A stretch of DNA of 64,000 bases, from contig CM119263.1 in the NCBI GenBank assembly GCA_051294375.1, forward strand, positions 23,720,192 to 23,784,191. The letters run 5' to 3'. This document shows positions 1 through 64,000 of the stretch, piece by piece. The translations under genes were made by a program, and so were the position numbers. How positions within the stretch are numbered: the stretch's first letter is position 1; each line of letters begins with the position of its first letter. This stretch comes from Paraspadella gotoi (lineage: Eukaryota > Animalia > Chaetognatha). The notes beneath the pieces are model-generated. The model saw only the letters and a list, made by a program, of their open reading frames with translations, made no database searches and had not been told where the DNA came from.

Positions 1-1342
1 CCGCCGCCGCGCACCGAAGAGGGTGCCAGCAATAGCGACGTTTGATAGCGGTGCGCCGCGGCTGCGTGGTGCGCGTGATGCGCGGCTGCTTGGAATCTAC
101 TAGTCGAAGGGTAGTACGGATCGTGATGCATGGATCTGTGTGCCGAAGAATAATGGCCACCCTGAGTGTGAGTCGTGGAACCCGTGGTCGGCATTCCGGC
201 CAGAGCGGGATAATGACTCCAAGGATCCGAGGCGGATGACTGATGGTGAAGTCTTTGATGGGCCGCCGCCGCCAAGTGGTGTGCGGCCGCAGCCGCGTGA
301 TAAGGATCGGCGCTGGCGAAAAGATCGTGCGAGGCGACTGCAGCGGCCGCCGCTGCTGCCGCGCCGTTGTTATGATGGTGATGGGGACGGGGGAAAAGAT
401 AGTCATCGTTATGGTGCGATGAGTATTGTGCGTGGGCGTTCCAGAAGGAAGCCGGGAAATTCCTCGACGCCATTGGACTGATCTCTCGCCACTGAAGCAG
501 AGACGATGATTTGTCGCCACCGAGCGACGGTGAGAAGCTGGCGTGGTTCAACGACTTTGTAAAATGCTCGTCTACTTTGTGACCCACGTCTCCGCTGAAA
601 GATGGGGATGTTTGTCATCAATTCTCTAACATTTTTTCGCTGGCTTAGTTAAATAAAATTAGTTAAAAACCTGAAGTAAAATAACAAAACGCAGTTTCCC
701 GAAATGTAATGCGTGTCCAGGATCGGTTCAGTTTCCGCCTCTTTCATGAGCGCCAACGCCCCCGTTTCTTGCGATTGCGTTCGGGAGATGGATGGGCTTG
801 GACTGGGATCTGTCTTCGTGCTCGTCCCTTTAGTGAAAAATCATTGAATGTCTGTATACCGGGATGATGGAATTTAATCTTATATTGTAAACGCTTTACC
901 TTGCGAATTATCTCGCTTCATCGACCCAAAAGAACCAGAACCCATCCGCGGGGTCGTAGGTCGATATTGCGATGCGACAGAAGAAGAGGATAGATGAGTC
1001 GCTGCTCCTGCGGGGAGAGGGGGTGAATGGGGGAGTAAGGAATACTTCGAATGGAGGACGGAGTTTCTCAGCATAAAAATTCAAGAATTTATTATATCTC
1101 TCACCTGGTGACACATAGCCGGCGCTGCCGCTTCCGCTAGTGCCGGCGGGGCTACACCCTGGAGTTGTGAATACCCCGTGATAGGAAGCATCGCCTCCAT
1201 GCGCCTCGTGCACGTTCATGCGTTGATTGTAGTCGGCGCACCCAGCGGAGCGCGAATGAATTGACGAGTCTACGAACTTTCCGACGTAATCTGCGGGACT
1301 TTGGTGCAAGGAGGGAAGACCCGCTGGCAAGCAAGAGAGCAT
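1..1342 (-). CDS. VGLL: Vestigial-like (VGLL1-3/vg family) TEAD cofactor with Tondu (TDU) domain; 3' end runs off the window
   Basis: Manual splicing of exons 1342-1105, 1007-900, 827-671 and 594-<1 (GT-AG introns, phases consistent) gives MLSCL...LDTHYISGNCVLLFYFS|GDVGHKVDEHFTKSLN...PMASRNFPASFWN...His/Ala-rich...DPWSHY...YQTSLLLAPS. This matches the VGLL2/3 and vg signatures ([37 protein letters not shown]). The start codon is the least certain part. Confidence 0.93.
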
Positions 1343-3730
1343 TATGCAATGGAATGTAGCGGGTACTCGTTACGAGTCTGCGCGTTCATCCGGAATTCGG
1401 GCCGCGCTGACGAAATCCGACTCTTCGACGAGATTCTAAAACGCCTTCCAACGCCTCCAACCGACGAAACGATGAAGATCCGTTTTGTCCGCGGATGATC
1501 GCGGATTAGCGCTTCTTCGGTAACCGGATTTTCTTTCCCGACTCTGTCGATAGGGGTGTTGATCTCTGAGAGAACGAGGACTAAGTCGTTATTTTTTTTC
1601 CCCTTAGATTTATTTTAATTTGTAAATCAATGAGGACGTCGGTAAATCATCACCGCATCTTTTTTTTTTTTTATTATTCTCGATGCAAAGAAAATTCTGA
1701 CGGACGATAAGCGATTCTTTTTCATCAATTCTGACACCCGCTTCTCGCTCTTCCTCCTTCATCCCCCCACCGATCTTTTTCCTCTTCCATCTCATCCCCG
1801 TCATCCTCCTCCGCTGGTCCGTCGGTTCCCTTTTCCCGCTTCATCTTCTTCTTCCTTTTTTTCTCTTTTCTTCTTCTTCCTTTTTTTTTTCATCTTAGTT
1901 TTGGATGTTTGGCTTCAAGACGGGTTGTCGCCCCGTCTTGGAGTCTGAAGAAGGGGGAAAAAATTAGTTTGCAAGAAAAGATAAACGCGAGAAATTACTT
2001 GACGTCGAAGGCAACACAAGAAGGGACTTGCACAAACAGGAAAATATGCGCGATTTGCGCATTTTTTTACCAAAGCATTTTCAAAAAGTAAAAATATTTT
2101 GTTACTTTGTACTAAACGAGATATATCTTTAAAGTAAAGTTTTTTCTTATTTTCGTCAGAATCTTTCGTTTCTTGCTATTTTCTTGCAATTTCAAATTAG
2201 AATCGGTAATTTTAATGCCGATAAATCTTTTTTTTTTTTAATCAGTTTATTATTTTCAAATCTTAGACTCGTAACATTTTTCTTAGTGCGAATCTTACTC
2301 TAAAAACATGCCCGTCGACATTTTCGCTTTGCAAGATCTAGGAGCAGGTTTCGTTTGTGACCCTTTGTTTCTCAAAAATTTTTTTGAATATCAAGAAACT
2401 TTGCCACATGCCATAACAGGACCACCCACTATGAACGGTTTTCTTAATTTTAACCTTTCCATCCTTTTTTTATGTTTCATTCATTCCATAATTATAAAGA
2501 GTTAAATAAAGGTTCTTTTTATATCTGACGGAAGATGTAAGACCTGGCTTCGTGCCTTTTTTTGTTTTCACAATTTTTTTATTTGTCATGTTTGGCAAAA
2601 AAAAAAGAAGAAAAAAATATTCAGGATCAACGTCTAGTTTGCTCAGGATTAGAGGCAATGATACAGAGCTCTTCTCTATTGACGTTAGTCGTCGGTCTCG
2701 CTCTTGGATTGGTCGAGTTTCGACTCTCCGTCTGCGAATATTTATTCCCAGATTGGTTGTCTTTCTTGTTGAGGTCAGGCAGTGGAATAGTGATGGCGCC
2801 GGAATGTCCTTTGCACGGGACTCCTCTTTCTAGAGATGACAGGGAAAATAAAGAAAAGAGGCTAAGATCACACCGGCTCGGTCCTTCATGTTAAAACACC
2901 CACCCGCTGCCCAGCCACCCACATCCCCGATTTGTAATCCTCCCTCCCACTTGATTTGGAAGGATTCGCCTAAAACTTATGAAAATGAAATTTCCTTTGC
3001 TTGATCGCTTTAAAGTAAAATCCGATTCGTTATTTTTTCACGGCGTTTGTGCTTATGAATTCTTTTCGATTTAACAAATTTCAAGAATCTTTCAAAGGAG
3101 ACAATTTTCCTACTTTTTAAAGCCATGATCCATATTCTCAGACATTGTTGACACAATTTTAATTATTTTTAGGTTGAGAGGATCATCTTTTGGTGCCTTA
3201 TATATTAACCTGACTTTTGTTTGAAATTGTTTGAAAAAAGCTTTTAGCAGTCAAACGCAAATGTAATGAAAGACTTTATTTAATACAGTTACGTAGTTTA
3301 GATTTGGTTTTCGCTGCAGCATTAATAAGAGTTGAACAATACACCAATCGGAAACATCCGGTTATGAACGCTCTTAAGCGAAGGCACGCATATTCGTAGT
3401 CGGCCTCAACTCGCGTTTCCCCAGGTGAAACGGCCTTAAAAGCATGGGTGGCTGCGATGGAATTTCTGCCTCGGAATCTTTAGACACTTCAGCAAAGATT
3501 CTAAATCTTTGAGATCCGTCTCCAGGGTCCGACGCGCCGCCGACCGAGAGGCTCTGGGTGGCAGGCAGCGGAGTCTTCGACCCCCTTCGGCAGACTGGGA
3601 GACGATCTTCCGAGCGGAGGCGGCTTCGAGCTCGGTTCCCGTCCCCGACCCGGGGCGATGGCGTCGGACGATGCGCGACGACGCCGCGGTATCGGTTGGC
3701 GTCGCCGAATCCGACTTAGCGCTTACTCGC

Positions 3731-3786
<56 letters not shown>

Positions 3787-5297
3787 TTCTCCGATTTCTT
3801 CTCCTCGACGCCTTTCGTCTTTCGATCGCGGAAATTCCTCTTCTTTTTACTTGCTCTTCTTTCTCTCGACTCTTTTTCCCTGGGCTCGATCCCTCCGCCG
3901 TTTCCCCCGCCGCCTCGCGGAGGTGCCCACCGGGGCGCCATTAGGATTTGCATTCAAGGGGAGGGGACTAGATAGAAGAGTAGAAAGAGGGGGACGAGGA
4001 AGAGGGCGGTCTCGCCGTATGCCCTTCCTTGGCTCCAGCCTCGTGGGATGCATTTTTTTTAATAAAAGGTGAGAAAACACTTTGTTTACTGAGCCAAGTT
4101 TTTTTTTTCTTGCTAAAAAATCTCCGCCATTTGAACTTTTCGACTCAGCTATGAAGAATATATACGCGATTTGTACTCGTTGCCAGCATCGTATAAACAG
4201 ACGGATGTCCGTACAAGAGTAGTACAACCTTGGTTCGCCTCGTTGGCCTTGTTGCCATAGGTTCTCCTCAGAAACATTCTCGTTTCTCCCTCCTTGCATT
4301 GTCTCGTCTGCATTTGGCGTTGAAATTAAGACACTTTGATCTTCTATTGTTTCTTTGTCAACTAAAAATGTTCCCCCCGGGTTGCGAGGATTGCCAGGAA
4401 TACGAAGCAGTCAAGGAACGCGAGCTCCGAGTGAGGAGACGAATTCTTTGCCTCGTTCTTTCAAACCACAAAATGTGGACGGTTACAACTTGGAATTGAG
4501 TCTTCTTCTTAATCTCATATCCGCTTATTTCGAGCGCGCCCGTTTCCTTTTAAGCCTGAAGGTTTTGTTTATTGAATCTCGTGGCACATATAGTTGTTAT
4601 CGCCGTCGTCGTCGCGGTCCTTTCCTGGGTGGTCGATGCATTTGCGGCAAAAATTGACCTGACATTTATTTCGATCACCTGAGCAGATCATGTTCGTTTG
4701 GCGTAATTCGGGCCACCTTGCGTCAATAATGTCGACGTTAATTGATTTTATCGAAGTTAATACTTGAGTGTGAAATTCATACTGAGAGAATAATTTCCAA
4801 GCATAATATTTATCTTTCAATGTCGACATCCTATCTGTCGATTTTTTTATAAAACAAAATATCTTCCCTTTTAAAGATTGGATGTTTTTTTAACGCGCTT
4901 TCTGATTCTTATTAAAATCCTCTTAATCTTGAAACCATTTATCCTGTTGGATAAAAATGTGTTGTCGCACCGGAGAAAAATAAGAAGCTTTGAAACGTTT
5001 TTGAACTTTTCATTTGTGTACCTGAGAGATTTATCTCTGAGATTTCCTTTCCTTGGGGTTAAAAGATCATGTTCTGGTTTACATTGCAAATTGAAAGAGA
5101 ATTGGGTTAGCCTTCGAGGATTGGATCCGAGAAGTAAGACATTGTGTTCGATGGCAAATGCTACGGCTAACAGAATTTTTTTATCTTTTTTAACATCATG
5201 CTCCGATTGTATGGTTTTGTTTTTTGGCTCGTGTGTTGGCTTTGTCAATATCAATTAATAATTAGAGTAACTATTAATTTCCTTATTTTCTTCTTAG

Positions 5298-7120
<1,823 letters not shown>

Positions 7121-9379
7121 TGTAAACTGTTGATGAAAACAGTTGCTTTCAGTCTTGCTGCCAATCATGTCAACACCACGTCAGAACAATCCTTTTTGCC
7201 TTTTTTGTCACAAGCAATCTGTACTTTCTACTTTGAACTTATTAACATTTTTTTCTGCATCAGAAAAGCATCAATCATGATGTGCCGTGTGCGTTACAGA
7301 CATTCCTTTAGTATGATGGTGGATTGATTTTGTTTGAGTTCTAGTCAATATAGTAAGTACATTTGTTTAGACTCAACTTCAAAATCGACACATTGGATCA
7401 AAACTAAATATCAAGATTATCGGTTTCAAAAAATATTTTTTTCCCTTTTGTGGGTGCTTCATGATTGTTTTTTTTTTAAGATTTGTTTCTATGGTATGGT
7501 GTTTAAATGCCCAAAATATTTATTTTTGTGTTAATCGACGACTGAATAATTGCATATTTATCGTTAATTTTTTGGCTACAGTTTACTTAAAATATACTAG
7601 TGACTTGATTTAAAAATTAACGGTTTAGTATTGATTAAAACTTTACTCTAGTTTATAACGTATGCTAACCTGTCAAAAGTCTGTTCTCTGTTTTCTTTTG
7701 CTACTAATTTTGGGTTGTAAACCATCGAAGAGCCCTCATTTATTTTCCTAAAGTGCTTCCATTGTTATATGACCATATCATCCAGTTTAAAACGTCTTAA
7801 TAGGAAAAACTTAACAAAAAAAAACTCTCGAAATTTAATTCGTCTATTTTCACAGAATTAAGTTTGCGGACCAAAAAATGATTTTTTTTTGTGAAATATA
7901 CAAACGTGCCTAATCTTTTTACCATCCAAATATGGAATGTTTTGGGAAAGCTTTTGCTACTGAAAAGATCTACTTTTGCACTGGTTGTATCATTGTCCTC
8001 CGCCCTTTACTCATTGTCTGTTCAGGAATGTGATGACGTAGACGTAGATTGCTTCAAATTTTTTTTTAGAAACTAGGGATTTACTTATTTTTAAAATTGT
8101 GCTTTCTTTGGCATTTAGCTGTAGTGCTATTGTCTTTACCTCTCCAATTTTGTCAAAATCTCATGTTTAAGCGTGGAAGTTGCCCATTGAACACAATTGT
8201 ACTGACTTCTTCCATCTTTTAAATATCGCACAATCCCCCAGAAAAAAAGCTGACCAAGTCTTCTCATTGTGTGTCATAATCGTTGTTATTTGTTTTAAAT
8301 TGTTACTAGGAATCTGTAATCAAATTTTTTTTATAGCAATTTAGGAAAAATTATTCTTATTTTTTGACACTACATGATATTGGAAACTTGGCCGAGCCGT
8401 TATCGCCCGCTTATCCTTATCACAAAAGTTTATTTTTTCTTAATTTTCGACAAAAAAAAATTAAAATTTCGATATAACGGCGTTTAGGGAATCGTTAATA
8501 CTCATATTTAAAAAAATAATTTGTTAGTTATAAACCAATAAAAAGTGCATTTGAGTCCACGCAGTTAACTATGTAATATTATAAACTTAAGCGTCAATCG
8601 TTTGCACATGATTTAGAAAGAGAACCAGAAGCGCCTAATATACTGTTGGCTGTATTTAAATGATCCAGTGATATTAACTTTGATCGGCTTTCTTCAGTTT
8701 CAGCATCCACCTTGAAATGTTTGTTGTGCAGCCTTTGAAGACGTAGTTTATCGAGACTCGACCTCAGTTTGCCATCTGGCATCGAATTTATCTAAGTCAT
8801 ATCATGTGCTTATAACTTTTTCCAAATTCAATTATTTAAACATAGCGCCTTACTAATTGCCTTACCAAAAGAACACTTTTTGTTAAAAACGTACTTTGAG
8901 TGATTTAATGAAATTGGTACAACCAATTGAGTGATTTAGTGTTAGAGAAAAAAGAGTGCTAAAACCCCACAATGGTTGCTGTGTGGTATTGAAAAAATAA
9001 ACCTTTTTAAAAAATCAAAATTGTAAGTATATATATTTGAGGTATAAAATTGTCACCGCGTTATATACACGTTGTTGTAAATGAGGACTCGGTCATAAAA
9101 TTAATAAAAACTATACACTTTACATTTATAATATTCGAGTTGTCTCTTCTAGGAGATATCAATAAAATTGCTTCTTTGTACTGAAAATGCGTTCTTACTT
9201 CAGACGGAATTTTATCCGAAAATAGTTTAGGAACCTTTATATAAAATTATGTTTTTTAGGGAAAAATGTCTAGTTTTATTTTCTCGAATTCCTGCCGCAA
9301 AGAAGTCAATCATTTTAATGAAGGATAGATAATTTCTTTTTTCCCCAATTCTACTACCCGAAAAGCAAAACTTGGGTGT

Positions 9380-11381
9380 TCAAGACAGCAATTTCTTGGT
9401 AATGTGCAACCTCGCCGCCAGATTTCCGTCGCGCAAAGTGGCGGCCTCGAACTGACTCTTATTCTTGTTGCTATTGGTGTTCTTCAACACTCTGGGTTCG
9501 AGAGAGGGCGTGCCCGTCGTTGACTCAGTCTCGTCGCTTGAAACCTTAGATTCCACGACCGTTTCTCTCTCGGCCTCGCGTTTTCTGTGCAGAGGGAAAA
9601 TGATAGGCTAATAACAGTATTATTTGGGTTCTAAGTGGAGAAAAATAAATTGCACTTACTTCGGGGCGTGCCTGATATGCTTCACATCGTCGTTGTACTG
9701 CAACTCGCGAATCAACTCCTTTTTCTGCTTTTCCAGATTTAGCTTATGAATGTGAAGGGCTCGCGTGGCTTCGATCAGCTCTAGCAGTTGCTGTATAGTT
9801 GAAGATGAAAAAAGTCATAGTTAATAGTTTTATAGCTTTATTTCACAAATAAAAACGATTGAAAATGTATTTTTTAATTTTTTTTATCTCGCCAGCGAAG
9901 AGACTTGTTATTTTTATGGGAAAGTTTGACAAACGTTTCTCAGTTTTTCGAACTGTCGGAAATTTTCTTTGTGTTTTGTTAGTTTAATTTTGATTGTTGT
10001 TTTTGTTTTCCTGACCTGTCTCATTTCCCTATTATCCTTCTTGCTGTTCTCCGAATGTTTGTTGAGACAGTCCGTCGCTTCTTTTTTTGCTTGTTTGGAG
10101 AGGACGGCAATGGTCTCTTCCGATTCCTGGTAACAGACGGCGTCAAGACTCAAGAGACGGTAATTCCGAAATCGCTCATCCGCGATTTTTAATCTCACCT
10201 CTTCGAACGCTCTCTTCTCCACCAAAAACTGCGCCTTCAGTTGTTGAATTGCCTCGGAATGTTCTACTTGCATTCTCGCCACTTGGGCTTGTAGCTCTAT
10301 AAAAAAATATTAACAGATTCCTGAAAATGGAATAATTCGTATGAAACCCTCGCCAAATCGACGAGACCTTGGATGCGTTCGGTCTGCTTCTGCTGCAAAT
10401 CCCTGTACTCGTCCAGATTGTTGAGCTCCAACTGTGTCGACGCCAACAGATTCTCTTTCATCAAAATTTTGTCACGAAGTTCGTCCTTCTGCTTTTCGAA
10501 TTCTTCCTGCAGTTGGCGATCTTCCTCCTGGGGGAAAAAAGAATCGGTTGAATTATATGACACAGGATAACTGAAATCGCCATCGTTGAGAGTAGTTGTC
10601 GTCGTCATACAACAAACTTACAAAGTTGGTAAAACTCTTCGTTACAAATGTCGTCCAGGTGTCACAAGGTCGCTTTTTTCTTTCTTCTATTTATTTCTTT
10701 TTCTGTTTTTCTTTTCCTTTTTCTTTTCTTTAATACAAACTTTGATTTTCTCGATTTCTTTGTGGTTTTCGTCGTTAATGCTGACGATGATGTCGTGTCT
10801 CTTGCTCGTCTTCTTCTCCATATAGGCCAAGTACTCTTGCGTCTCGTTGCGAATGTTCGCCGCCTCTTCCTGTTTGGCGCCGAAAATTATCCATAGGTCC
10901 CTTACATTGGTCATTTGTCAAATAGCAGAAAAGACTGCGATTCTAATGAGGACACAAAACTACACACCGTCAGACGAACGTATTCCTTCCGCGCTTTCTC
11001 CACGTTGTCTCTCGCATCTTGCAGCGTCTTCCATGCGATGTCGTATTGTTCTCTGATATTAGCGAACGAATTGGTAAGTCATTGTCTTCGTCTTCGTCTT
11101 AGACATTGTGACGACCAAGCTGTCTAGCTTTGACCCGCTCCCTGGCTGACTCTTCTACTCACTCCCAGGTCAACTGGTTGCTCGTTCTAGGCGGACCCGC
11201 CGCGGCGGCCTTCTTTTTCTTTTTCCCGCTCACGTTCCATCCAAAGGCATCGCTTCGTGGAGAAGGTGAGGGACATTTTATCAGTTTCGTTGGTTTTATT
11301 ACTACATTTTAGGAAACTGATTAACCTCAATGCGGTCTCCCTCTCGCTCGCCCCCTCGTTCGGGTCCCAATCCGATTCCAT
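9380..11381 (-). CDS. CCDC166: Coiled-coil protein, CCDC166/CCDC121 (DUF4515) family, multi-exon
   Basis: Spliced translation includes KKKKKAAAAG...EEAANIRNETQEYLAYMEKKTSKRHDIIVSINDENHKEI...LDEYRDLQQKQTERIQ...MQVEHSEAIQQLKAQFLVEKRAFEE...SKKDNREMRQQLLELI, aligning by recall with CCDC166 (EENRLYASYV...YKVLQLEQLARI...MRVEHTQLL...FLEDKAAFE...KADNGRLRQELL). Stop TGA at 9382-9380. The N-terminal exons are less certain. Confidence 0.75.
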
Positions 11382-11755
11382 GATGATTGATGACCTGGCA
11401 CATAAAAAAGTGAATCCGCTGAATAATGAATAAATTCATTTTCTATCTCATTAATAACTTACTTTCTAATACGGATGATAATTGAACGATTTATCCATTG
11501 CTCCGACGATTTCTAAAAAGTCTATTCTTGAATTCGAACCTAAGAAGCTTTGATAAGCAAATTCAGTTAAATTTAAAAGAAATCTGAAATGATTGAAATA
11601 ACTATTAGCGACCTAAAATGGCAAAATATGGTCATATTTGACGTTCGAGGATTTTTTGACAAGCAATCCGAAGCATCAGATGCATCATATTCATCCTTAT
11701 GCATCATCCCAAAAATTAAGCATTTTTTAACGTTTTTTTGTCCACCAATTGAATG

Positions 11756-13087
11756 TCAACCAGACCCGTTTATTTTGAGGTAAGGCACGAGTTCCCCTCC
11801 CTCCACTCGTTCCTGCGTCTTGTATAAGTAACTCTGCGGTCCATAACGAGGGAACCAATAATATTCAGTCTGAATTCCATGCGAGAGTTGCGCCAGAATG
11901 GTGACGCCGTCGACGACGTAAGGCTGAACGTCCGTGTTTTCCGGAAGAAGACGTCCCGAGTCGACGAGGCCCTTGAAGGCATCGGCGGCGACGGTGACCA
12001 GATCGTTTCCCCACACGTAGAGGTTAGTGAGGTTGGCGTTGTGGACGAGGGAGCTGGCGATGGCGCAGAGGCCAACTCCGCCGATCTTGTTGTAGGTGAC
12101 GACGAGATTCGTCAGGCGCGTGTTGACGGCCAGCGCGTTGGCCAAGTGCAGGGCCCCGTCGTCCTCCAGCCTATTCCCAGCCAGGTTAAGCAGCTGCAGC
12201 GGAGTGTTGCGACGCAGCAGCTGCGAGAGTTGGTAAGTGCCGTCGCGAGTGATGCGGTTCTGACCGAGATCAAGGTAAGTCAACGTCTCGTTGTGGACGA
12301 GCTTCTCGGCGAGTCGAGTGGCGCCAAAGTCGCAGACGTTGTGCTTCTGCAGGTGGATCTCTTTGAGGCCACGATTGACTTTCAACATGTTGGCCAGATG
12401 CACCGTGGTCTCCTCCTCCTTGGAGAAGAGCAACGGGTTGTTGATGTTGAGCGCGAGAAGTGAATCGTTGTGGTTGAGGACGGTAGCGAGGGCGATGACG
12501 CTTTCCGTCCTCTGATCCGTGTCGCCGAGATCGAGAGATACCAGCGACTCATTGATCTGCAGCGCCTGCGCGAACGACATCCCTCCCGCGTTGCCGATCT
12601 TGTTCCCGTTGATGCGGAGGCGTCGGAGCGATCGATTTTCGAGCAGCGCCGACCCAATAGCCGCTCCACCGGCCGAGCCTACGTCATTGCAGGAAAGCGT
12701 CAGCTCCTCCAGCGCTGTGTCGGGAAGGCGGAGAAAGTCGGCAAGTCTTGCGGCGCCGGCGTCGGTAAGTCGGTTGTAGCGAAGGTCGAGACGCACCACG
12801 GCCGGATTCCGCTCCAAAGTCCGGCAGAGAGGATCAACGTCCACGTCCTCCACGCGCGTCTCCGTCGAACAAGTGAGATGATCGTTGCCGCCGAGATCAA
12901 GGACGGCACGACGTCGCCGCTCCTCTGGAAGCGGATCCAGGTAGGCTTCTGTCGAGCCTTCCCGGGCCGCCTCGCGTTCCAACACTTTCAGGATGCGCTC
13001 GTTCTCGTCCGCGCCCAATTCCGCGCTGATTTTGATGTAGTCCGAAAGGACTTTGCCGAAAACGGCTTCGTCAAGCTCCTCTTCCAT
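11756..13087 (-). CDS. LRRC34: Leucine-rich repeat protein 34 (RNI-like LRRs), intronless coding region
   Basis: Single 443-aa ORF with RNI-like LRRs and motifs diagnostic of LRRC34 (GNKIGNAGGMSFAQALQINESL..LDLGDTD, SVIALATVL, PLLFSKEEETTVH, YVWGN, PENTDVQPYVVDG, YYW). Confidence 0.92.
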   Translation of the reverse strand: MEEELDEAVFGKVLSDYIKISAELGADENERILKVLEREAAREGSTEAYLDPLPEERRRRAVLDLGGNDHLTCSTETRVEDVDVDPLCRTLERNPAVVRLDLRYNRLTDAGAARLADFLRLPDTALEELTLSCNDVGSAGGAAIGSALLENRSLRRLRINGNKIGNAGGMSFAQALQINESLVSLDLGDTDQRTESVIALATVLNHNDSLLALNINNPLLFSKEEETTVHLANMLKVNRGLKEIHLQKHNVCDFGATRLAEKLVHNETLTYLDLGQNRITRDGTYQLSQLLRRNTPLQLLNLAGNRLEDDGALHLANALAVNTRLTNLVVTYNKIGGVGLCAIASSLVHNANLTNLYVWGNDLVTVAADAFKGLVDSGRLLPENTDVQPYVVDGVTILAQLSHGIQTEYYWFPRYGPQSYLYKTQERVEGGELVPYLKINGSG

Positions 13088-13274
13088 AGGTCTTTCTCAC
13101 GAGAGATGGATTGATATCCCTTTTTATTATCAATGCAACGTTTTCTACCGAAATGTTTATTTCATATAGATTCCCCCTTAGGTTTTGCAACACGAAAGGC
13201 ATCAAAAATATATTTTTTTTATGAATGAGTAAAGATCCAAAACCTCTCGAAACTTTCCTCTAACTGATTTACTT

Positions 13275-13287
13275 GTTCCTTCGCAAC
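13275..13287. promoter_or_regulatory. RFX X-box-like motif upstream of LRRC34
   Basis: GTTCCTTCGCAAC, an imperfect 13-bp GTTNCY-N-NGCAAC palindrome about 190 bp upstream of the LRRC34 ATG. RFX X-boxes are typical of ciliary gene promoters. Confidence 0.4.
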
Positions 13288-14189
13288 CGATCGGGGATTT
13301 CGACGAAAGAGTTTTGTTCAAGGAAAAGTCTTGATGAAACGGAACACGCAATGAACAAAAGAACATTATGCTAACAACAAATAAAAAACTTATTTCTTTT
13401 TTTCAATCAATTAACAAATCAATAAAAGACTCATTCAGCATCCAAGCATTAATTCATGAAATTAATCATTCGATGAGCAATTCAGTTCTTATGATGAAAG
13501 AGAAAGAAAATAAAGTCATTGTATGGACTCTCAGGATATTAAGGAAGCAATAATATTTTCTCCCTCCCAGTCGATTTTATCTTAGCCCATAAAGAAGGCA
13601 ATTTTTCTTTGCTCCTAATCGGTTGAATAATGAGGGAAAACATTACCAAAACAGACACCCTAAAAACCAAAACACAGAAAACTTGGCCGTCTCGAGAACA
13701 AGATTCATCATCAACTTCTCCATCCAGCAGGGATTCACAGTTAACTAGGCCCATCTCTCCCCCGCCCCCCTTCCGCGCGCTGATTAGCCATGGATCGATC
13801 TCACTACTCAACTTCGTTCTTGCTTCTACCACATGGTTTCGCCGGCGATAACAGGGATCGAAAAGAGGAGAGAGAAAAACCGTCTCGCTTAATTGTTAAA
13901 TCGGGCGTTACAGGTTCACGATCCAAACTCTCGAGTTGCGTAAAATGCCAGTGAATTTCGAATTTAGCTTTTTTTTTTCGCAAATGACTACGAGTCCTAG
14001 CTTTCATTTTGTTTTCGCAACATTTTTGTTTTTGTTTTTTTAATTGTGTTGTTTTTTTTTTTAAATCGAGATTTGATCTCTCTTTTTTTTTTCTAGTTTT
14101 CGCGACGAGTGCTTCAAGATTTTTTTTTTTGCGCCGCCGCGAATTTTTGAATAGTAGGATTAAATTATCTTTCGTATTTAAAAAAAAAA

Positions 14190-17100
14190 ATGGCGTTGGT
14201 GGAAAAGTTCGATACAACCGACGGAAAAGGTCGCGGGCTGCGAAGCACGCAAGCGGTGAGTTTTCGTTTCACTCAAGTAACAAGAAGTAGAGACAAACAA
14301 TCCGAAAATTCTTTAATAGAGAATTTATGAGGCATGAATTGGTCGAATAAAAATTATTATTTCTCAGGGGTCCGTTTTGTTTTTACTTACTGTCAATTAC
14401 TTGTCATCGTACTCCGTCCGTTTAGGCTTCGCACGGTCAACTATTGATGTCTGCCATTCCGTTTGCCTTCGTTCTGGATATGAAAAACGTTCAGGCTTCT
14501 TGCCACGCTTGTCTGCAATCCCAAGACCCCTCCCAACTCAAAACGTGCGCAAAGTGTAAATTCGCCAAGTATTGCAACGCTAACTGTCAAAAGGTAATAA
14601 TGTACTTACAGTAGAATAAACTTTCGAAAAAGATTATCGTGGGTTAGACTGTTTATTGTGTAAGGGTATGTTTGATATGTTTGATATCTCATTGTAATCA
14701 TAAGTTCCTCCTTCTAGAACGCATGGAACGACCATAAAATGGAGTGCGGGGCTTTGACGAAGATTTTACCAAAAGTTCCCTCGGAAGATGTGAGGCTCGC
14801 GGCCAGGATGCTTTTCAAGCAGTACCAAAAGATGAAGGACGGTGCCGAGAGAGACGAGTCTGAAGAATTTCTCAAAATGGCTGAGTTGGAGTCGCACGAG
14901 AGTCGAAAGATGTCGCCAGTTGAAGCCAAGGATTTGGAAAACAAAATGAAAACGCTGAAAGGGTAAAACTAGGCGAAAATCTTTCTTTAAAAAAAAATTT
15001 GGCCTTTTTTATAATACTAGAGATTTTCGTTCAAATCTGACTACCAACTTTACAAACGAGCCTGCAATTATTTCAGGTGGAAAACAGGGATGTTTACTGA
15101 AAGGAGCCGGAAGACGTTCAACTTATTCACTTTGATGTTATTTTTCAATAATAAAATAGGCAATTTTTAAAATTATTTTACTCTCACAGGCTTCACAAGA
15201 CATTACATTTTCATAATATCCCAATGTTAATATAATTTATTAGATTTCTTTACCCAGAAATTATAAAAGAATAGAAAGTTATGGATTTCTTTGGTTCGTT
15301 AAGGAAAAAAAAATTATAAGTTTGAAAGAGGAGGTCAGAATCGGCGAAAATCTTATATCTTACATTATACACTGCGGCGCAAAAAAAAAAGACACTAAGT
15401 AGCTTTAAATACACCACTATTTCTTTTTTTAATTTTGAGAAAATATATATGAAAAGTGTAGCTCTTTTAAAGAGCTTTTGATTGGTGCAAGAAAAATTGT
15501 TGTACCAATTTCATAAGGAGAACACGTTTAAAAAAAGGGGTGGAATTTTGATAGGTTTCTTAAGATTTCTCAACAACGATTTAAAGTGAAACTTGAGAAT
15601 TATAATATTCACATCATTCCTCATTTAACGATATAAAAGTATATGAAAAAAACCGCTGACTTCTTTCGGAATAATTTTATTCATGTAAAACGAATGAAAA
15701 AAGGAGGAATGAAGAAAGCGAAAAATACAAAAAGGGAGGATGAAGAGAAAGAATAAAAAGAAATGATATAAATATTTCTTGTTGCCTTTAACCCTATCGG
15801 AAAAGAAGAAAGACGGGAGAAAAGTAACGAATTTAAGAGGGCTCAGCTGAATAGCGATGTAATCGAGTTATTCGAGGCGATGAGCGAATCAGTTAGTCTC
15901 TCTTCAGGTTCCTCACAAACACGAAACTGATTTCCAAAAAGAAAACCGTCTCCGACGATGAAATCAAAAAGATCTTTTCCCAAATCAAATCCAACGCCTT
16001 CATGCTTTCCGACAGAAGCGGCCTCCAGGTCATCTCGAGAGATAGAGACGTGATAAGAAAGTTTTATTTCGTCGAAACACGACGAAGCATAATTCTTTTT
16101 TTTTGGTGTCAGGTTATCGGAACAGGCATTTATCCCAGCATCGCTCTTCTCAATCACAGTTGCATTCCCAACTGTTGCGCCGTCCAAAACTTAAACAAGG
16201 TGAACTACTAGTACTACATTCCTTTTTCGTAATTAGATACAAGCTTACCACAACAATAACAACGACAGGTCGAATTGCGAGGGATTCGCGACATTGCTGC
16301 GGAAGAGGAGCTGCTCATTTCTTACGTTGATCCCATTTCTACTTCAATTGAACGAAAGACGGAATTAAGAGAAAAATACAATTTTACTTGCAGGTTCGTC
16401 CAATACATTTATCTTTCGGCAATCGTGGCTTTTTATATCTCGAACAATGTTTTGCTTTTTATTATCTTTTTCTTTTTATCGGTTGCGCTCAGATGTTCGG
16501 ATTGCTTCGAACGGAAAAACGATTCTCTCTACATAGCAAAGTTCGATCACGTTTCCATGGATGAAGCCAATAAATGGGCGGAAAAATCCGAAGACCTCAT
16601 GGACAAAATCTATAAAGCGAAGGTATTAAAAATGCTGCAGATCCATTGCAGGTTAAAAAATAATTTAATATTTAAACACGTTTCAGGAAACTTACAACTT
16701 TGTTGCGATGCATCAATTGTCAACCACGGCGCTAAGCCAATTAGAAAAAGTCTTTCCGGACACAAACCTGCACGTGTTGAGGCTGCTGCAGCCGCTCGTC
16801 GACGTTGCCTGCGGAATGCAAGACTTCGCGCTAGCGGAGAAATGCGGAAAAAGAATCGCCAAAGTGTTCGAGACGCTTTTACCAAAGTTTCACCCTCTCA
16901 AGGGACTCCAGGTCGTTACTGACGAAGCTTTAGTTAATTTTTTTAAAACAATTTGATATTAGGGAAGTCTCGCTTAAAATTTAAGTTAAATTGAATTTTT
17001 AAACCCCAGTTAATGCGACTGGGCGTGGTTCAGTGGCATTTGATGAAACTCGACGAAGCCATAAGCTCCTTCAACGCGGCGGAGGGTCACCTCGCTCTTA

Positions 17101-17357
17101 CTCACGGAATGGATCACCCGACGGTGTTCGATCTGGTCAACCTTCGCAAGCAGTGCGACATGGAGAAGCAAATACCGAAAGAGCAACTTTCTCAGGTATT
17201 AATTATTAATTATTCGCAATATTCAGGAATATAATTTTTATTCAGTTTTTAAAAAAAGTTATAATATTAAATTTATCGTTTTCCTCATGAAAAGGTCAGA
17301 GAACAAGCCGGTTTTGGAGCCGAAACACCGCAACAGATTCAGCAGAGATTCGCTTGA
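14190..17357 (+). CDS. SMYD3: SET and MYND domain lysine methyltransferase (SMYD2/3-like), multi-exon
   Basis: MALVEKFDTTDGKGRGLRS (split SET N-part); MYND CHAC...CAKCKFAKYCNANCQKNAWNDHKMEC; SET GIYPSIALLNHSCIPNC; ELLISYVD; post-SET KYNFTCRCSDC; TPR-like C-terminus (LALTHGMDHP). Stop TGA at 17355-17357. Confidence 0.9.
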
Positions 17358-17611
17358 GAAAATTCGCAAATTACATCTAATTTAATTTTTGTTAATTGTT
17401 GTAGTGAAAGTTTATTTGAAATAGAAATTCTCAAAAAAGTACTATATTAGAATATCGTATATTTCACGATTTTAGGATAAAAAATAGCAGCGCGATCTAA
17501 AAAGGAAATAAATAAATATAGAAATATTATAGAAAAATAACGGTTGACGACACAAAATAAGATCGCCACAAAAAGTGACGACTTCAAATAAAAACAAAAA
17601 AATGTTTCGGT

Positions 17612-22619
<5,008 letters not shown>

Positions 22620-22867
22620 TGTTCAGAATACGAATTTTACTTGTGTTTACTACATAGTATTCGTTGATTGATCATTCTAAGGTATAAACGTAAAAAAATG
22701 TTGTTTTAAAATTAAATAAGGGGATCAGCGACGCTTACAAAATTGGGAGGGGGAAAAATATTCACATGATTTCTTTTTCGCAACAGAACGGCGGTCTCAT
22801 CGGCCTTTATCATCCGCGGCTTAGGAACGCCACCCTGAAAAAAGCGTCTCTAAGACTAAGAAAGAAA

Positions 22868-23578
22868 CTACTCGTCGTTGTTGCCGCCTTCTCCGTCGGC
22901 GGTCTCCGTCTCCTCAGGCGGCGTGAGGTTGGTCACTTCTCCCGCCTTCCACTTGGGGATGACGATGATCTGCACCTCCTCGTCCTCGTTGTGCTCGTTC
23001 TTTTCCTGCTCGATGGCGATGTACTCTCCGTGTTGCTCGCACCCGATGTCAAAGACGTACTTGCCCTTTCCCGAAGGGATGTCGCCCTTGAAGGCCCCAA
23101 TGAATTTGTGGTTTGCGTGGATGAGCTCACCGGGTCCCTCCCGGCGTCCCTGGACCCAGGTTCCAAGATACTTGGTGCCCGTGTCCGCGTAGGTGTAGGT
23201 CCCTTGTCCGTGACGCAGATTCTCCTTCCACTCACCCTCGTAGGTGTCGCCGTTGACGTAAGAGTACTTGCCAGTGCCGTTTCGCAGGTCCTCGGCCCAA
23301 GAACCCTCGTACTTTGAGCCGTCCGGGTAGATGAAAGTTCCTTGACCGTGCTTCTTGTTCATCACGTACTCGCCGATATAACGAGCTCCGTTTTTAAATT
23401 TGTAAGTGCCGTGCCCGTTGCGCTTGCCGTTTTCGTAGTAGCCCTCGTATTTGTCACCGTTCGGGAGGGTTGCTTTGCCGTAACCGTGACGCTCCTCGCG
23501 TTCGTTACGCTCTCCCTCGTACTCTCCCAAGTACGGACCGGTGTCCTCTTCCTCGTAATCTGACCCGATGTCCGACAT
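22868..23578 (-). CDS. RSPH1: Radial spoke head 1 homolog (meichroacidin/TSGA2; MORN repeats), intronless coding region
   Basis: 236-aa single ORF MSDIGSD...[27 protein letters not shown]...[34 protein letters not shown]...[15 protein letters not shown], highly similar to vertebrate RSPH1. Confidence 0.96.
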
Positions 23579-23759
23579 GGCACTTTATTAATTGTTCTGA
23601 TTGTAACTTCGTTTAAAACTAAATGAAGGTCGGCAAAAAATTGATAAATTGTTGTTAACCGAACATATAAACCGAATATAACTGTGGTTTATTGCATTAA
23701 AATTAATAAAAGAAAACAAATTTTTATCAGTATTTCTTGCAAACCCCGTGTTGTTCGCC

Positions 23760-23772
23760 GTTTCTAAGCAAC
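23760..23772. promoter_or_regulatory. RFX X-box-like motif upstream of RSPH1
   Basis: GTTTCTAAGCAAC (GTTGCTTAGAAAC on minus), about 180 bp upstream of the RSPH1 ATG. A second half-site, GTTGCCTAGTA, lies at about 23900. Confidence 0.55.
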
Positions 23773-24704
23773 CAGTTCTTAGCGAAGCGGAGAAGACAAA
23801 AGGCAAACGTTTTTCTTTACTCCGACAATGAAAATTTCTTTCTAAGTTTTATTTACTGAATAAACAACGGGGAGCAATATCGAATATATCACGTTATAAG
23901 TTGCCTAGTAGTTTTATAGTCGCGATAAAAAATGAATAGAAGAATTTTTAATTCTTTTCATTCTTTTTATATAAAAGTAATAATAGTAGTAATTACGTAG
24001 GTTTAATCATGATAAATTCCTCTCGAAAGTTTTTAAATCAACCTGTGCTTAATATAAGCGATATTATTTATAAATTACTTAATAACCAGTTTTTTAGCGA
24101 GAAATAGGAAAAGGTGGATTAGTTATGACAGACATGACAAATTATATGTCTCGCTCTCCATCGTTCTTGCCCCTTGATCCTTCGACGAGACAGTTTCCAG
24201 CAGTTGTTTTATTTTCTCTTAACATCTTCATATAATGCTTTTCCGATAAGATTGTCGCTTCGTTTTTACGTGGAATAATAGAATAATGAATAGAATTTTT
24301 GAATAATTTGTTTTTGCTCGATCACCGGAGTTTTCTTTTCAATACTACAATAGAACAACATCGAAGATCTTGAAGAAATAGAGAGGCGGACTCACGTCTC
24401 AGTTAGTTATAAAATACAGACATCGACGAAAAAACATTTTTACGATCGGAACAAGGTGAGGGAAAACAAGGTTACGGTCTTCATCTTATTTTAGAACTAC
24501 GTTTTCTTGTTTTTCTATCAATTGCCTCTCCTTAAAAAAAACCTCCCAGGTTAAGAAATAAGAAAAAGAAAAAAGAAACCGCAAACTTTACACGTAACAA
24601 AGAAGTAGATGGCATCGACTTCGTTTTACTTAACCGCCTTTTAAACGTAAACATTTAATCTTTGATAGGAGTTGCAAAATAAACTTTTTAAAACACGCTC
24701 GAAA

Positions 24705-27169
24705 ATGAAGTGTCGCCTATTTAAAAGCGTTCAGGTGATTATTTTCCCTTGTAATTTTCGGAAAAAAAAATAAGGATACAATTTCACATATTTTTGGGGT
24801 TATTCCGTTTTAGTTTTTCTTGTTTTGCTTGGCCTGCGTCCAGCTGGGTCAGTTTTTAACGGGATCATATTTGAGATCATGCATTTCTACACTCGAACGA
24901 CTCTACGGCTTCAATTCAAAACTAAGTGGTGAATATTCTATTTTGAAGAAATAAGACAAGACGTCTGTTTCACTTTTACTAGCTGATTCGGGTGAATTAA
25001 CCTAGATTTACTTTTCGAACGACTTCCTTCACCAAACACCATTCCTTAAGGGTTGCTCGTTTCTGCAACGGACGTTGGGACTCTTTGCGTCATCCTCTTT
25101 GTCTCTTATTTGGGTCGTCGCGTTCATCGTCCACGAACCATCGCTGTTGGTTAGCAATCGTTATTACGTATTTTTCTATTAATACGGTCTTTATTTGAAT
25201 TTGAAATTTGGTGGGTATCCCTATAAATTGAAGCAATAAAATTTGAGTACTGCAGACCTGATTTCAACTTATCCTTACTGTGAAGATTAAACTCTCAACC
25301 CCTGATTGTTCACTTCAAGAAGATAACCCTAGACATCGTACTATTGTTAGGGCCCATCTTTGTCAATGGGGTGGGTCAGAAGTTTGATTTGGGAACCTTC
25401 CCAAATGAAACTTTTTTACAATTATGATAAAAAATTTCAATGGACCAAAATTTTCTAAAATGGTTAGAATTACTAGTAATTATTTTTTTAATATTTATAT
25501 ATAAAATTTTTTTAAAAAAATTTATATTTTTAAAAACAGAAACAGTTAGCTTTTAAAAAGTTTTCTCCACAAAGTATAATTAATTTTTCAATATTTTGAT
25601 GATAAGTGGGTCAAAATTTGAAAAAACCTTAAAAAAATCTTCATCATCATCCGATAATAATAGTAGTTTTTGTTAATTTTCAGTAATAAAACATTAAAAT
25701 TTTAAAAAGTTGTAATTAAATTTTTTATTTAACTTTTTGAGCTCTATCAGAATCAATTAACAATTTTTTTAAAATTATATATATATAGAGAGAGATTGAT
25801 TTTGCGTCGGTGACTTGATCAGTTGCCACAATATCATAATTTTAAGTAGCGAATTACTCATTATTCGGAACATTTTTTCAAACAAATATTTTAACACAAT
25901 AACTATTTAGGGAGAAAAACAATTTGTATTTGTTTTGCTTCAACGAATTTTATTTGAAAATAGTTTGTTGGTCGGACATGTTTCGACTCTACAGTTAGAG
26001 TCTTCATCAGCATTTTGACAATCAATAATTTTTTTTTTTGAAAGTCTATACACAACACAATAACTAATATTTAATGCTGTTCCCATTAAAATTTGAATTT
26101 GGTCGGCTACCGCTACTTTTGTCCCATTCTATTCCATTCTTTCAGCGACGTTGATAATGGCCGCTGCCGTATCTTTATTTGGCGCTATCTACTTCGTGGC
26201 GGCACCTCCATCTGAGGCCGTCAAGTACGCCAATGAACGGAGCAGCGGTCACGCGGCCCAAGTAGACAACAAGACCAAACTGTGTCTTGCGGTAATCGGG
26301 AGAAAGTTTACGGGCGATTTACAGTTTATATAACATACTGAATTTAATATTATCTAGACGATCGAGGTCAATCACACCGCGATGGGCATTCGAAGTAAGG
26401 GATCGAACGAGAGCGGCTACTTGATTTACGGCCTCATGTATGCGGCTTTGGTCATTTTCGGTGAGGTTCTTTCAGCTTCGTCCTCGCCCCTCCTCCCAAA
26501 AAAGATACCATTTTGTGCAGTAATCTCGTTTTTCTCCGCTAGGGGTTGGAATCGCACCCGTGAATCCTCTCGGAGTTTCATATCTTGACGACGCGGCGGA
26601 TCCGAACAGAGCGCCTCTATACGTCGGTGAGAAAAAAAAAACAACGGATATATAAACATCACTGACGAAATTTATTTTCTATTGCTTTTGTTTTTATTTA
26701 AAGCCGTTCTGTTCGCACTTTCTATCGTGGGGCCCGCCTTCGGTCACCTAATCGCTGCCAAAACGCTTACCATCACGACAGAGACTCGAGGTAGACAGTC
26801 GGCTAACAAAGGCTAAGGGGATATTTATAATTTTTATTTATTTATTTATAAATACCCTACAGGTCCGATGTGGAACATCGGGTTCTTCATTGGTGGCGCA
26901 CTCATGGTTATAGCGCAAATTTCTCTTTGGTTCTTTCCGAAAGTCATGCCGCAACAGAAGATGGTCAAGGAAAAGGTTCATTTTTCTAAAAATACCTTGC
27001 TTTCGTTCTTTCTTTTAATATCTTTGTTTCTTTCTTTCTTTCTTTTTTATTTCCTTCTTTCTTTCCATCTTTCTTTTTTCTTTTTTTCTTTCTTTCATTT
27101 TTTCTTTCTTGCTTCCTTTTTTTCATTTTTTCTTTCTTTCTTCCTTTCTTTCTTTCTTCATCCTTTCCC

Positions 27170-27245
<76 letters not shown>

Positions 27246-27306
27246 TTTTATTTCTATCCTTCTTTCTTTTTTCTTTTTTCTTTCTTTCCATCTGTCTTTA
27301 TTTCTG

Positions 27307-27379
<73 letters not shown>

Positions 27380-30121
27380 ATAGGCTCTCCTCGAAAGAGA
27401 GATGAAGCAACTCCAGCGTGGTCGCAGCAACGAAGCTTTCGACGAAATCTCGGAGAAGATGCCTAACGGCAATGACAAAGAGCCGATAGAGAGGGAGAGG
27501 AAGGAGTTGACGGAAAACGGACCAAGGACACAAAAGAAAGATGATGAGAATAAAGACGAAGGCGAGAATTTGGAGGAAAATCTGAGGAAGATGAGTTTTG
27601 TTGGATATCTCAAAGGTAAATAAAAAATATGGAAATAACTTTGGTTTTGCATTGACAATCTGTAATCTGAAATCTTTACTCAATAAAAATTATTATAGAT
27701 ATATAGTTGATCCCTTAATTTTCATTCAAATTCAAAGAAACAAATGACTAAACGTCATAAAGAGACGAGAAATCCCAAGGCCTGACTTCATTTTCAGGAT
27801 TCTTCTCTGCTGCGAAAGACATCATCAAAGAGCCTATCTGGTGCTTAATGACTCTCATGACAGTAATTGTGAGTAAGGAATGGCGATCTGATATTGCATT
27901 CTTGCAATGTAGCACCTCTTTTTGAGATTTAAGAATGAAGATCTATTTTGTGGGGTTTTTTTTACAGATTACCGCCATGATAAGTGGCATTATCTCGTTT
28001 CAAGCAAAGTACATTGAAGTTCAATTCGGAACCTCCGCCGGAGAAGCTAATCTGTTGTTAGGTGACAGACGCTGAAACCATAATCTAGTATCGATTAAGT
28101 AATATTCTTGTGGATAATCTGGTATCGCTTTACCTTAAGGCGCCATAAACATTCCAGTGGGCATTGTGGGAATAGTGGCCGGAGGTTACATCATGAAAAA
28201 ACGTGCTTACACTTTAGCTCAGGTAAGTCGACAACCAATTGTAAAAAATTACAACAATTTTCGCTAAAATTAATGTAATTGAGCTTTTTTAGATTAAGGT
28301 ACGACTAGAGTAGAATTAAAAAGATAAAATTATTATTACATGCTTACAAATGAGCACCTCTAAATGTACAAGATATATATGCTTACAAATTTCGCGATGA
28401 TGTTAGCTAAAATTATAAATCACCAATGCCTGTCCAAAGTCAGGGGCAAGATAGCTTATTTATTAAATGAATGGATAATTTTTATATTGGTTGTACCAAT
28501 TTCATAAAATTCAGCTCCTTGTATTTTGATTCTGGGCGGAGTACAATATAGTATTCCCCGATCTAATACTTAAGGGAGTGGTCTTTTCATACAATTGAAA
28601 CATTCTTTGAAACATCACACCACTTCATTGATAGGGAAGCCAGGTACTTTGGGAGTGAATTTATAAACGAGACTGTGAGAAAGTCTTGATTGAAAGCTTG
28701 CAGGGACCTGCTATGTCATTATCTTGTAAGAGTGATGGAGACCTTAAACCACCAATGCCTGTCCAAAGTCAGGGGCAAGATAGCTTATTTATTAAATGAA
28801 GGGATAATTTTTATATTGGTTGTACCAATTTCATACCAAACTCTTTCACCACTAGGCTAGTCTTCATTGCTTATTTTTCTTTTCAATATCGACGGCCATG
28901 TCGAGCGTTCTTCTTTTCCTTGGGTGTCCCACAAGACCGATAGTCGGCGTCACCGAGCATCCGTTCATCAGGTTTTAATTTTAAAAGAAAAGCGTTTTTA
29001 AAGCTTTCACCGGAAGAAAGATACCCTAACTTTGTTATTACATAATTACGTAGATAAGATTTTAAATTTATTCATACCCGTCGTGTTTTTTTTCTTTTTT
29101 CTCCAATTTTCGTTCCGGACTTCGCAATCCGCAGTTCCAACGAGTTGGTATCGACTTGCAATCGTCATTGCGGATGCAGTTTAGAGGATTATTCTCCGAT
29201 TTGCGCCGACGACGGGCTTGAGTTCGCTTCCCCTTGTCACGCGGACTGCAAACGATTTGTAACTTATATCTAATTAATTAGTAACTTTCTTTTACTTCAT
29301 GTTTAGCTAAAAACTTTTTTTTTTTTTTTGCAATCGAGGCAGAACGCGACTTCCAACTATTTCGACGAATGTGGCTGCATCGTTGCTTCTCGCGCTCGAA
29401 ACGGAAAGTGCGACCATTTGTGCTCATCGCACGTCAATTACTTCATTGCGGCTGACAGGTTTTCCCTTTTTTTTTACCTCTTTTCCGGAAACTAAAAAAA
29501 CATTATTATCGGATTATCTTATGTTACATTAATTGCTTTATCTTCAGCTTAGTTTTTATGTTGTCCGGCTTCGTGCACGCACCGGGGTACATAATCTTTC
29601 TTCGCTCGGTTAAGCCTACGCACAAGTCGTTGGCCATCGGATTGCAGTATTTATTCATCAGGGCGCTCGGTGAATTTTACATCTTGTACATAAATTTTTG
29701 TCTCAAACGAAAATTAAAATCAATCCCTAATTAGGGAAATTTCCGTCCCCCATCTACTTTGGCGCTGTGGTCGATTCCGCGTGCTTGCTGTGGAGCAAGG
29801 GTGGCACAATCACTGGCGCTGGAGCAGGAAAAAAAGGTTCTTGTCTTACATACGATTCCTACGCATTGAGAATCAGGTGTGTCTTTTGTTTATTGATGTC
29901 TTACTTTTAGTGCACAGAGCGACATCTGAGCTAAACACTTTTATACGCAGTCTAAATTAAAGATTCTGAAATTGACGATTAGGTTTTGGGGCTTGTCCCT
30001 GATAATTCAAGTCTGCATTATCCTAATTTTTGCGGTGGTTGCAGTTATACTTTGGCGCCGAGAAAAAAATGAACGAGAAGAAGAAAATACATCGTCCTGT
30101 GTTGAGAAGACTGATTTATGA
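24705..30121 (+). CDS. SLCO: Organic anion transporting polypeptide (SLCO/OATP family, MFS with Kazal-like loop), multi-exon
   Basis: Spliced peptides: ISTLERLYGFNSKLSGLLVSATDVGTLCVILFVSYLGRRVHRPRTIAVG; WNIGFFIGG...LWFFPKVMP; KYIEVQFGTSAGEANLLLG; Kazal CNRHCGCSLEDYSPICADDGLEFASPCHADC; LRSVKPTHKSLAIGLQYLFIRALG; PSPIYFGAVVDSACLLW. Stop TGA at 30119-30121. Confidence 0.93.
26995..27378. repeat. (TTTC)n / pyrimidine-rich simple repeat in an SLCO intron
   Basis: Long TTTC tracts directly visible. The F/L/S-rich and K/E/R-rich ORFs here are products of the repeat. Confidence 0.95.
28421..28835. repeat. Interspersed repeat with 86-bp direct terminal repeats, in an SLCO intron
   Basis: 28421-28506 and 28750-28835 are identical apart from one base (caccaatgcctgtccaaagtcagggg...ggttgtaccaatttcata). 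Related fragments lie at about 5731-5776 (reverse), 8909-8927 (reverse), 15498-15515, 38999-39055, 39444-39628 and 55786-55869. Confidence 0.85.
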
Positions 30122-32382
30122 TAATCGGTTTTGATAGATTAAACTGTTGCTCATTTGTTTGTTCTAAAAATTCTACAATTTCACAAATTCACATATTCAT
30201 CCGATTCAGAGTGGATGAGGTTGTAAAGCTCATTTTTTCAGCCAATTTTAATTCGAACAAAAACGCGTTTTACTGACAATTCCGTTCAGAAAATAACTTT
30301 TGGAAATAAATTACTTTGACTTTTTCTACTTATACATTACACAATTAATGATAAATCAAAAGACTTCTTTTTACAATTTTAAGTAACCAACGTAATTTGT
30401 TTTATTCTTTGAATTTGAATTTGAATTTTTTCTGATATTTTAAAATCTATTCATAGTCGTTGAATAATTTTTACGGGGAAAGAACTAAGTTCAGACTTCC
30501 CTTCCCTGTTAACCCCGCTCTTTGCGTTATCTCTCGGCCTAGTTTTTAATGTATTTTTTCATTATTTTTCCGAATGAAACCAAAGAGCTCCCCAGCTTTT
30601 CTCTTTCCAACTTTGTCATGCACCTACCTTCGAAAATCCTCTGAGCCGCGGTTCTCTTCCTGACCGAGAAATCCGAATTTTTTCCGCTGCGCCGCCGCGG
30701 CCGCTGCCGCCTTCCGCGAAGCCGCCGCCTCTTTCCAATTCGATCGTGCGATATCAAAGCTTCTTTTAAGCTTTATAAAGGTGTCCAGGGACCAATCTAA
30801 TTGCCGATTTTGGGTCAATGAAAAAATTAATATTTCTTTTTTCCGTCCGCCCAAGGATGTTGACTTAAGATCGAGGGAAGGAGGGTCAGAAAAGGCTAGA
30901 AAAGCCTTCAATTTCGAATGAAATGATCTGAAAATTAATTTTGTTTTTCAGATCATAACTTTTCGTTTTCATGACGACCTGTCGATGTCCTGATAAAGCT
31001 CTAAGTCTAAAAAATCCTTTCGTCTCTGCATTCGTTCAACTGTAGAATACGTATACATTTTGTCGGAATTTCTAAAAAAAAATTAATTACAAATTATAAA
31101 TGATAAATTAATGAGTTTAATTGAAAATAAGAAACTAGTGACTTGCAATGATTTCTTTGTTTGGATTTTAAGTCGTCACACGCATATATTTCTTTAATGA
31201 TCGAAAGCTTCCAAACTTTATCTTTCGATCCGAGGAAAAATGAACTCTTTTTTTTTTCCGAATCGTATTAATTTAAAACTTTGCCAATCAACGAATCCGA
31301 GTTGGCCTCAACATCTGAGTTCTCGGTTGCCTGTCAGCAGCTCTTTTCGATGGTAGTTGAGGCTGAAAGCTCTTCCTCACGCTAACATGTTGAATTCTCT
31401 CGGCGATATTTCGGGCTCCTATGCAGTTAAGAATCAGGCAGAAAATTCAACCAAAACAAAATTTTGTTCCCGTTTTCGTTTAAAGGCCAATACGCATGTA
31501 AATAAACATCAGGTAAATAAACAAGCTATTATTCTTCCTTGGTATTTTTTTTTCTAGCGAAAGAAAGTTATTTTGATGAACTTAAATGAAAGATTATATC
31601 GCGGTAAAGAGTGCTCTCAATGATATTGTATTTATTTACCTATTCGATTAACTTTAAATCATAACAGAATATTTTATTCCATTTTTGTCTTGAAATAAAA
31701 ACAAAACGACAACAAACGAAAAAAAAAAAGAATTTTAAGCTGTGACTGTGAAAGTATTCATTCCTTTACTCTTCAGCGTCAATCTTTATGGAACTAACTG
31801 CACAACTTGCGTCCCTTACTTCTCATCAAGAGGTAAGGTTTAATTTCGTACGATTATGGAAGAAATTATGGCATTTTAATTACCCCCTAAAAAAAGGGAA
31901 AAAAAACGTATGTCGGCTCTAATCAACGTGATTCAGCGATTTTACATGCCCGGCATGCCCGAACCTGTCGAACGAGGCCGCCTTCTCGTCATTACTCGTT
32001 GCTCGCTCTACCAGTCATTATCTGACTGTCGGAGATAAGCCGTTGAAAAAAAAAAAGTGTTCGTTAATTGTGCGCCATGCCCTTTTCGAGGTGACGCCGC
32101 GATTATTCGGTGAATGACCTCGGTCGCTCTCACCCTTTTCGGTATGTGTGAGAGGTTTACAGAGGGCCAACGCGTTCACGGATCTCATGATATTGTACAA
32201 AAAGCTTTTTTCATATTTGACGAGAGCAAATCGGCGAGATGTCACTTCGTATCAATAAGCAGCCGTTNNNNNNNNNNGTCACTTCGTATCAATAAGCAGC
32301 CGTTTAGAAACTAATCCCTCAATATCGAGTTTTATAATCGGCAGCCGACTGTTAAAAAAGTGGGACGTTTACTTTACCGTCA

Positions 32383-32482
<100 letters not shown>

Positions 32483-32811
32483 CCAACAAAACTCGAATTA
32501 AAATTGAACTCTGCCTCTTCGACTGACACTATTTTTCTCTCCGCTTTAACTAAAATGATACGAGTTTTTCTCTTTTCTATCACACGCTTTACTAGTTGGC
32601 CCCTCAAATCGAATAAAAGACAAAAAAAAAGTATATATAAACTGGGACAGAGAGATGTTGCCTAAAAAAAACATCTTCGGAGCTCAAATTTATTTTACTA
32701 CCAGTGTAAAAAAAATTAGAAGGTTAAAAAGTAAATAAAAAAAAAAGAATGAAAAACTCAGTGTATCGATCGAGCGACCCTGGACTTGAAGTTTTGGGGT
32801 GTACCGCGAGT

Positions 32812-32845
<34 letters not shown>

Positions 32846-34034
32846 TCCTTTCGTTTTACTGTAATTATTTAGCATTCGATACTTATAAAAACCGGAGAGA
32901 TTTTTCGAAAGCTCCTAAAATAAATTTTGCCCCCCTCAAAAAAAAGCTTCGTAGCGCTTTGTCGGCCTCCTCTTTGACGAGCAGAAGAAGCCGCCAGAAT
33001 CAAGTCTTACGAATAATCCGCCGACGAAGAAGCTTCACTATTTTTTTGCTGCGTGAAATGTAAACCAAGGAACGTCGAAGCGAAAGGCCGGATTCAGGCC
33101 TCCCTTTTTTTTAGGTTTTTTTTTGGACTCGGATTTCGAAATGAAAATCTTTATAACCAAGACGTTGTTAGTCAATTGGAAATGCGCCACGATCCTTGAA
33201 AACCGAAATTTACATAATCTGCTATGAATGCTCGGTGCAATTTCGGGACTTTTTATTTAAGGATCTAGTTTTCATAAAATTGTTGATTGATTTTAACTAC
33301 TCCCGCTGTAGGTAACGTTTGGAACATGCTGCTCTTTTTAACCAATGAAACTCACGAATAAGCTGAAATATAATAAAGGGCGTTTCATAGCCTGTGGAAC
33401 CATAAGAATATTAGGCGAACTACAAGATATGTCATTTTTATGTAATTTATAACATTGTGAAAAATTACAAGAATAATGTCTTACTATATTAGACTGAATT
33501 TGATTAAATTTAAAAATAAATTTGAAAAACTAATATATTTCACTATATATTAGATTTAATTATATCCTTTATATAAAGTATATTCTTTTATAATGTAATG
33601 GGGAGAGGGATGTTAGTGTTGTCTTCTGGAAATAGAGGGAGTATCTATTCAACACAAGGTGGAAAGTTACTTTCTGCCCTAGTTTTCTAATTAGATATAA
33701 GACATCATTCTTGTTAAGAAGTAACGTTATGACATATGATATATTTCGTACCTAAGTATGCAAAATAGATTAACTGTTTTGTGATTCATGACAAAGAAGG
33801 AGGAACTAAAATTTATCTGGGGCTCGTTTCGCCTGATTATTTGCTTGATTGATCGCGATCAATAGCACAGCTTTTCAAACTCAGAAGTTACGGAGGCAAA
33901 AGCTTAGAGATGAAGCCAAGCATTTGAACACCGAAGGGAAAAAGTTATCAGGCAAAATTTTTTTTCTCTTTTTTTTTCTTTACGCCCGATGAACGGCGGG
34001 AGCCAGTTTTCGAACTCTCCTTGACTTTGAACAA

Positions 34035-34111
<77 letters not shown>

Positions 34112-35248
34112 CATCTTCAACAGCACGAAGGGCTTCTTCTACGCCGAAGCAACACCGAAATCCTTTCCTTTTCAAATCAACAATTTTTTTCTCTATCTCT
34201 CCCGAACTTAGTTTTAAAAAAAGAAAGAAAGAAATAAATAGAATAAAAACCTTTTTCCTCGGCTTCGGTACAATAAACGCCCCGTCACGAACCGGCGCAG
34301 CGTCATTAAAAAAGAAAAAAAGGGAAAAAAATCCTCGAGCCGTTTCCCCTCCGTATCTGCCCTCGCAGTCCTCCTTCGCCGTCTCAGCGCCGCAGCGACC
34401 TCGATCGGGGAAAGAAACGAGAAAGAAAAAGAAATGCAAAGAAACGCCGAACGACACGAAGAGAGACGCCCTTTCCAATCCATGGAGTGACGCCCCCCCA
34501 GGACTCCCCCGCGAAATTGAATTCGGAGGAGGCGGCGCCGGTCGACGAGACCGCCGTGGATGGCGATGACGCCCAGGGAACGCCGGGGGAACGGCGCCGA
34601 CGATGCCGTGTTTTCGTGACCCGCTCTCAGCGTCTCATGACTCCGATGCTTCTCTCGGTTGACTTCTAGTCCAAAAAAAAAAAAGAAAAGAAAAAAAAAA
34701 AGAAAGAAACGAGAGGGAATAAAAAGGAGCTTCGGGTTTTTTTTGTTGGTTTTTTTCCTACTTTGGCTCGCAGGGCATCGGGGAGCATTCAACAGTTTTC
34801 TCTTCTCAATTTTTTGCGTCTGTATGTAAATTCGATGTGTCTCTCTCTCTCTCTCTCGCGTAAAAATGTTTTTTTTTTCACCGATCACGGATCGGCGATA
34901 TCAATCTGCATCACTTCGAAGAAAATGACGTCTGTCACGGTTCGGAGTTTGTAGGAAAATTTGATTTTTAGTTTCCTTCCAGATTTTACAAGCAATAGTA
35001 AAAACAAAAACACCCCGCGAAACTGCCCGGGAAAAAAAAAAGAAAATAAACAAATATTTCTTTTTAAATTTTTGGTCGTTGAACCGTAATAAAGTTTTTT
35101 TTCTTCCTTCGATTTCGCTTGTGGATCCTTAAACTGCGGAAACCGTGATTCATACATCAAACCGTTAATTGGGGAGAGGGTTTGAGAGGGAGGCTCAAAA
35201 CAAACTCTTTTCTAACGATTTTACATTTCGAAGAACTGTCTATCGTTG

Positions 35249-35289
<41 letters not shown>

Positions 35290-35578
35290 AACTCATTTTT
35301 CTCTTTCTTACTCTCTCTTTCTCTCTCGTTCTCTCAAATCGGCCCGAGCACCTTGAACCCGAGCGACTACTTGGCAAGTTTTCACTTCGAAGTTCGAACG
35401 CCTTCTATTTTCGCGATTAAGTAGAATTTGTTTTTGCAATCCACGCAAACTCTTTTGTGGCTCTTATTTGAACAGCGGACCGACCGGTTCTCTCTAAGCT
35501 GTTAGTCAAGTTTTGGAAACCAACTCATTTCAATTCATTTATTCGAGATAAGAGAGAGGATTCCTCTTGCTCTTCTTT

Positions 35579-35660
<82 letters not shown>

Positions 35661-36001
35661 TTATCTCTCTTCCTCTCCCCTTTAAACACAGTTTTTTTAT
35701 CTTCGATTTTCGAATGAGGTCTGAAAAGAAAAAGTTCAGAAAAAGAAAGAGGGTGTCACAGACCCAGGCGGCCGAGTGTCAAGGCTGTCAGGATCATATG
35801 ATTTTGAGAGAGAGAGAGAGTGAGAGAGAGAGAGAGAGAAAGAGAGAACGAGTGGGTTATGCGGTTATGTCTCCGTTATTAAAACGAGCAATTCTGAGCT
35901 AAGAACATAAAATGAAAATTTTTTTGCGACCTGTATTTTTATGCTTCATATAATTTCTTCATGACTTTGCAAAAGCGATCTGGAAAAAACTCTGAATATA
36001 A

Positions 36002-36033
<32 letters not shown>

Positions 36034-36260
36034 CGCGGTTTTGAGCTCGGGTTTGAGGTCGTCCCTGACATCCACTGCCTCTTCTGCTTAGCTATTTTCG
36101 ATCCACGATTTCACGTTTTCCCCATTAACTTAATTTTTTCCTCGTCTTTCTCCTCTTTTTTTTTCATATTTTTTTCTTTCGTTTACTAAAAAGGGAAAGG
36201 AAAAAAAAAAGGACTCGAGTTTCTATTTGCGTTGGTAATTATTATTTCGAGGCTACTTTA

Positions 36261-36298
<38 letters not shown>

Positions 36299-36695
36299 GG
36301 GACGACGTTTCTCTCTCTCTCTATCTTTTCACAAATTAATTTTTTTTGTCAGATTCTGATGCGATGAAACCGAGGAATTCGATTCTGACGGGCGACACCA
36401 GAAGAGTTCAACGGTCATGACCGATCAGATTCGCACCAAAGGTAGGTTTATTTTTTGTCGTCGTAAGAATAAAAAAACAAACAAAAAACTGACGAATTTT
36501 TAACTGTTTTTATAACGACGAGTCTCAGCTCCCCGAATATCGATTGCGCAATACGCATATCGAATTCTTTTCTCTTTTTTTAAAAACAAAATAACATCGG
36601 AATTCGAGTTGATTAAAAGCAGTCAAGTCCGGGTCGATATATAACAGAAACTGAAGGTCACTCTCTATCTCTCTCTCTCCTCTTTCTAGGCATGA

Positions 36696-41009
<4,314 letters not shown>

Positions 41010-42485
41010 GTTGAAGAAATGGGGTAACGACGCCCTATGATTGGTTGGAAGTTGGGGAAAAAAAGAAAAAAGGGAAGCCGAGGGCAGAACTTCGTCTATT
41101 GACATAAAATGGCGACCGATTTTCCGGCCGACGAACGACGTCATCCGCGAAAGGGAAAAAAAAAAACCGCATCCAGTGAAACAAATTAACAAAGGATGAA
41201 TTAATAAGACTCTCAGACTTCCAGTTTCACGCACGTCCAATCGCACAGTAAAATTTTTAGGTCTCATAGACTCAGAAAACAAAAAAAACAAAAAACAAAA
41301 ACAGACAAAAAATTATTATATAAACCAATTATTCACTTGATAACGACGAGCTGATCGGATGAACAAAACTCCTGTGTCAGTGTCACTCTCCTCTCTCTTT
41401 CTCTCGTATTTTAAAATTTTTTTTTTTTTTGGAAATTAATGACAACACCGTAATGTTTGACATCGTAGAATCGAATTATTTTGGCAGTGTCTTTCACAAC
41501 CTTGACACCGATTTATATATATTGAATTATGTACAAGTTAAAGCAGACGGTTGCGTAAGATTGACTTATCAAGTTACCTGAATCGAGGGAAATCGCTTTT
41601 CTCGAAACCCAAAGCCTTTCGGTTTGTTACTAAACCGACCATATTTTGTGATCCACGGGACTTTTTAAGCTGATTTTATCCATCGTTCTTGATCCAACTT
41701 CAGTTTAATGATCTCTAGTCAATGTATTTATAAATGATATAAGGTAACATCTAGAAACTGTTTTTTTTATGGTTGGCGAAGTCTGTTGGTTATTAGATTT
41801 GTTGATAACTATTCTTTATATTCATGGGCAGGGTTTAATATACCCTATACCCGAACGGCTAATTTCCTTCTCCCCCTTATGTCCGGTAACTCCCATTTAC
41901 ATTTACATGTGCCTACTTCGCAAAAAAAAAAAAAAAAAAAAAACGTCGCGAAAGAAAATATCCTCTCTCGCGGCCAAGTACAAAACCACTAGTCAATGTT
42001 GATATTATTTTCAATAGAAACAAGAAATGCTTTCTTCGATGTTATTTGATGACACGTATAAAAATATCGGAAAATATATATGAAAGCGGGGATTAATAAA
42101 GTTAGAATAAAATTGTCACTCGAGCTTAGTATCATAAATCGATTTAATCAAGCTCTATGAGATTGTTCGATGTATCAACGATGCAATGACGACGCAAGAG
42201 AAAGAAAAAGGTTGAAAATTCGATCTCTGATTGTGCAACTTGCACCGAGGCAGCGGAGAAACCCGGATCTGCGGCAGGAGAATGGAAGAACTTTTCTTTG
42301 CCTTTTACCTTACCTGTGCGTACACACACACCCTCCGAAGCACACACATAGAAAGAGAGAGGAAGAGAGAGCTGCTAAAGTTATCTAGAATAATCTTGGT
42401 GTTCCCCGCACGCAAGTTCGCTTGTTCTGCTCAGGAGAACTGCCAGGAGCCCAGAGATATTTTTTTCCCGTTCCACGTAGCACAC

Positions 42486-42565
<80 letters not shown>

Positions 42566-43733
42566 CTCTCTCTAATTTGTCTTTTCTCCTTCTGTTGCTC
42601 TCTCTTTCTCTCTCCCTTCGCTACCTCCTGAAAACTACGAGCTCTCGAGCCGAGAGAAAGTTCAATCAAGTTTGCTCGACCTCCTCTAGATGTCGCAACG
42701 GATCGAAGAGGTGGAAAACAAAACAACTGCGTTGACTTCTTGAAGGAATTCGTAAACTTTTGTTTTCAACCGGCCGCCGTCGATCCCAATGACTAAAGGG
42801 GGCGAGGGAGATGTGCATAGCAAAGAATGACAACTTCGCCGACCACGATGATGATGACGACGACGACAGCTACGCGTCGACCGTAAACCGTAAACTCAAT
42901 CTCGCTCAGTTAAAAAAAAAGGCAGAAAAAACTCTCGAATGAGCCTCGCGGCGACGGTTAAGGAAAAGCAATCCAAACGGCGTGGGAAAAAAAAAGTGGG
43001 GGGGGAGTGAACAGAAGGAAATGAGTAGGAAAGAAACTAAAGAGAATTTGTTTTTTATGGTTTTTTTCTTTTTTTTGTAAAGCAAAGAGAAGTCACGACG
43101 AAAGGGGCAATTTCTTCAAGCGCTCTTCCGGCTTCAGTCTTTCGCTTCCGCGACTTTTTTCGGTTCGAGAGGAGAAACGTCTTCTCTCACGGCGACGTCT
43201 TGTCTTTGACGGTATTTAGATTTATTTTCCGGTTCATAGTAATGAACTTCTCTTAAAAATCCTTCAGTTTCCTTAAAAAAAAAAGAAAAAAAAAACGAAA
43301 AAACGAAAAGGACCGAATTTTTTTTCTCCCTCATCCGTCATTTTAAAAAGTCGGGATCCCCAGCTTCAAGTCGTGGCATTCGTGTCATTTTCCTCGGTTC
43401 TCTCACTTAAAAAAAACCTAGTTTTAATTGCGACAGTATAAAAGTTTAGAACCTTTTATCACCAACAACAACAACAATCGCTAGGACAACAACAACTTCC
43501 ACTTTTCTCTTTCCAGCCTCCTCCTTCCGCTTATCCACCATAGACGCGCCAAAGATTCCATTGATCATTTTTTTTTTACTCCAGGGAGAAAAGGAAAAAG
43601 AATAGATTTTTTTTTTTTGCGCTTTTGCTCTCGCTTCGGCGGCGTCGGCGAGGCGGCGGCTGCGCGGAGAGGTCCCAAGGCTTAAACGGCGATAATAAAG
43701 GATCGCGGCGACGGCGGCGGAATTCGTAATTCA

Positions 43734-44272
43734 ATGGCGGCAACGACGACGACTGGGACGATGACCCCAGGAGCCGCTGGAGCAGCTGGAGCCGCAGGAG
43801 ACGCAGGAGCCGCGGGATCCAGCGTCGGCGATTTTTTTATGCGTAAGTTTGAGAAGGATATTAGAATGTGAATGATAATATATATAATGTTATATTCTAG
43901 ACCCCCTTTCTGATAATGGTCTAAAAATAGTACTACTTCGAAGAACAAAAGAATCAAATATTTTGTGGCGGTATATTCACACCGCCTCACGTCCACCATC
44001 CACAATTTGAACATTTCAAAGTTTCTAAAATTTCGAAACGAACGCAATTTGCCAATTTGCTTTCAACATTGCGCGAAGCTTCTTTGTCGGGCACAGCGAG
44101 GCTAACGGCGTCGACGCTGATGGATGTGTTTTCGACGACGCCCCCGGAACCGGCGCTGACCGAAGCGGCGCTGTCTCCGAGGTCTCTAACCAGACAAGTC
44201 GTTGACCATCGCGCCGACCACGCCGCCGACCACGCCGCCGACCACAACACCAGCCACGCGTTTTGCGAATGA
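43734..44272 (+). other. Possible small two-exon gene of unknown function (low-complexity Gly/Ala/Thr product)
   Basis: GC-rich blocks 43734-43842 (ATG...GAAGAAGAAGDAGAAGS, donor GTAAGT at 43843) and 44097-44272 (acceptor CACAG) join in frame. No recognisable domain. Confidence 0.2.
43964..43999 (+). mobile_element. Short fragment of the LTR terminus of the element at 59148-59960
   Basis: tgtggcggtatattcacaccgcctcacgtccaccat matches the reverse complement of both LTR ends (about 59388-59425 and 59920-59960), allowing a few indels. Confidence 0.75.
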
Positions 44273-47042
44273 TGCCCTCGTCATTAAAGCTAATCACCTT
44301 CAAGGGAAAGACTTTCCTGGATCGATGCCACCAATGCCACCGATGCCATCGCGCCGTTTATTCAAATGGTTCCATCGCTCGGATGCCAAGATGCTCTCTC
44401 ACTTTCTCATATTTATTTTAACTGTGACTAAGACGCATTGTTGTACTTGGAATTTTAAATGAAAACCAAGTCCGGTGTTTTACTTTTTGTATTTAACTCA
44501 AGGTTCATTTAATTTTACGACTGTAAAATAAATTTAGCTCAAGTCAGATTGAAGATTCGTAACACGGAAGTGTAGTTTTCAACCTGAGTACACTCGGAAC
44601 GTGAATCTTCTTCGGAATTCAAATCGTTGCGGGGAAAATCGTAACTTTTTCTAACACGAAAAAAAACCTCGGAATATACGTACATACTACATATACTACT
44701 ATGCGAATTAACTCCCAAAATAGAACTCCGTCCGGAATAATCGACAAACGATATTTTAGTATATGAGATGATGAGAGAACGCGCTCTCTATCATTTCCCG
44801 GAAATTCACAGGGGACGTTAAATCCATGATGGAAAGCGGGGGATGAATAATATAAAAAAAAAGGGGTTGAGGTATGAAAAGACTTTATTAAGTAAGGTGG
44901 TTGGGAAAGTTTAGTATTTAAAGAGACAAAGCTTATTTTTTGGGGGGGGAATTTTGAACGATTCAGAAATATATTTAAGGCGTATTCGAAAGATAAATAT
45001 TGGTCGTTGGTCAAGGCTTACTTATGGCGACATTTTTTTCTTTACAGAAGAAGATGATTTAAAAAAAAAAAAAAAAAGGGAGCAAGTTTTCCGTTGCTGG
45101 TGGACTGAGCCGGGGTTGGTATAGCCGCGACCAGCGGGCGTGAATTTCCCAACTGGGTTCACGTCTCGATCGTCGAGACGTCGGGGAATTCCGACTTCTT
45201 TTGCAAGTCTGTAATTCGTTAATGGACGAATTCAAGAGAGAGAGAGAGAAACCTTCAATGGGGGGGGGTAGGGGGGTAAGGGGGCGATGGGTTAGCGTGG
45301 GCGGAAAGAAAGGTTTAAGGGTCATTAGGAGATGGTTGGGTTAGGACGCGAGTCGGGATTGTATAAGAGGATTCGAGAATTAGGAAAAGAGAAAAGTGTT
45401 TGTAAAGCGGAGCGATTTGAAAGGGATTTAAGAAAGAGGAATGTTTTGAGGAATGGAGAATGTTATAAAACTTTCGGATCGCTCAGTAGACAACGTTTAA
45501 CGCTTTTTAGTCGAATCTGCTTATAAATCAGCAGATTCCGACTCTATAATTCACTTTGTCGATCCGTGGGTCCGCCCCCTCAATTTTGTCGGTCATTAAC
45601 TTAAATCATGTCAGAACATCGAATTATGATAAATTATGCGTGTCTGTCTGTGGGTCCGTCTGTCCCCCCTAAGCAAAAAACTCCAATTACTCGTGATTGG
45701 ATGTTGGATTTGAATGAAATTTTGAAAAAATTGAAAAAAATGATGCAGGTTGAAAAAATGATGGAAGTGAAAAAAATGATGCCAGCTGAAAAAAATAATA
45801 ATAGTTAAAAAAATTATTTATTTGTAGACATAGTAACAGTTCAGTTTAATTCCTTGCAAACGATTTACAAGCCATTGGTTTGGTATGGTCCTATCTGTTA
45901 TGATCAGTTAGGATCACAAATTGAAAGAATTATCGTCATTTATCATCTGATTAGCTGATTACCGCTTAATTATCGTAGGCAGATCCGACATTGTTTGCTC
46001 AAACTTGTTTAGAGATATTTTACTTTAAAAATACAACTTACAAATTATCCTACAAAAACTTGAAACACAATCGCTTTGCTTATTGCGCTCGAGACGTGAG
46101 ATTGACGGCTTTTGATTGGGTAAAAGGAAGTCAAAATAGTTGGGGTTTGTGGAGTGATTGTGGGCAGCGCCTCCAGCGATTCGCCCTCGAACGATTTTAA
46201 ACGTGGCCAGGGGTCGTTGGTCGTATTGTCTATGTAGCGGAAAAGAGGGAAAGGAAAAAAAACAATGGTAACTGGTTGGTAAAGAGGGAAAAAAAGAAGG
46301 AAGAGAGGGGGGAGAAAGAGAGGAAGCGAGATTTGCTGAAGGGCCTCGCCAAGTACTGAAGTTTCACTGGTGCGAACAGCTGAATTTCGCGCCTTCGCTT
46401 CTGCAGTTTGCGTGGGGAAAATAAGAAAGGAAAGAAAGGAGAAAAATTTTTTTTTATGGATATATAGCTGTTGAGAATTAAGAAAAAAAAGAAGAATATG
46501 AAAAAACCTAAAAGGCGCTCATAGTTCGGAATTCACGTCACTTTATTTTCACACGTTTCAGTTTTCACCAGTATTTACGAACCTACCCATTCTCAAATTT
46601 CCCTCAATGGTTCCGGACTAATTGGTCGCATGGACTGACATGCTTCTTTTTATATTTTAATCAACGGTAATTAGGAAAGGAAAGGAAAGTAATATCCATA
46701 AAAGAACGGATAAATATAGATTTTATTACAGAAAACCATATCAAAGTCCCGATTAAGATGGCGCCCGCGAGAAGAAAGAGAAATCCCAGAGTCTTAGAAT
46801 AAAATGAGAATAAAAATAAGAACTGAGAAGCAAAACGAAGAAAAAAGCAATTGGAAGGGGAAAAAAAGATAAGAGAAAACGTTATGGCGACTGACTGACT
46901 GGTGAAGAGATAATCTTCGAGTTCACAAACGAGCCTCTCACAGCCATCACCGCTCAGCGCTCACGGTTCTCATTTCCTTCTTGGGGAAAGGAGAGATGGA
47001 TGAGAAAACTGGAGTTGAGATGAAAAGAGAGAGAAAGGAGAG

Positions 47043-47118
<76 letters not shown>

Positions 47119-48282
47119 AGAGAAGAGAGAGAAGAGAGAGACAGAGCTCTGAATAAAATGAGGGAGCCATTGTTATTACGTGAACGTGATTCTCTCTTTA
47201 CTGAGAATTTCCGCTCAAATTTTCCCGCGACTTCATTTAACTTCGGTCCGTGACGCGTCTCGCTCACGTTCTCCTTTATTTATTAAAAAAGCATTAAAAA
47301 ACATAATAACGTTAGATGTTTGGAGAGAAAAGCTCCAATGAAAACATGAGCGACTTTATCGTCGAAGCCTCGCGTAATTATATGTGTCGAGTGAGTGAGA
47401 ATTTTCCACTCGCCATGTTGTGATTCCGTGAGGTTTGTTTGGGTATCGAGAAAGGAGAAAAAAAGGGATAAAACAATACCTAGAACGTCTATTAACATTT
47501 TGTAATACTGAGATTGATTAGAGTCTTGTATTAAGATTACGCTCTATATCATGCTTGTGATTGCTTTGTTCCGTGAATTACTTGCTTCAACCCCATGAGC
47601 CTGGCTTCAGTCCCAGAACAGCTTGCATCGGCCTCACTTTAGTCTGCTGCTTGCTCGCTTTATTCCCTGGTTTCCTTTCTCTTCTCCGAAATTCTACCCC
47701 CCCCCCTCCTATTCACTTCAAGTTGTTCCTCCCTCTCGTCTTTTTCGCGCCTTGGTCCAGTCTTCCTCTTCCTCTTCCTCCTCCGCCTCGTCATGGTAAC
47801 GGATGTTTCCATTATCTCCGCCATCTCTTTCTTTCCTTTTCTTCCATCTCTTTCTCTCTTTTCTTTTTTTTTATTTCCCGTTCGCCACGCGCCCTCATCA
47901 TCCTCCTCGGTCGATCCTCCAAGGACCTCTAGAGAGGCTCTAGAGGAGTGTCGCCCGCTCGGCAAAGGGTCTCTAGAGGATCTCCGACTGCCCTCTGGAG
48001 GAGCGACGGAGGAAGGTCGATCATCGGATTTTATTTCATCGATGCCCTTTTTTTTCTATGGAAGAATTTTTCGTAAGGAGACGCGAGCGGCTTAATAAAA
48101 AAATTTCTCTTAAAAAGCTAGTTTAGTCTTTTGTTTTTTTTTTCAATTTTATAACAAATTAATTATTTTTTTCCCCTATGGATTGATAGTAGAAAATGAA
48201 GTGGCTCCGATCACATTTAACGTAAAGAGGGACAGAATTTGTTCTCGTTATGAACTTTGAAATTCATTAAGAGTGATCGGTT

Positions 48283-49999
48283 ATGGCCGACTGGACTGAC
48301 CCCGACGAATATGGGGCCGCCAGAGGCGCGAACAATGACGAAAGAAAAACCCAGGAACAAACTTTAAACTCTGTCGGAAATACGAAAAACTACGCGGAAA
48401 AAGAGGACGAAGGCGCCACCGACATTATTACAAATAGCGCCACGATCGAAGCGAATATGGTTGCTATGACAACGATCGCAGCGGTTTCCGAGTTTGATTT
48501 AGCTGAAGTGAATTCGGATTTGTTGACGGACGACGAAGAATCGGAAGCGGCGGGACCAACTGCAGCCAATGACGATGGAAACTCGTCTACTCACGAAATC
48601 GACCCTTTGGACGAAATCGTTTTTGACGAATCCGAATGGATCGATGACGACATGGACAGCCGAATCACCCAACCCGAACCTTCGGACGAGGGTCAGAATT
48701 TGCTTTTTCAAATCAGATGTTTATTATGCGCTTAGGTATTTAGCAAAAATGTCCACAAATATTCGCTTTTAAAAAAAATATGGCTTATAGAAATTATTCA
48801 AGATTTCGTAAACGAATCCTTACTAAACTACAAGATTTTGCATCGTCGAGACCTGAGAAGTAAGTTTTCTTTTTTCATGAAAATTTGCAAATTACTTGTT
48901 TCACTATTTTCTATTTTTATATTTTATGAAGGATTTAGTATTTAATCTATATTATTTAAACAAATATATATTGCTTTCTTTTTTAAAAATGTTTTATTTA
49001 TCTAATAATTCAATTTGGGAAGGGGAAGTCAGTGTTGTCTTCTGGAAATAGAGGGAGCATTTTATAATGTAGATTTAATGTCTCACCGTTTTTTTTTTCA
49101 AAATCATCGACTGAAAAAACGAGGAGGAAAACATATCACACATCAAGTTGAGATCGAAGTTCGAATTCGAGTCGAGTCCGCCAGAAAAATTCGGCAACAC
49201 GGAGTTTTGAACGGAGCGATCGAGAAGATAGAAGGTCTCGTCGATTTCGTCAACATCTATCTGTCTATCTATCTTTCTTTCTTTCTATCTCTCAGACAGC
49301 ATCCATTCCATTCTCCACACTTCCGTCCCCGGTTTTCTCTTCGATCGAATCCCGAAGACAAGTAGCGAAAGGAGCGTAGACTTTAGCGGCGGCGGCGGCG
49401 GAGGCGGTCTCGCCAGTTCGATCCTCACCAGCGTCGGAAGTTTCTTCGGATCCGTTGGGGGTAAGAAACTAAATAAAAATAATTCGTTATTAAAACCGAC
49501 GCTTTCACATTCCCCTTGACACTTTATATTCCACTCGAGATTTCACCCATCAATCAACGTTGCGTTTTCACAGCTCAAAAGCAGGAGAATTGCTTCGTGT
49601 GCGACGAGCCGCTCCAAAATCGTCCCCCTGTCCGCAGACTTTTCTGTCAACACGAATTTCACGAATGGTGTCTCAAAAATTCACTGCGAAATCAGGCAGG
49701 GCAAATCGCTTGCAGGGTTAGGGATTTAGTTGGGTTGGGTTAAGGCAGGTTTGAAGGCCTTAGGCTTGACAATAGTAAATAACTTTTATCTTTTTAAAAT
49801 CAAAGTAAATTATAAATTCTACATAGGATCGTCAAATCATCATTTGATGGTTTGCTTCAGTAAATTTTGGAAGCTCTGATAATTATTATAATTATTTTAA
49901 ACATTAACACGAATTTAGGCGAGATGTCCCTCGTGCGGTGATTGCGTCGTCTGCAAGAACGATGAATTTAAAGTTCTCATCTTTTGGAAAAAAATATGA
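48283..49999 (+). CDS. RING-H2 finger protein (putative E3 ubiquitin ligase) with acidic N-terminus, about 288 aa
   Basis: Exons 48283-48691, 48791-48859, 49296-49460, 49574-49716 and 49919-49999 splice in frame. C-terminal CFVC-DEPLQNRPPVRRLF-C-Q-H-EF-H-EW-C-...-C-PS-C is a C3H2C3 RING-H2. Confidence 0.85.
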
Positions 50000-51476
50000 T
50001 GGACGATCAACAAAATTTAGCAACGAATCTTTATCGGTGATAAATTTGCAATTGAACTTCATTGAGATAAAAACGATGATCTTTTGCGATGTTTATCAGT
50101 AATGAAAAATAAAAAGTTATTTAATTTACCCAGGGACCCTGGCAGGGTAAGATCCGGTTTGTTTGAACCTCAATTTGAACCTCAATTTTAAAACGTCTGG
50201 GCCACCCAAACCGAACCAGTCCTCCAAGCTTCAACTGCCAGCTGATCCTGGAAACCGCAAGGTCCGCAACTGCCATCCAATCTTCAAAGCTGCAATAGCA
50301 AAACTCTTCTAGATCCGAAAGTGGCTGAGAAATTGATTCAGGGTCGAGAGATTAATCGGCGAGGGACGAAGAAATTCCCGCCCCGTCGATTCCGTTCCTA
50401 GTTTCTTTTTTCTCTCTCTTTATTTTCTTAGATTCTTTGTCAGTTCTACTCTGGATTTTACAGTAGATTCGGCGAGAGATACGGGACGGAAAGAGGAAGG
50501 AGCGTAGGATAGCGGGGAGGTAAGAGAGACGAGAGAAGAAGATTTCTGGGGCCGAATTCTTGAATTCGCGGTGGAAAGACTCGAATCCGAGTTTCTATTC
50601 ATTTCTCTCCACATATTCAGGATTAATAGTTCGCATTCAAAATGAAGACGGCCCTCGTTCACTTACCAAAGCTTGTATTCAGCAAGCACATACTCGGGCG
50701 GTAATACGACGGGGTAAAGATCTCAGTTCTTGAACTCCATTGGCTTAAGGCTCGAGAAGGCAATTTCCGCAAATCAAGGGAGAATAGAAAAAAAATCTAC
50801 GAGAAAAAGAAAAAAGGGGGAAAAAAATAGGAGAGGATTTTGGTGAACCATTAGCTCGTCTTATGTGTACATATTTTGGTCAAATTGCGAGTACAGCTCG
50901 TACATTTTTCTCACAACGTTCGTGCGCCAATGTATTTTGCGATCTCGGTTATGTAATTATTGCGGTTTTGTCAAGGAATATATGGAGTACCTTATAATTT
51001 CTTGATGGGCCTTTACTTTATTTTTTTTTTCCACACGCATTTTGCGCGCTTCTTACGCGCCTTTTATCCATCTTCTGCGTGCCTTCTTTCGCCTTTCCTC
51101 CTCAACTTGTATCTCCGTTTTTCTTTCTGTCGTCGAACCGATTCGGGTCCTTCGCCATTAAGACGGGAGCCGGCGGCCGAGGCGCTGATATAATTCTTTT
51201 CTTTTCTTTCTCTCTTTTCTCTCTTTTTTCCTTCTCTATTTTCCCCAGTTTTTGTTTTATTTCCTCGTTTTGGCTTCGAGTTTACGTTGTCGCCAATCGT
51301 TTTCCCACCTATTTTTTTTTCGGAAACTTTACAATAACTTTTTTGTAGTTTACTGTTCAGAGTTTTCATCTGTTTTTTTTTTTGTTCAATAATCTGGCAA
51401 AGAGAACATATTTATTTACCAATCTCTCGTCCGTCACGAATTCGTTGGATAAGACTGTCCTTTCGAAGCGACGCTA

Positions 51477-51773
51477 TCACGGGCGATTATCCCGTTCCAA
51501 ATATAACTTATTATCCTCACGTGATCTCTCGAGAATGTCTGGCTCTTTCTCGAGTCCCTGACCGCAATTACGGTTATCATGAACGTCGTCATCGCTGTCA
51601 TTACCGCGGAGGTCGCCCTCGTCGTCGTCGTCGTCGTCGTTGTCGTCGTCGTCCACGTCGTCTTCTCCTTTTTCGTCATAATCATCGCGGGGCGGGTCCA
51701 AGTAATCGGCAATGTCGGCATGTTTGACTCGTCGTTTTCGTCGTCGATATCTTCGTGGCCACCATTTAAGCAC
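51477..51773 (-). other. GC-rich block with acidic (GAC)n-containing ORF; possible exon of an unidentified gene
   Basis: Exon-like composition flanked by AT-rich sequence. One frame reads a basic run followed by DDVDDDDNDDDDDDEG. No domain or complete gene model found. Confidence 0.2.
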
Positions 51774-52540
51774 GTCAATAAATTAGTAGAATTTTGTGGC
51801 AAAATAACCTTTTTATTATTGATCTATATTAGATTTTATAAGTGTACATATAATTATCATAACTACTTTATTTACATTCAGTATTTTAATTTATTTACAA
51901 TTTTCTTACAATGAATCCCTTTTTATATAATTTTCACTTTTGTTTTTCCTCAAAACTCATTCGATTTCTTCTTCTACATTTCAATAAGTCCTGCTGCAGC
52001 GTCACGCCACCTCAGGCCCGGACGGCGCTCAGTCCATATTGTACTTTATTCCCCCCACTACTTTTTTTGTAATATCCTTAACTTAAGCTCAAACATTGTA
52101 GGCGTAATTTATCTTGTTTATCTTCGGAATGGAAGCCGTCTTCTCGTCGGCGTCTCATCTCGAACGGGGCGGAATAGTGGTGCCGAATCTCGGAATAGTG
52201 GCGCCCCTTTTGGAAGGCGAGCGATTCTCTAGTCAGCGCCATCTATTTATTGGATACCATTTTTCGGCAAGGCATCGTTTTTTTAGTCGTGGATACAGTT
52301 CTGACTAGTATTCAAGTCGCCTGTCATTAATACTTCACTTGGATACCATTCACATTGTCCCGAAGTATGCATCGCGTTCAATTTATCTCATAGACATCGC
52401 CACATCGCCTCGCCCGCTCTGAGAGAAAGGTGGCACCCAATCGCAATGCATACTTCTCCTCGACTTTCTCTCGGCTCCGCGGCGTGTGGCCGCGCCCCCT
52501 GGCACGAGGGAATTCTCGTTTATTGGAAGCTCAAACAAAA

Positions 52541-52873
52541 AAGCGCGAGCGGCGCGAGCGGCGCGAGCGGCGCGAGCCTGATTCGCGCTTCGACGTGAAG
52601 GAAGGAGATAGGGCGGGGGTAGGGGGAGGGGAAGGAGGTGATGGTGGTGGCGGGAAAAGCGAGGGAGAGTTTAGGGACGGATATATTTGGAATTGCGTTG
52701 GTGGTGCTTGGTGGTGCTTGGTGGTGCTTGGTGGCGCTTGGTGGGGTGGAAATGGGGAATGAGGGCGAAGTTGATGGCAGTGATAAGATTTTGGAAGAAG
52801 AGGAACAATTTCATTGATTAATAGATTGCAGGGCGTTAATAGATTGAAGGGCGTTAATAGATTTCAGGGCGTT
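52541..52873. repeat. Cluster of short minisatellites
   Basis: (GCGCGAGCG)-type unit about x4 at 52543-52577; (TTGGTGGTGC) about x4 at 52698-52741; about 18-bp TTAATAGATTNNAGGGCG x3 at 52818-52871. Confidence 0.8.
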
Positions 52874-53185
52874 TTCGTTGCCCTTAATTAAAATAAAGAG
52901 GGCGGATTATTGTCTGAGTGAGTGATTTGTAAGATTTCGGTTGAGTTATTACATGGGATGGGGTAATTTTTTGATTAACTTCATCGCTTAGTATTTAATA
53001 GATCACAACATCGGAGTAATGGTTTAGACACAAGCGGTATTGTAATATATAAAGTTTATAAACAGAAATAAATCGAGAGTATATTAGTAACAAAAACAAG
53101 TGAAAAAAGTCTAATAATATGATATATTTGTAGCTTTATAAGTTACCTTGAATTTCCTTAAATTTAGAATGATAAAAAAATCTAA

Positions 53186-53228
<43 letters not shown>

Positions 53229-54066
53229 CTCCTGCTCTCGCTCTCTCTCTCACACACAATCCCTGCCATATCCGCTAGTGTCGCCATAAAGTCAAAGCAG
53301 ATTTCATAATTCATAAGCCATTAATTGTTTCCCTCATGAATCGTCCTACATCCTTGAAACAAACTTTCATATTTTGATCGACTTGCCCATTGCCAAGATT
53401 CAGTGTACACTATGCAAAACTTGTAACCATCCATCATAATATAAACAAAGATATCAAGAAAAAATATAAATAAAACAGGAAGACTTTAAATGTTAAAAAT
53501 ATAAAAATCTTTAAAGATGGAATAGTGAAAGATGTAATTTTGAAATTTTCACATAAATTTTAACGTTTCGATTTATAATTTTTAAAATATCATAAGTCTT
53601 CCAAGTTTCCCCACCATTTTCTCTTAATCTTAAAAACCAGACCCTCATGAATCAGATCCGCCACCTCCGAAATAAACGTAATACGCCCCAAAGCTTTTCT
53701 TTCTCGTTCCTTCCGGTTGCGAGAGTTTCTGCTCCGCCACCGAAAGAGGTCGCTTTTCTTTCCTCCGTCGATGCTCATTTGTCATTCGCCCCAACAATAA
53801 AAAAAAAAAAAAAAAGACTAGAAGGAAAATTTCATTCTTCTTTTTTGTTTTTGTTTTTGTCGATTTTTTTGTCTTTTTTTTTTCCATCCCGTCATTTTCC
53901 AAATTTATATTCGGCGGATTTTTTACGAACCGGAAGGAATCAGCTGCTGATTGTGTTTTCTTTTCAACGTCACTGAATCCAGATCCCGAATTTTTTTTTA
54001 TTTTTCGCCTCCTCGATTTCTGCCAAGAAGGCGAGAGAGAGGAGAGAGAGCGAGAGAGAGGAGAGA

Positions 54067-54103
<37 letters not shown>

Positions 54104-57100
54104 GAGAGGAGAACAACCTCATCGCACCGACCCGCCGAGCCGACGACTGGCAGATAGCGAGATACTCATTCCCCTGCGAATCCCACCCCATCCCGTGAGC
54201 AACGGCAGCGCGGTGGTACTAGATCTGCGACGAGTAGATAGAGCCTATCCCGCAGATTTCGAGAAAAATAAGAGGATCACAAAAGATGTATAAAGAAAAT
54301 AAAAAAAACCGCAGAGCGCCGAAGAAAGAACAAAATATTTCCTGAATTTTCTTCTTTTCTTATACCTCGAATTTTTTTTTTTCTCTTCTATGGTTTCCCC
54401 CTCTCACATCGGCAATCAACGACCACCATTTTTCCTACTCCCTCTCTCCTCCCACCCCGCGCACAAACACACAACACCGGTGTGCGCACCCCCCGCACAG
54501 ACGACTCAAGCACAGCCGACTCTTTCTCGTCGCCCAACCACCCCACCAACACACCCACCCCCCCGAGAGCCGAACACCACCAACACATCCGGCTTTTCCC
54601 CTCTAAACATTTGAAGGTCGCCCCGTGCGACCTCCCCTAGACAACAGACTCCCCAACTGCCGCGCCGAATCGCAACGGTGCCCACCCCCCCCGTGAACCC
54701 CCGAGACAACGCTCGCCTCCCCACAGCACCCCGACGCACCGAACACTCCCCACCGACCAGGCTACCACCCCCGTCCGACCACCCCCTCCTCAGCACTCCC
54801 GCACCACCCCACCCTCCCACCTCTCGCCTCCGCGAGACACCGACCGATCCCCCGACCGCCCCCCCCCGACCCCCACATCCCGCCCCCGCCCCCTCTCAGC
54901 GATCCCCCCGCCCCCGTGACCCGAGACCCCCGACTCTCTCGTATATTGTGTGACTTTGATTTTTATTTTCTTCAATGAGTCGATTAGAGATGATTTCTCC
55001 CGCTCCCCACACACGCCCGCGTTCTTTGGATCGAAGGTTTATAAAAATGAAGAGATTTAGTTAAATGATGCGTGTATTTCTTTTGATCAGAATCAATTGA
55101 AGGAGATAATACTGGGTGATATTGCTGTTTAGACCGGTCGCAAGCACGATATCTCCCCGCAAACATAGTGCGCACATCTCGACCCGGAACCCCTATCCTC
55201 GGAGTAACACCGAACGCCCCCTTGGCTTCATTCACCCTTAAGATAGAGTGTCTGACGCCCCGACCCCGATGGACCATAACTCCCCCCGCCGTTCTTAGCA
55301 CCCTCAACTCCCCCAGATTATAGGACAGAAGTAAGTACCTCTTCCTGCCACCCCTGGGATAAAGCCGCCCACCCCACTTTCCCTCCCCCCTTTTCCTCTC
55401 TCGCCTTTCTCCCCGCCCTTTCTTTGCCCTCTCTCAACTCCCACTCCTCCTCTCAGTCCTTACACAGTAATCGTTTTACGATTCTTTTGTTTCGCTTCGG
55501 GTAATTAATTCTGTTTTCCTCTGCTTTCGAGCTTTTCTTCTCTTTCCGTCTTTTTACTCAGCGACTCGTTCCTCTCTTATTTGATCTCGAAACCGACATT
55601 GCATCTCCGGCGATGCGAACGGACCGCGACGGCAGAAGCTTTGATTTTTCAGATCGATCTCATCGAAAAAAAATTCCATCGCATTATTAAAATTATTAGT
55701 AACTTTATTTTAAGTTTAAAAGAGCCGCATTTTTCGTTCAATTTCATATACAGCTAGGTTTTGGCAAGAGCGCTTGCTCGTAAACCCACCAAAGCCGGTG
55801 TCCAAAGTCAGGTACAAAGATAGCTTATTATTAAGATGGATGGATATTTATATTGGTCATGTACCAATCACTTATAATAATGCACGATTACATTTATACT
55901 TCAGTTCCTCAAACATTATAGTCCAATTAATGCTTTCCCAGCTTTCCTTTCAACGCCCGGCCTTTCTCGCTAAATAATTCACAAAAGAAAAAGCCTGGCT
56001 ACTCGCCATTCCATTATCGCCTCTCTGTCATTGTTTTGTCACTCTTTAGTAGGGGTCACTCTCCTTTGTCACGCAAAGGCTCGGGGGTCAACCAAAAGTT
56101 GTCACTCATGGACTGGACAGGTCCTGTGTCGCGGTCGCGGTAAGGAGGGGAAAAAAAGGCATGAGATGGAAAGAAAAAAAGAAGGAAAGTGATGAAAAAA
56201 AAGAGGGAAGGAAGGAAGGAAGGAAGGAAGCAGAAGGAAGGAAAAGAAGGACATCAAAGGGAAAAAAAAAGGTTTGAGAGATGGTAGGAAAGGACAGATA
56301 TGAATGGAAGGAAAGGGAAGGAGGGAAAAGGAAAAACTGTCGTGCAGACAGCGCAAGACAGCTGCGAGAGGCAATCGGACAGGCCATGACAACCAAATGG
56401 AGCCGGAGTGGCAGAAACAGGACGACAGACCAACACATGAAGGCGCACGCGCGATCGACTCGGAATGAGGAAGGGTATTTGGACGCCGCACCACGGGTTA
56501 TATTTTTTTTGTTTCCTCTCGCGCTTCAAGTCGATCCACCGAGAAATTTCTAGTGGATGGACCGTCGAAGGTTTTTACTACGCTAAATGCTCATTCCCTA
56601 CGAGCACCCACTCTCTCGCTGCTTCGACTCTGCCGCGTAGGCTCCTCGTCCGCTCGGACACCCGCAACTCTCGCCCCGCCGTATCGTCATCTTTTCATCT
56701 TTTAAGCTTCGCGCCTAACTCTGCGCCCGCTGAACATTTCTTAATTGGGTATCGTACTAGTCTATCGATTAACCATTATTTTATCTTCTCACACTTCGAC
56801 GTCTCTACTCTATCTCCGGTTGCGACCTGTTGAGCGTTCTCATATGCGCTGAAATCATAAAACGTCTCGTAAATTCTAGGTGAAATTAATACAATTATAC
56901 AATTATAAGTTCTTATTTCTTATCTTGACTGGAGGAAAAAGGTTCCATTTATAAAGCGAGAGACATTTTTCCGTCGACTTACGTCGTAAATTTCTTTCCC
57001 CACCATTATTCTTTCCCTTCTGTGAGACTGTGAAAATTTAGCCACACAGCTAAACCTAATGTTAATCTAACTAATAAATTCGACACTGCAACGAAACAAG

Positions 57101-57770
57101 ACCAAGAGAGACTCGCTCTCGATTCTCCTCCGGCCCGCCCGTCGACATTGAATTCTTATTACATCCGGATTATCTTTTCGACCCGGGATCGCGACCCGGT
57201 CACGTGACGAGACAAACAACCGTAACACCTGCTGTTTCTGTTGTCTTATTCAACAGTCCTTCAGTACGGATCGTCTTGGTATCAATTTTTCAGAAATTCG
57301 ATAGGGTAAATACCGTAAACTTCAGTACGCTGCGACTGTTAGTTCAAAAGGACTGTTGTTTGATTGACAAGGGACAACGTTAACTATTGTAACATCCTCG
57401 GGTTTTCTTCCTCACCATTTCACCCCCCCCCCAAGGGTCAAAGGTAACGACGTCCGCGAAGGCCGACGCTCGTCGTCGCCGGACGAAAAAAGATTCCACC
57501 GACGAAGGAATTTCGATTTCATCCCTGATCCTAAATCCCGATTCCGTTTCGGGACCCGCGAATTCCTATTAATCCCACTGCGAAAAAATTTACTCTCTTT
57601 CTCATCCTTCTCTCTCATCTCTCTCTCTCTCTCTCTCCTCTCTCTCGCTTCTCTGCATCTCTCTCTCTCTCTCGCTCTTCTCTTCGCCTCTCTCCTCTCT
57701 CTCCTCTCTCTCTCGTGCTCTCTCTCTCTCTACTCTCTCTCTCTCTCTCTCCTCGTCAGCGTTCTTCTGC

Positions 57771-60700
57771 TCCAAACTTTGGCACCTTTCATTAAAACCG
57801 ATCGTTTCTCGCTTACGTTGCAATGTGTCTCCGCGGTTTCTGGACTCTTTCGCCCAGGGAAGCGGCTAGCCTCATCATTTACTCATAATAATTATCTTCG
57901 ATCTGCTGTACGAATTTTCGCCGATGTGAAGCGTCGTGAGTTATCGATAATCAATTGCATTCGCGGTATAACCATACTAATCTTGCGCCTTGCTGCTTCA
58001 AATTACAGTCCACCTTTGCGCACCGTTCGTCACTCGAAATCTACAATTCAAAGAATGAAAATGGAGTTTATTGCAGATGGAGGTAACCACTGACCATCTC
58101 AGCAGGTTTTTTGTTGTCTGAAACCTGTGCTCCCGTTTCAGAATAGTCCATGAGATGGAAAAAAAAAAAAACCCAGGCCAAGGACCTCCACACCAGCAAA
58201 AAAAAAGCCTCTTAGTTTGTAAGCGGGAGAGTGAGATAGTGCATGAGGAGAGCAAGAGAGAGAGAGAAGGAGAGACGAAGAGAGGAACGACAGAGAAAGA
58301 CTATGGACATGAAAAAACCAATTAATCAGGTAAATGGGCGAAAGAGAAAAGACAGAAAATGAAGATTAATTAAGAGTGAAGATAGAGATGGAACAGAAAA
58401 AAAATAGATTAAATCATTTAATGCAGTCTCACCTCTTTTTCCAAGATGCAGAAAGACGAGAGTGAGTGAGTAAGCACGATAATTCGTGAAGGTTCTCTTT
58501 CCTCTAGGTGGGCTATTCATCTGTCGACGCGGTAAGGCACAGGCGATCCATCTCTTCCGGTCCTATGTTAGCTTCTAAGAGAGATAGAGAGGAGGACGGA
58601 GATGAGAGAGATTGAAGACGATGAGAGAGAGAGAGTAGACGAAGACGAGACAGATGAGAGAGAAGAGAGAGAGAGAGAAATCTAGAATGCGAGAGAAATC
58701 GCTTGAGAAAATTCTTATTCCGAAGTTGAGTTTTTAACCCCGCGCGTCCGAGAATCCAACGGAAAAAGAAGAGAGATAAAAATAATATTCCTCGCGCCGC
58801 CTTTGCCGACTCTGGAAATTTCGATCGGCCGCCCAAAACAAAGTTCCTTTTTATTTAATTACTCAAGTAATTTGCACAAAATATCCGACCGCTCGATGTC
58901 GCTTGCTCGACGCTCAGGAAAAAAAAGGAGAGATGAAACTCTCCTGATAACGCGAGAATGAGACAGGCCAGCAACCTTAAGAGGGAAGAGGAAGATAACT
59001 CACCCAGCCCAAGGGACACAATCAGATGGGGAGATGAGAGGAAGGAAGGCGGAAGGTAAGTCAAGGAGCGAAGTGGCAGAGAGAATTGAGAAAATGAGAG
59101 AAGAGAGATAAGAAGATTAAACGAAGGGAAAGAGAGAAAGATGAGCTTATGCGGCAAACAGCCGGGTTCGCCCTAGTGCATGCCATTGGGATGGTGGCAT
59201 CCTAACTCGTTGGCTTTTGGGGCTTCCGACCCTCGCAGTGACGCCTTTAGTGCACTGCGCGGTTACCCTAGGACTGGTACTCGCCTTGCCAAACGCGCAG
59301 AGGAAGCAGCTTAGGACTGTGTGATGCGAACACTACGGCCTGGGCATGGTGTTTTCCCCTCTGAGCCAGATGGATTTGGCTGACGGTATGGTCGGACGTG
59401 AGCGCGGTGTGAATATACCGCCACAGATCCCCGGGCAAGACATCACTCAAGCGTTCCTTCAAGACCTGAGAGGTGGTCTGACAAGACTTGTTACCATTAG
59501 TGCGTGAGAGAGAAGAGAGAGCTGCGAAGTTGTGGCGGCAATAGGCGTTTGTCGACGTACCCGGCTAGGCTCAGGTGCCTAGCATCGGCTAAAGGTCCAT
59601 CGGCGACGCGCGCGATAGGCGTTTTGTCGCTAAGCGTACCACTAGAAGGTTGCGTGTGTTCGATAAGTAGGGGTCTCACACTAATATGGACAACAGACCG
59701 GTTGCCTGTCGATGCCCCATTGGGAATGCGGGCATCTCGCACTGTTGCTTTGGGGGCTTCCGATCCCTCAGTGACGCCTTTAGTCCTGGCCGCGGTTACC
59801 TAGGACGGTTCTCGCTTGCCAACGCAGAGGGAAGGTCGTTAGGAACTGCTGGATGGAACACTACGCACTAGGATGAGATGATGTTCCCCCTCTGAGCACA
59901 ATGCGATTGCGCTGCCGGTATAGGTGGACGTGAGGCGGTCTTGTGACATATACCGCCACAAGCTCACCTTTATATTATAATAAGGATTGAAATTATATGA
60001 GAGAAGAAAAACTGAGGAAAATGAAGGATTAATTTCGAAGACCGTCGCGTAAGATAGATGGGGAACACAAAACGGATGAAGCTTAAACAAACTATTGGGG
60101 GTCATCGGTGGCTATGGGAAGGATAGAAGACAAAGATGAGAAAAGGAGCTATGCCGACGGATAAGAAATTAGGATTAGAGCAAGGAGGTATGGGAGGATT
60201 AGAAAGAAAATAGACGGAAATAAGAAGAAGGAGCACGTATGGGAGGAAGAATAGAAATGAGGAAATAGGAAGGTTGGAGGAGAAAGAAAATAGAGAAAGG
60301 AGGGCGTATGGCGAGAGATAGAAAGAACAATAGAGGAAATAAGAGAAGGAGGTTGGCAGATGGGAAAAGAGAAATAAGAGAAATAGAGAAGAAAAAGGAA
60401 GGACAGACAGAAGAAATAGAGAAAGCAGAGGAAGCAGAAAGAGAAGAGAGGAAATAAAGATTATTCGCTAAACTAATAGAAGGAAACAGAAAATAGAACA
60501 AAGAGCACAAATATTATAAAAAATAGCAACAAAACAACCAAACAAAATAAATACAAACATCAAACACAATCTCTCATACATAATTTTATTNNNNNNNNNN
60601 NNNNNNNNNNNNNNNCTCTCAGTTTCTTCTCTCCAACTTTGGACTTTCATAAACCGGTCGTTTCTTCGCTTCGTTGCATGTCCGGGTTTCTGGGACTCTT

Positions 60701-62300
60701 TCGCCCAGGGAGCGGCTAGGCTCATCCTTTCTCAAATAATATCTCGATTGTACGAATTCGCGATGGTAGCGTCGTGATTTACATAACAATTGCATTCGGT
60801 TATAACCATTAATCTTGCGCCTTGCTGTCAAATTAAGCACCTTTGCCGACCGTTCGTCCACTCGAAATCTCAATTCAAAATGAAATGAGTTTATTGCAGA
60901 TGGAGGTACCCACTGACCATTCAGGGTTTTTNNNNNNNNNNNNNNNNNNNNNNNNNNNNNNNNNNNNNNNNNNNNNNNNNNNNNNNNNNNNNNNNNNNNN
61001 NNNNNNNNNNNNNNNNNNNNNNNNNNNNNNNNNNNNNNNNNNNNNNNNNNNNNNNNNNNNNNNNNNNNNNNNNNNNNNNNNNNNNNNNNNNNNNNNNNNN
61101 NNNNNNNNNNNNNNNNNNNNNNNNNNNNNNNNNNNNNNNNNNNNNNNNNNNNNNNNNNNNNNNNNNNNNNNNNNAAGACGGCAAGACTTGGACATGAAAA
61201 ACAATTTCAGGTAAATTGTTGGGAGAAAATGACAGAAAATGGGTTAAGAGTGAGATGAGATGGAAACAGAAAAAAAATAGATTAATCATTTAATGCAGTC
61301 TCACTCTTTTTTCCAGAGAGAGAGAGAGTGACCCGTAATTCGTGAGGTTTCTCTTTTCCTCTAGTGGGCTTTCATTGTCGACGGAAGGACGGCGTTCCAT
61401 CTCTTCCGGTCCTATTAGCTCATAGGAGAGAGAGAGATAGATGAGAGAGGAGAGACGGAGAGATGCGGAGGTGAGGAAGGAGAGAGCAGAGAGGAGAGAG
61501 AGAGAGAGAGAGAGAAATCTAGAATGGGAGAAATCGCTTGGAATCTTATCCGAGTTGATTTTCCCCGCGCGTCCGAGTCCAACGGAAACGAAGAGGATAA
61601 ATATATTCCTCGCGCCGCCTTTGCCGACTCTGGAATTCGTCGGCCGCAAAACGAAGTTCCTTTTGTTTTATTACTCAGTAATTTGCAAAATCCGCCGCTC
61701 GATGTCGCTGCTCCGACGCTCAGGGAAAAAAAAAGGAGAGATGAACTCTGCTGATAACGGAGAATGGAGGCCAGAACCTTAAGAGGGAAGGGGAGATAAC
61801 TCACCCGCCCGAAGACACAATCGATGGGGAGATGAGATGGAGGAAGGGGAGGTAAGTCAAGGGCGAGTGGAGGAGAATTGAAAATGGGAAGGAAGATAAA
61901 AGAAGATTAAACGAAGGGAAAGAAGAGAAAGATGAGCTCACCTTTTATATTTAAAGGATGAATTTATTGGGAGAAAAACTGGAAAATGAAAGGATTAATT
62001 TCGAAGAGTCGGTAGAAGATAGAGGGGAACACAAAACGATGAAGCTTAAACAAAACTATGGGGGTATGGGGGTATGGGAGGATAGAAAGAAAATAGAGGA
62101 AATAAGAGAAGGAGGTATGGGAGGATAGAAAGAAAATAGAGGAAGAGAAGGGAGAATAGAGAAGCGGAGAGAGAGAAGGGGAATAGTTTCGCTCTTAGAA
62201 GGAAACGAATGGGGCTTTTTATTGCAACAACCCAAACAAATAATCAAACTCAAACACTAGCATTTGTCATGACATCCGAATGATTTTCATCCAATTTATT
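57771..62300. repeat. Imperfect tandem duplication (about 57771-60590 vs 60632-62300) next to N gaps; probably two haplotypes or uncorrected long-read gap fill
   Basis: Collinear similarity over more than 1.5 kb, dominated by single-base insertions in the first copy, flanked and interrupted by N runs. Confidence 0.85.
59148..59960 (-). mobile_element. Non-autonomous miniature LTR element (TRIM-like): two ~277-bp LTRs, 259-bp non-coding interior, AGCT target-site duplication
   Basis: Direct repeats at 59148-59425 and 59685-59960, each beginning TGTGGCGGTAT on the minus strand. AGCT flanks both sides (59144-59147 and 59961-59964). The duplicate segment has the empty site gatgAGCTcacc at 61935-61938. 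Confidence 0.85.
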
Positions 62301-63950
62301 TCAAAATAGAAAAGACAAAAAAAAATGATGTGAATTACAACAAAAACCTCAGAAGAAAAAAAAAAGGAAAGAAAAGAAAAGAAATGGTTATCCTGAATAA
62401 GAAAAGGATGAATTAAGTGAATGAGAACGGTAAAGTAGGACCAGAGCCGCGCAATACAAAAGGTCTCTGATGGAGAAAGAGTTAAGGAGAGAAAGAGCGG
62501 GGAGACTCGAGTGTAAAGAGAACCGGGTGTTCGGGCGGACAATAAAAAGGTGGGGCATAGTTGCACAGTGGAAATTGAGGTCGGAGAGAAATAAAGAGTT
62601 GCATTGTGTATTGACTATTGAGTAATCTGCTGTCTGCAGGGGAAGTAATTCTTGATCCAGGAAATAAAGTCGAATTCCGGTACTTGCGTATTTATTTATG
62701 TTTCGATGTTTAATTTTTTTTCCTATGAATTGTAGTATTCAAACAGTTTTATGAGAGTGAATGTTTTTATGTCAAATTTTCTCCCTAAAAATGTATTTTT
62801 ATTATTCTTTGAGAGAAAATATTTTTTTATGTTAAACATCCTATTATATGCTAGTAAAATGTCTAAAAAAAGGAGGCAGTGAATTATATGAAAAAAGGAG
62901 CAAGCACTTGAGAGAAAACGGGCTCGAAAAAAAAAAAAAAAAGTGTATGATGCATGAAAAACCTGGGGAAGAAGCAAGAGAGGGAAAGGATTTGTTTTAA
63001 GGAAGAAAATGACTGGAATTGAAGGTGGGGGAAAAGGAGGAGAGCAGAGAGACGAGGAACAGAGAGAGCAGAGCCATGAGACCGAGACGAGATGCGTGAG
63101 GATGATGAGTGAGAGAGAGAACGAGAATGACAGCGGATAGAGCTATCGAACTAAAACAGAGAGACGTAATCTCTTCGATATCTAATCAAACCAAGGAAAA
63201 CAAGTGGATAGGGGATTAATAATCATGAAGGGCAGCCGGAGAAGGTGTTCTCTTGGGTCGTGGAGTTGAGTGTAGTGGGTTGCGAGGGAAGAAACAGAGA
63301 GGAAATATAGAGTGACGCAGGAAGATCCAATCGTGGAGGAGAGAGACGCAGATGAGAGAGAGAGGGCAAAAGGCATCAGCGGAGTGACAATCCCAAAGGG
63401 AACGGAACGACGAGGAGGAAGAGAACGAGGGAGGTAAGAAGAAGGAGCAACGACGGGATCTGGGTTTTATTCAGTTACATACAATTGGAATGAAATAGAG
63501 GAGGACATTAGACTACGAATCTCAAGAAGAACCGGTGAGATTATCTTGAACATCCACTGAGTCATATGAGAGAGAGAAGAGGAGAGACGAGAGGAGGGAG
63601 AGAGGAGAGAGTAGAGAAGAAGAGAGGAATGGAGAGAGAGATGAGAGAGAGAGAGGAATGAAGCGAGTAAAAAGAAAAGTGGAAGAAATGGAAAGAAAAC
63701 AGGGATTGAGAAAAAACTCACCCGGCAGAGAATGAAAAGAATGCAGAAACGAAAAGGAAAAAGAATAAACTGGAAGGGGGGGAGGAGTGAGAATGGGGGG
63801 GGGGCGGATAGGATACCATTTTTGTGAAAGAGAGAAGAGGGGAGAGTGACTCATCGAAAGGCGGGAGAAAAAAAACAGGTCGCGTCGGGGTTAAAAAACC
63901 AAGTACGATAATTTTTTATGTTACCTGGGAGACGAGATAAATATGCGGTT

Positions 63951-63982
<32 letters not shown>

Positions 63983-64000
63983 TCTCTCTCTTCGTCTCTC

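Follow-up and report, generated by a model that had tools for sequence, protein, structure and literature searches.

Two tightly packed pairs of cilium-related genes in a compact animal genome and the evidence on whether they share transcripts

Introduction

Spliced-leader operons, as found in nematodes, tunicates, flatworms, rotifers, and chaetognaths, are characterized by co-oriented genes, short spacers, acceptor-like sites ahead of the ATG, RNA that crosses the spacer, and a 5′ leader of foreign origin. The spacers of Ciona operons are short in comparison to the 248 and 374 nt encountered in this study. The latter two distances are also long compared to one chaetognath example of 3 nt given in PMC2481426. 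For the calling of chaetognath operons, a rule of <250 bp has been applied, and the operons treated in that report are enriched for housekeeping and not for cell-type-specific genes (PMC12460157). Groups featuring trans-splicing within the Spiralia include, in the accounts given by these two sources, flatworms, rotifers, and chaetognaths (PMC2481426, PMC12460157).

A different arrangement is represented by the cholinergic locus (VAChT/ChAT; unc-17/cha-1 in C. elegans), in which an intron-free coding sequence is flanked by a non-coding exon upstream and by the first coding exon of the functionally linked gene, with every element oriented alike. VAChT and ChAT have 5′ exons in common. Short intergenic distances also separate ordinary tandem neighbours of compact animal genomes, which de novo transcriptome assemblies fuse owing to overlapping UTRs, and the ciliary promoters of DAF-19, dRFX, and RFX1-3 targets carry an X-box. 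An X-box lying upstream of a single gene's ATG is, as stated in PMC2375033, not predictive alone.

Two minus-strand pairs of cilium genes, located in a window of 64 kb (the whole stretch of DNA that was analyzed) from a compact animal genome, resemble each of these systems in part. With spliced-leader operons they share co-orientation, short spacers, acceptor-like sites before the ATG, RNA across a spacer, and a foreign leader on one gene, but this leader is 144 nt long and apparently unique, and the genes are cell-type-specific ones of the cilium rather than housekeeping genes. The cholinergic arrangement is matched by an intron-free coding sequence lying between a non-coding exon and the linked gene, whereas the leader was seen on RSPH1 only, its exon lies outside the window, and the RNA evidence comes from the RSPH1/RSPH10B pair. 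As in ordinary tandem neighbours, the intergenic distances are short, an RNA contig fuses RSPH1, RSPH10B, and ~1.7 kb beyond, and the contigs of relatives are monocistronic in size; unlike such neighbours, both pairs consist of cilium genes, the 5′ exon of RSPH1 is missing at the locus, and the 248-nt gap features neither a canonical poly(A) signal nor obvious room for a promoter. Finally, imperfect 13-nt palindromes occur 180-200 nt before two of the ATGs, as in RFX/X-box promoters, but such matches appear at chance frequency, one motif is off consensus, and the other is located upstream of a 3′ splice site.

Results

In the first pair, LRRC34 is followed by a DUF4515/CCDC166-like gene, with 374 nt between stop and ATG (11382..11755); in the second pair, RSPH1 is followed by RSPH10B at a distance of 248 nt (22620..22867). 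The first-pass annotation had described, for each pair, an intron-free coding sequence and a spliced gene following about 375 or 250 bp behind it, and this anatomy was confirmed, including the uninterrupted LRRC34 frame and the splicing of both downstream genes. All four neighbours are cilium-related, suggesting that their linkage was selected. The start codons of the CCDC166-like gene and of RSPH10B are backed by end-to-end alignment with relatives. RNA evidence was available in the form of contigs and covers the RSPH1/RSPH10B pair.

The LRRC34 orthologue (11756..13087, minus strand) is an intron-free ORF of 443 aa, open throughout from 13087 to 11756, with 52-53% identity to named LRRC34 proteins and 72% to its best relative, P0001; a quick tree groups the protein among spiralians. 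An AATAAA (11774-11769), overlooked in the earlier annotation, is embedded in the final LRRC34 codons and ends 11 nt ahead of the TGA; downstream of this stop there are CA dinucleotides as well as a stretch rich in GT. The DUF4515/CCDC166-like gene (9380..11381, minus strand) encodes 354 aa in nine exons (11381-11326, 11252-11163, 11052-10968, 10869-10741, 10527-10368, 10296-10199, 10126-10016, 9790-9660, and 9584-9380), the frame being open and all junctions GT-AG. Its model is identical to the relative P0245 at 234 of 347 positions, end to end, and the Pfam DUF4515 match (E 7.2e-17) was obtained for the relative P0244. ATTAAA and AATAAA follow the stop at 61 and 100 nt, respectively.

Splice sites were scored using matrices built from 22 local introns. 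Within the 374-nt gap, the acceptor-like CTTCTTAG (exon start 11539), present where the first-pass annotation had put it, reached a score of 4.7, and 7.7 was obtained for the GTAAGT donor, with its exon end at 11463. Further acceptor-like exon starts were found at 11612, 11583, 11547, and 11418. The same donor (7.7) and an acceptor scoring 8.4 (exon start 11394) delimit a candidate 5′UTR intron (11462-11395) of 68 nt, which is the modal intron size locally, and this well-scoring combination would place a 5′ exon of the CCDC166-like gene inside the gap. In addition, the 9-nt repeat ATGATGCAT occurs twice in this gap (11707-11699 and 11688-11680).

The RSPH1 orthologue (22868..23578, minus strand) possesses an intron-free CDS of 236 aa, matching PDB entry 7dmp_A (RSPH1) with an E-value of 7.5e-92 and its best relative, P0121, with 87% identity. 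The RSPH10B orthologue (17612..22619, minus strand) features a CDS of 2769 nt (922 aa) in 15 exons: 22619-22548, 22410-22329, 22070-21884, 21614-21467, 21387-21096, 21027-20824, 20756-20593, 20517-20316, 20250-20078, 19923-19729, 19099-18632, 18556-18416, 18241-18017, 17913-17840, and 17753-17612. Identity to the relative P0242, to which Atlas assigns the name 'Radial spoke head 10 homolog B' with very high confidence, amounts to 665 of 892 residues, and the best PDB match is FAP266 (7.6e-57). Canonical poly(A) signals are located 196 and 226 nt past the RSPH10B stop, the former being an AATAAA.

A spliced RNA contig of 5612 nt spans all of RSPH1, the whole 248-nt gap, and exon 1 of RSPH10B, intron 1 of which has been removed. 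Over 22546..23618 it shows no mismatches and no joint within the gap, and it is collinear with the genome across the entire RSPH1 CDS. The share of 31-mers found in RNA contigs between 18300 and 24000 (0.52) corresponds to that expected for exons plus gap only (0.523), and the 11 RSPH10B introns of this region contribute none. A contig across two genes is, by itself, not evidence of a single transcript, and since 1700 nt of this contig lie beyond the stop of RSPH10B, in the direction of a SMYD-like gene that is convergent, the contig fuses neighbours and is no proof of one transcript; it seems to join adjoining transcripts irrespective of strand. The SMYD-like gene (14190..17234, plus strand), outlined by ORFs rather than by a full exon model, probably accounts for these additional 1700 nt. 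It features MYND and SET motifs and a SMYD C-terminal domain, its last exon matches SMYD1/SMYD3 (E 0.002-0.006), and its last ORF ends ~377 nt from the RSPH10B stop.

At its 5′ end, the contig carries a leader of 144 nt whose junction at 23618 is 40 nt away from the ATG of RSPH1; this defines a 5′UTR (23618-23579) and an RNA-supported 3′ splice site (AG 23620-23619, with ttttttgccgaccttcattt just before it). RSPH1 had been described as intronless; this applies to its coding sequence but not to its transcript, the mRNA bearing an upstream leader, joined by splicing, that the first-pass annotation had overlooked. A leader 30-mer had no match with up to two mismatches, and no common 11-mer, on either strand of the 64-kb window, which includes 40 kb of DNA upstream of RSPH1. 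Because it is not encoded in the window, the RSPH1 promoter is not where an ordinary gene model would expect it. The leader was assembled as a unique path and seen on the RSPH1 contig only, whereas in graph assembly with k=31 a widely shared leader is expected to terminate a contig within ~30 nt. Spliced leaders are not known to exceed ~51 nt, and the 144-nt loose end is about three times as long. Searches of a paper library and of JGI metagenome contigs returned no match, and the leader is unlike any of the 27 SL forms that PMC2481426 lists for chaetognaths (Table 3).

Within the 248-nt gap, the acceptor-like TTTTTTCAG (AG 22836-22835, exon start 22834) was located 33 nt after the RSPH1 stop, as previously noted, and achieved a score of 10.5, while no site in 4.6 kb of control DNA reached 10. 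The absence of canonical AATAAA/ATTAAA signals and of an X-box in both gaps, claimed by eye, was reproduced by scanning: the sense strands contained neither hexamer, and no match to the X-box consensus was obtained. Approximately 1.4 and 0.95 hexamer sites in the two gaps would be expected by chance according to two control stretches, so that both gaps would be empty with P ~0.1. The only recognised poly(A) variants in the 248-nt gap are AGTAAA at 22651-22646 and 22641-22636, 17-32 nt before the RSPH10B ATG, with a GTAAACA at 22650-22644. If used, signals so close to this ATG leave no room for termination plus a separate promoter.

The paired X-boxes of the first-pass annotation were only partly upheld. 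Both motifs are present, namely GTTGCGAAGGAAC (13275..13287, minus strand; 188-200 nt before the LRRC34 ATG) and GTTGCTTAGAAAC (23760..23772, minus strand; 182-194 nt before the RSPH1 ATG), each with two mismatches to GTNRCC-N-RGYAAC; however, the window contains 50 matches of that quality versus 38.7 expected. GTTGCTTAGAAAC fits the consensus GYTRYY N1-3 RRHRAC, taken from PMC2375033, with 8 matches in the window versus 6.5 expected. GTTGCGAAGGAAC fits no published consensus tested, not even RYYNYY N1-3 RRNRAC, and a pattern with two matches versus 0.17 expected was fitted after the fact. Since GTTGCTTAGAAAC is located ~140 nt upstream of the RSPH1 acceptor, it falls within an intron or outron of the transcript as assembled.

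In relatives, all four genes were found on contigs of single-gene size. Three full-length RSPH10B relatives (955-973 aa) reside on contigs of 3205, 3228, and 3300 nt, with combined UTRs of 283-432 nt, and the four short fragments of this cluster (69-118 aa) on contigs of 559-1554 nt. This UTR total would fit an acceptor at ~22677. Among the 15 of 28 RSPH1 cluster members listed, the longest contig measured 993-1941 nt in 14 and 6159 nt in one, which could be a fused form. Contigs of 1325-1655 nt are on record for four of the five DUF4515 cluster members and none for the fifth. The contig of the LRRC34 relative (1578 nt) equals the CDS plus 240 nt, and fragment P0241 (174 aa; 87-90% identical) has a contig of 1862 nt.

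Discussion

The balance of evidence leans against operons. Both pairs are best explained, with about even confidence, as tightly packed and probably co-regulated genes giving separate monocistronic mRNAs with abutting or overlapping ends. LRRC34 would probably be cleaved and polyadenylated a few nucleotides past its stop by means of the AATAAA in its last codons, and the CCDC166-like gene would have its start within the 374-nt gap, where a short exon without coding sequence would precede the 68-nt 5′UTR intron. The RSPH1 3′UTR probably occupies much of the 248-nt gap, the non-canonical AGTAAA signals may direct cleavage near the RSPH10B ATG, and RSPH10B would start inside or right after this 3′UTR; such overlap, or low-level read-through, is proposed to account for the fusion by the assembler. 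In this compact genome, co-expression would then derive from common proximal regulatory DNA and not from one processed precursor. The single-gene contigs of relatives, a fused contig that is not specific to co-oriented genes, canonical signals near the LRRC34 stop and after both terminal genes, the 68-nt candidate intron, the start-codon alignments, and a leader of unusual length and unlike the chaetognath forms all favour separate mRNAs. Against them stand the mismatch-free RNA over the full 248-nt gap, while RSPH10B introns yield no words, the lack of AATAAA/ATTAAA and the strong acceptor in that gap, the RSPH1 leader encoded outside the window, the cilium-related neighbours in both pairs, and the single 6159-nt RSPH1 contig.

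The gap-spanning RNA and the RSPH1 leader would both fit either version of the single transcription unit suggested by the first-pass annotation, namely a trans-spliced operon or an alternatively spliced unit with a shared leader, and the two taken together retain an appreciable minority share of the likelihood. In the latter, which we consider unlikely, both genes would share the 144-nt leader as a non-coding first exon that is either distant or missing from the assembly; splicing to 23618 would yield RSPH1 mRNA with its polyadenylation inside the gap, RSPH10B mRNA would arise when splicing skips RSPH1 and uses 22834 or ~22677, and LRRC34 and the CCDC166-like gene would behave alike. VAChT, described as lying inside the first intron of ChAT, provides a precedent, and a non-coding exon is indeed spliced to RSPH1, whose single-exon CDS is located just before a co-oriented RSPH10B exon 1, with a strong acceptor-like site behind its stop and related product functions. 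However, the RNA contig shows no leader-to-RSPH10B junction, although this is weak evidence because contigs drop minor forms; the leader exon was not located in the window, the RNA evidence is confined to the second pair, and the combined RSPH10B UTRs of relatives are too short to hold the 144-nt leader together with 215 nt counted from 22834 and a 3′UTR of ~200 nt.

A trans-spliced operon appears similarly doubtful. Here, each pair, or at least RSPH1-RSPH10B, would be transcribed from one promoter into a dicistronic precursor, cleaved and trans-spliced in the gap, and the foreign leader of RSPH1 would be a spliced leader replacing an outron begun near the X-box-like motif. The shared strand and short spacing (248 nt falling just within the <250 bp rule), the unbroken RNA over this gap, a leader that joins a true AG acceptor and is not found in the 40 kb upstream, acceptor-like sites in both gaps, one of them very strong, the lack of a canonical poly(A) hexamer in either gap, and the placement of LRRC34 among spiralians, a group including trans-splicers, are in line with this. 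The 374-nt gap, in contrast, exceeds the rule and is preceded by an AATAAA ahead of the LRRC34 stop, chaetognath operons are enriched for housekeeping genes, the contig also merges with the neighbour beyond the RSPH10B 3′ end, and the leader is about three times as long as the longest spliced leaders known, was assembled as a unique path, was seen on RSPH1 alone, and differs from the chaetognath SL forms.

Two-ORF messages occur in green algae and some fungi, and a long upstream ORF permits little leaky scanning or reinitiation in eukaryotic scanning. That RSPH1-RSPH10B and LRRC34-CCDC166-like are exported and translated as stable dicistronic mRNAs is very improbable: one spliced contig does carry both ORFs and the gap, but the contigs of relatives are monocistronic in size, leaky scanning or reinitiation past upstream ORFs of 236 and 443 codons would be very inefficient, and that same contig takes in a third neighbour.

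Identity of the genes in the two pairs

The window is eukaryotic in character, with AT-rich DNA, GC-rich exons, and short GT-AG introns, 22 of which were modelled (median length of approximately 80–90 nt). Both intron-free open reading frames (ORFs) proposed in the first-pass annotation were present on the minus strand, at 13087..11756 (443 aa) and 23578..22868 (236 aa). The former encodes RNI-type leucine-rich repeats (Pfam LRR_6 at 8.3e-21) and has an Atlas score of 0.98 as LRRC34; a homology search returned 132 proteins with E ≤ 0.001 among 7993 candidates. Its best named matches were the LRRC34 proteins of Lingula, Ptychodera, and Saccoglossus, with 52–53% identity over 91–92% of the query (Lingula: E 2.8e-119, 52% identity over 91%), and a quick tree placed the window sequence, together with three relatives, inside a well-supported (starred) spiralian clade. 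Judged by homology, 13087..11756 is the LRRC34 orthologue. The latter ORF features MORN repeats (2.1e-42), matches the mouse and human RSPH1 chains of radial-spoke structures at E ~1e-91 (PDB 7dmp_A: E 7.5e-92, residues 1–222 against 1–225), and shares 61–71% identity with named RSPH1 proteins; it was assigned to RSPH1 by similarity.

The spliced gene following RSPH1 was represented by a homology-guided model of 15 GT-AG exons on the minus strand (22619..17612; 2769 nt). One of its non-MORN exons led to three relatives, two of them being full-length (973 and 955 aa) and mapping by tblastn on the window from 22071 down to 17839. The model is identical to the 973-aa relative, P0242, in 665 of 892 positions (75%). 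All three Atlas clusters nearest to P0242 are named 'Radial spoke head 10 homolog B' (0.95–0.96), and its closest solved structure is Chlamydomonas FAP266 (7.6e-57); querying the PDB with one exon of the gene itself returned no match. We assign this gene to RSPH10B, the name being taken from the Atlas labels and not from an alignment to a named protein.

The gene behind LRRC34 was likewise modelled under homology guidance, with nine GT-AG exons encoding 354 aa (11381..9380, minus strand). An all-against-all phmmer comparison with one of its exon ORFs matched a single protein, P0244, which carries the Pfam domain DUF4515 (PF14988; 62.4 bits versus a cut-off of 24.5). A 375-aa member of the same cluster, P0245, aligned end-to-end with the window model (234 of 347 positions identical, 67%); searching the PDB with it returned nothing but coiled-coil and ubiquitin noise. 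On the basis of these relatives, the earlier label 'CCDC166-like' is acceptable in the sense of a DUF4515 family member, be it a CCDC166 or a BBOF1 paralogue; both human proteins carry this domain. Pfam searches by single exon gave no hit above chance, neither for this gene (0/7 exons) nor for the C-terminal exons of RSPH10B (0/4).

Intergenic gaps, polyadenylation signals, and splice sites

Since relatives support both downstream start codons, the gaps measure 374 nt (gap 1, 11755-11382) and 248 nt (gap 2, 22867-22620), as first reported. Both pairs are co-oriented, and only gap 2 is within the intergenic distance of <250 bp given as a rule for chaetognath operons in PMC12460157.

Canonical AATAAA and ATTAAA hexamers are indeed absent from the sense strand of both gaps, as had been noted by eye. 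Because AT-rich control DNA holds 0.31–0.43 of these hexamers per 100 nt, two empty gaps are expected by chance with a probability of roughly 0.1, which is a hint rather than a finding. An AATAAA overlooked in the first-pass annotation is located at 11774-11769, within the last LRRC34 codons; behind it come the TGA, a pair of CA dinucleotides, and a GT-rich run. This arrangement resembles a textbook cleavage-site layout, with a predicted 3′UTR of a few nucleotides. The hexamers of gap 2 are variants only, namely GATAAA 57 nt after the RSPH1 stop and two copies of AGTAAA on the minus strand (22651-22646 and 22641-22636), 17–32 nt before the RSPH10B ATG. Downstream of the terminal genes, canonical hexamers occur 61 and 100 nt (DUF4515 gene) and 196 and 226 nt (RSPH10B) after the stops.

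Splice sites were scored with matrices built from the 22 local introns. The acceptor-like TTTTTTCAG previously noticed in gap 2 (exon start 22834) reached 10.5, a value attained by 7 of the 22 true acceptors, and 4.6 kb of control intergenic DNA contained no site scoring 10 or higher. In gap 1, a donor at 11463 (score 7.7) and an acceptor at 11394 (8.4) delimit a candidate intron of 68 nt, which is the modal size. This donor had already been pointed out; the acceptor-like CTTCTTAG (11539) proposed along with it scored only 4.7. A low score means little, however, since the matrix misses real sites: the RNA-proven acceptor of RSPH1 (23618) scores below 4.

Further short elements were observed in and around the gaps. 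Gap 1 features ATGATGCAT twice, 10 nt apart (11680-11707, minus strand), approximately 50–75 nt past the LRRC34 stop, representing a candidate promoter or 3′-end element. GTAAACA, which fits the forkhead RYAAAYA core, is located at 22644-22650 (minus strand), where it shares bases with one of the AGTAAA hexamers and precedes the RSPH10B start codon by 25–31 nt; ATAAACA occurs approximately 70 nt before the LRRC34 ATG.

RNA across the RSPH1–RSPH10B gap

Contigs from one public run were mapped on 22520-23900, covering pair 2 (RSPH1 and RSPH10B) only. A single contig of 5612 nt, with a mean word depth of 335, extended over 22546..23618 with no mismatches, indels, or joints. On its low side, it continued as an exact match to 22379-22408, indicating that RSPH10B intron 1 is spliced out and that the run represents RNA. 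Among the 31-mers sampled from 18300-24000, a share of 0.52 was present in the run, the expected values being 0.523 for the spliced contig alone, 0.59 if 382 nt of RSPH1 upstream sequence are counted in, and 0.93 with introns; of this stretch, the run therefore contains only the exons and the 248-nt gap. RNA over the entire gap 2 exists, although contigs, from which short side branches and minor forms are dropped, cannot prove a single molecule. At a depth of 335, read-through of one per cent would suffice to bridge a gap.

Beyond RSPH10B exon 1, the contig comprises 4395 nt, compared to 2695 nt of remaining RSPH10B coding sequence (CDS), and thus extends 1700 nt past the RSPH10B stop. By this internal evidence, the contig seems to fuse neighbours. 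A SMYD-like gene (14190-17234, plus strand) is convergent with RSPH10B, the two stops being approximately 377 nt apart. Its ORFs encode a MYND zinc finger and the SET motif NHSCxPN, and its last exon matches the C-terminal domains of SMYD1 and SMYD3 with E-values of 0.002–0.006. As SMYD chains are 423–490 aa long, adding one spliced SMYD mRNA to the 377 nt roughly gives the length of the overrun, and the contig probably runs into the SMYD-like gene.

On its high side, the contig departs from the genome right after an AG (23620-23619) located behind a pyrimidine-rich tract, and continues for 144 further letters. Because it leaves at an AG acceptor, the RSPH1 mRNA carries a spliced-on 5′ leader, joined 40 nt before the ATG. 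Thirty letters of this leader had no match in the window at ≤2 mismatches and no 11-mer in common with it on either strand; the leader is without a coding source within 40 kb upstream. Among the contigs of the one run mapped on pair 2, it was observed on RSPH1 only. Such a foreign leader is odd under every reading and is unexplained. It is probably an ordinary cis exon, encoded outside the window or missing from the assembly.

X-box-like motifs

The X-box-like motifs that had led the first-pass annotation to propose RFX-driven units are found at the positions described, i.e., 13275-13287 before LRRC34 and 23760-23772 before RSPH1, both on the minus strand. Each has two mismatches to GTNRCC-N-RGYAAC, and sites of that quality number 50 in the window versus 38.7 expected. 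PMC2375033 gives the consensus forms GYTRYY N1-3 RRHRAC and RYYNYY N1-3 RRNRAC. The RSPH1 motif fits the stricter form, for which the window has 8 matches and shuffled sequence 6.5. The motif before LRRC34 agrees neither with this form nor with the most degenerate one, for which 80 matches were counted versus 76.9 expected. Hence, the positions stood, but only one motif agrees with a published consensus, and the counts are near expectation. The earlier statement that neither gap has its own X-box was confirmed, with zero consensus matches in gap 1 and gap 2. The shared orientation and ATG distance (182–200 nt) of the two motifs is suggestive, albeit noticed post hoc, and an X-box before one single gene is described as not predictive alone in the same paper. 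Being located approximately 140 nt upstream of the 23618 acceptor, the RSPH1 motif sits in the intron or outron of the assembled transcript.

The window's top-ranking X-box sites are located elsewhere, at 39296-39308 (GTCGCCAAGCAAC, no mismatches to GTNRCC-N-RGYAAC) and 48460-48473 (GTTGTCATAGCAAC, a near-palindrome), and both score better than the RSPH1 and LRRC34 motifs.

Separate messages or single transcription units

The most likely reading, to which we give an even chance, is that the two pairs represent four separately processed mRNAs of cilium genes that are tightly packed and probably co-regulated. The LRRC34 message would terminate at the AATAAA in its last codons, and the DUF4515 gene would start inside gap 1 with a short 5′ exon followed by the 68-nt intron. 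The RSPH1 3′UTR would occupy much of the 248-nt gap and abut or overlap the RSPH10B 5′ end.

It is possible, but we hold it only tentatively, that RSPH1 and RSPH10B (perhaps also LRRC34 and the DUF4515 gene) form one unit starting at a leader encoded elsewhere, be it a cilium-dedicated spliced-leader (SL) operon, of which none is known to have been described in its spiralian lineage, or a nested pair. In the nested form, which can be likened to the cholinergic locus, a single-exon radial-spoke gene would lie inside the 5′ intron of its partner, and the leader exon would be common to both genes. The junction from leader to RSPH1 is present in the contig, but none from leader to RSPH10B was seen in the contigs, which drop minor forms, and we consider this arrangement unlikely.

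An operon resolved by trans-splicing of an SL is, in our estimate, rather unlikely, and that the leader itself is an SL appears doubtful. The leader is joined at a real acceptor, is foreign to the locus, and trans-splicing groups are known within spiralians. However, at 144 nt it is about three times as long as the longest known SL, and assembler reasoning suggests that, with a leader common to many mRNAs, a k=31 contig should break off after approximately 30 nt. Furthermore, Table 3 of PMC2481426 gives 27 forms of the chaetognath SL, none of which it matched, its 30-mer was not found in JGI metagenome contigs, and the only literature match, in a rat microRNA paper, is due to chance. Across 78 RSPH1-related metagenome loci kept for comparison (best identity 72%), the leader was not shared beyond one chance 12-mer in locus L074, and non-MORN exons of RSPH10B were found in 0/78. 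The probability left after the cis exon and the SL goes to an assembly chimera. A marine metatranscriptome contig with a 55%-identical RSPH1 (L016:1-20) starts with CGATTTCGATTGTCTAACAG, presumably the 3′ part of the Oikopleura SL; if so, a genuine SL is preserved in such contigs over no more than some 20 nt.

Contigs of relatives bear on the size of the messages. Three full-length RSPH10B relatives are represented by contigs of 3205, 3228, and 3300 nt with CDSs of 2868–2922 nt, and four fragments of the same cluster (69–118 aa) by contigs of 559–1554 nt. Within the RSPH1 cluster, the longest contig measured 993–1941 nt in 14 of the 15 members listed (out of 28) and 6159 nt in one. Four of the five DUF4515 cluster members had a contig (1325–1655 nt), and the LRRC34 relative has a 1338-nt CDS on a 1578-nt contig. 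Combined UTRs on the relatives' contigs amount to only 220–450 nt. The assembled messages in relatives are of monocistronic size, whatever the gene adjacency there, which fits independent genes and processed operons alike; stable dicistronic mRNAs, the remaining form of a single unit, are argued against by these sizes and appear very improbable.

If the pairs were single units, they would represent co-transcription with a ciliary theme, which this animal group is not known to show, and a clean case for whether genome compaction drives the formation of operons or nested genes. If they are ordinary neighbours, towards which we lean, the value is practical, since RNA contigs here fuse adjacent genes, even convergent ones. 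In this genome, operons should therefore not be inferred from fused contigs, a missing AATAAA, or X-box-like words.

Other features of the window

Pfam searches with 87 window ORFs detected only Vestigial, OATP, Atrophin-like, RSB-motif, and RING entries, which are too few for deducing typical intergenic distances, and scanning the window for Rfam families and tRNAs returned zero hits. Recognisable among the encoded features are a Vestigial/Tondu motif gene (3-614, minus strand), an OATP transporter C-terminus (29731-29907, plus strand) belonging to a multi-exon gene at approximately 26000-30000, and a RING finger (49483-49740, plus strand). A low-complexity, T-rich stretch is located at 14033-14072. 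Two very GC-rich long ORFs on the plus strand, at 36696-37301 (202 aa) and 39591-41006 (472 aa), have a GC content of 0.67 and no Pfam match. They are possibly further intron-free genes, so that intron-free CDSs may not be rare here.
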